Source of the DNA: Microthyrium microscopicum
Lineage: Eukaryota
Reading direction: 5' to 3'
Length of the DNA: 64,000 nucleotides
Assembly (NCBI GenBank): GCA_010405405.1
Contig: MU004235.1
Coordinates: 1,626,538 to 1,690,537, forward strand
In this document: piece after piece, positions 1-64,000 of the stretch
How the letters are laid out: each line of letters opens with the position of its first letter
Position numbering within the stretch: position 1 is the first letter of the stretch
Position numbers and translations under genes: made by a program
Notes under the pieces: model-generated
What the model was told of the DNA's origin: nothing
Databases searched by the model: none
The model's input: only the letters and a program-made list of their open reading frames with translations

Positions 1-31
1 AGTAATTCTTGACTCGCTGGAATCGACTTAC

Positions 32-58
32 CTTCTCTAGTTGCTCAGCTCGTGACAT
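32..58 (-). CDS. Probable first exon (MSRAEQLEK) of a gene running off the left edge
   Basis: ATG at 58, nine codons, then a consensus GTAAGT donor at 31; product unidentifiable. Confidence 0.4.
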
Positions 59-675
59 TTTTGGGACAGAGAATGAGGTGCTAAGAGGTACGGCTTTGCG
101 TAGTGGCCGTGGGGAATAGCTTGGCTCAATTGAGATTCTTGCTTCTTGTTTGTAGCTGTGCTAATTTGTGGCTACGGCTTAGTGGTGAGTGGTATTCCTG
201 AGGAAGTTTGGTCATATGGATATCCAATGGATTTGACCGAGAGCATACAAAAGTCTTATTTACAATCGACCTACCAGAACAAATGCTCCTCTAGTGGGTT
301 ACAAGGATGTCATAACAAAGCGATTGCAGAATAGGTCTTTGTTGGCTGTATACATATCCATTGTTCTATCGTGATATTCTTTGTCCGTAATTACTTCATC
401 CTTAGATTTCCAGTAGACAATGGCATTGTGCAGCATGGCTGTGCCATCATCGAGGTTTGGTCTGATGGGTGATCAGCTATGTTGCATTAGCCATCGACGA
501 CTCGAGACACTGTAAGAGTCCTTTGGTGAGGTACCTTTAAACGATATTTAGCAGCGAGCATTCATATCCGACACCTTCTTGATTTCTTGATTATTGTACA
601 CGAATAGTGATATCCAATATTTTCATGAACGCTGATGCTCTCGCTATGCAAATACACTACTCTCCCTAATCAGAT

Positions 676-1930
676 TCAGTCGCTTTTCAGGCCCAGGAAG
701 TCAAAGAACATGTAGTAATCCAGACATGCCCAGAACTTCCAGTACATGCTTGCCCTATCCCAATCGAAGCTGCCATCGTCTTTTCGGGGAAGTTCACTGC
801 CTATCATGTCTTGACTTGGTCCACCTAGGAAGAAGCCGATGATCGGCCATGAACCGAATGTTTGTTGCCAGCGGGAGTTGGTTGGGAGGAGAGCCAGTTC
901 GGCGGGCTGGAGAACGGCGCGTGACGCACCACGGAGAAGAACTGCACGAGGACGTTCGGTAGCGGGCGTCGAAGTTGAAGGCGCCTGGAAACTAGTGCTC
1001 TGACCTAGCGGACTTGGATTTGTAGGTTGATTCCCCGGTGTGAGCCCTTGAGCCGTCGCTGAAGAGGAGAATGTCGCGGTCGCAGAGGAATTGCTGGAAT
1101 TACCAGGCTGTATGGTTGAGCTTGTGCTCTGCGAGGGTGAAGCAGTGAGACTTGCTATCCGATCTGCAGTTGCAGGTATCGCTTCGTCCCGATTAGGGCC
1201 TTCGCCTCGATACCGCTCAGCATAAATGATATGGCCGTGGAGTTGATGTGGTGAACGGTAGCACGCACGGTCTGCAGATTCCGTTGAGTTAAACGTAACC
1301 TTGATCCAGTGCTCGCCGCCGTGATATGCATTGACTTTTGGAAGAGCGGCAGGCGGTATGGGTCCGCGCCGGCTTGTTGTGTTGCGGCTGAGGGTCATGT
1401 CGAATTTGGTGTTGGAGGGATACCGTTCGTAGTCTTCGTATATTACACCAGCAGAAACTCGCTCGTAGAACTCGATGGCTGCGAATTGGTAGATTTCTGG
1501 AAAGCCGTATAGAATGACTTCGGTTGGTACTCCTGCGGGTATATCGGTAACATTTTGCGAGGATTGGTCTTGGTTTATTCTAGTACTCGGTGTATTCTTT
1601 TTTGCGCGCGAAAATATGTCGTCGATGGCTTTCCAGTTTTCTACATTGTCTTGGTCTTGTCTTGCGGGAGTTTGTGTTCTCGTTGTTCTTGATGCGCCAC
1701 GGCGGGTTGTAGGACGGCCGAAAGGGCCTCGTTCTTCGGGAGCGCGTCGACTGTTTTTGTCCGCACTAATAGAATTGTTAGTGGTTGACAATGAATATTA
1801 AGTAGGCTACATACTCTGCATATTCGTAGCCCCAGGGAAGCTTTTGATTTGGGTTTGCTGGATCGGTTGCTCGTTCGCTTTCTGGCACGGCGTGGACTTG
1901 CATGCCCCCTCCGCGACGCGGTATATTCAT
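676..1930 (-). CDS. Nucleoporin Nup53/Nup40-like (RRM-like MPPN domain), 2 exons
   Basis: Exons 1930-1815 and 1765-676 join in frame across a 49-nt GT..CTAAC..AG intron (1766-1814). Motifs EVILYGF and GGEHWIKVTFNSTESADRAC resemble the Nup53/35/40 RRM; C-terminal amphipathic segment. Confidence 0.75.
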
Positions 1931-2788
1931 GATGAAGTGATGACGGGAGTTTAGAAGCTGCCGATGGTGAGATGAGAGAAAGCTCAAGTGTTGAAAGTAC
2001 TGGATTTAGATGAGCTGCGTAGAAATTGGTGTTGGGAATTCGCGTGTAGACAGTAGTAGTGCTGACTTTTTGGAGTTGAGTTGGGAAACAATAGAGACGG
2101 GGATAGCTGGACAGTGCCTGGACTTTAGACTTGGGCAACCAGCCTAGCCCGATAGAGCTTAGCGCACCCTGCGGCTGCTCAGCGAATGCATCCAGACGCG
2201 CGGGTAAATTGTCTGACTAGCGCCCTCTGATACAACAACATTGATTGACAATCTCCAACCTCCTTTCCTCTTCCTCCATCTGACTCTTGTCATTGCCTGC
2301 TATTCATCTTTTCCTGCCTTGCCTATCCAAAGCTTTGTCTACTATCATCCAGCCAAAAGAATCCTCCGTCAACGGTCGATACTTCAATCCATCAATATGA
2401 CGATATCCAAAGTTCAAGACACTCGCGTGTCATCAATGACCATCACTCATTTTACACCAAATGTACCAACACTTTTTTCGTATAGCCCCAAAGGAGGGGT
2501 TGTCGTTTTATAAACCCATCGACAACCCTCAGTACGGACCCTACCGAGCTGTAGATCCGTACTGTATTGTTCCATACATTTGATCTTGAAGATCACTAGT
2601 GAAGGAGAAGAGGGTCAGAAGGACCCTGTTGGGCATTATCCCAAATTGAAAAAAAGAGTCTATTCATTTTCCAGTCGTCAAACCAGTAAACCAAGTACCA
2701 ACAATTCATTTTCGCAAAAGCCAATTCAACCTCGTCCTTAATCCAAAATTACAATTCCCAGCAATTCTCAGTACAATATCCAGTCACC

Positions 2789-3880
2789 ATGCCTCACATT
2801 GAGTATCTCGCGTCAGAGCTCTTGATCCAGATCTTCGACCATGTTGGCCAAGTCCAAGATGTCCTCAACCTCGGCGCTACCTGCCACCGTCTCCACGATG
2901 TTCAAACATCCAGTCGTCAACTGTACTTCCTCCAAGATGCCGCTGAACGCCAATATGGGCCTCTCGACGACGCCTTTCAACTGCTCACCCAAAACGACAG
3001 CCAAGAAGCACACATTCAGAGGCCCATCAAAGTGTCTCTCGCCCTCCTCAAACAAGTTGTGCACGTCGGCCGCGTAGCCGAAACCTGGGCAGACACTTAC
3101 CCCTTCAAAAAGTGGAAAGACGACTACACCAACCGCCGTCTCCTCTCTCTCGACGAGCGCTTCAAAGTACGCCGCGCAATATACCGTCTGTGGCTGTACA
3201 CCCGCGCCTTCCACACGCCGTCCCACCCACGCGAATCACGCCTCTATCCATCCGCCATGCGTGCCCGTTCCGCCCTCCTGCATATCTGGCCAACCGACGA
3301 ACTAGCCGAGATCGCCGACGTCCGCGGCGTCATTCGTGATATACTAGCATCCAACGTCTGCCCCTCCAACGGGGCCGTGACTCGTAAATTCGTGAACCGC
3401 CACGGCGACGATGCTGCGCGCCAGCTCGTCTTCAACTTGACGAATATCCATCTCACTTTTCCACCACCTGCACCGCCATGTCCACCAAACACAGGCCACT
3501 TTGCGCAGCCTCCCAAATCCGAGCTGTTCGAGCACTCGCCTACTTTCCGGGCGAGTACGACACGCACCAAGGCGTTGCATCTCGGACGCTATGGCGGACT
3601 CGATGCAGGTAATGAGGGCTGGGGCGACAGTATGGGGCACTACTATGTGGTCGAGGATATGCTCAAGCTGGATCCAGAGCGGATATTGTGGCTGAAAGAA
3701 AGAAAGATGGGTCGGGCACAGGTTGTGGAATATATCAGGGGCTTGGGGGATTGGTTTGAGAACTATGGGGATACTTGGGGCGAGACTTTGGAGTATGTGC
3801 TTGCAGAGAGAGGAGAATTTGTGGAAGATGTGATGGATGAGGGTGGGATTGTTGGGTATACTGGAGAGGATGAGGACTGA
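2789..3880 (+). CDS. F-box domain protein (fungal, single exon)
   Basis: 363-aa ORF with N-terminal F-box-like LASELLIQIFDHV..DVLNLGATCHRLHDV. Confidence 0.75.
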   Translation: MPHIEYLASELLIQIFDHVGQVQDVLNLGATCHRLHDVQTSSRQLYFLQDAAERQYGPLDDAFQLLTQNDSQEAHIQRPIKVSLALLKQVVHVGRVAETWADTYPFKKWKDDYTNRRLLSLDERFKVRRAIYRLWLYTRAFHTPSHPRESRLYPSAMRARSALLHIWPTDELAEIADVRGVIRDILASNVCPSNGAVTRKFVNRHGDDAARQLVFNLTNIHLTFPPPAPPCPPNTGHFAQPPKSELFEHSPTFRASTTRTKALHLGRYGGLDAGNEGWGDSMGHYYVVEDMLKLDPERILWLKERKMGRAQVVEYIRGLGDWFENYGDTWGETLEYVLAERGEFVEDVMDEGGIVGYTGEDED

Positions 3881-4219
3881 GTGGAAATTGCGAGTTACCC
3901 AAGCTGAAGACGAGGATCAAGAGAGCTCGCTGCGTTTTTCGGCTTCTTCGCGTTACACTTCTATATTGACACTGGTTTTTGACATTTCGATTGAATGGAA
4001 TTCATGTTTAGATCGCCTACAAATGAATAGACACTTGGTCTTCTGCACACATACACCTTTTACCATTCGCTTCATTTGATTTGATTGGTTTTTTGGATTA
4101 TATTATGTGTTCATTCTATTAATCATCCATATTCGCCATCACTGCCGTAGCAGCTGGCCATCACACGCCCATATATAACATATCTCATTAGAAATCTTTT
4201 TCCCCCTGTCTCATACATA

Positions 4220-5578
4220 TCATAACAATCCCAAACACGCATCAACCGCGCTCTCGAGCTCCACCACCCTTTGCCGTAATAGTATATTTTCTCTAGCCAC
4301 ATCACCATTCACCGGCGCTCGATTCGTTCCCCACGGCCCAACAGCCTTCCGTTCTTGACTTGTCGGTATGACCGGACTGGACTCCACACTACTATTCAAG
4401 CTATGCAGTGTGCTTTCCTCGTCACTTTCGAAACCAGAATCACTGTCCGAGATCCTCGTCCGCGAATCTCGTTTTCGTTCGCGCCGTAGCTGTGCTAGTT
4501 CTCGCTCTGCTTCTTCTCGTCGCTGTCGTTCTTCCACTAGTTGGCCTCGTAATGCTGATTCGGTATCCGCTAGACGGGCACTCATGTCAGATAGTTGCAT
4601 TCGTAGATGACGGGCTCGGGTTTCTGCTTCGTCGAGTTCATCTGCTTGCGCTGCGTTCTCTGCGGTACTCTCTGTGAGAGCGCGCGTGCGGGATGTATAT
4701 GCTGAAGAAAGGTCTGAGAGCAGGGCGGTTGCGGTTGTGAGGAGGGAAGTAAATGCTGGAGTTGGCTCATCGGGTGGGCCATTTGGGAGTAGGACAGATG
4801 GGATGTCGAGATTTGAGTAGGGATCTAATGGTGACTTGGGGTTGTTGGAGGCTGGTACGAAGGAGGGAGAGGTCGACGTGACGCGTGACTTTAGCCATGC
4901 GAACGTCGAGTTCGTAGTCGTACTCGCAGAGCTCTGTTGCCTTGCACGAGTGCGCGTGGTATAGCTGCGAGACTGGTGATCCATGTCGAAGTCTTCGGGG
5001 GCGGGATATTCGTCTGGTCCTGGGGAGGCGTAGGGACTGAAGAATTCGAGGAAGGATTTTGACCCGCTTCGAGTATGGGTTCGCTGATGCTGGTGTTGGC
5101 GGGCACCAACTGAGACTGAGCTTGCGGTACTTGCAGTCGAGAAAGTTGAAGATATTGCGCTCTGGGGAGTTGATGGGCGTGAATGCGTTCGCGTTGGCGA
5201 AGCAGAGCGCGAGGACACCGTTGAAGCTCTAGTCAGGATAGGTGGAAGTTTGAAAAGTGAGTCTGCGATGCTGAAGTGGTGCGCATGGGCTGGTCGGATA
5301 GGATAAGTGACGGATGAGTCCTCGGGAATGCTGCTAGCTGTGAGGGCGGGCGAAGGGGGTTGGACAGCTTTGAATGTTGGGGATGATGCTGTAGTAGGAT
5401 ACTGGTATGCGGAAGTCTGTTTGTGGGGGAATGCTGGGGGAGTAGGATATTGAGAAGTATATCTGTTGGCGGTGGTCAAAATGTCGGTTTGAGATGATGT
5501 TGTGGTAGGTATAGTGTTGGAGTAGGCTGCTGTACCACCCATGGTTGAGCTTCGGGAAGAGAGCGGGACCGAAGTCAT
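4220..5578 (-). CDS. Hypothetical protein, Ser/Pro/Thr-rich with C-terminal coiled coil
   Basis: 452-aa ORF; heptad-rich DELDEAETRARHLRMQLSDMSARL and terminal ENILLRQRVVELESAVDACLGLL. Confidence 0.8.
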   Translation of the reverse strand: MTSVPLSSRSSTMGGTAAYSNTIPTTTSSQTDILTTANRYTSQYPTPPAFPHKQTSAYQYPTTASSPTFKAVQPPSPALTASSIPEDSSVTYPIRPAHAHHFSIADSLFKLPPILTRASTVSSRSASPTRTHSRPSTPQSAISSTFSTASTASSVSVGARQHQHQRTHTRSGSKSFLEFFSPYASPGPDEYPAPEDFDMDHQSRSYTTRTRARQQSSASTTTNSTFAWLKSRVTSTSPSFVPASNNPKSPLDPYSNLDIPSVLLPNGPPDEPTPAFTSLLTTATALLSDLSSAYTSRTRALTESTAENAAQADELDEAETRARHLRMQLSDMSARLADTESALRGQLVEERQRREEAERELAQLRRERKRDSRTRISDSDSGFESDEESTLHSLNSSVESSPVIPTSQERKAVGPWGTNRAPVNGDVARENILLRQRVVELESAVDACLGLL

Positions 5579-7493
5579 GCTGGCTCGGAAAGTGCTAGGT
5601 AGCTACGGCTAATGCTCGAAACGAAAGGCTATTCTGTTATGTTTGAGATTCCTTAAGGATCTTGGGGTGTTCCTATAATTCAAGCTGGAATGCCCTTGCT
5701 GTTGACTGGGTTGAGTGGGATGTTCAGGGTTGAAACACTGGGCTAACGGGTTCCTGCTGCCAAATTGTCCCAAAGCTCCTTCTAAAGACTACTAATTTTT
5801 GCAGTGTTCAGATTTTGAGATCTGAGGAGTTGATAGGAACAAGGTTGTGATGAGACACAGTCCTGTGATGTTGAGGCAGGGACAGGAAGCAGTCCTACTG
5901 GTTGATGGTACAAACGTCTGAGATGAAGTGCACAGGGATCTTGACTGATGCGAATCTGGAGGTTCAATGTTGTCGGCTGCAAACAGTTAATGGATGTGGT
6001 TGACTAGAGACACGAGATGGAGAAAATGGTGGGACAACGACAATTGAGATCGGAAGATTTGAGATGGGAAGAACATGGGTAACATGTGGTACAACGTGTA
6101 TTATATTGGCTTGTGATTATGGGAAGGCTGAGAAAGGCTGAAAATCAAAGAGGCTGAAATAGCGTGGATGCCCGCAGGTGTGGAGCCAAAAGCGTTGTGA
6201 GCACCGCTAAACTTGAAAGTTGGTGGTTGGGAGAATCCACCACCCAGCCCCAAAATTACCCCTGGAATCAAGCGCACTTTAGTCGTACCATACTCCCAAC
6301 GGAGTACATGTACATCGTTCCAGGTCTTCCACGTATCAAATCACTCGTCATGATATTTATTTATTTAGCAAAATGGTTTAATTCTACTGGTCGTAGGATC
6401 AAGCCATCAAATTCAGGAAACAGATACTGAATAGCAGAATAAGACCTTAGACCTAAGTCGCCCCAGCCACAAGACAACATTCTATCGAGTATTACACCAA
6501 GTCTCATACGCCATTACGGCGGGATCATTTCCGAGCAGAGCATCAAAGATGCTCTGCCAAGCTGCGTATCATCATAGTTAAATATCAAAGTTGTTGACCT
6601 ATGGCTTTAGAGATTGCAGCTTCAACTTGATAATTCGACACGCATGCTGGCAACTGCTTACACTTTCATAGACCAAAATTTGCTCTTCTATTCTCCGCAG
6701 CATGAAATTCACAGCGTATCTTGCATCGTCTCATTACCTGTTCACCTGAGCCTTTCTCATCGGCCAGAGTTATTAAAAAAATCACGGAAATCGCGCCTGC
6801 CAAAATGTATATCTGAGATCCAATAAGGACTAGCGTGGTAGGGATACTGCATATCATTGCCGGGGTTGGCCGTACTCATTCTCAACTTCATCCTTTCTGA
6901 AGCATCAGTTCTCCAAGCTGTGAACTCACAGCTTACGGAACTCGCGACAATATATGGTTACATAGTTTCTGACAAGAGGAAGCAGATCTTTGATCCAATT
7001 TTGCGCAAGCACCTTCTAGATCGCTTCTTTCATCGCCGCAGCTGACAGCCCTACATGCGCAAAGCGAAATAAGGCTGGCGACCAAGGCGACATCCGAGCC
7101 TTGTCGCCTTTCTCCCATTATGTCTGTAAGACATGACGAACAATCTATCCGGACTAAGACTGTTTATTAGATTCTTTCTTCCATCTGATGCTCATCACGG
7201 AATCATGATTGGCAATGTTTGAGTTGATGTTCTGTATGGTTTGCGTTTGAGCAATCGTCCGAGGTGTTTGGTCTATGCTTGGTCTTAATTCAAGCAAGCT
7301 ATTCGACGTTCTTCGCATCTAGACACATTGTGCTTGCGAGTCGAACAACAACAGGCAGGCCTTCATATATAGGCTGAACGTGACGGCTGTCAGAAGACCA
7401 GAACTTGAGGACAGTTTCTTCAGTCTGTCCTCAATCACTGGAGTTTTCCAGCTCGGCTTGGATCGAATTATCAATCTGAGTATAACTCGCACC

Positions 7494-8906
7494 ATGGCCG
7501 GCTTCCAAAAGCTACCACGGGAACTGCTTGACATGATTTTCCCTATGGCTGGTAACTGTTATCATGCGGAGGAACCGCCGCCAGTGGATAATCATAAGCT
7601 GCAATTGGAAGTGGCAAGAAGGACTCCACGGTTCTGCAGCTGTCAAAGCAATCCCAAGCGCTCTTTCAAATCAATGTCTCATGTTTCAAGGTGGTTTTTG
7701 GCGACTACTGACTTCTACTGGTTCTATGACTTCACCTTCACGATACCTTATCGCACCGATGTAGAATTTACCAGCACGGGACCTTGTCGCACCGATTTAA
7801 AAGATTATTGGAGGTTAATAACCAACAGAGTCCAGCCAAATTGCCACATGCTTCGTCTGCACCGAGCCTTGCCTGTTGCAGGAAGACCTTCCCTCGGCCT
7901 CCCGGCGGAAGTAGTGCAAGGCTTCAAGCATGTCAAGTGTCTGATCATTCAAGGACCTCTCGGTTCTGTGACCGATCCGGAGTGCAGGTACAATTGCCAA
8001 CATTGGAAAAGTCATTACTCTATTGCTCAGGCCGAATACGACGATATTTTATCTTTGTTCAAGCATCTTCCCAAAATTCGCCATTTGGATGTTGTCCATA
8101 TGCAAAGCAGCGACGGTGAAGCATTACTGAACGCACTAGGAGATGCTCTTCCAAAGGACCAACTCCAGATCTATACTTTCGGTGCCTACGAGAGTGCGTA
8201 TCATGGCAGGCAAGATTGCTACTCATCAAGAATTCCTTTCTTAAACCAAGCCAAATCGCTTGAAAAGATTAGCATATTAGGGAACTTCCAGCACCGTCTC
8301 ATCAGCTCTGTGACCGACTACGCAAATCTCACCAGTCTTCGACTTTCATGGCAATCTATCACTCATCGACTTGGCCAGTCCGGGCAGGTGCAGTTCATTA
8401 ACTATGAATTCGAACGGTTCTATCTTGGACCCAAACTTCACACTCTCATTCTAGACTTCACCCAACCCCGACTAGAACCTATGGATGCCATCGAACCATC
8501 AGATATCCAGCTAATTCAGAGACTAATTCTTGCAGCGCACACATTACAAGCAACGCTAAAGCATATCAAAATCGTTTACTCTCCTAATGTCAGAGTGCCA
8601 TCATTCATCAGCATCTCGCAGTTGCCCGCAGTTCCCAACTCGACATCTGTACAGGGTCTTCCACCACACATACGTCGCGATTATCCTTGGGCCCGACTCC
8701 GTAACCTGGCAACCGACATGGCGAACCGTGCTCCACAGGTTTCTCTTACGTGGAACACACCTTCGATGTCTGAACACGCGTTCGTGACTATATGCATGGG
8801 CCAATTACTTCAGAGGCATATTTGGTGGAGGTATAACAGGAGAGTAGATTGCTGGGACTATGACTTTTGGAAGTTTTTTCGAACGCATTTAGGACTACCG
8901 ACATGA
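7494..8906 (+). CDS. Array paralog A: F-box-like protein, intronless, ~470 aa
   Basis: ACCATGG start at 7494; FQKLPRELLDMIF, CSC, LxxLxL repeats, LGPKLHTLILDF, YPWARLRNLA..W..P. Confidence 0.7.
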   Translation: MAGFQKLPRELLDMIFPMAGNCYHAEEPPPVDNHKLQLEVARRTPRFCSCQSNPKRSFKSMSHVSRWFLATTDFYWFYDFTFTIPYRTDVEFTSTGPCRTDLKDYWRLITNRVQPNCHMLRLHRALPVAGRPSLGLPAEVVQGFKHVKCLIIQGPLGSVTDPECRYNCQHWKSHYSIAQAEYDDILSLFKHLPKIRHLDVVHMQSSDGEALLNALGDALPKDQLQIYTFGAYESAYHGRQDCYSSRIPFLNQAKSLEKISILGNFQHRLISSVTDYANLTSLRLSWQSITHRLGQSGQVQFINYEFERFYLGPKLHTLILDFTQPRLEPMDAIEPSDIQLIQRLILAAHTLQATLKHIKIVYSPNVRVPSFISISQLPAVPNSTSVQGLPPHIRRDYPWARLRNLATDMANRAPQVSLTWNTPSMSEHAFVTICMGQLLQRHIWWRYNRRVDCWDYDFWKFFRTHLGLPT

Positions 8907-9142
8907 AATTATTCGAGATGATGAAGATGAACAAAGCATCTGCTTTCGGTACTTGATAGACCCGCTCAGATTGACTATGATGAGGGCGGTATCTTACGAG
9001 GAGTTGGTAGTTGGCCGCACGTCGCATTGTAGTGACTTCAATTTTACATGTTCCAGGATGTACAGTACTCAATAAGAAGTCATAGACGATAGCTCGATCA
9101 ATGACTAAGAGTCTTAAGACTTGCGTCTCGCCGGACTACATC

Positions 9143-9651
9143 ATGGCACAAGCCCACCACCATGGTCCTGTTTTCACGGAAATCGTCAAAGGTAAGACTT
9201 TACTGTCCTGAATTCTATCGCAAGTCGACTTTCATGATCGATCCCGAGGATACAAATTATTTATGAGTACTATCGTTAACGGATGCTAGGTTTCCTTGGC
9301 CCAAAGGTTCACACCATCACCCTTGATCTTTCCGGGAAATCAGATGCACACATATTCCAGACTTATCACAACCAGTGGGTACAAGACATGGGCGATATTG
9401 CAGTCAAGGAAGAGAAGTCACTTCGTGAACTGAAGATCATCTTCTCTCCATTGGAAGATCAAGCAATAGGGCTTCACTTCCATCCTACTTTTCAGGTCAA
9501 TGCTGCGCAGAATCTTTGGAATCTGCTGTATCCGTGGGATTTGATGGCTAAGCTTGTTGAGCGCTGGAGAAACCAGATACTTGTTCTATGGACCGAACCT
9601 ACAATACCAAGAGACCGGTTTAACTTGATGAGAGAGTGGACTTCTGACTGA
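9143..9651 (+). pseudogene. Array member B: truncated copy encoding only the C-terminal domain
   Basis: A short exon (9143-9191) could splice across a phase-1 intron 9192-9289 into FLGPKVHTITLDL..LRELKIIFSP..YPWDLMAKL..WTEPTI; no F-box half upstream. Confidence 0.55.
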
Positions 9652-10276
9652 GTTCAAGGAGATTTTGGTGTTGACCGCTACCCTGTGCCGTGGTAAATCG
9701 ACCGGGTGTTGCTTGTGGATGCTGAAGAGACAGACAATGATGATTACGAGTAGTAATTTGAAGGAGGTAGACTGGACGCTGAGGTCGTTCTTGCTTGTTT
9801 GCATCCGCGAATATTGCGTTGTACCTTCCATGTGGCTCATCGGCCAATAAAACCACCTCAGAAAGACTTTCACTGCAAATTTCGAGGTTGATTCGGTTTG
9901 TCACTGCCTAGGTATTTTGCCATGCCGTCAATGAATTCATCACTATATAAGGTTTTACAAAAATTCTAATTCCTCTTCACCGCCCTTATTTCTCCAACTT
10001 TGCATTCACCATTCTAATCATCAATTTCCTTCCGCTTCACCGAAAGGACTACCGTTCAGTTCAGCTTCAAAAAAACCAACAACCTCTTCGCCTCGTCAAT
10101 GGCCACGCTTTGATAACTTCGCTAGAGTCTCAAGTGTCGCCATCTCTCGTTGCCTCTTCCAAAAGATTCGGGCAGCTGTAGATTTCTCATTGCACGGCGC
10201 AAACCATCGCATCTACCGCTTTTCATCCAGAAGACTGCGCGAGCGCTATCACCAGGCTTTCAGTCAAACTTCAAAG

Positions 10277-11930
10277 ATGTCTCAAGAGATGTTACCAAAC
10301 TCGTCCACTCAAGCTGGCCCTTCCAGCGGAGATCAATTCTTCTTTGATCACGATCTCCCAATCCAACAAGCTCTGGAAGCGCTCACCACTCGCGAGGACT
10401 ACGTTGCCCCAAGCATTGCGCGAGCACCTCAACCACAAGAAGCACTAATTCTTCGAATGCTACCAAATGAAATTCTCAGCGACATCTTGGAACTGGCTGT
10501 TGCAAAAGAGCCATGGCGACCATACGTTCCCACTCGTCGACCTCGCTATCCATCGGAGATTTTCATCCATCGACCGCAGCCAAAAGCTTGCGATTGTTCA
10601 CAGCCAACAAACGACTCTCTTTCAACCATTGCTCTGGTCTGTTCTCAATTTTGCAACCTCGCACAACGAATCCTGTTCCATCAATTGACTCTGAAACTGC
10701 CTTTCGAATCGATCCCAACCTCTCGACTAGATTATCCCGCCTTCGTGCATGATAAGCTCAAACCACAATGTCAGACGGTGCGACTTATACTACAAGATCG
10801 CCCCTGGAACTGGGAGCATCCAGAGGTTGGTGTCGATGCTTTAGCGCAATTCGCGAGCAGCATCCTAGCCTCATTGACGAACGTACGCTGCCTTCACATC
10901 GAGAACGAGATCTGTAAACTTTGGGAGGATGGCTCGAGTCGCCTGGTCCAAGATCAACCGGATGTCATATTACTCAAAGCACTGATGCCTGTTCTACGTC
11001 AGTTTTGTCACATTAATCATTTCAGCATCCATTTCAGGAGAAATAGAGAGTGTGATGCTTTCCTAGAGATCATCAACGAATGGATCTCAGCTTGTCGAGT
11101 AACGCACTTTTCGAGCTCAACTGGTGGCTACACTGCCGGTTGGACCACACGCGGAGATTTTTCTGTTCCCATTCTTACCTCTATTCCGCTCGCCTGCGAC
11201 AAAAACTCCATTAGGTTCATGTCCTTGAAGGCCTACTTTCCTATCGATGCTTTTGATGCAAATGATTTTCCTAATCTCGAGCGACTTCTCATTTCATGGG
11301 AGTTTATGCAAACCCAAGAGCGGTCCGATAGCACAAGTTGGCGAACGCCGCCGACCTTAGAGCAGTTGCGCGACGTAGACAGTAAGTTCTCATGGCCACG
11401 AAAGTCTCTAGACTATCAAAACCCAATTCAAGGCGTCCATCAACTGGCAGAATATTGACTAACTTGTTCCAGCTCTCCTCGGCCCAAAACTACAGACTCT
11501 CATACTCGACTTCGATACCCAAGGGCACATGTACAACTGGCAACGCGACAACCACGTCTGGGTAAAGCTCCTCGGAGACACAGCCATCGAACAGAACAAA
11601 CCACTCCGCGACCTCAAAATCCTTTGGTCACCACATCGGAGCGAAGGTCCAGAATTCCACTTCAATCGGGATTTGCAGCTCGAGATTGAAAACTATACTC
11701 TGAAGTCCTGTAACATGCCTTATCCATGGGATATGATTAAAGAGCTCGCGATTTTTTGGGAGCACCATATCACTGTCCGTTGGAACAAGCCCACTATCTC
11801 GAGAAGATCGTTCGAATTTGAGAGAGATTATTTCCTTAAGAATTACAACGAGAGGTCGGGAACGAATGCTTGGATGATATATATCAAGGATGAGACGAAT
11901 GATGGTCCTATTTGGGAAGGACTGGATTAG
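10277..11930 (+). CDS. Array paralog C: F-box-like protein, 2 exons, ~520 aa
   Basis: The 91-nt intron 11382-11472 (GTAAGT..GACTAAC..CAG) joins two listed ORFs in frame; LRMLPNEILSDIL, CDC, LLGPKLQTLILDF, YPWDMIKEL..WNKPTI. Confidence 0.75.
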
Positions 11931-12147
11931 CTGTTCAGGCCGTGATTGCTAGTTTAGTCAAAATTTCATTCCATATTTGGTCTAGATAACTCGTTCTCTC
12001 CTTCCATTTTGGTCTGCACGTGGTATTCGCGTGTTGGTCTAGTCGCTCTTGCCTCCTGATATTTCTTGTGGTATATTTAGGTTTATCTTGCCCACCACGC
12101 ACGAAATGATTTTGCTTCATAATTCTCTCAGCAACATTCCCCAGACC

Positions 12148-12654
12148 ATGTCTCAGTACGCGGAAGCATCTTTCGCCACGTTCTTCGCCAGCTTGTTCAG
12201 ACGACGAGAGTCGACCGATCAGATCGGGGACAACACTGTGAGCACACCCAATGAAACTCCAAACACAGAGCCCATAGTAGAGCCCAAAAAGAAGAGAAAG
12301 GCGCATCGTGGACAGCGAGGCGGAAACAGACGTCGTAAGGCGGTCCAGCAGGTAAATTTTCCCTCGATCAAATCAAGCCATTCATTTATCGCTGATACGT
12401 TTCAGGCCACAAACGAAGTCCAGTCACCGAAAAACAAAGCCCACTCCGGTGAGGAAGGCAAGACCAACCTAGACGAGGAAGACAAAACCAACTCAGAGAA
12501 GGAGGACGAGCAAGTGGAGAAGGAGTTTGAGGAAGTCAGCAAGAAAGTCGCAGAACTTGAACGATCGCTTCACGAGAACAAGCAGCGACTAGAGCGGCTG
12601 GCTGTAAACCGTGTCCATCGTGCAGCTCGCCGGATTGTGCCACAAGATACCTAG
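12148..12654 (+). CDS. Small basic/acidic coiled-coil protein with NLS-like motif
   Basis: ACCATG at 12148; in-frame 54-nt intron 12352-12405; PKKKRKAHRGQRGGNRRRK followed by a Glu-rich helix. Confidence 0.55.
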   Translation: MSQYAEASFATFFASLFRRRESTDQIGDNTVSTPNETPNTEPIVEPKKKRKAHRGQRGGNRRRKAVQQVNFPSIKSSHSFIADTFQATNEVQSPKNKAHSGEEGKTNLDEEDKTNSEKEDEQVEKEFEEVSKKVAELERSLHENKQRLERLAVNRVHRAARRIVPQDT

Positions 12655-13470
12655 CCGGATTCCAATTTGAAAGAATGGAGAGTTCCAATTCAAGAGCTCT
12701 CCTTTGTTAATCAGACCATTTGCTGCTATCAGTCATTCCGCCTGTGTCCGCGTTCTAGACAATCAGTATACTTAGCCCATCCTTGCCCACCTAGATGTTT
12801 GATAACATTGAAACTTTCCAGGTGTAATATCAGTACTGATGGCAGCACTTTCCTGCCACATGTCAACAAGTCACAGTAGAGGTTCGAGTAAGTTTCTCGA
12901 TTGAGCTTCCTGTTGTATACAGTTTATATATCGTTCTCTATTTCGCAAATAGTAGATACTGCCACATCTACTTGGCCAGGTCCTGGGCCCTACTGGCAAG
13001 CTTGAACCTCGAAGTAACATTTAGCGATCTTTAAGGCTCATCCAAAGAGGGTCACTGTCTGGTCCTATACTTGAATGGGATACCGCTAACGTTGGTTTGG
13101 TTAAATCTGCTTACAACGGGTGGAAATTGATTACTCCCCCTGCAAATACCGGCTTACCACCTCCGTACTTTTAAGCTATTAGGTGACTCTAGCCTTTGAA
13201 GCGTGGGCTTGTGGGATTGCCGGATGGGAAAGAATGCTCTGTCACCTCACTAATACTATTTCTAAAGTGAAATGTGACGCGAAGGCAGTTGCTTCTGTTA
13301 CCGATGGCCCACCAGCTTCTCTTGGTTCAGTATAAATTCGTTCCCGCTCGTAGATTTTTCAACAACGTTACCCAACCTCTTACCTTACGCAAGATTCTAT
13401 AATTTTTCCAATTGGCCGCGTACTATCAATATATCTGCGCACTCAATAACACTCGCTCGCATCGCTAATC

Positions 13471-15597
13471 ATGAACTTTTCGCGCCATGAACCGCAAGGA
13501 CTGGAAGCCATACAACCTCCAGAAAATCATATCTTCAATCTACCCAACGAGGTTCTCGAACTGATCCTGGGCTTTGCCGCAACACGGGCATCCACACATA
13601 TCTCACGGTGAGTTCTTTCTTCTGTACCCTCACACGATGACGACTATCATTTTTGGGCCCTAGAGCACTCCACTATCACCATAAAGAACACTTTACTAAC
13701 AAGTACAGGGTGGACTCTATTCAAGTCTGCGATTGCGAGTGGGGCATACATGTTTCTGATATTGCGTTGGTCTGTTGGCGATTCTCTTGCATCGTCGAGC
13801 CATTACGCTTTCGCCAACTCCGACTTAGTATGCCATTAAGAACTCTTCCTTGGGATAATCTAGATGATTGCCTTGAATTCGCTGAGACAAAATTACGGAA
13901 ATACTGCTCGGTCTTACACATTGATCTAACTCGAAACCCGTTGGCCATCTACAAAGCGCAACGGGAGGCGCACAAAGCAGACCTGCTAGATTCCATGCCA
14001 GAACCCAAGAATATCGTGCTTTGGAAGCCAGTAGAAGCAAAACTCAAGATGTCAAAACTTATCCTTAGTGCTTTGACTAATGTCACTTGCTTGGTTCTAC
14101 ACTGGAGCGACATCAGCTCTGACTTTGACAAAGGCTTTGAGTTCTACTTCCAAGAGGCAATGCGCTTTGGGGAATCTAGGTCGTTCGTGAAGCACAATCC
14201 CAACAGCCTGGTCTTCGGTCTCCTCATCAAAAAGTGGTTGAAAAACCTTCGACACATTGACATAAGAGACAATACGACCGGTGAGCAGCATGGCAGTACC
14301 AATCTGAACAAGTAAGATCTTCCTAAAATTCCGGACGACTTTGTCACTAATAACACACTCTAGGATCCAGTCAGCTATATTAACTGGACTCCCGGCCAAC
14401 CATTTAGAGTCCATTTCTTTTCGTCAATGCGAGAAATACCCCGAGGGTAAGTCTTAATGCGCCATAAATCTCCTGATACTAGCAACCATCTTCATTTGAC
14501 GTTCTATGGAGAGAAAGCAACGCTCTAACCAGCGGATCAAAGTGGCTGCTATGGTTTTCTTATTGTCAAAACCTCAGCTTATCTCAAGGCGAAACCTGGG
14601 AGTGGAAACCCCAGCAAGGCGCAGAATATTCTCCTAACCTCTATATTGCACCTATTAGTCATTTACTTTGACCTTATGCTAATAACTGCCAGGGATCGAC
14701 CTGATACACTCGCAAATCCTCCATCATCGAAAGTCTCTCAAACGACTTTGCCTAGTCGGCACTGGTAAGTACCTTTCCATCCCACAAAACTTGACCAAAA
14801 AAGATGGTTTCTCCTAGATGAACACGGTGCCTACTTAGGGAGGTATTCACCAGAAGCAGCTTGCATGAGCTGAGTTCATCACAAACTCTGACCATAGCGG
14901 TTGGTGCCGATCTCATCTGGCACATCCTACTTCCACATTACCAGCAAACTTCAATTCAGATTCTTCCACTGACCGATCCTCTCAGGCGCCGAATGGGATC
15001 CAGCAGGAAATCTCATATTGCCGACAGGGTTGACCAATTTGACTCATCTTGAGCTGGCTTTCCGACCAAGGGCAAGCACAATGCCGCAGCACGCCATCCG
15101 GCCAACAGCCCACGCTGTGTTTGGGTGGAAGACAGTAAATCGTGCAATCTTGATTCCAACACTAACGACCTTCACCTGGAACTTGCTCTATAGTCGCACC
15201 CTACAAACCTTCGATACCCCCGAAGAAGCCTGGCTATTTATTTTCATCGGTACGAATCCCCAACATGTATCTTCTGCTCATCACTCTGTCTTTAGTTGGG
15301 ATGAAAAACTGCTAACAAATTGCAGAGACGGTTCTTGAAGACAAACACAAACTTCAGCACATCCACGTAAAGTACAGACCAAATTATGAAATCAAGCCGG
15401 TCTTGAGCTTCCACTATTCCAGATATCCTGGACGCCTTCGAAAGGATTTTGTCTGTCCTTGGGAGAGACTCGTGCGGATTGGTAAATACGCGAGAGCTCA
15501 TGTTATTGACATTTCATGGTCAAAAACACGTTGGACGAGAATTCTTTATGACAAGATGATATCACAGGGATTAGAAGAGCCTCAGCCTTCCTCATAA
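13471..15597 (+). CDS. Array paralog D: F-box-like protein, intron-rich (middle exons uncertain)
   Basis: Exon 1 (13471-13607) has IFNLPNEVLELIL. In-frame introns 13608-13708, 14312-14363 and 15250-15325, with further donor/branch sites at 14447-14985. VCDC; KLQHIHVKYRP..CPWERLVRI..WSKTRW. Confidence 0.6.
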
Positions 15598-16580
15598 TGG
15601 GGATGGGTAGCAAGGACTGGGGATTGGAAAGGCAGTTCTTATTGTTTTCAAAGTCTTTCACTCGATGGATCTGCGAGTGTGGCTGTTAGTTAGCATACAT
15701 TGGTCAGAGTTTTCATAGTTACAAACTATTTTCATCACTATATCTACACGTAGGTTTTGTTGTCTAGCACGTCAAACCAGAACACATGTCGACAGTCACT
15801 TTCCCGGTCTGATATTTTGAGTATAAGCAAGCCTCCATCGTTTGCTAGAGACATGACATTGCTTTATAGCCGCCAGACTCTTGAGTTATATATGCTTCCT
15901 AGCACTTTGAAGGGTTAGATAGAGTTTGAAGACGACAGCGTTCTATCAAGAGTCTCTTCTTTTCTGCTGAGCGATGGGGACAAAACTGAATGGTATCACT
16001 CCACCCACAATTGGTTTTGAGCGTCTCACTGCGACTTGGACTTCCACTCAAAATCTTGTTGGATCTCCTATCTACCTACTTCTCAATGCATGTGAACAAA
16101 TTTCATGATCAATGAGAACATGAAGCCGGTATATAACTCAATAAAGTGGCAGGCTCCTCTTGAGGCTCTTCTCTCGCTGTTGTATCTTTGAGCGCGTGCT
16201 ACTTGATCTTTCTTTCTGCGATCTCTAACTCTCGCTTAGAGCCTCAGAAACATGTACATATACCTCTATTTGATATGTATCGACCGGCGTAGCCGCTGGA
16301 TAGGTGGTATTTGATTAGCGCTGATGATTTGCGCCCGATCTTTTACTACAATGGTCACCGACATACCGATTTACCGATTTATAACCGTAATTTCTGAGCA
16401 CGGTTGTAGTTATTTCGATATAGAAAGGAGCTAATCATGAATTATGAGAAGGTACGCTCCTTCATATAGTCTAGCGTTACTTGTTAAGCTGCCACCTTGC
16501 CTGGCTACAACTTCTACTTTGTACTATACCCTCAATGCACCGCTCAAGCTTATTGGACATTCCATGCTAACTTTTTCTAG

Positions 16581-16882
16581 ACACAGCCGTGGGTAAGAAG
16601 CACAACCTTCGACATATTCGAGTGGAGTTCGCGCCGGAACGATCCGAGGAGCCATCCAGCACAGGCCAGCATATTGGTTACATGTCGCTTGGTGTGCAGC
16701 TGAGTTACCATTATTTCGGGTATCTCGGACGAACCGGGAACGAGTTCGTGTATCCTTGGGATAGACTTAGGCGGCTGGCAGACAATGCCGCAATGCATGG
16801 CATCAAAGTTTCGTGGGCCAAAGAGACTTGGTCGAGGGTTGACTATGATAGACTGGTAGCGACAGCACCCAGTATGGCTTGA
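16581..16882 (+). pseudogene. Array member E: orphan terminal exon homologous to the last exon of paralog D
   Basis: GCTAAC..TTTTCTAG acceptor ending at 16580; TAVGKKHNLRHIRVEFAP..YPWDRLRRLA..WAKETWSRVDYD; no in-phase upstream coding exon found. Confidence 0.55.
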
Positions 16883-17392
16883 CAAGCTGGACGGACGCGG
16901 TAGAGCAGGGCAGACGGCGGAAGAGGAGCTGATTTGTCTTCTTGTGTTGGTTACGATGTCCATCATGCACAACATGGGTATAGCATGTGCCAGGAAAGGT
17001 ATCGAACGCTTTCTTTCCTAGGATATATACAACAGCGTCAAATTACAGCCCAACACTTTTCGATATCTGCTAAGCACCGTCGACTAAATCAAGCTAGGAC
17101 ACGTATTAACCATCATACTAACATCTAACATTGTACACTACGAACTATTTTCATTGATTAGCTCAATAGTGCTGTTTTTCTCATCCACTTAACAAAAAAT
17201 ATGGAGTACCGTTGCACTAATATATTACACCCCGTCATCTCTGATTTATATGCGCAGTCTCCTCCAGCTCAAAAACAAACATCCCCACAAGCGAGCCCAC
17301 TCACTGCTCAAAGAACCGCTTCTCGGCGTCCGACGTTTACCAGAGCTGCTTGGGGAATGCCATATAATCTCATCTCCACAGAATTGAAGAAT

Positions 17393-19889
17393 CTAAACAC
17401 CAGAGTCAATCTGGTCTGGAACATTGTCAGCGACGTATCCGGCCCACTTGGTGCAAGTGTCAGTGACGGCGCTGGGGATTGTGATGTTGCGGATGTCGTC
17501 TGGACGCTCGACGAGAGCGACGTAGAGACCAGCAGATACGTGCCATGCCCTATTGATTTCAATTAGTATCTTAATCATCAAGCACGATGTGTAGTTTGAC
17601 TTACAAATGACAATGCAGGATGTTGATGCTGGGGTTATCAAGCTCAATCTGGATAACAGTGTACGAGCGTGTGCCATCAGCCTGAGCCTTCTGCAAGAAC
17701 TGCACATCACGACGCTGTGGGTTGCTTGGATTGGTGATAGAGCCGTCCCAGGTGCCGAATCCTTCGGCGAGAACTTGGAAGTTGTGGCCGTGCATGTGCA
17801 TGGGATGGGCGGTAAAGGGGAAGGAGTTATACATGACGAAGCGGACTGTGCCGGAGTTGGGCAGGGTGTATACGTTCCTGTTTTGTATTAGCATATTGGT
17901 AGATTGTATGGGAGAGTGGTGGAGGACTCACCATTCAGGTTTGGGGTTCAATTGGCCTTGGGCGGCGAGCGCGAGCTGAGACACATCATAGTCTACACGG
18001 GCGGAGATGTTGTTGACAGTCCAGAGATAGTTGGTTCCGTTGTTGGTGAAGTCGATGTTGAAAACTTGAGTGTAGAGATCACCGACGGGGTCAGAGCTGA
18101 TCTCGAACTGTGGAACGGTCTGGGTGAGGGGATCGTTGCTGCAGGTATAGATCTGGTCGGATGTGATGTCGGTCTCAGTGGTCGGGACAGCATCCGGATC
18201 CGCATCCTCGTAGTATATGACAGCTGTGGCATTGGGTGCAATGCCGTCGGGAAGAGAGCAGCTGGCTTGACCAACACCAAGTTGGGAACGGAACCAGTAG
18301 CTGCCAGTAGAATCACCAGTGGCTTCAACAATGACATCAGTACGCTGGCCGATTCCGAGGGTAATGAGCTCAGTCTCATATGGAACAATGGGAACGAAAT
18401 CGTTAGCGATGACAGTGAACTTGTGGCCGTCAATCGAGATCTTTTGGAAAGCGTCGGAGGATGGGTTGATAAGACGCATGCGGAATTTCTTTCCAGACTC
18501 GAAGGCGAACTTGGCAAGACCAGCGTTAGGAGTGCAAGGAGCGGTGGTGTTGGCGCAAGGGTAGTTGGCCTTTCCGTTGATAAGATTGTTGTTGGATGGA
18601 TCTGGGAGACCGGTGGTGCTGTTCATGACATCGGCGACTAACTTGTAGTATGGGTCGTGATACCAATCGCCAACCATGACTGGACCAATATCCTCATCGT
18701 AGCCAGAGCACTGGGGAGTGTCGTTAGGACCGTGGATGATGATAGCACCGTAGACTCCACCAGAGTATTGGGCAGAGTAATGCGAGTGCCACCAAGAAGT
18801 ACCATATTGATCAGCGCGGAAAAGATAGGTGAAGCTGTCGCCTGGAATGATTGGGCACTGCGCAACAGATGGAACACCGTCCATGAATGGAGTCTCCTTC
18901 TGGAGCAGACCGTGCCAATGGATGGTGGTACCTTCAGAGTTTCCAAGATTTCCATCAAGATTGTTGGTGACCTCAACCTCAATCCAATCACCCCAGTTGG
19001 CCTCGATGGTTGGTCCAGGGAATCCACCGTTGACGACAAGACCTTGCTTGGTGACACCATCTGGTGCGATTGTCTTGTAGGAGACGTCGAATTTATATTT
19101 GCGGGTGACGTTGGTCTCTGGGACAATTCGGGGATCGATGACAACGCAGTCAGTGCTGTTACCACCAGTTGTTCCGTTGATTCCTGATGAAGGTGTGCTG
19201 CTTGGGATGGAGTAGGTGTTGGTTGGACCTCCAGATAATGAGCCACTGGCTGGGACAGAGCCAGTTGGTTTGCCAGAGAAAGTTGGCTTACCAGATCCTG
19301 TGCGCGAAAAAACCGAGCCAGTGGGTTTAGAAGTTCCAGTTGTCTTTGATCCAGAACCGCTGGATCCACCACCGTGACCACCCTTTGGTGGGGGATTTCC
19401 TTTCCATGGTGGGTTGCTTCCCCAAGGAGATCCAGGTCCCTTACCAGGGAGAGGGCCACCATATCTTGGTGCATTAGGGAGACCAAGATTGCTGTCACCG
19501 TTTTGCTGTTGTGGAGACAATGATGGCTTGAGGTTGGATCCACTTGGGAGCCATGCTGGTCCAGAGTATTGTCCAGCAGCAGGTCCACCTTTTCAAATTA
19601 GATATATCAAAACCAAGGAGGGCATATATTTACCAGGTGGGTATTGACTGGGCACTGGTCTTGTGGTTACAATCTCTGTAGTTCCAGTTTCCACAGCCTT
19701 GCCACCGCCCTGGCCAGCCTCAACTGTGATAGTCGTGTAGACCGTCGTTGTTCCACGAGGTCCACATTTCGATTGTGTTGGGAAAGCATAACTTGTGGCA
19801 TTAGAAGAGTGTTTAGGAGCAGAGCCAGAGGAATGCGCAGCAACGAGGCCGCCGAGGGCCAAGCCGCTCAAAAGGGAGCGGGCAACCAT
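17393..19889 (-). CDS. Laccase / multicopper oxidase (AA1, ascomycete type), 4 exons
   Basis: Signal peptide; copper motifs HWHG, WWHSH, HPMHMHGH and HCHLAWHVSAGL; C-terminal DSGV; introns 19589-19633, 17878-17931, 17550-17604. Confidence 0.93.
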
Positions 19890-22800
19890 AAGTATTAAAT
19901 ATCAAGTACAAGAAACGAAAGTGTTAACGATTGACTGAAAAAACGAGTGTATTGTCAACGAATGACGAGCAGATTGAAAAGAACGACTGTACTTGAAAGA
20001 GTGAATTTGAGAGATTAATTAGTAGCGCAAACTTGGGGAAAGGAGCGATATCTATTTGAAGGATATCACCCAAGACGCCTCCTCGGGAGGATAGGAAAGG
20101 ATCATCTTGCTGTAAGCCACATTTACAGTCCGCGCTTTGAGTGGTGGAGCTTGGGACCATTGGGCCAACCGCTAAATACAGGAACTGCATTCTGCAGGAA
20201 CCCGTAGAAACAGAGGCGTTAAGAGTTCTAGGATTTCGAGTCGAGTTGAGGCTTCCGGAACCGCGGTGGTTGTTTCTCGCAACAAATGAAGCTCAACGGA
20301 AAGTGGGGATGAGCCACGCTAATTCTCCGCATTTATCGTTTTTGACAGCTTTATGGATGAATCCTACACGCGTTGTAGACAATGGCTTGTAAGCTCTAGG
20401 CCTGTCGCATAAACAATGATTATCTCAATGGTTTGACCTAGTTGGTTTATCGTCAAATCGTTGAAACTTGGGAGCCTGAGGAGAAGTTCTAGTCAGCTTA
20501 TGGCGCACAAGATCCATTTTGGGAAGTTCGGGATATTCAGTGCCAAGTGGATGTCTTTTATTCTCGTGCCGGAACGAAATAAATAACCAATGAGCACAGA
20601 GTTTGAGGATTAGAATACACTGACGACTCGTATTATCGTGTTGTAATCATGCCACAGGCGCCCAAGGTACAGTCAACGTATGCCTACGCAGGCACAGTGC
20701 AAATCTCCTCACAATACGGTACCGCTAGCTGCTAGGCGAAAGACCAGAAATTTGAAAGCAGCTCTTCTGTGAGACTGTGAGGCACTGACGACTCGATTGG
20801 AGCTTATCGGTACAATCATGATTAGTGCGATATAGAATTCGACGCGCCACCTGGATGTGATGTTTAGGAACGGAAGCTTGCGGTCAGTCTTGAGCATTGT
20901 ATTCATTGTATTCATTGTATTTATTTTCAATGGAATTTATCTCTGAAAATTGATTTCTCTCCGATCCCTTTTCAGCAGACTTATAGATGCATAATGGATT
21001 GTACGATTTGATTTGCATTGATGCTGTTGAGATAAGGAAGCCACACCCGTCATTAGTAGCAAAAGTAATTATTGAACTTGTAGTTGCAACTACTCGTGGG
21101 TGAATTTTCTACACGCGGCACTTTAAGGGACTTGCTCAGGGGTAATTTCCATTTTGCTTGGGCTCAGACGTTCCCTAGAAGGCTGAACCGTTACGGCTCC
21201 TCCCCAACCCGAGTCTAAAACATTGAACCAGCCACAACCACAACCAACATTGAACAAGGTACAAATCAATACTAAAGTTTAAACCCCAGCATGTCTTTTG
21301 CCGCTTGTGCGCTTGTCAAGCTTTTCAGGCGCCCAATGATTACTGCTATCAAGCCATATCTCACTGTTTCGGCACTTACCATAACTTATCCCCCTTTTTG
21401 GTCGTTGTTTGCAGAACTTGCAGCTTACAGTCTCCAAGAGTCCAAGGTTAAGGATCAAGTTGAACCCGAGTTGGCTCTTTTGATCCTCCACTTAATTTCC
21501 GGGGATGCACAAACATTGGCTTGATGGTGCGATGAGGCTTAAAGGGCGTTGACGCCGTCGCAACTAGCTTTGAGCTTGATTTTCTTGCAAGGCTTTGATT
21601 TGACTGCTTCAAAGCCTTCAAGCACGCGACAAGATTTCGTGCCTGTCACCGTCACCCACCTTGGCCCACTTGGTGACAGGTCGCAGGAATATTCCCAATT
21701 AGGCCTGTAACCAAGCTATCTTTCGTTAGCCAAGACTAAGAATGGGATGAAGCACTTGGTGTTGTCGATCTCACTCTTGCCTGCCGTCAGTAGTCAGCAC
21801 TCAGCACCATGCGCGTTTGTTTAGAATCCTCAATTCGCTTCTCCTGAAATACAAATATTATCTCTACACGACTTGTACCGAATACGTAAAAGTGAAGCAT
21901 ACCCCCTGGAGAGTAGATCAGTCATTATCGTTTCGTAAGTTGTCCACTTTGTTAGTTCGGTTCTTCTCGTGGCTTGACTTTGCCTGCTTTGCTCCTTCCG
22001 AGGAAGAACTTCTTTCATTTCGGGACAATTGTTCTAGCGCCGACGGCTCAGTAGTTCAAATCTCACAGATGTTTCAGCTTTGACCGATTCTTGCTTCCTC
22101 ACGAAAACGCGTCGCGGCGACGCGGTACAGACTCGCGCCTGGCAAGGCTAGCCTTAAGGAGATGTTCATGATTTTATCAATCGGATCACTATGTTATGCT
22201 ACACGCAGACGCGCCATGGGTGCACAACTCCAGATGTGTATATTCCGGGCCTAAGGTCCGCTCCATGGACATGTTTTCTGGTAGAATGATGATGCTTTGT
22301 TACGACCATTTTGCAGTTTTATGCAAGAGGCCGAATCCCGTTCCTGAGAGCTGGAATTGAGGGAAATGGATAATTTCATTATGGCATGGCGGCATGATGA
22401 TGACAATACCGGCCACTTGGGAGTCAAAGCGAGTCTCCAAATCCAGACTCTTTGTCTTGACTTTTGGCCTTGGCTCAACGAGTCTTCGAATTCGGCCGTC
22501 TGTAATCAAGTTGCACAGCCTTGTGGAGGTGGCGCGGGAGGACTCTTGATTGATTGAACTCATTATCATCTCTTTTTTGGTACCAATTGATAAATCAGGT
22601 CCAGAAGCATCTTAAAATACCTTGTCTCTATGAGAAGTGCCTGTCCGATCAGACATCACATATGTTGGACGCAGTCCGACAGAACACCACCGGCTTGATA
22701 CAGTTACTGAAAAATGTCCTGCTCACGTTATTGCTCAACGAGTTTTTTGATTTGCGATGTCTAGCAGCCTGTCGAAGTTCCTCGTTATCAAGTTTGTTGG

Positions 22801-24553
22801 AGCAATGTTCAGTACACATGTACAGAGCTCACAGACATTCTAGAGAGCAGACACATAGCTGTGTACTTTATTTAGTGCTGGTATCGTGCCGTCAGGAAAT
22901 ACAGTAACTCAAAATCTCAATTCGACAACTTTCTTGATACGTTTATGAATTGCCCTGACATTGACTTGAGCATCGTGCCAGCTCATGTCGTTATGTAAGT
23001 CGGAGACTGAATACTCAGTACTCCCAGCGAAGTCGACTGTAATCAATAATAATAGTATCTCTATCGTTTACAGCACTGGCCGCTGTTCTCGGCGTCGTTT
23101 CACTGGCATGTGTTGGATAGTCTGTGTCAATAGGTAATGGCAAGTTATGTTATTGATGTTGGTCTGAATCTGAGCTAGTAACATACCGACAACACGGTAA
23201 ACCAATCAGAATAAAATGAATGTTATGCTGGCGCCCATATATGACATTTACCATGCGCTGCCCTTGATCACAATATGCTGTATCTTACATTGAATCTGGA
23301 TCAGAGCTTAACTCTTCTTTGAAGTGCAACACTGTCAACGTGCTTGATGGCAGTTCCTTTGTCTTGGTCGATGGTCTGTATATAGAGACAAAGAGACTTG
23401 AGACTGTGCAGAATATGTTCCAGCAAATACAATTATGCCAACAGACAGGAAAAACAGCTAGACATACCAGAAGATACAAGTGGATGTCATGTAATGGTAT
23501 CATCCCTGTATGTTCACCCAATATTGCAAAATTAAACACCGAGTATTTCAGCAAGCACAACCTGTTTCTTGTATAAAAGTACCCTGAATTGATCCAATTT
23601 CCAGTTATCATTCTAGTAGTCTTAACTTTATGCCATATTTCCAAAAGTTCACCAGATCAAAATTTCGATGGATGTAGCACCTCTCTCATGCATTTTTTCA
23701 TGGGGTTTCTCCAAAGTTTCGTTATTGGAATTAAAAATTGCCCAGCACTATCTAAGAGCTATTTTATACAGCTTTGACCCTTCGTCAAGTGGTAATAATA
23801 TGTTGTCGTTGAGATATATTGCAGTGACGAGGAGGATAACGCTCATAGTTCACTACAGACTTTAAGCTGAGTCGAAATTTAAAGATTTTATCTTCTAAAA
23901 GCTGCTAGCGCTCGTCAAGGCTTTTTGATATCTTTTTTTAAGATTAATGGTTGGAAAGATCATATATGTGCAGATATCTTGCAGTGATATGATGCACTAC
24001 TCGATAGGCTGGCCTGTTGGCCGGCCCAAGCCAGAACTATTCAACGCTGGGGGTCCTCAAAAATTCTGGGATGGAGAATATTCTTATATCTGGATATGAT
24101 GATATTGGCAATTATCATCGCGACTTAAACCTAGCAACCGAAAAGTGAGCATAATACATGACAAACGTTTATGAAGGCGATGGATACTATGACCTAGAAT
24201 ATGTGAATGACACTATTACTCCTATGACACTGTATTTGTTTCTACGTTACCTTGTATTTGAGATACATTTCGAGATCGCATAGATACTAGAGGACAGACA
24301 TTTTGGTGGAAGGCAGTTTACAGATCGTAATTAAGGCAGATATCGTACTCGATAGTAGATAAGCACTTACTCAGGGGAAGCATGCTCCTCAACTTGACAT
24401 AGCCATTTGAACTTATCATCAAACGGCTATTGCTTACCTTTGAAGCCGAGCTTCTTTGTCTTGACTTACCACCTACCTTGATCTTTGGCTGTGCTTTCAT
24501 TAGCTGCTCACCTCATCCACATGGAAATATTCGCAAACCCATCCAGCTCCCGT

Positions 24554-25774
24554 CTACATCATCGCACATGGATCATCACCCGTATGTGTCCACAGCTCCC
24601 ACTGATCCGTCTCCAAAACTCTTCCATAAAACATCCCCCAATCAATACTATGCTTTGGCGGAAACCCAGCCTCGCCCTCGCACTCCGCCACACAAGGATC
24701 CTCTACAAACGGACACAAACACTCATCGCAATACATATTCCGTGGCGCAGGCTCATTGGACATACTATGGAACCAACGATCCAACTGTTCCTGGCCGACA
24801 ATCAAATAGCACTCTTTGCAAATACTATGCCCCACTGGACACCGTTTGTCAGCAACCGGTTTCTTGTGACTATGAAAGCGTCTTCGCTCAGCCAATTCAC
24901 CGCAGCGCACACAGTACGTTATCTCGTGAGGATCTAGGCTAAATAGGAGGCGTTCATTCGGCCAATGATCGAATTCTCCGCCAAACATGACTTCTTGCTC
25001 GAGGACATTCGTGTTCAAACTCAGCACATGATTCAACGCGAGCGAGGCGTGTACGATTATGGCAGTGCGGACATCTGTGGGCACTTCGTGCTGGTCTAAG
25101 GGCTCCATGGTGACGGTGCCCCAGAACCTGGCGCCCAGTATACCAGCGGGCAGGTTATCTGCGCGGTTGGGGGAGAGGATGAAGCTACGCGGGTGTTGCG
25201 TGGCAGGGCCGTCGGATTCCTCGAAACGTTGCCAATCTAGCCAGTTCTCTGACTCTGGGTCATCGTCCAGCTCGGTCGCATCCATAATTCCAGTTCTCAG
25301 TCTTCCCAACGGAATACCATACCGTCGTGCCCGTTCGATTTGAGCGGTTTGGACTTGTGCTGCCTCATACTCGAACCAGTCTATGAGTTGGCGCTTGAAT
25401 TTCTGGTAGTAGGCCCAGTGTGCCGTCAATTCATCAGTGATCCAGTCCCATTCAAGGAGCCAGTCTTCGTCTTCAGAATTGCCGTTGCCCAGATAGCAGG
25501 GCTGCTTGCTTTCATGGAGGATTGTGCCCCATAGAATGGCTTTAGTGATTTTTCGCTTGTGGATTATATGGTAAGCGAGCTCACAGAAGGCTTGACGCGC
25601 AGCATCACAGTCGTCACAGGGCATTTCATTTCGGTCTAGGCCATGCTTGGGCCATGGTGGTGGATTTCTAGGGGTTATGGCGGGATACACGGGGGCCTTG
25701 ATGGGTGTTGCGGGACGTGCGGGACGTGCGGGACGTCTATATGGGTGATTTCTGCCTTCAGCTCGTCGAGACAT
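24554..25774 (-). CDS. Orphan protein with C-terminal RING-like Cys/His cluster
   Basis: 406-aa single ORF; CVRC..CPVGHSICKEC..CDECLC; N-terminal RPA repeats and a CDDC..C..H cluster. Confidence 0.65.
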   Translation of the reverse strand: MSRRAEGRNHPYRRPARPARPATPIKAPVYPAITPRNPPPWPKHGLDRNEMPCDDCDAARQAFCELAYHIIHKRKITKAILWGTILHESKQPCYLGNGNSEDEDWLLEWDWITDELTAHWAYYQKFKRQLIDWFEYEAAQVQTAQIERARRYGIPLGRLRTGIMDATELDDDPESENWLDWQRFEESDGPATQHPRSFILSPNRADNLPAGILGARFWGTVTMEPLDQHEVPTDVRTAIIVHASLALNHVLSLNTNVLEQEVMFGGEFDHWPNERLLFSLDPHEITYCVRCGELAERRRFHSHKKPVADKRCPVGHSICKECYLIVGQEQLDRWFHSMSNEPAPRNMYCDECLCPFVEDPCVAECEGEAGFPPKHSIDWGMFYGRVLETDQWELWTHTGDDPCAMM

Positions 25775-28700
25775 GATTATTTCACAGGACTTGCCTAGAT
25801 TGGTTTCTTTGTTTGTTAACTTACTCTGCAGCTGATATTGCGATCTTGTTTTCGAAAATGCTATGGGAAATTTCTCGAGATTCTCGAGGCATGGAATAGG
25901 TTAAATACTGCAAGGACAGTACTCTTTGTCATCGGCTAATGACAATGAGGATGGTATTCTAGAAAGTCTTTGTAAACTCGGCTCGCTTCAATGGAAGAAG
26001 CCAAAGTTGAAAGAGACTGCATTATTGAAACAAAAGGTATAAAGCATTCTCGCGACGCTTTCTTTGTTCTGGCCCCAAAGTTTCTGTTCGTCGCTCTGAT
26101 TTGCAGTCTTCGAAATCGAAAGTAGTTCGTCATTTCAAGGCACTTTGAGATTCGGGTCCAGTAAGCAACGCTGGATCTCGAAGGGGTAGAGCTTTTGATT
26201 CTCTAGTGCAAGAAAGCGTTAAGGTAATCCGGCGCAAGTTTCTACTTCCGAGCTCTTTCCATGGGGTCTAATTCAGTAGCAAGAAAATGCCGCGTGGTTC
26301 ATTGTCGATCGAGATAGCATCGGGTCAATTCCACTAGACTCAGCGTGCTCGAGAGCATAGCTCAAAGTACCAATCAAGATATCAGTCAATGGCGTCTGCG
26401 GATCGGAGAATGATTGAAAGCATAGCAAAACAACCAGGGCATTGAAAAATGTTTGTTTGTAACCATTTCCGCTTCGTTTACCCATTCGAACAGAACCTGT
26501 TGATGAAAATGCAGGAGAAACGAACAAGACACGAAAGCCCTAAAAGATCAAGAAACGAAAAGTGAAGAGACCAGGGACGATATTTCACTTGAGGGTGGGA
26601 AAGCAAAGAGTTTTGTTTGAAAGGATGAACAAACGGTGGCTAAACGGAACTCTGACTGGGAGCGTTGGTTGTTCGAAACAACAAGCATAGGTAGCGATCA
26701 GAGAATGGACTTGTAGATTCCCGGGGCTCCTTGTACGGCTCCACTGTGTTTGGTAGCATTCTAGAACAAGGCGGGGAAGCACCAGTCAAGGAATAGAGGG
26801 TTGGTTGGATGTTCAGGGAGATCAGGGTAGATATTCTCGACCTGGCTGGTCTTTCGCTTGTTTGGAGCAAGCGCCAACCGCTCTGTAGGAGATGATAATT
26901 TGGATGCAATAATAGTCGGCGCTTCTGCTAGCCATACATCGGGAAGAGACGCGTCCGTATTACCAACAGCAGATGGAAGAAGGTTGCCTTGTTGGATTGC
27001 GAATACATACGCAGCTACGTGGTCGGAATATAGACAGCCGTCGATGGATGGGTTCTAGTTGGTATGATACGGTAATCAGACACTTTAAAGAGTCAGAAAA
27101 GATGCAGGCAGGCAGCAGGTGCATAAAGAAGAGTATGTACAGGTAGATGGTGGAGTTGCTCCGAGATGGAGCTGGGGGTCGTAAGGGTCAAGGGAGCCCT
27201 GGATTGGATCGACATGGCGCTGTTTGGCTGCCACGCGCCACTAGTCTCCAGCCAATCAGAGCTCTTTGGCCAACCTCACTTGAATCGTCTCGAATTTTCT
27301 GTACCTCCCCACCAACCACATCTCCATCTCGACTCTTCTGAAACGCTGCATGTCCGGCTCTGTTGGCTTGGTTCTTGTCGCCCGTCTGCGCGGTTCTCAT
27401 TGTTCCTGGCCCGTCGCACTACCGGCCCACCTTCTTTGCGGTCCGCGGATATCGTTTACGGCTCCGTCCTCAACAAAGAACAAAGAACCTTACCAACACG
27501 CCCAACACTCCCAACACGGAGTAACTATCAAGGATCGCAGCTGGATCAGGCAGATCATACAGTGATTGCGCAGAGAATTAACTCGACTACTCTGCCATGT
27601 ACGCGACAGCGCATGATGGGCCTTCTGATGCATCTCATGACCTTGAAGAATCCGACATTCGCAATGTGCCGTACCTACAAATTCACAACTCTCTAGAGGC
27701 ATACGAATCCAAAGTAGTCGTAATTAACCATGTTTTGTGAGAAAAATAGACCACCAACCCCATGTCGTCTTCCCAAAAAAGCGGCTATGGCTTGCTCCAT
27801 CCTGCGGCTCGACTGTCACTCTCCATCCAGTCGGAAGATAATCGTGGTCTTTGCGCAAGACAAGCTTTCTCATCTTGCTGCACTTGAGCCCGTTGGCACC
27901 CCTGCTCCCTACGTTTCGCACGCATTAGCGCTGTAGTTACTGATTGGCTCTATGCTATTTCCATCCTCCGCCTTCTTTTGACACAATGTTGGGTATCATG
28001 TCTGTGCAAACGCTATGCTCTTGTCGTTTCGTTAGTGTTCTGCTGTTTTCAACTTCCGTTTTGCAGCGTTTACTGTCAAGTGAGTAGGCCAGGACATGAA
28101 ATGGCCAGGCCAGAGATAAAGACCTGGTGGTCTACCACCTTTTCGGCTTAGCAACCGTTCCACCAAGACTGTTCATCGACTGTCTATCACCAGTATACTG
28201 GATCTTCAATAATTTTCCCTTTATTCTAACTTCAATTCTCAAATCTGGCAGAGCCAGCTGGCACTTCACACTACCATCGCCAGGCGCGTGATTGATACTC
28301 ACTTTTCCAAAAACCAACACCAAACCAACACAACAACTATTTTCAGAACAAGACACTGCATAACCAAACCGTGGACAACAATCCTCCAACAGGCTATCAA
28401 GAGTCATTCAATTGACTTTGTATCCTACGGCTTCAACCTTAAGACCCTTTCCAATCCTGGCATGTCACACCGATAAAGAACAAGTACTCCCAACTACATC
28501 TTGTTCCCTGACTCCAACATCACTCCCAGGATTCTTACTCCCAGGATTTATCACTCCCAGTCAATACCACACCCGTGGTCTCATTGTCCATTGTTCACTC
28601 AGTCTCGCTCAGCTGGACTGACCTTTTGATTTTCTTCTTTGTTATTCTTTGTCATTGGGGAACAACACATTGTTCTGGTAACACTCAAAGTCATTGTCAC

Positions 28701-28925
28701 TCCTTAAACACCATACACCAATACACTTATAACACCCAGGATTTTTATCCGGATTGCTCTACTATTTCAGCCTTCAAACCTATTCGCATTCCCTGCTTCG
28801 TCTAACACTCTATCACGAATCAAGCAGCGCACGATCTTCAAGTCTGATCTAAGGACCAGTTTGCGAATATCATCACTTTGTATTTCTACAAAACAATCAT
28901 CTTGCTGGCCAAGTTCTTTGTTACG

Positions 28926-30386
28926 ATGAGTCCAATCGCTGTACTCCTCAGCGCTTTTCTTGGCCTTGCATCTTCGGTTTCTGCTCATACTTGGGCCGAA
29001 CAACTCTACGTCATTGGTGACGATGGCAACTATACTGGAGCTCCAGGCTATTCAAGATTTTTCCAACCTCGCAGTGCAGATACTTCCCTGATGACAACCA
29101 AACTGGTTCCCAATCCTCTAATTGTGGATCAAAGCAAGGCTCCACCTTTAGTTCAAAACAACATTGCCGTTTGCTCATCCGGCCAGTCGACACCTGGACA
29201 AGTATCTCCCCAGTGGCCCTCACTCATCGCCCAGCCAGGAGACTATGTTGCGATGCGATACACAGAGAATGGACATGTTACCGCCCCTCTCCCTGCTGAT
29301 AGGCCGCCGGGCGCTGGTCTCGTCTTCGTTTACGCAACAACAAACAACACCAACAACCCGCTATTCTACGACATTGTCCTCTGGACGGCTAACAACACTC
29401 TCGAACAAGGTCGCCTTTTGGCTATCAATAACTATGATGATCTACGTTGCTATCAACTACCTGCTCGCGGCCTTGCAGCAGGGCGTGACAAAATCACACC
29501 AGCCTCGGGCGTATCCGATGTTGCCTGCGAAACCAATTTCCAGGTCCCCAAGGATGCAACGGCAGGTACCAACCTTACCCTCTTCTGGGTCTGGCAATGG
29601 CCACAAATCGTAAGCCCAACCGCAGGGCAGGATGAAATTTATACTACCTGCCTGGACATGACTGTTGGCTCCAGCAGCCAAGTCACAGCCAATAAGGCAG
29701 CCACTGCAAGTCTAGATGGTAGTAAATACATTATGGGCGTTCCAGGTTTCATGAAGGCCGTCAGCAATTACAAGGAGCGTGCCGCCAACCTGACACTTCC
29801 TCCACAAGCTAACTACTACTCACCTCTGAATCCTCATGGCCTCAACAAAAACCCTAGCCCAGCACCTCTAGGAACTCCTTTGGTACCACACCCAGGGGCA
29901 ATACTGCCACAGAATCCAAAGGCAGCAGCACCAGCAGGAATACCATTTCCAGGATCATCAGCACCAGCGGTTCCAGCCGGCGCCTCATCTGCCGTGGCCT
30001 CTATTCCCACCTCCGCCGTCGTCCCTGTCCCATCTGTGCCCGTACCATCTGTACCCGTTTCATCTGCTCCAGCAGCAGCTCCAGCAGCAGGATCTGCCGC
30101 CGCTCCCCAATATGTCACCGTCACAGTCACACTCACCGCAACACCCTCCCAATGCATCGGCAAGAACCCCATCGCGAGTTTCGCAAGCCAAGGCTTCGGA
30201 GGCTCTGTCTACCCATCCAACATCCCCACCAACTTTCCCACCAATTTCCCATCCAGCGCTCCCAAAGGTCTTCCCGGTTCCGGCGCCCACGGCTTCACCC
30301 AGGCGATCCCAGCAGCAGTGGCAACGCACGCCGCAGGACAAAAAGAGAAGCGCCGGCATGTCAGGTTCTTTGGACGCCATGTGTAG
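28926..30386 (+). CDS. Secreted protein with N-terminal His (LPMO-like; DUF7492-like by recall) and Pro/Ala/Ser-rich tail
   Basis: MSPIAVLLSAFLGLASSVSA|HTWAEQL; YTENGHV; TLFWVWQWP; EIYTTCLD; ends KEKRRHVRFFGRHV. Confidence 0.8.
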   Translation: MSPIAVLLSAFLGLASSVSAHTWAEQLYVIGDDGNYTGAPGYSRFFQPRSADTSLMTTKLVPNPLIVDQSKAPPLVQNNIAVCSSGQSTPGQVSPQWPSLIAQPGDYVAMRYTENGHVTAPLPADRPPGAGLVFVYATTNNTNNPLFYDIVLWTANNTLEQGRLLAINNYDDLRCYQLPARGLAAGRDKITPASGVSDVACETNFQVPKDATAGTNLTLFWVWQWPQIVSPTAGQDEIYTTCLDMTVGSSSQVTANKAATASLDGSKYIMGVPGFMKAVSNYKERAANLTLPPQANYYSPLNPHGLNKNPSPAPLGTPLVPHPGAILPQNPKAAAPAGIPFPGSSAPAVPAGASSAVASIPTSAVVPVPSVPVPSVPVSSAPAAAPAAGSAAAPQYVTVTVTLTATPSQCIGKNPIASFASQGFGGSVYPSNIPTNFPTNFPSSAPKGLPGSGAHGFTQAIPAAVATHAAGQKEKRRHVRFFGRHV

Positions 30387-30722
30387 ATGGTGAGCTTGGG
30401 TGAGTGATGAAGGCTCTACCGCATTGTACACTATTCGATGAAGCGATGGGTTTGATAATGTACGGATGGCTTGTATGTCAGCACTGAGGGTTTAGCGTCG
30501 GAGTGTGGATGTTGAGGCGATGTGGTGGACGATTTCTTATCTGTTTCTTGTCTGTTCAGAATTTGCTCGTAATTCAATACCCCCATAGACCAGGATGGCG
30601 TTTGTGTTTGGTTTGGGATGGGATGGTACGTTGATTTTTTGTTAATAATATATGATTTTCTTTGATACTGATCCATTTCTGCGCCTTATTGTGTGTGATA
30701 TGTGCGAGAAAATGTCTTTATT

Positions 30723-30825
30723 GCCTAAAATGCCTCTATTCCCTAAAGTGCATTGTTTCCCGTCAAGTGATTTGTCTCCCATCGAATGCGCTCTTTCCCA
30801 TCAAGTGCTTTCGCGCCCATCGTGA
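30723..30825. repeat. Degenerate tandem array of a ~19-bp unit (consensus CCCATCGAGTGCGCTCTTT), cluster A
   Basis: Units start at 30723, 30741, 30759, 30778, 30797 and 30816. Confidence 0.7.
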
Positions 30826-31638
30826 CTGTCGTGCTATCGCAGTGAGCTCGTTGGGAACTCAGTGATTACGGTCTCACTTCTACCTCCTTTCACTTCATTT
30901 CCTCAATTGCGGTCATGATATTTGTCGCTGACTGTTCCATTTTCACTGTTTTTGGCTGGGGAGTAGGCACTTAGTGTTCGTCATTGGGTTCCACTGGTAA
31001 ACAGTCGTTGTCGTGGTTTGCACGATTTCGGTAAATAATTTCAGTCATTGTTTAACAAAGTTTACAAAGATTTAGGGAGTAAGATAGAGTCTGCGAAAGT
31101 TTGGCTGAAAGTCATCTTTTCTTTCCAAAAAATAGCCCCCGACTTGGTGATAGAATCCTAAGGTTTTCAAATATATATACTCCCATATCTCTATACATGA
31201 AATCTCGTAGCCGCTCAACATGCACCAGATAGTCCTGGGGCCAAGCCGAGCTCAGAAAAAGGCTCAGATTTTGTTGGACAGAAAAATCTACTATACAATT
31301 CAGGATATTCGATGGCGGGAAATCTTCTCGAACCATAAAATCCGGCGAGCTTTTAATTCAACTGATACCTCTTTGGGCAAGATAGGCCTCCTAGTACTAG
31401 CCGTAGAATTCGATGCTGGAGACATTGGTTTGGGAAATCGCCTGGTGAAAGTTGTCGCGAGAGATACCATGTCATGGCTGAGATGGGGTATCATTTAGAG
31501 TAAGAATGTTCAGCTTTTGATATCCGGACTTGAAAATTTGTTCAGTTTTCAGGCCATATTCAGGCTACCTTCCTCGGATCCCAACGGGCGACCGAAAGTT
31601 GCACAAAGAATTGGATTTCGTTCGGTAAGTGGGTTTTC

Positions 31639-31707
31639 CTAATCGAGTGCGTTGTCTCCCATCGAGTGCGCTCTTTCCCAACGAGTGCTTTATGTACCAT
31701 TAGATGC
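31639..31707. repeat. Same ~19-bp unit, cluster B
   Basis: Units at 31639, 31658, 31677 and 31696; 31639-31691 closely matches 30759-30811. Confidence 0.75.
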
Positions 31708-32475
31708 GGTCAAATTTTGGCGTATACTGCTTGGCCTAACTTTAGGGCAGAATGATGGGGCCAATATGCCGAAGATATGCGCTTTTCTTCACTCATTGAC
31801 CAGATAGTGTAAAAAAATGGTGAGGCGTTGCGCTATATGTACTGAAAATATTGAATGGTTTGAAAGGAGCAAGCAATATTAACAGTCCCTATGATATATA
31901 AAGATACCTCAATTGTGAAATCAGGTTAGAATGACTTGTTAACCAACATGGACTGTTAGCAATCAATACATGGACGCTCCAAGAATATATATTAATAGCC
32001 ATTGTATCAATCTCTCAAGTCTTCCCCGCCAGTCTTCTGTGAGCAATATTGCTACTATGTCTCTTGTTGCTACAGCTCGGATGTTCGTCTTCAGGCATTG
32101 GGCTTCGCAAAGTTTTGGAGAATCTGCGAATGCTCTAGGTGTTGGTTCACCGGTAGATAGCTCTACGGGGATTAGATCAATGAGCTCGGCGGCCATCTGA
32201 GGAGTGAGCCAATGGTCCGGATGGGCAGAAACGAGAGGTTTAAAATCGTGAAGGATACCTTAATAGCCCATTTGCAGGATATCGTGACCTTGTCAAGTCG
32301 TGGCGTGATGAACCTGGAATTCCTCAGTGCATGTACCGGTACTTGAGGCGGCGACCTCTGTTATTTTGCACTCAAACCATTTGACGCTTTAACATGCCCC
32401 ATTACCTCTATCATTTTCTAGACCAAAATTTCGAATATCTTTCAACAACCTTGTTCAAAGACGCACAAATTCACA

Positions 32476-33379
32476 ATGACAGTAACACTAGGGAAGCGGA
32501 AGCGCACACAGCCGAAAAGTACAATTAAATCTACCAAAAGCACCGATTCTGACGACGAATCGCAACACGTCCAAGACGTCTTTCGCAAACACTTCGAAGC
32601 GCAATTCAAACCACTCCCCACCGAAGAAAACACCGCCCAGTCTCAAGAAGATCTAAGATCCGATGCCTCTAGCGACTCCGACTCATGGTCCGGATTCTCC
32701 GAGGACGAAAACACCATCGAAGTAGTCGAGCACACGAACGATCGTCCAGCGCGATCGGACGTTCTCGACAAGCATGAGTTGAAAGCCTTCCTAGTATTTC
32801 TCCCACCACCCCCATTTCTTCCACTGTACAAACTAATTCCCCAACTAGTCCTCCAAACCGCCTCCCTCCAGCACAACCAATACCACGAAACCCTTCAAGT
32901 CCATAGCACCAACACCACCTGCAGACGACGAAGACTCCACTGCCAACCTAAAAAACGACCTCGCCCTCCAACGCCTCCTCTCAGAATCACACCTCCTAAC
33001 CAACACATCCTCCACCCCCTTACAAGCTTCCGGAAAAGCGCGCCTAAAAGCCCTAGATCTGCGCTTCCAATCCCTCGGATCCAAGGAATCTCTTTACAAA
33101 CAGAAGATGCCGATGGTGGCGCGCAAGGGCATGGTGAAGAAAGCTGCTGAGCGGGAATATAAGAGAAGGAGTGAGGCGAAGGAGGCGGGGATTGTGTTGG
33201 AGAGGGTTGTGAAGAAGAAGCCACTGGGTGGTATGTTGGGTGGTAAGAAGAAGGATAAGGGTGTCGGTGGGCCAGGCGTTGGCAAGTTCAGAGGGGGCAC
33301 ATTGAGCTTGAGTAGGCAAGATGTGGCGGATATACAGGGGATGAAGGGACATGGGCCTTTTCAGAAGAAGAGGCGGTGA
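32476..33379 (+). CDS. FAF1: Faf1-like nucleolar pre-rRNA processing protein, 2 exons
   Basis: Intron 32794-32848 joins FRKHFEAQFKPL to NLKNDLALQRLLSESHLL, KMPMVARKGM and GPGVGKFRGGTLSLS. Confidence 0.8.
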
Positions 33380-33483
33380 TGGCTATGAATGGTTGAATGA
33401 TGAAACGATGAATGAGACGAATGATACGATAATCGAATTGTGGGTATGATATTGCGCTATATCAGTTATGTACGTGAGGGTCA

Positions 33484-34570
33484 TCAGTCTACACCGGGAG
33501 CACCTAGAGCTGGAGTTCCCGGTCCCTTTCCGCCCTTCTTTGCTGCTCCTCCACCACCTCGGCCACCCATGAGCATGCTTCCCATCATGTCGAAGAGCGG
33601 GTTTGATTGCGATGGTACCTTGATACCAAAGTACATCTGTCCAATTTCATTCAAGGCTTCATTCCAAGCCGGTACATCTTTCAAGTGGACCTGGAAATGG
33701 CTCCTCAATTGCCGGTATAGGTCCGCGCTTCCTCGCTGAACAGCTAGGAGAAGCAGGCCCAGAAAGTTTAGTAGTGGTATGCTGGGATAGACGCGCAAAT
33801 CTGAGAGTTTGCTGCTGACTTCCTGTACACCCAAGTTTTGACTACTTTGGCCCAATTTGCTGGTGAAGAGGAGGAGGGATTTATTGGCGGCGCGTAGATT
33901 GCCGGTCAGTAGGTATGGGAGTATGGCGCGGGCGGCGTAAAGCGGTGCGGTGTGGGAATCGTCTTCGAGGTACCAGTCGTATTCGAGTTTGACTAGGATT
34001 TCAGGTGAATCTTGCGTGCCGAGAATTAAGTGCTTTTCTGCCTCGTATGGCTCATCCTCTACAACTTCATATTAGCGCATTATGTCAAGACTCGAGAACT
34101 CAACGTACCAGAAGCATAAAGTGATCCTGCGACGTGATGAAGTTCCGGGTCCCCTGCTGGAAACTCGCCGTGCTTTGCAGACCATGCAATCATCTCATTA
34201 ACAAATCTCTTTCGCGTTACTTCGCCACTTGGAAACGCTCTGACTAACGACAAGAGTCGCGCTTTGCTTTGCGCGTCTGGTGTGGTTTCTGCCTTTCCGT
34301 ATGTATCGAGCAGCAGAAGACAGAGGTCACCTCCCGATCCGCCTTGACCTGCTTCTAGGAGAGCCTTGGCCCCGGACGAGAGAATGTCAATGGCAGCATC
34401 GAAATTATCTTGTTTTATGTAGCGCGCGGAGATGACGCGGAGTTGCTGGTGGGCTTCGTAAAAGTCGCCGTCTTTTATTCTGTGTTAAGTTAGCAGTAGT
34501 TGGAGTATCTAAGAGGCTTATTTTGGTACCGTTGTTGCTGGCGGGCGATGGTCTTTTCGATTTTAGACAT
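33484..34570 (-). CDS. GET4: Golgi-to-ER traffic protein 4, 3 exons
   Basis: MSKIEKTIARQQQRIKDGDFYEAHQQLRVI, HGEFPAGDPELHH, PLLNFLGLLL, IGQMYFGI; introns 34480-34529 and 34059-34108. Confidence 0.92.
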
Positions 34571-34719
34571 GGTAACTTAGCACGTCTTGAAAGGGGGAAA
34601 TGCGGAAGTGGAAAACAACTGAGAACTTGATACGGTTGGGTTGAAGGCGGAACACAGCTTGCATGACGTTGGGAGGTTCGATGTGGTGGGCAACCAGGTG
34701 ACAAAATAAATGGCGCGTT

Positions 34720-35175
34720 CCCATCGAGTTTGATGTCTCCCATCGCACCTCTTAAACAAAAGCTACTTTAATTCCCACCGCATTCGATGGGGAATCGAGT
34801 ATTTATTACACGCATTGAATAGGAATAAAATACCTCGGATTCTCATACTTGGTAGGAGCGTGCCACTTATTTCGTAGCCCAGTTGGTGGGGATTCTGGGA
34901 AATGGAAGTCCCTCCAACATGGATTTCAAGTCCAACTTCATCTCTTACGGAGTCTTCACTGCTGCTCTCCTCTCCCCTACTCTCCATCCTCACTTCGACA
35001 TACTCGTCTGCATTTAAAAGGACTAAATATTTGGAAAATTGGCGTGTTCCCAACAGCTTTAATGGCTACTCGCTGCTAGTTACCCATTGACTCGGCATTA
35101 TCCTTGCAATCGAGTCGATTTCCCCATCGAGTGCTTTTCTTCCCACCAAGTGCATTCTTTCTTATCAAGTACTCA
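34720..35175. repeat. ~19-bp unit clusters C and D, including a 19-bp inverted repeat pair
   Basis: Direct units at 34720, 34739, 35122 and 35141; GCATTCGATGGGGAATCGA (34780-34798) is the reverse complement of 35115-35133 with one mismatch. Confidence 0.65.
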
Positions 35176-35620
35176 TTGAATACTCAAAATATAGACCAAA
35201 TAATCGAAAACAATGGGGAACGCAATGGAATCTCTTACATACGGACACCCATATCGCCAATGAGCTCCACGCGTGTTCGGCAGGAAGCCTTGATGCTGCA
35301 GTGTTATATTGCCAATCTGAAGTGAAGCAAACACATAAGTACTGAATAAAGATTCCCGCGCTGGCCCTCGAGCTCATGCACAAGCTAACCTACTAATATA
35401 ATACAATGTAATAACTGATGTGGAGTAGTTTTGTCGTTGTGCCAACGCTTTCTTAACCCCGAACACGACGGCCTCGGAGCAGAACCCTACAAAAGATCGA
35501 GCTCCCTGTAGTTTCAATTATTCTGTTCCAAACTCCGAAGACTCTCATAGCACCAATTTTCTTTCAAGGTTCCCAAGATGTCTCTACATCGCCACCCATC
35601 TCGTCGGTGATAGTGGCATA

Positions 35621-37480
35621 ATGGCATCTGCTACCAAGAAAGCGCCTCGTGCCGAGCGGCGACGACGCAATCGCCGGCCGAAAGCTTGCCGTCTGTGTCG
35701 GACAAGAAAAGTGCGTTGCGACTATCAGCAGCCTTGCGGTACATGTGTACTGCGTGATCATCCACAGCTCTGCGGTTATGACGGGATATCTATCGCTTTC
35801 CAAGAACTATCGCATTTTGCCGTCAAATCTCCAACCATCCAAAGTACATCTAAGGCTCCTTGCTCTTCGCAAAGTCCTTGCTTGGAAACTCCACGGCAGG
35901 ACGGTGTTGATGGCGCAACAAGTCGGTCTGGAACTTTGCCTAATGAAGTGCTCGACATCCTCGACCATGTGGCCACCAACGCAACCGCGAGCCGCGAGAC
36001 TGACGCCGATACTGGCCAAGTGACATTTGTTGGCCGCCGCGCTCACGCTACTCTCTTCCGCACGCTTCTTGAATATCTCCCTAAGAAAACACTTCCTCTT
36101 CCCAACTCAGTCGAGGCGATCTTCGGCGTAACAAACCGTACGATATCACAACCATTTGTATCCCTCTGGAACACCACCGCACGCGTTACTATTGGAGACA
36201 TCATGCGCTCCCTACCTTCGGCTGAGACTTGTTTGCGGTATTACAGCTCCTACCAACAAGTCAGCCATCCATTCTTTCCCGTAATACATGACCTCGGAGC
36301 GTTCGAGCGCAATCTTTGCGCGGTCCTCGAGCGGCTCGTTGCACAAACAGAGGAATCTTCATCATCTTCGACGCAGCTGGCTGGCGACTTGCCACGTGCT
36401 GAGCTGGCAGGATATGCCTTACTCTTTGCAGTCCTCGCATCGGGGTGTCAATGTTGTCTTGTTGCCGAAGACGATAATCAGCTCGCTCTCTCCTCCCGCG
36501 TGTTCGTAGCGTGCTCATTCGAATGCCTGAGTATAGCCAACATGTTTGTCAGTCCTTCTCCATCGACAATCCAGGCAAACTTGATTCTCGCCAGTGTTAT
36601 TTGCAACGATGGCAATCCCGGAGTTACCATGAGTATGCTCGGCATGGCCGCACAGCAAGCCCAAGGTTTGGGTATGCATACCAGGTGCGAGTGTTTGTGC
36701 AGCTCACCCACCTGCGAATGTCTAGAAACCGTTCAGCCCATTTGGAGAGCTATAATGATACTGGATAGTAGATTGTCTCTGACTTATGATCGAGTTCCAG
36801 TCACTACCCTCTCAGAAAGCTATGACCATATACAGTCTCTCAATTGCGCCTCACGTTTGGAGTTCTGGAATTGCTCGTTCAGCTTGCACCGCCTGCAACT
36901 TCAATGGCAGTCACTTGGAAGTAAAACCACTCATACATCAATTCCAGTAAAAATCATAGAGTCGTATTTGAAGCATACGGATCAACTGGGTCGATTTGCA
37001 TTATCCGACAAGTCAGCGCTATGTAATCCCAGCTCCGTGCAAGCAACTCTCGAGCAACTTCTATTCACGCTGCACCTCAATTTCTTCGAAGGCACACTAC
37101 ACCTCCATGCCGCTATATCCCCTCTCCATTCTACAACAAAGCGAGTCCGCCACTTCCACGCCGCAACTTCAAATTTTTGTTTAGTGATCAAGTCATATCT
37201 CAAGCTTTGGCGGCTTTCACCAATTGCAAAGCTTTCCTGGGACGTGATCCGCGCTTTCAAGTCATCCGCAATTATGCTCGCCGCGTTTGAGGTCATTCTT
37301 CGTGATAACTTGTCGGGCGGTGTACTGAAGCAGTTGGCGAAACTGATGGAGAACGGTGAGAGCTTAAGGACTTGGAGAGATGATCCGGTGCCATCGTCTT
37401 GTCAGGCAGGTGTTGAGACACTGAGGAGATTGCTCGCATTGCGGTACCCTTCGCCTGTTGCGGACCCTGATGACGGTTGA
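35621..37480 (+). CDS. Zn(II)2Cys6 transcription factor with fungal middle-homology region
   Basis: ACRLCRTRKVRCDYQQPCGTCVLRDHPQLC; HPFFPVIH, AQGLGMH, IWRAIMILDSRLS. Confidence 0.92.
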   Translation: MASATKKAPRAERRRRNRRPKACRLCRTRKVRCDYQQPCGTCVLRDHPQLCGYDGISIAFQELSHFAVKSPTIQSTSKAPCSSQSPCLETPRQDGVDGATSRSGTLPNEVLDILDHVATNATASRETDADTGQVTFVGRRAHATLFRTLLEYLPKKTLPLPNSVEAIFGVTNRTISQPFVSLWNTTARVTIGDIMRSLPSAETCLRYYSSYQQVSHPFFPVIHDLGAFERNLCAVLERLVAQTEESSSSSTQLAGDLPRAELAGYALLFAVLASGCQCCLVAEDDNQLALSSRVFVACSFECLSIANMFVSPSPSTIQANLILASVICNDGNPGVTMSMLGMAAQQAQGLGMHTRCECLCSSPTCECLETVQPIWRAIMILDSRLSLTYDRVPVTTLSESYDHIQSLNCASRLEFWNCSFSLHRLQLQWQSLGSKTTHTSIPVKIIESYLKHTDQLGRFALSDKSALCNPSSVQATLEQLLFTLHLNFFEGTLHLHAAISPLHSTTKRVRHFHAATSNFCLVIKSYLKLWRLSPIAKLSWDVIRAFKSSAIMLAAFEVILRDNLSGGVLKQLAKLMENGESLRTWRDDPVPSSCQAGVETLRRLLALRYPSPVADPDDG

Positions 37481-37955
37481 AACAACGGGATTGAAATACA
37501 ATACGGGCCAGCTCCATGTGACCCACTGAGACTGGACGCAGAAAGTGAAATTTTCCTGTACCGCGTCACATTTCCCATAGCACTCCATGGCTTCCATCAG
37601 ATGCGTTTCAGATCAAGTGCTATGGGGCTCATCGAATGCGATGGAGTTTCATGGTCTCAGCTCGCAAACTCAGTGCTACATGGCCATTCCAACGACATCT
37701 TTTGATTGGACTAAAAAGATCACATTTCCCATCACACTCGATACGTCACAAGTATTCTACATTTCTGATGGGAAATTGACTAGTCGATAATAGCACAAAG
37801 CGCATTGGAGCCAACGAACCTGATGGAAGCGGCGCGCATTTGGTTTCTGACCAGTTGGCAAGCCTACCTACCCAGAGCTTGAACCGGTAATTGAAGTGGC
37901 AGTTCTTTCTATTCGTCTCTAGCAAGAATCCGTATAGAACACCTTGAACGAAAGA

Positions 37956-39855
37956 TCAAAGCCACTTCGCCTCATCTGACCCCGGCATACACGACCCACT
38001 TTCAAAATCAAACACAACTTCTGGTTTCCCATCTTGACTCTCTACAGAAACGATTCGCCTCCAGTCAAGATACGTTGCTTCCTCACCCTCTAAACCCCAT
38101 CGCATGATACCTTTCGTGAATCTTGCGCGGTCCCAAAGTTGACCTGGCCCGGTACCGTTGGATTTCATGGTGGTTTGCAAAAGCATTGGAACCATCTCAA
38201 AGAATCCAGTATGGTGCCTTGGGAGAAACCCTGGGTGCAAAGCGCGCAGACTGGCCTTCGTCTGGGAGGCGTGCAGTCCGACTTCTCGGATAAGCCAATT
38301 ATTATATGTGTTCAAAGCAATGTCAACGTTGTAACAGCCGCCTTCTGATGCTCGACGGAGAAGAGCTTGCATGATTGCAATTCCGCCAGCTAGTCCAGTC
38401 CTGTAAAAGCTCAGTATCAGATCTCTGGCGCATACATTTATCTCGTTTGCAACTTACTGGGAGTCAGAGTTGGGGAATAGCGGCATGACTGGTTCCTCCA
38501 ACCCTAGAAACTTTCCTTGCTCCCACGACGCGCCGGTGACCTAGGAGTCAGTCAGCTTTCGAAATTCCAACCAACGACCAGGCTTGAGACTTACGGCATC
38601 ACTGACTGGTTGATACCCGGGTCGACCACTCCATTCGCCAGTCCAGCCATAGCAGTTCACCCGACAGTAAACGATCCCCTTGCCCCGACGCCTAGCAAGC
38701 TCGTGGGCCCAGTTGCGTCCGAGACCCAATTTTTCAAACACACCAGGCCTGTAACTGTTGACGACCACGTCCGCTTCTTTGAGTAGCTCATCTAGTTGGC
38801 GCTTACCTTCCGCAGACTTGAGATCGATATTAGCATCTCGCTTGCCAAGCTGTCCATCGGCAATGAACGGTAGAGCGTCCGGCTGGGTGTCTGTAGAAAC
38901 TCGCAAGACATCTGCACCCATCAAAGCCAAAACTCGCGTCACTGTTGGCCCAGCAATCACTTTCGTCAGATCAAGCACTTTAATACCTGCCAATGGCTGA
39001 CCTCTCATCTGACTTTGTTGTGGCCAGGGAGATGGTGGAAGCTGCTCGTGAGATGTGTAGATCTTATAAAGCGATTCTTGGATGTTCGATTTGCCGTGGC
39101 TTGTAGCCGCATACTCATCGATCGTTCGACAAGTCGCACCTGGTTGCAGCCATCTCTCGTTGGCCTCGGCTTCCAGGGCCATACTCTCTCTTTCCGCCAT
39201 GACGCCTCGATAGATATCTTTGATGGCTCCGATGTGCTCAACGCCTTGCAGATCAGGACGATGTGCCGGTAGATCTAGCATTTGAAGTGTCGGCGTCGCG
39301 TTGAGACTTCCGTGTAGCTGGAAGTATCGCTCATCGCTCGTCTTGTAGCTGAACACTTATCAGCGACAACTCTTTTGCTTCCTTCGCTACTCACATATTT
39401 GATGCCTGATTTCTATACATCTCCACATTCCGTCCCTTGTCAAGATGAGCGGCTCTAGGCGCAACTTTACTCTCTATGAAGTTCTTCCCGTCGATCTGGA
39501 ACAGGAAGACGGAGCAGAGCATTAGAGTCGCCGAGTACACGTCTACTACAATTTTCTTTGGCTCGCCAGCATTGTATCGCTCGCGGCAGATGGCGTTGGC
39601 GAATAGGCCGATGACAGCCCAGAGGGCTGAAGCGGACTCTGACATCTTCAGTGGTGTAGGTAGAAATGAGCCAACTTCTGGCGTGAAGACGACGGATGAT
39701 GCGTAGTTGGTCACTTCCCATGGCATCTTCAAGTCGGCGTTATTGATCAGGAAGGTTGCCAGAATTTCTTGAGCGGAGGATGGGATTGAAGAAGGTAAGG
39801 TATCAGGAGGGATCGTGTGAGTGCCATCGAGAGGGATGGGAGACTTGTTATCCAT
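37956..39855 (-). CDS. CoA-transferase family III (CaiB/BaiF-like), about 4 exons
   Basis: PLAGIKVLDLTKVIAGPTVTRVLALMGADVLRV, GKRDANIDLKS, ADVVVNSYRPG, GRPGYQPVSD; introns near 39350-39394, 38542-38594 and 38402-38457. Confidence 0.88.
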
Positions 39856-40747
39856 TTCTGATTAAGGGTATGGACTTGAAAGTCGAATCGATACTGGTAG
39901 TATGTCACAGTAAAGGCTGTAGGATGTGGATATTCCGATTCAGTTCAAACAAAGGACCTTTGCTGGTTTATATATCTCAACGTTTTACAGGATCATACTA
40001 GAAAGGTAAGATCGATAATTCACGTTCCGTTAAGTACCTTGTCACTTAACCCCGAATACTTTCGAGCTTGTGATATTATGACATGGCGCCTGTCCCAAGC
40101 ACTCCAGGATACATAAGATAGCTTCAGAGCCTCACAAAAGCATGACTTTGACGCAAAACCCAGCTTAGGATGGCGACCAGGAGGTATTGATGACCTGGCC
40201 GTCCATTCGGAGGCATCGATACGAGCATCTCGCTGCGATGCTCTCAGCAATAAATCATGTTGATCAGATAGCTGTACCATTACTGAGGGATTGTCGCAGT
40301 TCGGGCTCAAGCAGACGTTATAGCTATCTTGCTTTGCTTAGACTACCGTGTAGTTAGGTTTGAAGTGTCGTGGATCATTTGTGTCAGCTTTCAAGGGTTA
40401 CTAGAAGTGTTTCGGGCCGAATATAATGGCTACTACTAACATGTATGTACTTTCATTATTTCGGCGTTATGCAAGCGCTACAGAGGCAGATGACAGCTCC
40501 CAATTCTAATCTCCGAGCGGTCAGCAGTTCATCAAGTTATCTTCTATCTTGAAGACATGCTCGGCACATGTGCTTCTTCGAGTGACATTTGTGTCTTTGC
40601 AATTCAGCGTTTGATACTTGAAAATGCAACGAAACATGATTCGTGTGTCTGTCGTGAAAGAATTCGGGGACCAATATGTTGTTCAACGCAAAATGAAAGA
40701 CTGCCAATTTGTTTACTTGACCTTCCTACTATCCACCGAAGAAGCTG

Positions 40748-42580
40748 TCAACGCAATAATTCATTGTTTCTAGCCCTCAATCTCTGAACCGTCACCGTCA
40801 AATTGGCCCATCCGGGAATCTCCTTGCTCCTTAAATGAACGATATCGAGAGGCGTACTCGGAAACATCGTTATCGTCCCAGCCTTCACTCCCCCATTGAG
40901 ATAAACCTCAAGAATCGAACGATCCATGATAGCTTGAAACTCCCACCTTCGTGAAGCAGGATTGTGGAAAGGCAGAAGAGGCGGGACCTGTCTGGCCATC
41001 ATCTGATTCATCGAGGGATCACTCAATGTCCAATTTTTACTCGCCTGGCTACGATCACAAACAAAATCTGCCATCCATGTCCCAAAGATGACACTACAGA
41101 GCAATTGCTCTTCGCCTGATGAAGACTTGAATACAAGGTCGAGATTAATCTCCACCGGGTCAGCATTGTCTGGCATCATCACGTACTTAGCTTCGATAAG
41201 TATAGCTTCTGAGTTCGTGTATGCTACGCTTTGATCTAGCGCTTGGCGTACAGTGATATTAGCGTGCACTTCATCTTTCAGCCCCTCTAGGCCAACTGGA
41301 CGACCGAAATAGGACAGATCACTTTCATCGGCACCATGCGGTGAAGGATTGTGGATGAGATAGCCCTCTCTTGGACCAGTAAGTATGCCCCTCCAGCCTT
41401 CTCTGGATCCCGTTCGCACTGAGCCAGCATACTGGAGGTTTGAAGCCCACCCAAGACTAATCACAGGAGCTCCGTCCGCAAGACCAAAGAAAAACTGGCT
41501 TGCATGGTTGTCAGGTCCGAAGTCAATAAAGCGGTCCGTACGATCATCAACGGGACTGAAATGTGTGCCATTGAACTTTCCTGGGAAGTAGCGTGTGATG
41601 GAACCTCCATTGAGAGGCGATCCCCTGGCTGATGAGACAAGAAGAATATAATCTCCAAAGTCGAGGACTTCACCGCCAGGAATTGTAGGAAGATTTGTCC
41701 AGTTCTTTGCACCAGTCGTTTCGACTCGTGGGATGGGCACAAGATTTGGGCCATTAAATTCGTTTCTGGAGCCAACGAGGTTCTGATTCTTGTATACAGA
41801 AGCAAAGGTCCAATCCAAAAGGTTTGAGGACGTATATATCTCGACAATGACCTTCTTCGCAATCACCATGATCCATTTCTGAGTCTTTGAATGCCAAATC
41901 ACCTTGGGGTCATGCATGCTTTCAGTGTCCATCGAGGTAGCCAGAGGGAGATTGTTGGCGTACTTGGTAAAGCTGAAGCCCCCGTCTGTAGAGTAGGCAA
42001 GTGCTTGCTCCTTTGTCTTCTTGGTCAGATGATATTGTGTATAGATCGCAACAACACCGTCTTTTTGCTTCGGGAAAAAGCCAGACGTATTGTTCTCGTC
42101 GATTACAACTGAGCCACTCAAGCTTTCATATTCATCGCACTGTATTGCAATGGGCTGCATCTTCCAATCATATAAATCTGTCGATATCGCGTGCCCCCAA
42201 TTTCTACATGGCTCAGGGTCAGGAGCGGTGGACTCAACTGTCGTCAGGTTAGACTTGCCACGTCTCTTGCTTTGGTACTAACACTCAAAATAGACGTGCC
42301 ATATCTTATTGGCATCAATGAACAAGCCATTTGGAGCACCGAGCCAATCCACTGGCAATGTAAAGTGTAAATTTGGGTGGTTATCATGATCCTGCGCATA
42401 TTTGTACACAAATGGGAATATCAAGTAGCCTCCAAAATAAAGGTACTGAAGTATTAGCACAGCCAACAAGGAAATCCACGGACGCTTGATGTGTGCGGCA
42501 AAGCTCCTGAGCTGTGGTACTTGATGATGCGTGATATGTGGTGTTCTTAGCTTCTCCCAGCTCTTTTCAGCAGAATCCAT
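40748..42580 (-). CDS. GH32 invertase/inulinase-fold protein with N-terminal TM segment; catalytic residues substituted
   Basis: Intron 42238-42282 joins the exons in frame; HFT..WLGAPNG, WGHAISTDL, SGSVVID, HDPKVIW, DFGPDNHA, MDRSILEVYLNGG. Confidence 0.85.
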
Positions 42581-43279
42581 TTTGGCTGAATTTCTGATAG
42601 ATCAGCGTCTGAAGAAGACACTTGGTCAGACTTCATAAAACGGTTCTGGCCATTATTGCTGCCTGCTTATCTCGTATCAACAGCCAAGAACATAACGTTT
42701 TGTCGCCGGACCACTTCGTGAAGACAGACCAATCAAGTCATGATCTCCCTTGCTGCATCATCAGGGCGCAAACATGCGGGGTCGAAGAGTGGCATGTGTC
42801 ACCTCCACCAGGTTACTGGAGGATATTACAGTACTGGCAGATGAATTGTTAAAGACCAGAGTGGTTAGGTATCGGGTGGAAGTTGGGAGTATGAAGGAAG
42901 GAACAATGGAAGTAGTAAACAAAGCCCCTGAACCAAAATGGCTAGTACCAAGCAAGACAACAACAATTAAATAACATCGCGCTAGCTGCTCACCAGTACA
43001 AATTCAATTATTTATTTAAAGCTTTCAAGAGTTTTGTGACACAGTAGTTGAAGCACAGCACAGAACTGGCACGAATCAGGCATAGTTGAAGCCTAATAAG
43101 CACCAGTTAAGGTATATCCCTACTGGACCAAGGTACATTGTACAATCCTGCAGCACATCATCTTTAGTGGCTACATACTATGATTGCAGATCTTTGCGGG
43201 ACCACAGATAAGCTCTCAACCTCATAGCTAAACCTCACAGCAATTTGGCGTATTTACTCGCATGTCCGACTTTAAAACG

Positions 43280-44870
43280 ATGAAATACCTATCAATTCTG
43301 CTGTTGCTCTTCAGGGTAGTTCTCTCCTCTCGATTACTAGACACACAGGAGGTTCTTAAGTCGTCTGCAGCACCGGAGAAGATTGCCAACGATATTGACA
43401 CTGATGCTATTTCATTAGCCCTCAAGAATTATGCAGATCCTGTAGATGCTTTGGTCTCGTTGCAGCCTGGACTGGAAATCGAGCTTCAGCAACCGCGCTT
43501 GTTGCAAGTGTTTGGCGAGCAGAAATCACAATGGATGACTGAAGGAGACAAATTACGTCTTCACAGACTTGGAAAGCAATTCATGGATCTTACGGATCAC
43601 CAAGAATTCTACGAGCAGAATGTTGACACCTTGGCTGGTAAAGCTAGTGAGTTTGATTTTCAAAAGAAATCCCAACATATTATCAATTACTAACTTTCAA
43701 GCTCTTCCAAATATGACGCATCAGAATCTCATAAGGCCTCTCTTTTCTGGAATTTCGACTGAAAGAATGCACGATGTCCTTCAACATATGACCAGCTACT
43801 ACAACCGGTATTATGGAGGCGTTATTGGCGAATATAGTGCTGTGTGGTTGCATGACTACATTGCAAAGGTAAATCATTTCTAGCAGTCATACTTTCCATC
43901 AACATTGAACAACATGGACTGAATTTTCAACTGTCCAGATCATTCGTGAATCTCCATTCCACACACACATCTCCCTCGAATATCACACCCATCCCTTTCC
44001 CCAACCATCAGTCATTGCAAGATTCGAGCCGAAAGTGCGTAACTTCTCCTTGCCACTGACCATCCTCGGCGCCCACCAAGACTCGGCGAACTATAACTTT
44101 CCTCTGCTACCTGCTCCAGGTGCCGACGATGATTGCTCCGGCACAGTCAGCATCCTTGAAGCCTTTCGGGTATTAGCCCACGCCGGATATGTACCCAAGA
44201 ACGGGCCCGTCGAATTTCACTGGTACGCAGCTGAAGAAGGAGGTTTATTAGGCAGCCAAGCGATAGCACGTTTCAAGAAGGAACAACACGCTACCATTGG
44301 AGCAATGATACAGTTTGTTAGTAAACGCAACCCTCCTTGGTGAAGGATAAAATAGTACTCATCATCTGAACAGGACATGACAGCGTATATTGCACGCAAT
44401 TCAACAGAAAAGATGAGCTTTCTGAAGACAGAAGCCGACAAATCACTCACTGACTGGGTTCTGGACCTCAGCAAAGAATACATTGATCTTCCTAGTGGCA
44501 TATACGAACTTCCAATGTAGGTTTACACAATTGGAATGGAGAAAAGCACTTTCGCTAATCTTGTGGACTTCAATAGGGGCGGATCTGATCACATGTCGTT
44601 CACTAAGATGAAGTATCCAGCAGCTTTTGCGACCGAGGGTAACCCTATGGGAAACAGTGGAAAGATGCCGGGTGACTTTGATCCACATATACATGGCAGT
44701 GAAGATACGATGGACATTGATGATGCTGCTGGCATATTCTCTATCGATGTGAGTTGAATACACGGACAACTTGCGCCCTTGCTGATAATGAGTAGCACAT
44801 GGCGAGATTTTCGGAGCTGGCGATTGCTTTTGCCGTGGAGCAGGCTGGATGGGACAACGCCTGGAGATAA
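43280..44870 (+). CDS. Secreted leucine aminopeptidase (peptidase M28, LAP1-like), multi-exon
   Basis: Signal peptide; ILGAHQDS, APGADDDCSG, HWYAAEEGGLLGS, QDMT, SDHMSF, PHIH. Confidence 0.9.
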
Positions 44871-46955
44871 TATCCATGGTGCTGAGAGCCTTTGTAGAGA
44901 GCGCAAACTACACACTTGCAACCTGTAGCTGCCGGCGATTCAGGTGGGAGGCATGGTAGCCAATTCGGATGTCGAGACACGATGATTTTCTCAGGTGACA
45001 TCCAGAGCTAAAGGAATGATATATGAAGCACTACTGCATTTTCCTTTCAGTCTCAGGTCTTGTCCGGTCCTATTGCTCCCACGTGTAAATCGCCATCCGA
45101 GCGTGCTGAGTTGTTCTAGTGTCAGAATAGGAAAACCGTTAGGGTGGCTAGAGCTAAGAGTACCCTCATGGAGTACGATGTCTGCCACAACACTTCTTAA
45201 GCAAGACAGGTTCTACCTCTCATCACAATCAAAGATTATATTTTCAGTTTCCAAAGCCACTTGCATCAGTCTAAAGTTTTTTGGTCCCGGGCTCCTAGGC
45301 GGGCTAAAAATAAATTTAGCATCAAGGACCTCACACCAAGGTATTGCCAAGTGAATGAGGTTGCTAAATCGTTGACGATCACAATGGTGTAGGATTTGCC
45401 AAGCAATGAGGTTGTTGAAGCGTTGACAATTTTTGTGCGATGATTCTTGACAGGCTTGATCGTCCCAAGGACCAAGTGGCGTAACTTCCAGACTTAAACT
45501 CGGCTTGTGTCTTCCCTTCTTTTCGATTTTCAGTGCTACAGCAGCTTTTGTTGTCTGAGAATAGACGCGTTGATATCTTTGAATGTGAGGGAATAGGTCG
45601 CCAGCAAATATCGGATATAACTCATAGAGGAAGATGGGAATTTCGGACTCACCGACGACATTAGTCAAAAGCGTAGAGACGCGTCAGTGTGGGTGAATAC
45701 TATGGAAATGGCGTTTTCTAAGGTCAACGGCTAGGGAAATCGTGGGAGACCGGTGAGTCTCGCTAGAATCAGCCCTGAACGGAAGAGGAACGCTTTTTCT
45801 CATGTTTAATTGTCAAATTGCTTCTTAAACACACACTTGGTATATCCCGCTGTAAGTAGTTCGGAGTTCGAAGCAGTCATTGACCTTCAAGTTGCATATG
45901 AACGAAAATTCTCGAAATCCCCAGAGAGATTCAAGGTGCGAACTCAACAACAATTACTGTGATTGTAGTTATTATTTGCTGCTCTTGTTTTCTTGAAAGA
46001 GTCCACTTTTTGTTCTCCACTACTGGCTGGCACTACTCTAGTACTCGGGTGGGAGAACGTGTCTCGTACATCGAGCTAGCCAAAAGGAGGATAATTATCC
46101 TTCTTGTTTGGTCTTTGTTGTGGTTGGATTCTGGAAACTGTCTGGCTCAGACTCAGTGGTTCCTGCAGCTCGCGTTTTCTGCCTAAGGTTTTGGCACCTG
46201 TCCCCTGTGCCCCTTTTCCCAACTTCAAGCTTCCATTTCAGTGCTCTGCGCGGCTATTGCCCAATGATATCTTAACATTTGGTTCATCGTATTTCCTGTT
46301 CTCCTTTCAGAGCTAGGCATCGAACCGAGAGTTCTGCTTCAATTGGTCAATTGTAATGTCCAATCTTCGTTTCTGCTCGTTACTTGTTCATGGGGTTTGC
46401 TTCAATGAACTGTTCTCTCCCCGAGTCCTCGTGCAAATTGTATTCACTTCCCCTCCTCAAGAACATCAACATAAGTATTGAAACAGGCTGACGAATTTAC
46501 AGTTACTTACAAACATGCGAAATTAGCGCAGTGCTTAAGCCGTTTGATCCGTAAAAGAGCCGACTTAAACACGACAAGCCTTTGCTAGCCAGCCTAGTCA
46601 CTTCTTACAAGCGCCATGGCGTTGTCCACCACCCAATAAGGGACAGTTATCCCAATATGTCTCTTTTCTTGACAGCTCGTTAACGCAATTATGTGGGATG
46701 CCCGGGTACCTGGAAGTAGTGGCTGCACAGCTCATGCTGCTCCACAGAATCAGGCACGAGATGGGAAAGGGGATCGAAAATCCTGCTTTAAGGTTGCGGA
46801 TGTCCCCTTGTGTTCATAGATCTTCATTGCCTCTTTTTTTTTGACATCAATCTTTAATTGTCGATCAGGTCTTTTTGACCGTGTCACTCGTTACTTGTGT
46901 GTGTGGTACATTCTTTTTGGACATCTTGTCCTAGTCACTCGTTATTATAATAATT

Positions 46956-49900
46956 ATGCTTTCCTCTCGCTCGTTTGTTAGTGTTTTGCTTGGTTTGGGG
47001 TCTTTGGTTTCTGCGCATCCTGGACATGGTGGATTGGATTTGTTCAAAGTCGTCAAAAGACAGGCGTCAATCACACAGCCTGATAATGGACCTACCAATG
47101 GACAAATGTGTGGTCCTGCTTATGGAGATGCCGTGTGTGATGAAGGATGGTGCTGTGGTTTAGCTGGTGTTTGTGGACAAGGCGGTTATTACTGTACAGG
47201 ACCGGATTGTAAGAACTTGATTATCATGCTGCAAGTCAAAGCTAATCAGACGATCTTCAGGTCAGTTCCAATACGGACCTGCTTGCGATGCCAATATAGT
47301 ACCAGTTGTTGGTCCTGATACAACCAACATCCCTCGACCACTTCTAGGAGAAGTCCCATACGGTACCGCGATTACTCAATGCAACGAAAACGGTGTCTTC
47401 GCTATCACCTTTGATGATGGCCCTTATACATTCACCGAGTCATTGTTGAACTATCTCAAGTCCGAGAACATCAATGCTACCTTCTTCCTCACAGCGGCCA
47501 ACGGTGGCAAGGGCAATATCGGAGCTACAGACAATGAGTACCATGCTCTAGTTCAAAGAATGTTTGCTGATGGACATCAAATCGCCGGTCATACCTGGAC
47601 ACATCAGAACTTGACTGCCATCGGCCACGACTATCGCATGGATCAAATGATCAAGAATGAAAGAGCGATTGCCAACACCATTGGATTAGTCCCAACATAT
47701 ATGCGACCACCATATCTCGAATGCGACACGGGATGTGAAGCAGACATGCTTGCTCTTGGATACCATCTGATAGATATTGATCTGGACACTCTTGACTGGA
47801 CGGGCGACTATGTCAATGCCGAAGCCGCGCTAACTGCTGCGCTTAACATGCCACCCTCCGAAAACAGCTGGATTCCTCTGGAACACGATATCTTGAATGA
47901 AACTGTCAGCACCATGATTCCCTTCCTGGTCAACTTGATCAAAGAAAAAGGATACAAGACTGCCACTATTGGGGAATGTCTTGGAGATGATCCCAAGAAC
48001 TGGTATCGTGATCCCGTTACAGGAGCAGCTGCTGGCCCTGCGCGCGATTATGCGTTCAACTTCACAGGCCAGATTGCTTGCCAGCCTCCAGGAGTCACGT
48101 CCACTGACGGCCAGTGCGGTGCCAGCGGTGGAGGAACCATTTGCCCTCTTGGTCTTTGGTAAGTTTTGCATTATGCTTGCAATAACTTTGACTGACAACG
48201 AAACTCAGCTGTTCACAATACGGATACTGTTCCACTGGTTCTGATTTCTGTGACGTTGGATCCGGATGTCAATTCGACTTCGGTAAGCTCAACATCAAGC
48301 ATTATTCTGTCGCGAAACTAATAATATCGTCAATTAGGTGAATGCACTGGTATGGTTCATGCCTGCGGAGCCAACGCTACTTCCACTGCATCGGCCTCTT
48401 CTACAACAGCCACTGCTTCTGCGACCCCATCAGCAAGCTATTGTGGTCCCACTGGTTCTCTCAGCGCCACTGGTGCCTGCGGTGTGGTAAGCGGCGTTAC
48501 ATATGTCTGTGCGACCGGCAGCTGCTGCTCGCAATACGGATATTGTTCGACTGGAGATGATTTCTGTGGAACTGGTTGCCAGAGTGCCTTTGGTAAGTCT
48601 ACGCAATGTCGAGCTATGAGACAACGTCGCAATATGGCGCTTCTTGATCTGAGAACCATCTAACTTTAGTCTTCAGGTATCTGCAATGGTGTAACTCATG
48701 CCTGCAACACAACCTCGTCTGCCTCCTCCAGTGCCTCGTCAACAAAGTCGTCGTCAACTTCATCCATTCTGTCCTCGACTAAATCTTCCTCGGCTAGCTC
48801 CTCAACTTCAGTCTCATCTACTAAATCTTCCTCCGCGTCGAGTTCCTCGCTTGTTTCCTCAACCAAGTCCTCGTCCTCAAGCGCAGTGTCCTCATCATCA
48901 GCTAGCGCATCCAAGAGCTCATCTGTTTCATCGTCTGCCTCAAGCGCCTCCTCGTCAAGCGTCTCATCTTCAAAGGCAAGCTCTGCTTCTAGCACTTCTG
49001 GATCTTCTTCAGCATCCGTGTCATCGTCTGGCTCATCTACTAAGTCAACTGGCACTGCATCATCTTCTGCTTCTGGGTCGTCTTCTGCCTCCGTGTCATC
49101 TTCCAAGGCATCCTCCGCTCAATCCGCATCCGGATCCAGCTCGTCTAGCGCCTCTTCGGTGGCATCAACTGCCAGCTCTTCAGCAGCGTCATCGTCCGTT
49201 GCTAGCTCCTCCTCACCTGCGAAATCTAGTACTGCATCATCCAGTGCAGCTTCCTCAGCCTCAGCCTCTGCTTCCGTCTCTTCTTCAGCCTCTTCAGCGG
49301 CAAGTTCCTCAGTAGCACCATCAAGCTCCAGCAAGGCTTCTTCTTCCTCGGCCTCTTCTTCCGCAGTTTCATCCTCTGTTGCTGCATCGAGCTCTGCTGT
49401 CGTCTCTTCATCAGCAGGTTCATCCTCTGTTGCTGCATCGAGCTCTGCTGTCGTCTCTTCATCAGCAATTTCTTCTTCTGTTGCCGCTTCGAGCTCTGCT
49501 GCAGTCTCTTCATCATCAATCCCATCTTCCGTTGGTACTTCAAGTGCCGCAGTTCCATCTGCATCAGGAAGTTGTGGAAGCAAGGGTTATGATGCTCAAA
49601 ATCCTGCCGCATTCTACTACAACGGAAACGTTGCGAACACTGCTGCCTGTGCTGCTATTTGCTCTTCCCAAAGTACATGTAAAGCATTTGCTTTCGGAAA
49701 TACTGAATGTCTTACGTACGAAGCTGTTGTCGCTGGTAACTTCAATGCCAATTCAGCCAGTCCATATGCCTTCTACGATATTACATGCTTTGCTTCGGTA
49801 TCAGCATCATCCTCAGCTGCCCCAAGCTCAGTAGTTTCTTCACCTGCGAAATCATCCAGCGCTCCAGCAGTGTCATCTCCAGCCAAGTCCTCCAGTGCTC

Positions 49901-50727
49901 CAGCTACTTCCTCGCCAGCCAAATCCTCAAGTGCTCCAGCAGCCTCCTCGCCTGTCAAGTCCTCCAGCGCTCCAGCATCATCCCCATCTGCAATTAAGAC
50001 CGTGGCATCTTCCTCCGCCGCAGCCAGCCCATCCGGCGTCATCAGCCCCGACGACACATGCGGTGGTACCAACAAGTACGTCTGCGGCTCTAACCAATGC
50101 TGCAGTCAGGTAAGCTTCCCCATATTCCGTTCCCATCTTTTACATCCTAACCAGTGAATAGTATGGCTACTGTGGAACCACAAGTGCCTACTGCGGCACC
50201 GGCTGCAACCCACTGTACGGCAAATGCACATCCACCGCCGCCGCAAGCTCACCAGCCGCTGTTGTTGGAGCCAAGTCATCCAGCGCCCCAGCAGCAAGCC
50301 CATCCGCTGTGTCAAGCGCCGGAACTAGCCCTGATGGAACTTGCGGTGGAACCAAGGGTTATACATGCGCATCAGGTCAATGTAAGTACTCCCATTACTC
50401 TCAAAGCACCGGAACAGATAGCTAATTATTTTCTCAGGTTGCTCCGAATACGGCTACTGCGGCACTGGCTCTAGCTACTGCGGAACAGGCTGCCAATCCA
50501 GCTTCAGCACTTCGTGCTCCGCATCATCCGGCAGTGGAGCAGCTGTAGTAGACAGCAGCACCAGCAGCTCAACCACCACCACTGGGGTGGTTTCCTCCAA
50601 CGGACTCTGCGGCGGAACGAATGGATCATGTCCAGGATCTCAATGCTGTAGCAAGTATGGATACTGCGGTACATCCTCCTCATACTGTGGAACAGGATGC
50701 CAGGCCTCATTCGGCACCTGTACCTAA
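46956..50727 (+). CDS. Secreted CE4 chitin/polysaccharide deacetylase with six CBM18 (hevein) modules, Ser/Ala-rich stalk and PAN/apple-like domain
   Basis: TFDDGP, HTWTH, RPPY, DTLDW, LEHD; repeated CG..C...CCS.YGYC modules; stop at 50725-50727; many short introns. Confidence 0.9.
49369..49520 (+). repeat. Coding tandem repeat, ~51-bp period (SSSVAASSSAVVSSSA)
   Basis: TCATCCTCTGTTGCTGCATCGAGCTCTGCTGTCGTCTCTTCATCAGCA at about 49369 and 49420, plus a degenerate third copy. Confidence 0.75.
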
Positions 50728-50882
50728 AGTTAGCGATGCGTTCAATCTGGAGCGGACATAGCGTGTATTTTATTTTGTACAGTTGTAGGATGTAATGATG
50801 GTAACTAAGTAGTTAGGTACCCTTTATGTAATAGCTATGTTCAAAATCCACAAGTTTATACTTTAGCATATTATCTCATTTC

Positions 50883-51930
50883 CTACACGGTAGGCCACCC
50901 TCCGTCAAACCTCACCCTATTCCACCCAAACTTCTTCTGCCCATCAGCATACCCAATCCGTGTATCAACGTAATGGTAGTAGATGATCGGACCCATACTC
51001 GGATCATCATACACGCCTTGCCCACCTGGCGCATACACCCAGTCATGGCTCGGCAACACCGCGGTTCCGCCTCCGCTCTTGCAGTTCTTACCATCGCGAT
51101 CGACATACGGGCCAGTCGGTCCCCCATTCGACACACACGCTAGAATCTTATACTCCTGTCCTCGCGCTGGCCGATTCTTGTCCAGCGCACAGCATTTGCC
51201 TGCCGAGAAGAACAGCCACCATTTCCCACCGTTCTTGAAAATGTACGGCGCTTCAACGGCATGTTCGCCAGAGGGCTGGAATGCGATTTGCACGTCAGAA
51301 CCTGTTTTGCGGATGCGGCCTTCGGTGATGGAGACGGGTGCGATGTAGAGATCGGTCCAGAAAGAGCCGAACGTTATGTAGGCTGCGTCAGGCGCGAGGA
51401 CGAGATTTCCGTCAATGGCGTTGTATTTTGCGTTTTTGGAGGAGCGGATGCCAGTTTCGCCCCTATCGGTCCAGGACCCGACGTCCATGGTGGAAGAGGT
51501 TGCGTAGCCGATGGCAGAGTCTTGAGAGCCAAAGGCAGAGACGGCGTAGAGCATGTAGTATAGGGAACCGATTTTAGTTACGTCGGGGGCCTATGCGAAC
51601 GACGGGAGCGTTAGACATATCTCATAACTGGGAACAAGGTAAATTGAATGGGGGAAGAAAACGTACCCAGAGATCCTCGCGGCCCTTGAGATTGATGCTA
51701 GAGCCACGCGGTATGGCGGCGCCTTTGTAGACCCAGGGACCAGTGATGTTTGGCGCAGTGTGTATTGCGATCTTGCCGTTCGTCGAGAATCGGAAGTATG
51801 TGCCATCATTGCGTTTTATTATAGCTGGATCGTGAGCGTTGCCGCATGTGCCGGTACATGCTAGAGGCGTAGAGTATGCTGATACCAGGGCAGCGAAAAT
51901 GTTAAGCCATATTAGAATGGTGGTCGCCAT
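50883..51930 (-). CDS. GH43 endo-1,5-alpha-L-arabinanase (AbnA-like), 2 exons
   Basis: Signal peptide; AHDPAIIKRNDGTYFRFST, DLWAPDV, YNAIDGN, FGSFW, AVEAPY, YAPGGQGV; intron about 51591-51665. Confidence 0.92.
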
Positions 51931-52274
51931 GATGTCTGGTATGATATAACTGTGGCATGAAGTATCGTCTAGTATGTTACGGACTGCATTTACCCTGAGA
52001 TGAATGAATGGACTATTTTTTGAGAACCGACATTCGGGGTTATAGTAGTATGGAGTAATATATCGATCTAAAAAATAGTGCAAGATTATCTAGATGCAGC
52101 TGTATAAATAACCCTATATTTCTCTATACTACTTTCTCCACATTCTATATTCACCAGTCAGCAGATGTACGTTTGTTTGCAGCATGAACAATACCTTCAT
52201 AATTGCATCATTTACTTGCTCACCAAGTCGAAAGCCTAAATGTTGCATACATGTCATACTTTGAAACGTTGTCC

Positions 52275-53803
52275 TCATACCAGCGCAGTACTGTGTCCCG
52301 TAGGTCCATACGAAGTATCTGATCACAATTAGCACATCAATATTCAACTCCCCGGAAGTCCGAAAACTCACAATCGATAGTAACAAAAGCTCTATCAACC
52401 TCAACCAGCCCCTCCAAACAATACTGCAATGTCTCCGCAACATCATGCGCTCGTACCAGCACCTCATTCGCATCCAGCAAAATATCCACCTCACACCATA
52501 CCCCATCGCCTGCATGATACGCTCTTATGCTCTTGAAGCCTTGCACTAAGCTCGAGAAGCGATATGCCACAAACGTGATCTTCTGCACCACGCGCTCGTC
52601 CGCCGCACTGCCTGAGAGCCGGACGACGTTCTCAACGCACGTGTGACTCCAGTCAATTATGATGAAAATACTCAACAGACCAGCGCCCAATGGGTCCAGC
52701 CACCAAATGTCCCAGTGGTGACCAATTGCTGGGAAAAGCAGCGAGAGCGTGTTGAAAATGACATCTGTTTTGCAGTCCTGGGCTAGTGCTTGCACTTGTG
52801 TGGTGGGTATGCGTATGCATATTATCCAGATGGCGCCTTTAACAGCGATGGTTGCGGCCATGGCGAAGATGGCGATTGGCGCTAGAGCTGCGACGGTGTG
52901 ATGGCCCGAGGGTAGCAGTTTGCTGAAAGACTCTTGCAGGATTTGCAGGAATGATATGACCATTATTATGGAGAAGACCAATATACCGAGGGGCTCGAGA
53001 CGACGCCGGCCGACTGGAAAACGTGCGTGGAGGGAGGAGAGTCGCCAGGAAACGAGTTTGTTGGTAGACCAGATTATGATAGTGCAAAGAAGGTCGAGGG
53101 CGGAGTCGACGAGGGAGGCTATGAGGGATAGGGAGGAGGAGAAGAAGACGGCGCCAATTTTGGCGGCGAGGAGGAAGATGTTTGCAAGGACGTTGATCTA
53201 TGATTGTCAGAAGGGGCATTTTTCGAAAAGAAAGGATGGGGAAATCTTGCGTTGATGGCCCATTTTGCTTTGCGGCCAGCTGTTTGCCTCTTCATGATCT
53301 CGTTTTCGGGAAGAAAAGCTTCCATGTCTTCACCAACATTTTGCAGAGCGCCGGCGTTTTCCAAGATGCCATCATAATCCGGGTCTGGATTGAAGCTTTC
53401 CAATACATCATCAGCTAGAGCGATCACCAGAGCGTCGACTTCAAGCCAGTCATTCAGCCGTTGGTTTTGCTCTTCATAGAATCGTTTGACCTTGGGGTTG
53501 TTGATTTTCTTGATCTGGAAACAGGCATAAGTATCAGTTGTATGATGTGGTGAAGGTACCCACATCTTCATCCGACATGCGATACTTCTCCCAATCTTGA
53601 CCGTCGGCAGACTTGAGGAGCTTGTTTTTCATCTCCTCTCTATTATGCTCCTCCAGTGCTCTGTCGGTAAACTTGAAAAGACGCGGTCTGTCTGCTCTTG
53701 GGACATCATCGTTATTTCCAGTATGTCGTCGGATAGGCTTCTTTGGCTTTTGAGCACCATTGACATGGTGGTCGGTGTTTGCCCATGTTCGCTTTCCTAC
53801 CAT
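52275..53803 (-). CDS. Cation diffusion facilitator (Mn-CDF/MTP-like) transporter; start codon uncertain
   Basis: FYEEQNQRL, SLIASLVDSALDLL, QDCKTDVIFN, WWLDPLGA, AHDVAETLQYCLEGL.EVDRAFV; last exon ends GPTGHSTALV*. Confidence 0.85.
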
Positions 53804-54531
53804 CTTGACGCAATCCAACGAAAATGGAGAATTCCAACCATCTATCAATCAGATTGCGAGGGCCGGGATATGTATACTTGGTCGAGATGTTGACTCCGGT
53901 TCGTGGTGGATGTCGCGTGGAGAAACGGCTGCAATGGCGCGTCATGCTGGGCCTTTTGCTTAAAATCCCTGCTCTCATCACCACCTCCACTCCGTTGAAT
54001 TGAAATACCAGTTTTGATGGTGACCATTTCAGCCCATCAGAATTATTCCCGTCAAAGCCGTTGAACGCCTCCTGGTTAGTAAGGTATGAAGCTGCGAATG
54101 CTTGGCTTCAACTCCCAGCCCCGCCGTGATATTCTTGGAAAGCTTAAACTTTTCTGACACTGAGCTCTAGGTACCCTACTCTCTGAAGCATAGAGTACCC
54201 CTTAGTCCCACCAAACATCTTAACTACTACACAATAACAGACAAAACATATTAGGACTTCGCGCCATCACCACTATGCAGTTGGTACCAGTAACACATTG
54301 AACAACAACACTACTACTCAAGTCAAGCTGCGTATAGGCACACTCGCTAAACCGAGATTGAATCATAGCATACTAGTACATTATGCTATCGAATTCGTAT
54401 ACAGAGAAATCGTTATACGAAGCTCAATCCCAAGTACCTTTCCAGGAAACACTGCCAAAGCCAGATTGGATAAGTATTGAATTCTGTGACATTTGGTTAT
54501 GATATCTACCTATATCAGTGCGCGATACAAG

Positions 54532-55599
54532 ATGGAAAAGGAAAACGGTTACCAGTCTTTGGCCAAGTTCAAGGCATCTGCTCCAGGAGCAGCGATATTT
54601 AAAAACCCCAACGAACTTAACTTACGCGACCTTCTAGATATGCAAGAAAATATTTTTAACCCCAGAACGAGTATACGTGCCCATCGACAAGCATTGAACC
54701 ACTTATCAAGTGATGCTGCAGCCAAACAAGATTCAATAAACTACAAAGCGCACTCCAGCTAAAATCGACTAACATGAAGCAACTTCTTCATGATTACAGT
54801 GGGTTATTACATCCAGCCTATCAAGTCTATAGAACGCCTGCGAGCTCACAATGGACGAATGAATACAGATGAAGCACTGATTCATCAATCTACAATCTTC
54901 TCGATGCCTGTACCCCGGCAAGCCTGGGCAAGTGGTCGCAACGTTTTGCGTCACTGGATTGTCCACCCAGAAGGTGAAAATGCAATCTGGAATGGAGTTG
55001 AGGATCAGTCATTTCAGCGCAGTGTTTTAAGCAAAGAGCTCGTTGCATTATCTCGTCGGCCCGACTTCGATCTATTTTCAAATTTCCTGGCTAAGACAAT
55101 TGCTCGTAAGTTGTTTAGGAGAATGTACAAAGTATATCAGGTAAGAGTGATTCATCCGCCTAACCGTAGAGTGAGCATCTGAAAAACGTGTGTACTAACA
55201 CCAACACAACAGATAACTACGGGCAAAAACGCCCAGGAGCTAGTAGTGGACGTCGACGGCAAGTACTTCGAACTGATTGCAAAAATATCTAGAGTAATGT
55301 TAGCTACAATCTTTTCATCCATCGCAGTTATGATACTATATCTGATACCGAGCTGGATAACGCGCCTGGGATTGATCATTCTCTTCTCATTCGTCTTTGC
55401 AACTGTTGCTGCGTGCTTCACCACGGCTAGACCTATCGACATCTTTGCTGTCACTGCCGCGTAAGTCTTCCACCAAAAATATATAAACAATGATGCTAAT
55501 GTATTTCGAAGGTGTGCTTCGGTCCAAGTTGTTTTCGTTGGTAGTACAAGTACAACTCTTGGGACGCCAAGCAATAATACCAATTGTACCTGTGGATGA
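54532..55599 (+). pseudogene. DUF6594-like membrane protein, possibly disrupted
   Basis: GYQSLAKF..AIF..LNLRDLLDMQ at the N-terminus; three TM segments and FAVTAACASVQVVFVGS at the C-terminus; stop at 54760-54762 and a frame change before QLLHDY with no convincing intron. Confidence 0.55.
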
Positions 55600-56217
55600 G
55601 TTTCGAGGCTCCTATAGGCTATGCCAAATGAGGTGACGAGTTATACTTTGAGTACCTTCTATTGGAGTAACAGCACAACGAGAGAATTGATTCCCCATTT
55701 AATACTCCAACTTGCTCATGACTGAGGAATATTTATATCATGAACGCTATGTTATTCAATATAGTACTAAGTGTATGCTTGTTCAATGAATGATCCAAAA
55801 GACATAACATGAACTAGTAGAGATACAAAGTCGATTTTAGGGTCCAAGAACCCTGTTGATCTTAGAATCCTCTTCATACACCTCTCTAGTGAGTGAAGAA
55901 TACATGTCTTTGCAAACATTGCCCTCAAGTAATTGTCCATATATTTCAGGAAGAGTTGTTGACCTCGGAACGCCAAATGTCAGAGCTTGATCAGGCCGCA
56001 GTATTCTGAGCTTTGCTACTCGTTGTTGGAACATTACTACTGCACGAATACGCGGTCTCTAGGCAGCTATATCCCTGACTCTTTCTGTACTTCAGGTATT
56101 GAAGTTAACCTCACTTTAAGACTTCTGTGACTTCATCTCATCAACTACGGTTACCAGAGTTCCCAACTCTAATCATACATTTTAGCTTCGGAGTCTCTCA
56201 TGCAACTGCTGATTAAC

Positions 56218-57086
56218 ATGGATATAACTCCTGCAGTACAGCCTGTTTTTCTCATCCAGGAACTCTTTGAGGAGGTATGATTCAATTCCGTCATCATCTA
56301 TCGTCATTGGGTCCATTCCACTATGGCCTAGCAACTGCATATTCAATAATCCTATCTGATGTCTCCTGAATCCGATATCAATCTCGGTTTCTCACAAATC
56401 TTATCCCCCCATATCAAAAGCTAACAACCTTCCAGATCTTTCAATATCTGGACTTGAAAGACCTCTACCGCCTCCTCGGCGTCTGCCATCTATTCAACCA
56501 CCATATCAGCACATCCACTCCCCTGCGCCGCCTCATGTTCATCACACCCTCCTCCACCGGCACCATCGTTCCCCTGCGCATAACAAATTACATATCGCCA
56601 CGCATCCCCCGCCGCCCAGAAACAATCTGGTCCACCAATCCCTCCAAAACCTCCAATACCACCCTCAACTCTACTAGTATGGAGATCCCCCGCCCAACAC
56701 TAAACCCCGAAATATCCTACCTCTGCATAAACAAATTTCTCCACACCCAACGCCTCAAACGCACCGCTCCCCCCTTCTCCACCAACTGGAACCAAAACCA
56801 ATACAACACCCACCACTCCCTTCTCCCACCCGCCCACGCAGATTTCGCCCTCCGACTGGTACCCCGTAGTATCCAGAGTATGGAGAAGCATGATTCTCGC
56901 CGGCGCATGTTAGTGACGCAGCCGCCAGTGGCAGATGTGGTGGTGGGGAGAAGTGATGCGTTGTGGGGGTTATATGAGGCGCATAATGAGAAGGGGGTTA
57001 CGGTGGGGGATGTGTTGGATGCGGAGGCACGGGTTAGTGGGACGAATGATCGGGTTTATGGGGCGAGATTTGAGGGATGGCGGTGA
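56218..57086 (+). CDS. F-box domain protein, 2 exons
   Basis: Exon 1 (56218-56274, VFLIQELFEE) joins via intron 56275-56435 to IFQYLDLKDLYRLLGVCHLFNHHI; RRMLVTQPP and GVTVGDV. Confidence 0.75.
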
Positions 57087-57920
57087 TATGGAGGAATGAT
57101 TTGGAGTTGGAGTTAGTATGGCTCGGGTTGAACGTTTTGTATTTTTTAGGTGGGGAGTTGTCAATGAATTCGAGATGGGTTCTCCAGTGCTTCATGAGAT
57201 CGAAAGTGAGGATGGTCGTTGAGCCGTTTTAGCATGCTACTTACTGCCTTGTAAATTTCTCAGAGTGATGGCGTTATATGCGGTTCTTTTCTCAATATAA
57301 ACCAGTGACTATCTTATACGTACTACGGGTGAGACGAATATGTTAACCCCTCAGTGGGTGAAGTGATAGATAGTTTGTTTTTTTCCGTAGAGAACTTTAG
57401 AAAGAACATGTAGCTTCATGATATCTTCCTCGACTAGACGAAAAGAATCATGGAACTATATGTAATCACTTGGAGCATATTTTGTGGAACCAGAATTGAT
57501 TATGGAGCACCAGATGGGGGTATATTTGATGGAGAACTAGCTAAAACTTAATTTGAGTATCGTGAATATGCAGAAAAGCCAAAGGGAACATATGGACGTA
57601 GTTGATAAGAGTATAGTGGATGGGCCTATTTCACTAGAGGAATAATCAATCGAGAGACAGAGTACCAGTTAATTTGTTGCCAGTCGTCATCGACAAGGCT
57701 GAAAGTCAGCCCGATAGACAAGATCAAGATCAAAATACAGAATTGCCCCCAATCAGCGTCATAAGCGATCAACGAACGCAACTAGTGACACAATTACAAC
57801 CGACTGTGTGGTTAATCGTCTGTGCTCTTGAGACAATCTGTCAATCATTCACAATTTTACAATATCAAGGTCAATCATTTACCTGTTCCCGGTCTTGGCA
57901 GCTATGCATAAGCTAGTGGG

Positions 57921-57928
57921 TGACGTCA
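57921..57928. promoter_or_regulatory. CRE (ATF/CREB-type) palindrome TGACGTCA upstream of the kinase gene
   Basis: Perfect 8-mer, with a TTACGTCA variant at 58365-58372. Confidence 0.4.
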
Positions 57929-59105
57929 AAATGGCTTTTGCGGGGCTCAAGGGCTTGACCTGGTTTCTTGGATGTCGCAGGTACAGATGTACAATCGCAA
58001 CTAGTTGTAATTATTGTTAATAGAGAAGTTGTTAATTGTTGTAACTTTAGACACTAGTACGTGTGGACAAGGTGACGATAGAATTCGAGGCTGACAATTG
58101 GACGGAAGAATCATGACGAATGGGTAGAAATAGTGGAGTTTTCTGCTCGGAGTAAAGTCCGCTGTCTATTCCCGCATCATAAAACTGGAGAAGATACTGG
58201 ACCAGTGGACATAACGGCATGGGCGCTCGAGGTTTACGCAAGCTGGGTATATCTGGCAGATGGCTTTGACGATTGATTTCTTAGACGTGAATATTCTTCT
58301 GTAGTAAACAATGGTTGTTGGCGACGCAGAGAGGCGTTGTAAAAGAAGTCAAGTTGGTAGTTCCTTACGTCATCAGGTGTAAGCAGAAGAGCAAAAATGA
58401 GGGGCACCAAATTGATTTGATCTTGTTTTGAAGAAGAGAGTTTGTAGTGCTTCCGAATCCAAGCCGTCACTCTGTAGTCTGTATGCATAATCTACTTTCT
58501 CCTACTTTCAACCCTGTATCTTCCTACCTGCAGCCATAGTACTGCTCTACCTAGCCAAGCAATCTCTCGTTGGTTTTACAGTCATCCTTCCCGTCTTGGG
58601 CAGTAACACTCGGGAGTAGTACAGTCGCATCAAGTCTCGATCAAGTACCCTTCCTTCCCCAACAACCCTTCACTCCTTCCTTTCACTCATCAGGCTAGAT
58701 CATCCGCCCCTGCCGGATCAAGAATCTGTTATTACAAAGTAGTCAGTCGCCAGTCACACACAGAGCAAGTAGCCAATCGCCCCTACCATACCAAGCAAGT
58801 ACCGCCAAAGGAAGGAACGTTGGGTCAACTTGGGCCCACACTGCACAGCAACTACCTGTTCCTGTTACAGTTACCACTTTGAATAGCATCATCCCGCCAT
58901 TCCGTCATCCACCGCAACGTCTAACCACTTTTCTCCACTACTACCTATTCTACCTCCCAGCCGACTTCTCTTTTCTTCTACTCTCATCTGCACCCTCACT
59001 CTCTTCACCTACTTCCCCCTTCTTGGTCTTGAGCCCGTACATCTACTTTGCCTTTTATTGTCCTCCACAACGCAACACATTCTTGACTTCCGCCCATTCG
59101 ACATC

Positions 59106-61281
59106 ATGAGTGCCATTCAGAATATCAAAAATTTCATACGTCATGGCAAACAGGCCAAATTCACCAATGCCGAGCCTACCACCGATATATCCCCCGTACA
59201 CGCCCAGAAACACGGCGCCATAAGCGACCCAAACATCCTCCAACATCAGCCCATTCAAGGAGGTCCCGACGCTGGAAACCACTTCTCTGCTGCTGCTGTC
59301 GATAATAAGAATGTTGCTGCTCGTGCTGCCGACGCTGCTGCCCATGCCCAAGGAGAACACCAAAAGAAGCACAATACTCGAGATGCAAAGGATATTGATC
59401 CAGCCGTCCTCGAGAGAATCGTTGCCGAAGAGCGAGAGAGCAAGGGAAAGCTCCCCAAATATCCCGGTCTGGAACGATGGACTCTTCTTGAGAAGATGGG
59501 CGATGGCGCTTTCAGCAACGTCTACCGAGCATCCGACAATCAACGAGAATATCAAGAAGTTGCCATCAAGGTTGTTCGCAAGTTCGAAATGAACTCCAGC
59601 CAGGTAAGAACATTTGATTCTCGCTTGCTTGTTCAATTCTGCTTTTTCCCATTTGCTTGCCCAAGGAGCACCCTCCTTCGACCGCCCGTTTCCAACACTT
59701 GCAATTTTCCTAACCTAAGAATTATAACCGTATAGGGCGATAACGTATTACACCCAAATGTCAAGAAAGGCCCAAAGCTTGTGGAGGTGCGCCATCTCCG
59801 AATCTTCCTTCATCCTGATATTTTACCACAGCTTTGCCTTTACACGCACACGACCACGACAGAATACTAGCTAACTTTAGGCGTAGCGATCAAATATCCT
59901 CAAAGAAGTCCAAATTATGCGCCAATTGGACCATCCCAATATTGTGAAGCTGGTGGATTTCCACGAGTCTCGTCAATACTACTTTATAATTCTGGAATTG
60001 TGCCCAGGCGGTGAACTTTTCCATCAAATTGTTCGACTCACATATTTCAGTGAAGACCTTTCGCGACATGTAATTCTACAAGTTGCCAAAGCTTTGGAAT
60101 ATTTGCACGAAACTGCAGGTGTCGTACATCGGTTAGTATGCCCCGAAAGGTACATCGTGAAGCCGTCATACTGACGTCATGTTTACAGCGACATCAAGCC
60201 CGAAAACCTCCTTTTCTACCCTGCACCGCTCATTCCATCAAAGAGTCGAAAGCTAAAGCCCACCGATGAAGAAGACAAGGCTGATGAAGGAGAGTTCGTT
60301 CCTGGTGTTGGAGCTGGTGGTATCGGAGTCATCAAGATCGCCGATTTTGGTCTCTCCAAGGTAATATGGGACAGCCAAACCATGACGCCATGTGGCACTG
60401 TAGGGTATACTGCACCCGAGATTGTCAAGGATGAGCGGTACTCCAAGAGTGTCGACATGTGGGCAATGGGATGCGTTCTCTACACATTGCTCTGTGGATT
60501 CCCTCCTTTCTATGACGAGAGTATCCAAACGCTCACCGAGAAAGTGGCACGAGGGCAATACACTTTCTTGTCACCATGGTGGGACGAAATCTCTCAGAGC
60601 GCCAAAGATCTCATCTCTCATCTCCTCACCGTCGACCCAGACAAGAGATATGATATCCATCAGTTCCTCGACCATCCATGGATTCGGGAGTCTCAAGAAC
60701 CAACAACAAGTGCCGCAGATGCCCCACCATCAGTAAGCGCAATGAACAATCCGGCATTGCAATATCTTGAGGAAACACCAGGTGCTTCCCGCGGTAGAGA
60801 TTTCCGCTCACCTGGCGCAGTAAACCTTCGTGAGGTTTTCGACGTCAGTTACGCTGTTCACCGACAGGAAGAAGAAGGCAAGCGCCGAAAAAACTTCAAA
60901 CAAGGCTTCCGTGGCGCCATGAACCCTCTCAATGAGGATGACGATGAAGAGCAAGAGTTTGAAGCTGAGAGCGCTCCATATGATCCCAATCAACAGCACA
61001 TTCCAGCCAAACTTCCACGATCAAGTAACGCAGATGTCGCTGGTGTGGAGACACAAATGCGCAATACCAGTTTATCAGCGGCTGCTCAAGCTCGGCAATC
61101 AAACCAACCTCGCGCACAGGAGCGTGGTTACGGGCAACATTCGGCTGCGGTTGCTGCTGCTGCACGTCGTCAAGTTCGTCAAAAAGGACCCTTCGAGTTG
61201 AGTTTAGAGAATTCAACTCTCCTCGGCCGACGAGGCAAGAAGGATCCTGCACCGAGTGGGTTACGAGAGCAAGTGGTATAG
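59106..61281 (+). CDS. srk1: MAPK-activated CAMK-family kinase (Srk1/Rck2/SrkA-like), 4 exons
   Basis: IQNIKNFIRHGKQA; MGDGAFSNV, VAIKVVRK, HRDIKPEN, DFGLSK, TPCGTVGYTAPE; exons 59106-59603, 59736-59786, 59887-60131, 60189-61281. Confidence 0.92.
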
Positions 61282-63860
61282 GATAACATTGCTTAGTAGT
61301 TCGCCGCATGCGGAACTATTTGACGAGCGATGAAGATGACTTTTGCCTATCTCTTATGTACGAACGCCGCTGCACGACCTTGGGCGTGATGCACGCGTCA
61401 CTGGACTCTGGCATGATAGGGTGTTGGAGTTTCTTGGGATCGATTCAATGAACGGCTCTTTATCATGTTGATACTGGTACTCTTCTCTTTTCTCGGTGAT
61501 TGGCATTGGTCTTGTTGGTAGACATTTCATGTAAAGCGTGGCATATTTGTTGATATGTAATGTAGACTTGTGCTCTCATCAGCATGAGAAAGGTTATGAA
61601 TGTTACAATCTACTTCATTCTGGCCCCCGTGCCTGAGTTGGAGCGGTGGGCTTGCTGACCTCCATTTAGACCTCCAATGCGCAGCTGCTTGAATCTCACG
61701 ATAGCTTCATTCTGTATTACAAGTACATGACTGCTGTTGCCAATGGGTCACGTCGTGACTGTACCTTCCTACTGAACAATAGTGTCAGACGTGGCGATGA
61801 AGTGGCAGGGGGGAAGCAATTTTCTGCGGCTGTCCGTACCGGATTAATCGACGCTGACGGGGAGAATTGTCGAATGTTCTTAGGACCTGGAATGGCAAGG
61901 AGAATGGTCTCCTGCGCCTGGCCACTCAGTGTTCCTCCCACTGGACTTGCAACGAATTGAGAGCTCTTTTGGTCGCATCTCTTCTCAGGTTGCGTTTCAT
62001 TTCCACTTCAGCCACTCAACGGAGAGCTCTTGCTATCCTCCCAGCAACGCTGCTGTCGATAGTAGGTGTGTATTATCATATCTGCTTGGTCGTCAAAGTG
62101 GAGATTTTCCGATCATGACAATCCCCTTGAAAGTGTTCGTCCGCATTCAGTCTGCTGTAGAACCATCTGCTCGACTATCGACTTCTGATCCCGAGAAGTA
62201 ATGCGATAGCAATTGAGTTGGCAGCGTCTATCCGCAATCTCGCAGATAGCCGTCGTCAGAACTTCCGGAGCACTGATGATGGCAATCGTTCTGGAGGTGG
62301 CAGGCTGTAGATCATGTACCATAGTCGTCAGATCTGCTCAGGCCGTCAACCTTTACTCCGGATAGTACCGCGTGGCAATCAATATGTCAGTGTTTATCCG
62401 CGATCTCACGGGCTGTCGTCGTCGAAGCTTCTTGGATATCAATCTTTGACCTGGACATCATCCGTCTCAGACATGTAGCACTGCCGTCGATGGCTTTTAT
62501 ATCAAGCGTATATATCTGTCCTCGGGGTGAGCGCCATGACGACGTCTTTGCCAGGTTTTCTTAACTGCCTTGGAAGCGAAATGCCCTCGATGCAGCTATC
62601 GCTCGACAAGAATGGTGTATCTCCATCGAAGAATTTCCAGCCATGTTATTCTTTACTTCAAGTTACCTATTCCAAGCAGCGAAGAGACGCATACTATGAC
62701 AATGCTCCATGGTCTCGCGGCGATTGTCGAAGCCCACATTGATACAAAAGATGTATTACGTCTTCATCCATCTTATCAACGGGTTCATACTCTTATGAAC
62801 GAAAGCGTAGCTCCAGGCAAGGACAGAACAGCGCGTCCAGATGAAAACAGTTCTTGCTACGTGTCCTGATGCTCAGCATAGGCCGGAGAAGTGATGGAAG
62901 AAGCTGGATCGTGGTATAAAGCAGTGGTCTTGGTCAGCCCAAACTTAACTTTCCATCCACCACTCCATCCATCACTTCATTCTCCAACATCCTCGGACCA
63001 CATCTCCCGTCTCTGGTCTTCTTTTCCTCTCCAATATATAGGTGTCGCTGATACACTGTGCTTCTCAACTCCAGCCCGCATGGTTCCTCCGTCTCTCGCT
63101 CTGAAGCCGCTTCACTCTTCCCTTCACTCTGGTAGACCATCCTTGTGCATGTAGTCTCGTCTTTGCTTCCTCTCTCATATGTACCAATCACACATACACC
63201 ACGAGCCTCAAGGCCGTTCCAATGACAGTCGTATCCTTCCATATTTGTCATATCACTCTTTACTTCATCCCAAGCGACAATACCGCTGCATGTAGCCTTG
63301 TCTTTGTCTCTTCTCTTGTATATGCAACTTACTCATACACTAAAGACACCAAAAATCCATTCTTTCCGATGGCTTTTCTGTCCCCTTCGTTCATATACAT
63401 GGCCGACTTTGTACTAAGACTCAATGTATGCTCCGCTTGTTCGAGCAGAGCACAAGATGTCTGTCCAATTACAGCCCACAAGCCCAATTCCAGGCAATTC
63501 TTGACCAATGGCATCCCCAGGGTGATTGTAATCGGCTCCATTCTAATGGACGATAACGACCAGGGCGACAAGAAGAACTTGAGTCTGAGAGCGACAGTCA
63601 AAAAGTCTTTCGCACCCGTGGAATCAAGTCCCAAGATTATCCCATTGTGCTGTCATGAAGTTGCATGACTAAATCGGGACTGTGAGCCATCATAAGTCGG
63701 CTGACTGAGCTCCTTTCTCGTGCTCTGCTGGTGCCCATATGCTCAATAAGTTCGAGCAGCACCTACCTCTGCTTCCAATTGTCATAGTTCGAGGTTACTT
63801 CGTCTCTCCCGGCTATATGTACAATCACTCAACACGCAGGCTCATTTCACCCGCCGGGGC

Positions 63861-64000
63861 TCATGGATTCTTTCGTCTCCGCCGTTCTTTCTCGTCATTT
63901 TGCCTCTCAGGGTAATGACGATATTCTTGAATCTGACGATCTATGTCCGTAATTTCAGCAAGCATCGCATCCTTCAAAGCGCATCTCTGCAGCATTTCTT
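63861..64000 (-). CDS. Possible 3' end of a gene entering from the right edge
   Basis: Open frame EMLQRCALKDAMLAEITDIDRQIQEYRHYPERQNDEKERRRRKNP*. Confidence 0.3.
   Translation of the reverse strand, partial: EMLQRCALKDAMLAEITDIDRQIQEYRHYPERQNDEKERRRRKNP

Follow-up and report, generated by a model that had tools for sequence, protein, structure and literature searches.

The question raised by this locus is whether a predicted secreted protein of Microthyrium microscopicum carries the copper-binding histidine brace of the LPMO superfamily and, if so, whether it also works like an LPMO. The original prediction had proposed a candidate unclassified histidine-brace protein for the frame at 28926..30386 (+) of the window (the whole 64,000-nucleotide stretch of contig MU004235.1 that was analyzed), and the frame and all quoted motifs were found in the sequence at the predicted places. 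This single open frame of 486 aa is a real gene. A longer open frame starting at a TTG (28878) was dropped, as the starts of homologues cluster near the ATG. In one public run, whose type was guessed as RNA, a single contig spans 28088-30623 with no gap or mismatch, and three spliced joints in that run all lie in neighboring genes; gaps in its coverage are uninformative. These data fit an intronless, transcribed gene, as observed in one contig-form run of guessed RNA with possible DNA admixture, while among public runs recorded as RNA none contained gene 28926..30386. The features discussed below are as follows:

28926..28985, + strand: signal peptide of 20 aa ending V-S-A, predicted heuristically from the sequence and the homologue pattern
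28986..28988, + strand: mature His1, the predicted N-terminal copper ligand, His in 440/440 homologues having the column
28986..29669, + strand: DUF7492 core, mature residues 1-228, a predicted LPMO-type beta-sandwich (Pfam PF24320, AF2, VIA)
29172..29651, + strand: four conserved Cys (63, 155, 181, and 222), all four present in 434/463 homologues
29265..29276, + strand: invariant E-N-G-H, with His97 (29274-29276) as predicted second brace His (459/459; structural register)
29634..29642, + strand: E217-x-Y219, the predicted second-sphere Glu and axial Tyr (conservation and structural register)
29670..29825, + strand: conserved C-terminal extension of the domain, mature residues 229-280, with A-V-x-x-Y/F-x-x-R-x-A (homologue alignments)
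29826..30323, + strand: low-complexity Pro/Ala/Ser/Thr linker (sequence)
30324..30386, + strand: basic tip with KRRH, and the stop codon (charge)

The family had been named from recall as DUF7492, which proved right: residues 18-262 of the protein match Pfam PF24320 (E=2.3e-62; model positions 1-252 of 265; 211 bits against a cut-off of 27). A phmmer search against 50%-identity representatives returned 470 proteins at E<=0.001, and the named homologues are annotated as hypothetical or DUF7492 proteins. They come from Venturia, Tothia, Plenodomus, many Xylariales, Diaporthe, Cytospora, Lomentospora, Aspergillus (A. fumigatus AFUA_2G03690; A. oryzae), Polytolypa, Emydomyces, Pseudogymnoascus, Pleopsidium, and others, which by class label we take to cover Dothideomycetes, Sordariomycetes, Eurotiomycetes (including Onygenales), Leotiomycetes, and lichen formers. 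The family thus appears, judged from sequence matches, to occupy the main classes of filamentous ascomycetes, and its named members are ascomycete only. One record labeled as archaeal shares 69% identity with a fungal member and lies on a 4 kb contig; it is probably contamination. The M. microscopicum genome that we searched (37.1 Mb in 58 contigs) holds a second DUF7492 copy, a tail-less protein of 291 aa from another clade with 37% identity over the domain.

Cleavage of the leader at VSA|H, as originally proposed, would expose a histidine at the mature N-terminus. The leader is hydrophobic, has 20 residues, and ends V-S-A, the codon CAT at 28986-28988 follows directly, and the mature protein would start H-T-W, so that His21 becomes mature His1 if the cut falls there. 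The placement of the cut is based on this leader heuristic and on homologue conservation. Of the first 178 homologues, 168 have the His1 column and all of these carry His there, the remaining 10 being N-terminally truncated gene calls; residue -1 is A, G, S, or C in 167 of the 168, a Met lies 14-35 residues before His1 in 165, and a hydrophobic stretch precedes it in 163. By this heuristic, the signal peptide directly preceding His that characterizes the LPMO superfamily is present in nearly all of the 168 homologues. The pattern persists in a larger set of 463 proteins (redundant, and biased to intronless gene calls), where His1 is invariant apart from 23 proteins without the column and the preceding residue is A, G, S, or C in 436/440; as a pattern of aligned sequences, it exceeds chance.

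The other predicted site residues are nearly as constant. The second histidine, placed by the original prediction in YTENGHV, corresponds to His97, and the whole E-N-G-H is kept in every protein that has the column. The two motifs said to end the domain, TLFWVWQWP and EIYTTCLD, are both present, the latter carrying Glu217 (29634) and Tyr219 (29640). At position 219, 458 of 461 proteins have Tyr and the other 3 have Phe; position 217 carries Glu in 433 of them, with Gln in 26 and Gly in 2. In a subset of 166 sequences below 70% identity, His1 is kept in 159/159, His97 in 166/166, Tyr/Phe219 in 165/165 (163 Tyr, 2 Phe), and Glu/Gln217 in 165/165 (146 Glu, 19 Gln). Glu94 and Asp152 are invariant acidic residues of the family. 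Cys63 and Cys222 are absent together in 15 proteins, mostly from one Microascales clade and thus representing about one event of loss; since these two cysteines are lost jointly, the alignment suggests disulfides 63-222 and 155-181.

The predicted fold places these residues in an LPMO-like framework, as the original prediction had anticipated for a comparison by AlphaFold and Foldseek. An AlphaFold2 model of mature residues 1-280 (148 sequences; pLDDT 88.1, pTM 0.90) gave 21 PDB matches at E<=0.001 in Foldseek, and every match listed is an LPMO, with low TM values of 0.26-0.47. When the model was aligned with VIA-align against 48,161 representatives, the best 21 chains were all AA9, AA10, AA11, AA13, AA15, fusolin, or X325 (Z 7.4-10.1, identity 9-17%), and all 20 chains with Z>=8 had the LPMO fold; rmsd to the matched structures was 3.2-4.9 A. 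The highest scores were 10.1 for AA9 (rmsd 3.9, 159 aligned), 9.4 for AA10, 9.2 for AA11, and 9.1 for AA15, followed by fusolin (8.5), AA13 (8.3), X325 (8.2), AA14 (7.2), and AA16 (6.4); the first unrelated chain was NIS1 (Z 7.2). Scores less than 1 Z unit apart count as tied, and since AA9, AA10, AA11, and AA15 lie within about one unit, the protein appears about equally distant from those four families. A further structural comparison with LPMOs gave Z values up to 10.5, and all 50 matches listed had the LPMO fold; no chain labeled AA17 was among the structural matches listed, which leaves room for families outside the list. Alignments with AA9 and AA11 extend to model residue 279-280. The ESM Atlas, using its own model, returned the same LPMO neighbors (TM 0.46-0.56), and a Foldseek search of viral models gave no match at E<=0.001, with GP37/fusolin at E 0.02-0.03. 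ESM Atlas feature matches outside DUF7492 scored 0.78-0.85, the range of shuffled proteins, and were set aside as leads only.

Whether the conserved residues coincide with the copper ligands of known LPMOs was read from structural-alignment end-points, assuming a gap-free strand, so that terminal pairs may slip by 1-2 residues. For the axial position, we counted back from the last aligned pair in 16 structures with published residue numbers. The E-x-Y of the family, which the original prediction had placed on the axial strand, places Tyr219 on the published axial residue with no offset in 14 of them: on Tyr184 of TdAA15A (5MSZ; numbering as excerpted from PMC5823890), Tyr224 of AoAA13 (from the accessible part of PMC4338556), Tyr158 of MtAA16A (7ZE9; likewise from PMC10088020), Phe197 of CjAA10B (PMC12884475, which does not print the PDB code in the portion available), and Phe208 of AsLPMO10B (7OKR; excerpt of PMC9361615), where Glu217 also falls on Glu206, as well as on the residues tabulated in PMC5094447 for 4OY7, 3UAM, 4A02, 2YOW, 4OY6, 4MAI, 2VTC, 4EIS, and 4D7U. 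The number for 4OY6 was taken from the 4OY8 row of that table, which describes the same protein. The register was off by 2 in 5FJQ and by 1 in 4EIR, and 5NNS (HiLPMO9B) was excluded from the count, the accessible part of PMC6124812 giving no residue numbers for it. An N/Q/E-x-F/Y motif on the last strand is described for catalytic LPMOs in the available text of PMC5320794, and the E/Q-x-Y/F of DUF7492 fits it.

For the second histidine, the anchor was the first aligned pair of a half-domain model (mature residues 85-230; pLDDT 92.7), which was used solely for reading strand register. His97 lies 12 residues after Gly85, and in 8 of 10 structures the second brace His is no more than 1-2 residues away from it: the published residue is 13 past the anchor in 4OY7, 7OKR, 4A02, 5MSZ, and 4MAI and 14 past it in 9I1U, 2VTC, and 4EIS. 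In the AA9s 4EIR and 4D7U, it lies 26-28 residues past the anchor, presumably because of the AA9 L3 insert. The pairing of His1 itself says little in structural alignments, both partners being chain starts. Taken at the level of this alignment-derived geometry, it is very likely that His1 and His97 bind one copper with Tyr219 as the axial residue.

The claim that the protein belongs to none of AA9, AA11, AA13, AA14, or AA16 holds in that no significant Pfam or PDB-sequence match was obtained. No Pfam LPMO model matched the protein at E<=1, and phmmer with the single domain sequence against PDB sequences gave 0 matches at E<=10. The AA9 model (PF03443) did not match the protein at E<=1 and reached E=0.017 in 1 of 45 family members tested, with no AA9 match in the PDB; LPMO_10 (PF03067, covering AA10, AA15, and AA16) likewise gave no match for the protein and none in PDB sequences, and it touched 4 of the 45 members weakly (best E 0.0061). 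AA13 and AA14 gave no PDB sequence match, there was no Pfam LPMO_AA14 match, and the BIM1-like Pfam model matched neither the protein nor the 45 members. An hhalign comparison with the AA16-like protein of M. microscopicum had a probability of 0.6% and covered the last two strands only, with His97 outside; no AA14 match was found in the M. microscopicum genome, which is no proof of absence. Since neither an LPMO family model nor a PDB sequence gave a significant match, DUF7492 is best regarded as a branch of its own within the LPMO superfamily, and it is a strong candidate for a further family. AA10 and AA15 (ScLPMO10C 4OY7, AsLPMO10B 7OKR, TdAA15A 5MSZ) resemble it in structure (Z 8-9.4) and in the spacing of the second His (13 residues past the anchor against 12), whereas DUF7492 has a larger domain. 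A precedent for such a reassignment of a fungal domain family is the Egh16-like TrsA of Arthrobotrys flagrans (PF11327, axial Phe), proposed as a new LPMO family from its structure and copper-dependent oxidase activity in the accessible part of PMC12377627; the ESM Atlas aligns the DUF7492 protein with an Egh16 cluster at TM 0.55, and there is no Pfam cross-match between the two families.

On its predicted model, then, the protein looks like an LPMO in every superfamily feature that could be tested, and by analogy it probably works like one. In the mechanism that we propose, the signal peptide would be removed before His1, as conservation indicates; His1 (through its amine and imidazole) and His97 would hold one copper, Tyr219 taking the axial position and Glu217 belonging to the second sphere; and Cu(II) would be reduced and would then activate H2O2 or O2 as in known LPMOs, for which this chemistry is established. 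By this analogy, the DUF7492 protein is likely a redox enzyme. Oxidative cleavage of a polysaccharide would follow, and we give this step slightly better than balanced prospects. The substrate would more plausibly be fungal wall than plant wall, given the distribution and architecture of the family, and the long linker and basic tip may serve to retain the protein at the hyphal surface. Our preferred reading, held tentatively, is therefore that DUF7492 forms a family, so far unclassified, within the LPMO superfamily and acts in LPMO fashion on the fungus's own wall polysaccharide (chitin or glucan). A bolder version, in which DUF7492 founds a new CAZy LPMO family that opens a wall polymer oxidatively and the basic tip is an anchor or a released peptide, has an outside chance; the same applies to its details, namely carriage of the family by most filamentous ascomycetes, a polymer such as beta-1,3/1,6- or alpha-1,3-glucan, and a role in growth or development.

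The main rival, unlikely but to be taken seriously, is a non-lytic histidine-brace copper oxidase or peroxygenase that oxidizes small reductants and feeds H2O2 to partner enzymes. A complete site is insufficient for lytic activity, because MtAA16A has the same His/His/Tyr/Gln set and yet cleaves no polysaccharide according to the available text of PMC10088020. AA14 enzymes (5NO7), which bear basic tails of disordered sequence, lack CBMs, and are of contested activity according to the accessible part of bioRxiv 2025.11.04.686606, have an architecture much like that of DUF7492, with a long low-complexity tail and a basic tip. Against this rival, AA16 and AA14, although MtAA16A shares the axial Tyr register, are weaker fold matches (Z 6.4 and 7.2) than AA9, AA10, AA11, and AA15 (9-10.5). 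In addition, many aromatic columns are conserved across DUF7492 in the subset below 70% identity, the face that they occupy not being visible.

Less probable is a true LPMO that acts nutritionally on plant or other external polysaccharide (cellulose, hemicellulose, or pectin). The top structural scores belong to cellulose-active AA9 enzymes (HiLPMO9B 5NNS, CvAA9A 5NLT, NcLPMO9C 4D7U; Z 10.1-10.5, Foldseek E about 1e-4, axial Tyr in register), which are tied within about 1 Z with AA10, AA11, and AA15, and the host genome is rich in AA9 (54 exon-level matches, against 2 for DUF7492). Identity to AA9 is 9-17%, and most DUF7492 members have Glu where AA9 has Gln. Against an external substrate, no tail among the 463 homologues is CBM1-like and only 3 tails have at least four Cys; the host has just two copies; and members occur in Onygenales and lichen formers, whose lifestyles involve little plant degradation. 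Nor does gene neighborhood point to external degradation, with no conserved cluster among 82 loci (53 groups at 85% identity, 38 with at least 3 kb of flank) and no recurring CAZyme neighbor beyond GH76 in 3 of the 53 groups. The commonest neighbor is a metallo-beta-lactamase-fold gene, in 7 groups, and none of the recurring neighbors of other loci is common to this window. An own-wall substrate is favored in view of these lineages, the two copies here, and the lack of both a CBM and a CAZyme neighborhood; the case for this preference is circumstantial.

The tail bears on a third and still less probable explanation, a copper-binding or copper-buffering surface protein of the X325/Bim1 kind without a redox role. 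The Pro/Ala/Ser linker and KRRH (30348-30359) described originally are both present; the linker is probably disordered and O-glycosylated, judging from its composition (P+A+S+T averages 51% in long DUF7492 tails), and the last 20 aa of the protein carry a net charge of +5. More than 120 residues follow the domain in 343/463 homologues, and 263 of these 343 have a net charge of at least +3 over their last 20 residues, against 8/343 in a control window; 53 homologues among the first 178 end in a short [AV]-[KR]-F-[RFH]. A basic His-containing tail of one AA14 binds copper and inhibits fungal spores, according to the available part of a preprint (10.1101/2025.11.04.686606), and X325 carries the brace without LPMO activity in the accessible text of PMC10952591. 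LaX325 (6IBH) is moreover secreted, has His1, and matches the model at Z 8.2-8.6. Yet X325 proteins are described in that same text as about 150 aa, GPI-anchored, and with an Asp ligand, whereas no GPI-type C-terminus was found in DUF7492 (4/463 ends are mildly hydrophobic) and the E/Q-x-Y/F of catalytic LPMOs (PMC5320794, in the part available) is retained. BIM1-like genes (4 matches) also occur separately in the host genome.

It seems quite improbable that DUF7492 is a far-diverged subfamily within a known family, for which AA11 would be the most plausible choice. AA11 (AoAA11 4MAI/4MAH, AfAA11B 9EXJ/9HDG, 7P3U) is likewise secreted and fungal with His1, a second His, and E-x-Y-x-x-C; it aligns over the C-terminal extension and gives the highest structural-alignment identities (15-20% overall, with the highest at 17-20%). 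AA11 chains were also the sole LPMO matches of the DUF7492 profile against PDB sequences. These profile matches are non-significant (E 0.85 and 0.65) and cover the last two strands only; in the one at E 0.65, the sole match of that profile search, E-I-Y-T-x-C-x-D falls on E-L-Y-M-N-C-A-D; the single sequence has no PDB match at E<=10, and the structural scores (Z 8.8-9.5) are no higher than those of AA9, AA10, or AA15. Unlike AA11, DUF7492 starts with H-[ST]-W, has its own E-N-G-H motif at the second His followed by a ~12-residue insert, and contains D-D-x-x-C. Finally, an Ig-like secreted protein whose two histidines form no copper brace is barely credible: the brace geometry comes from alignment end-points and the half-domain matches NIS1 (Z 7.9-8.2) and FN3/Ig folds at least as well as LPMOs (Z 5-5.6), but the invariant His lies precisely at the predicted mature N-terminus, the second His and Tyr are invariant at LPMO positions, and the whole-domain ranking puts 21 LPMO-fold chains above all other folds.

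In mainly open-access literature, we found no paper naming DUF7492; an InterPro entry may already mention an LPMO-like fold. Searches with five Aspergillus orthologue identifiers returned no paper, and topic searches, including His methylation, listed none on DUF7492 as judged by title or opening of the abstract. An A. nidulans His-methylation study reports four other proteins in the accessible part of its text (PMC10349129), and five DUF7492 motifs were absent from its 11 supplements. In the part of PMC10714830 available, three unannotated structure-search matches (PutMoC, E, and O) are mentioned without sequences in the text or supplements, and one of them may be a DUF7492 protein; a Macrophomina preprint has, in its available portion, AA9 as its sole subject. 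Eight LPMO families are recognized, AA9-11 and AA13-17, in the accessible text of PMC10952591 and bioRxiv 2025.11.04.686606.

The chemistry proposed here would not be new, and several look-alike families proved non-lytic. If our preferred reading is true, DUF7492 would be a further LPMO family, equally far from all eight and present throughout filamentous ascomycetes, with A. fumigatus and A. oryzae among its carriers, and a widespread 'hypothetical protein' (AFUA_2G03690) would gain a function. With its predicted ligands named (His1, His97, Tyr219, and Glu217), the family offers a direct test case for dedicated copper enzymes that remodel the fungi's own walls.

At 79 of the 82 loci (L020-L099, the L001 locus and the window), one uninterrupted reading frame spans the whole DUF7492 domain. 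The family may be mostly intronless, but loci of this kind are favored by the search. GH76 genes adjoin DUF7492 in 3 of the 53 sequence groups (loci L036, L040, L041 and L076), which probably reflects local synteny. Other genes and exons in the window, with splice joints taken from run X1 (a public sequencing run, guessed to be RNA), are as follows:

17928-18884, minus strand, multicopper oxidase exon
24554-25774, minus strand, 406-aa ORF, Cys/His-rich toward its C-terminus
32476-33379, plus strand, spliced gene, joint 32793/32849 (GT..AG)
33440-34743, minus strand, spliced gene, joints 34058/34109 and 34479/34530 (CT..AC)
40748-42160, minus strand, GH32 exon
47560-48162, plus strand, polysaccharide deacetylase exon
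50883-51554, minus strand, GH43 exon

A distance of 10-21 kb separates the DUF7492 gene from the exons for the multicopper oxidase, GH32, polysaccharide deacetylase and GH43, and none of the four adjoins it. A Pfam search with the 406-aa ORF, which is covered by a run X1 contig, returned no significant match. The plus-strand spliced gene had weak Nop25 similarity.

The basic C-terminal tip (30324-30383 in the window, with counterparts in homologues) is frequently closed by an S-A-K-F-R-like motif preceded by KR or RR, which could serve as a Kex2-type processing site. A precomputed PF00399 (PIR repeat) match to one degenerate repeat in the linker of P0314, the Pleopsidium flavum homologue, gives a faint hint of wall attachment; the strict PIR pattern had no matches among the 463 DUF7492 proteins.

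Within the domain, a Microascales clade (P0189, P0190 and P0281-P0290) is missing both Cys63 and Cys222 (mature numbering) and retains the His/His/Tyr set. One homologue, P0284, is labeled 'Candidatus Bathyarchaeota archaeon', is 69% identical to a fungal member and sits on a 4.2 kb contig; bin contamination likely explains the label.

When predicted models were compared with solved structures, the Magnaporthe effector NIS1 (PDB 8XGL) was the best match for the C-terminal half (mature residues 85-230; Z 7.9-8.2). For the whole domain, it ranked first among the non-LPMO matches (Z 7.2). NIS1 is possibly a distant fold relative.

Microthyrium microscopicum carries a second DUF7492 gene (L001 1402-2277, contig C2, minus strand), which adjoins a divergently oriented secreted ferritin-like gene (PF13668). 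Its 291-aa product consists of the domain only and has the same A|H-T-W, ENGH and E-Y-Y-T-T-C motifs; this naturally tail-less form offers a handy target for expression.
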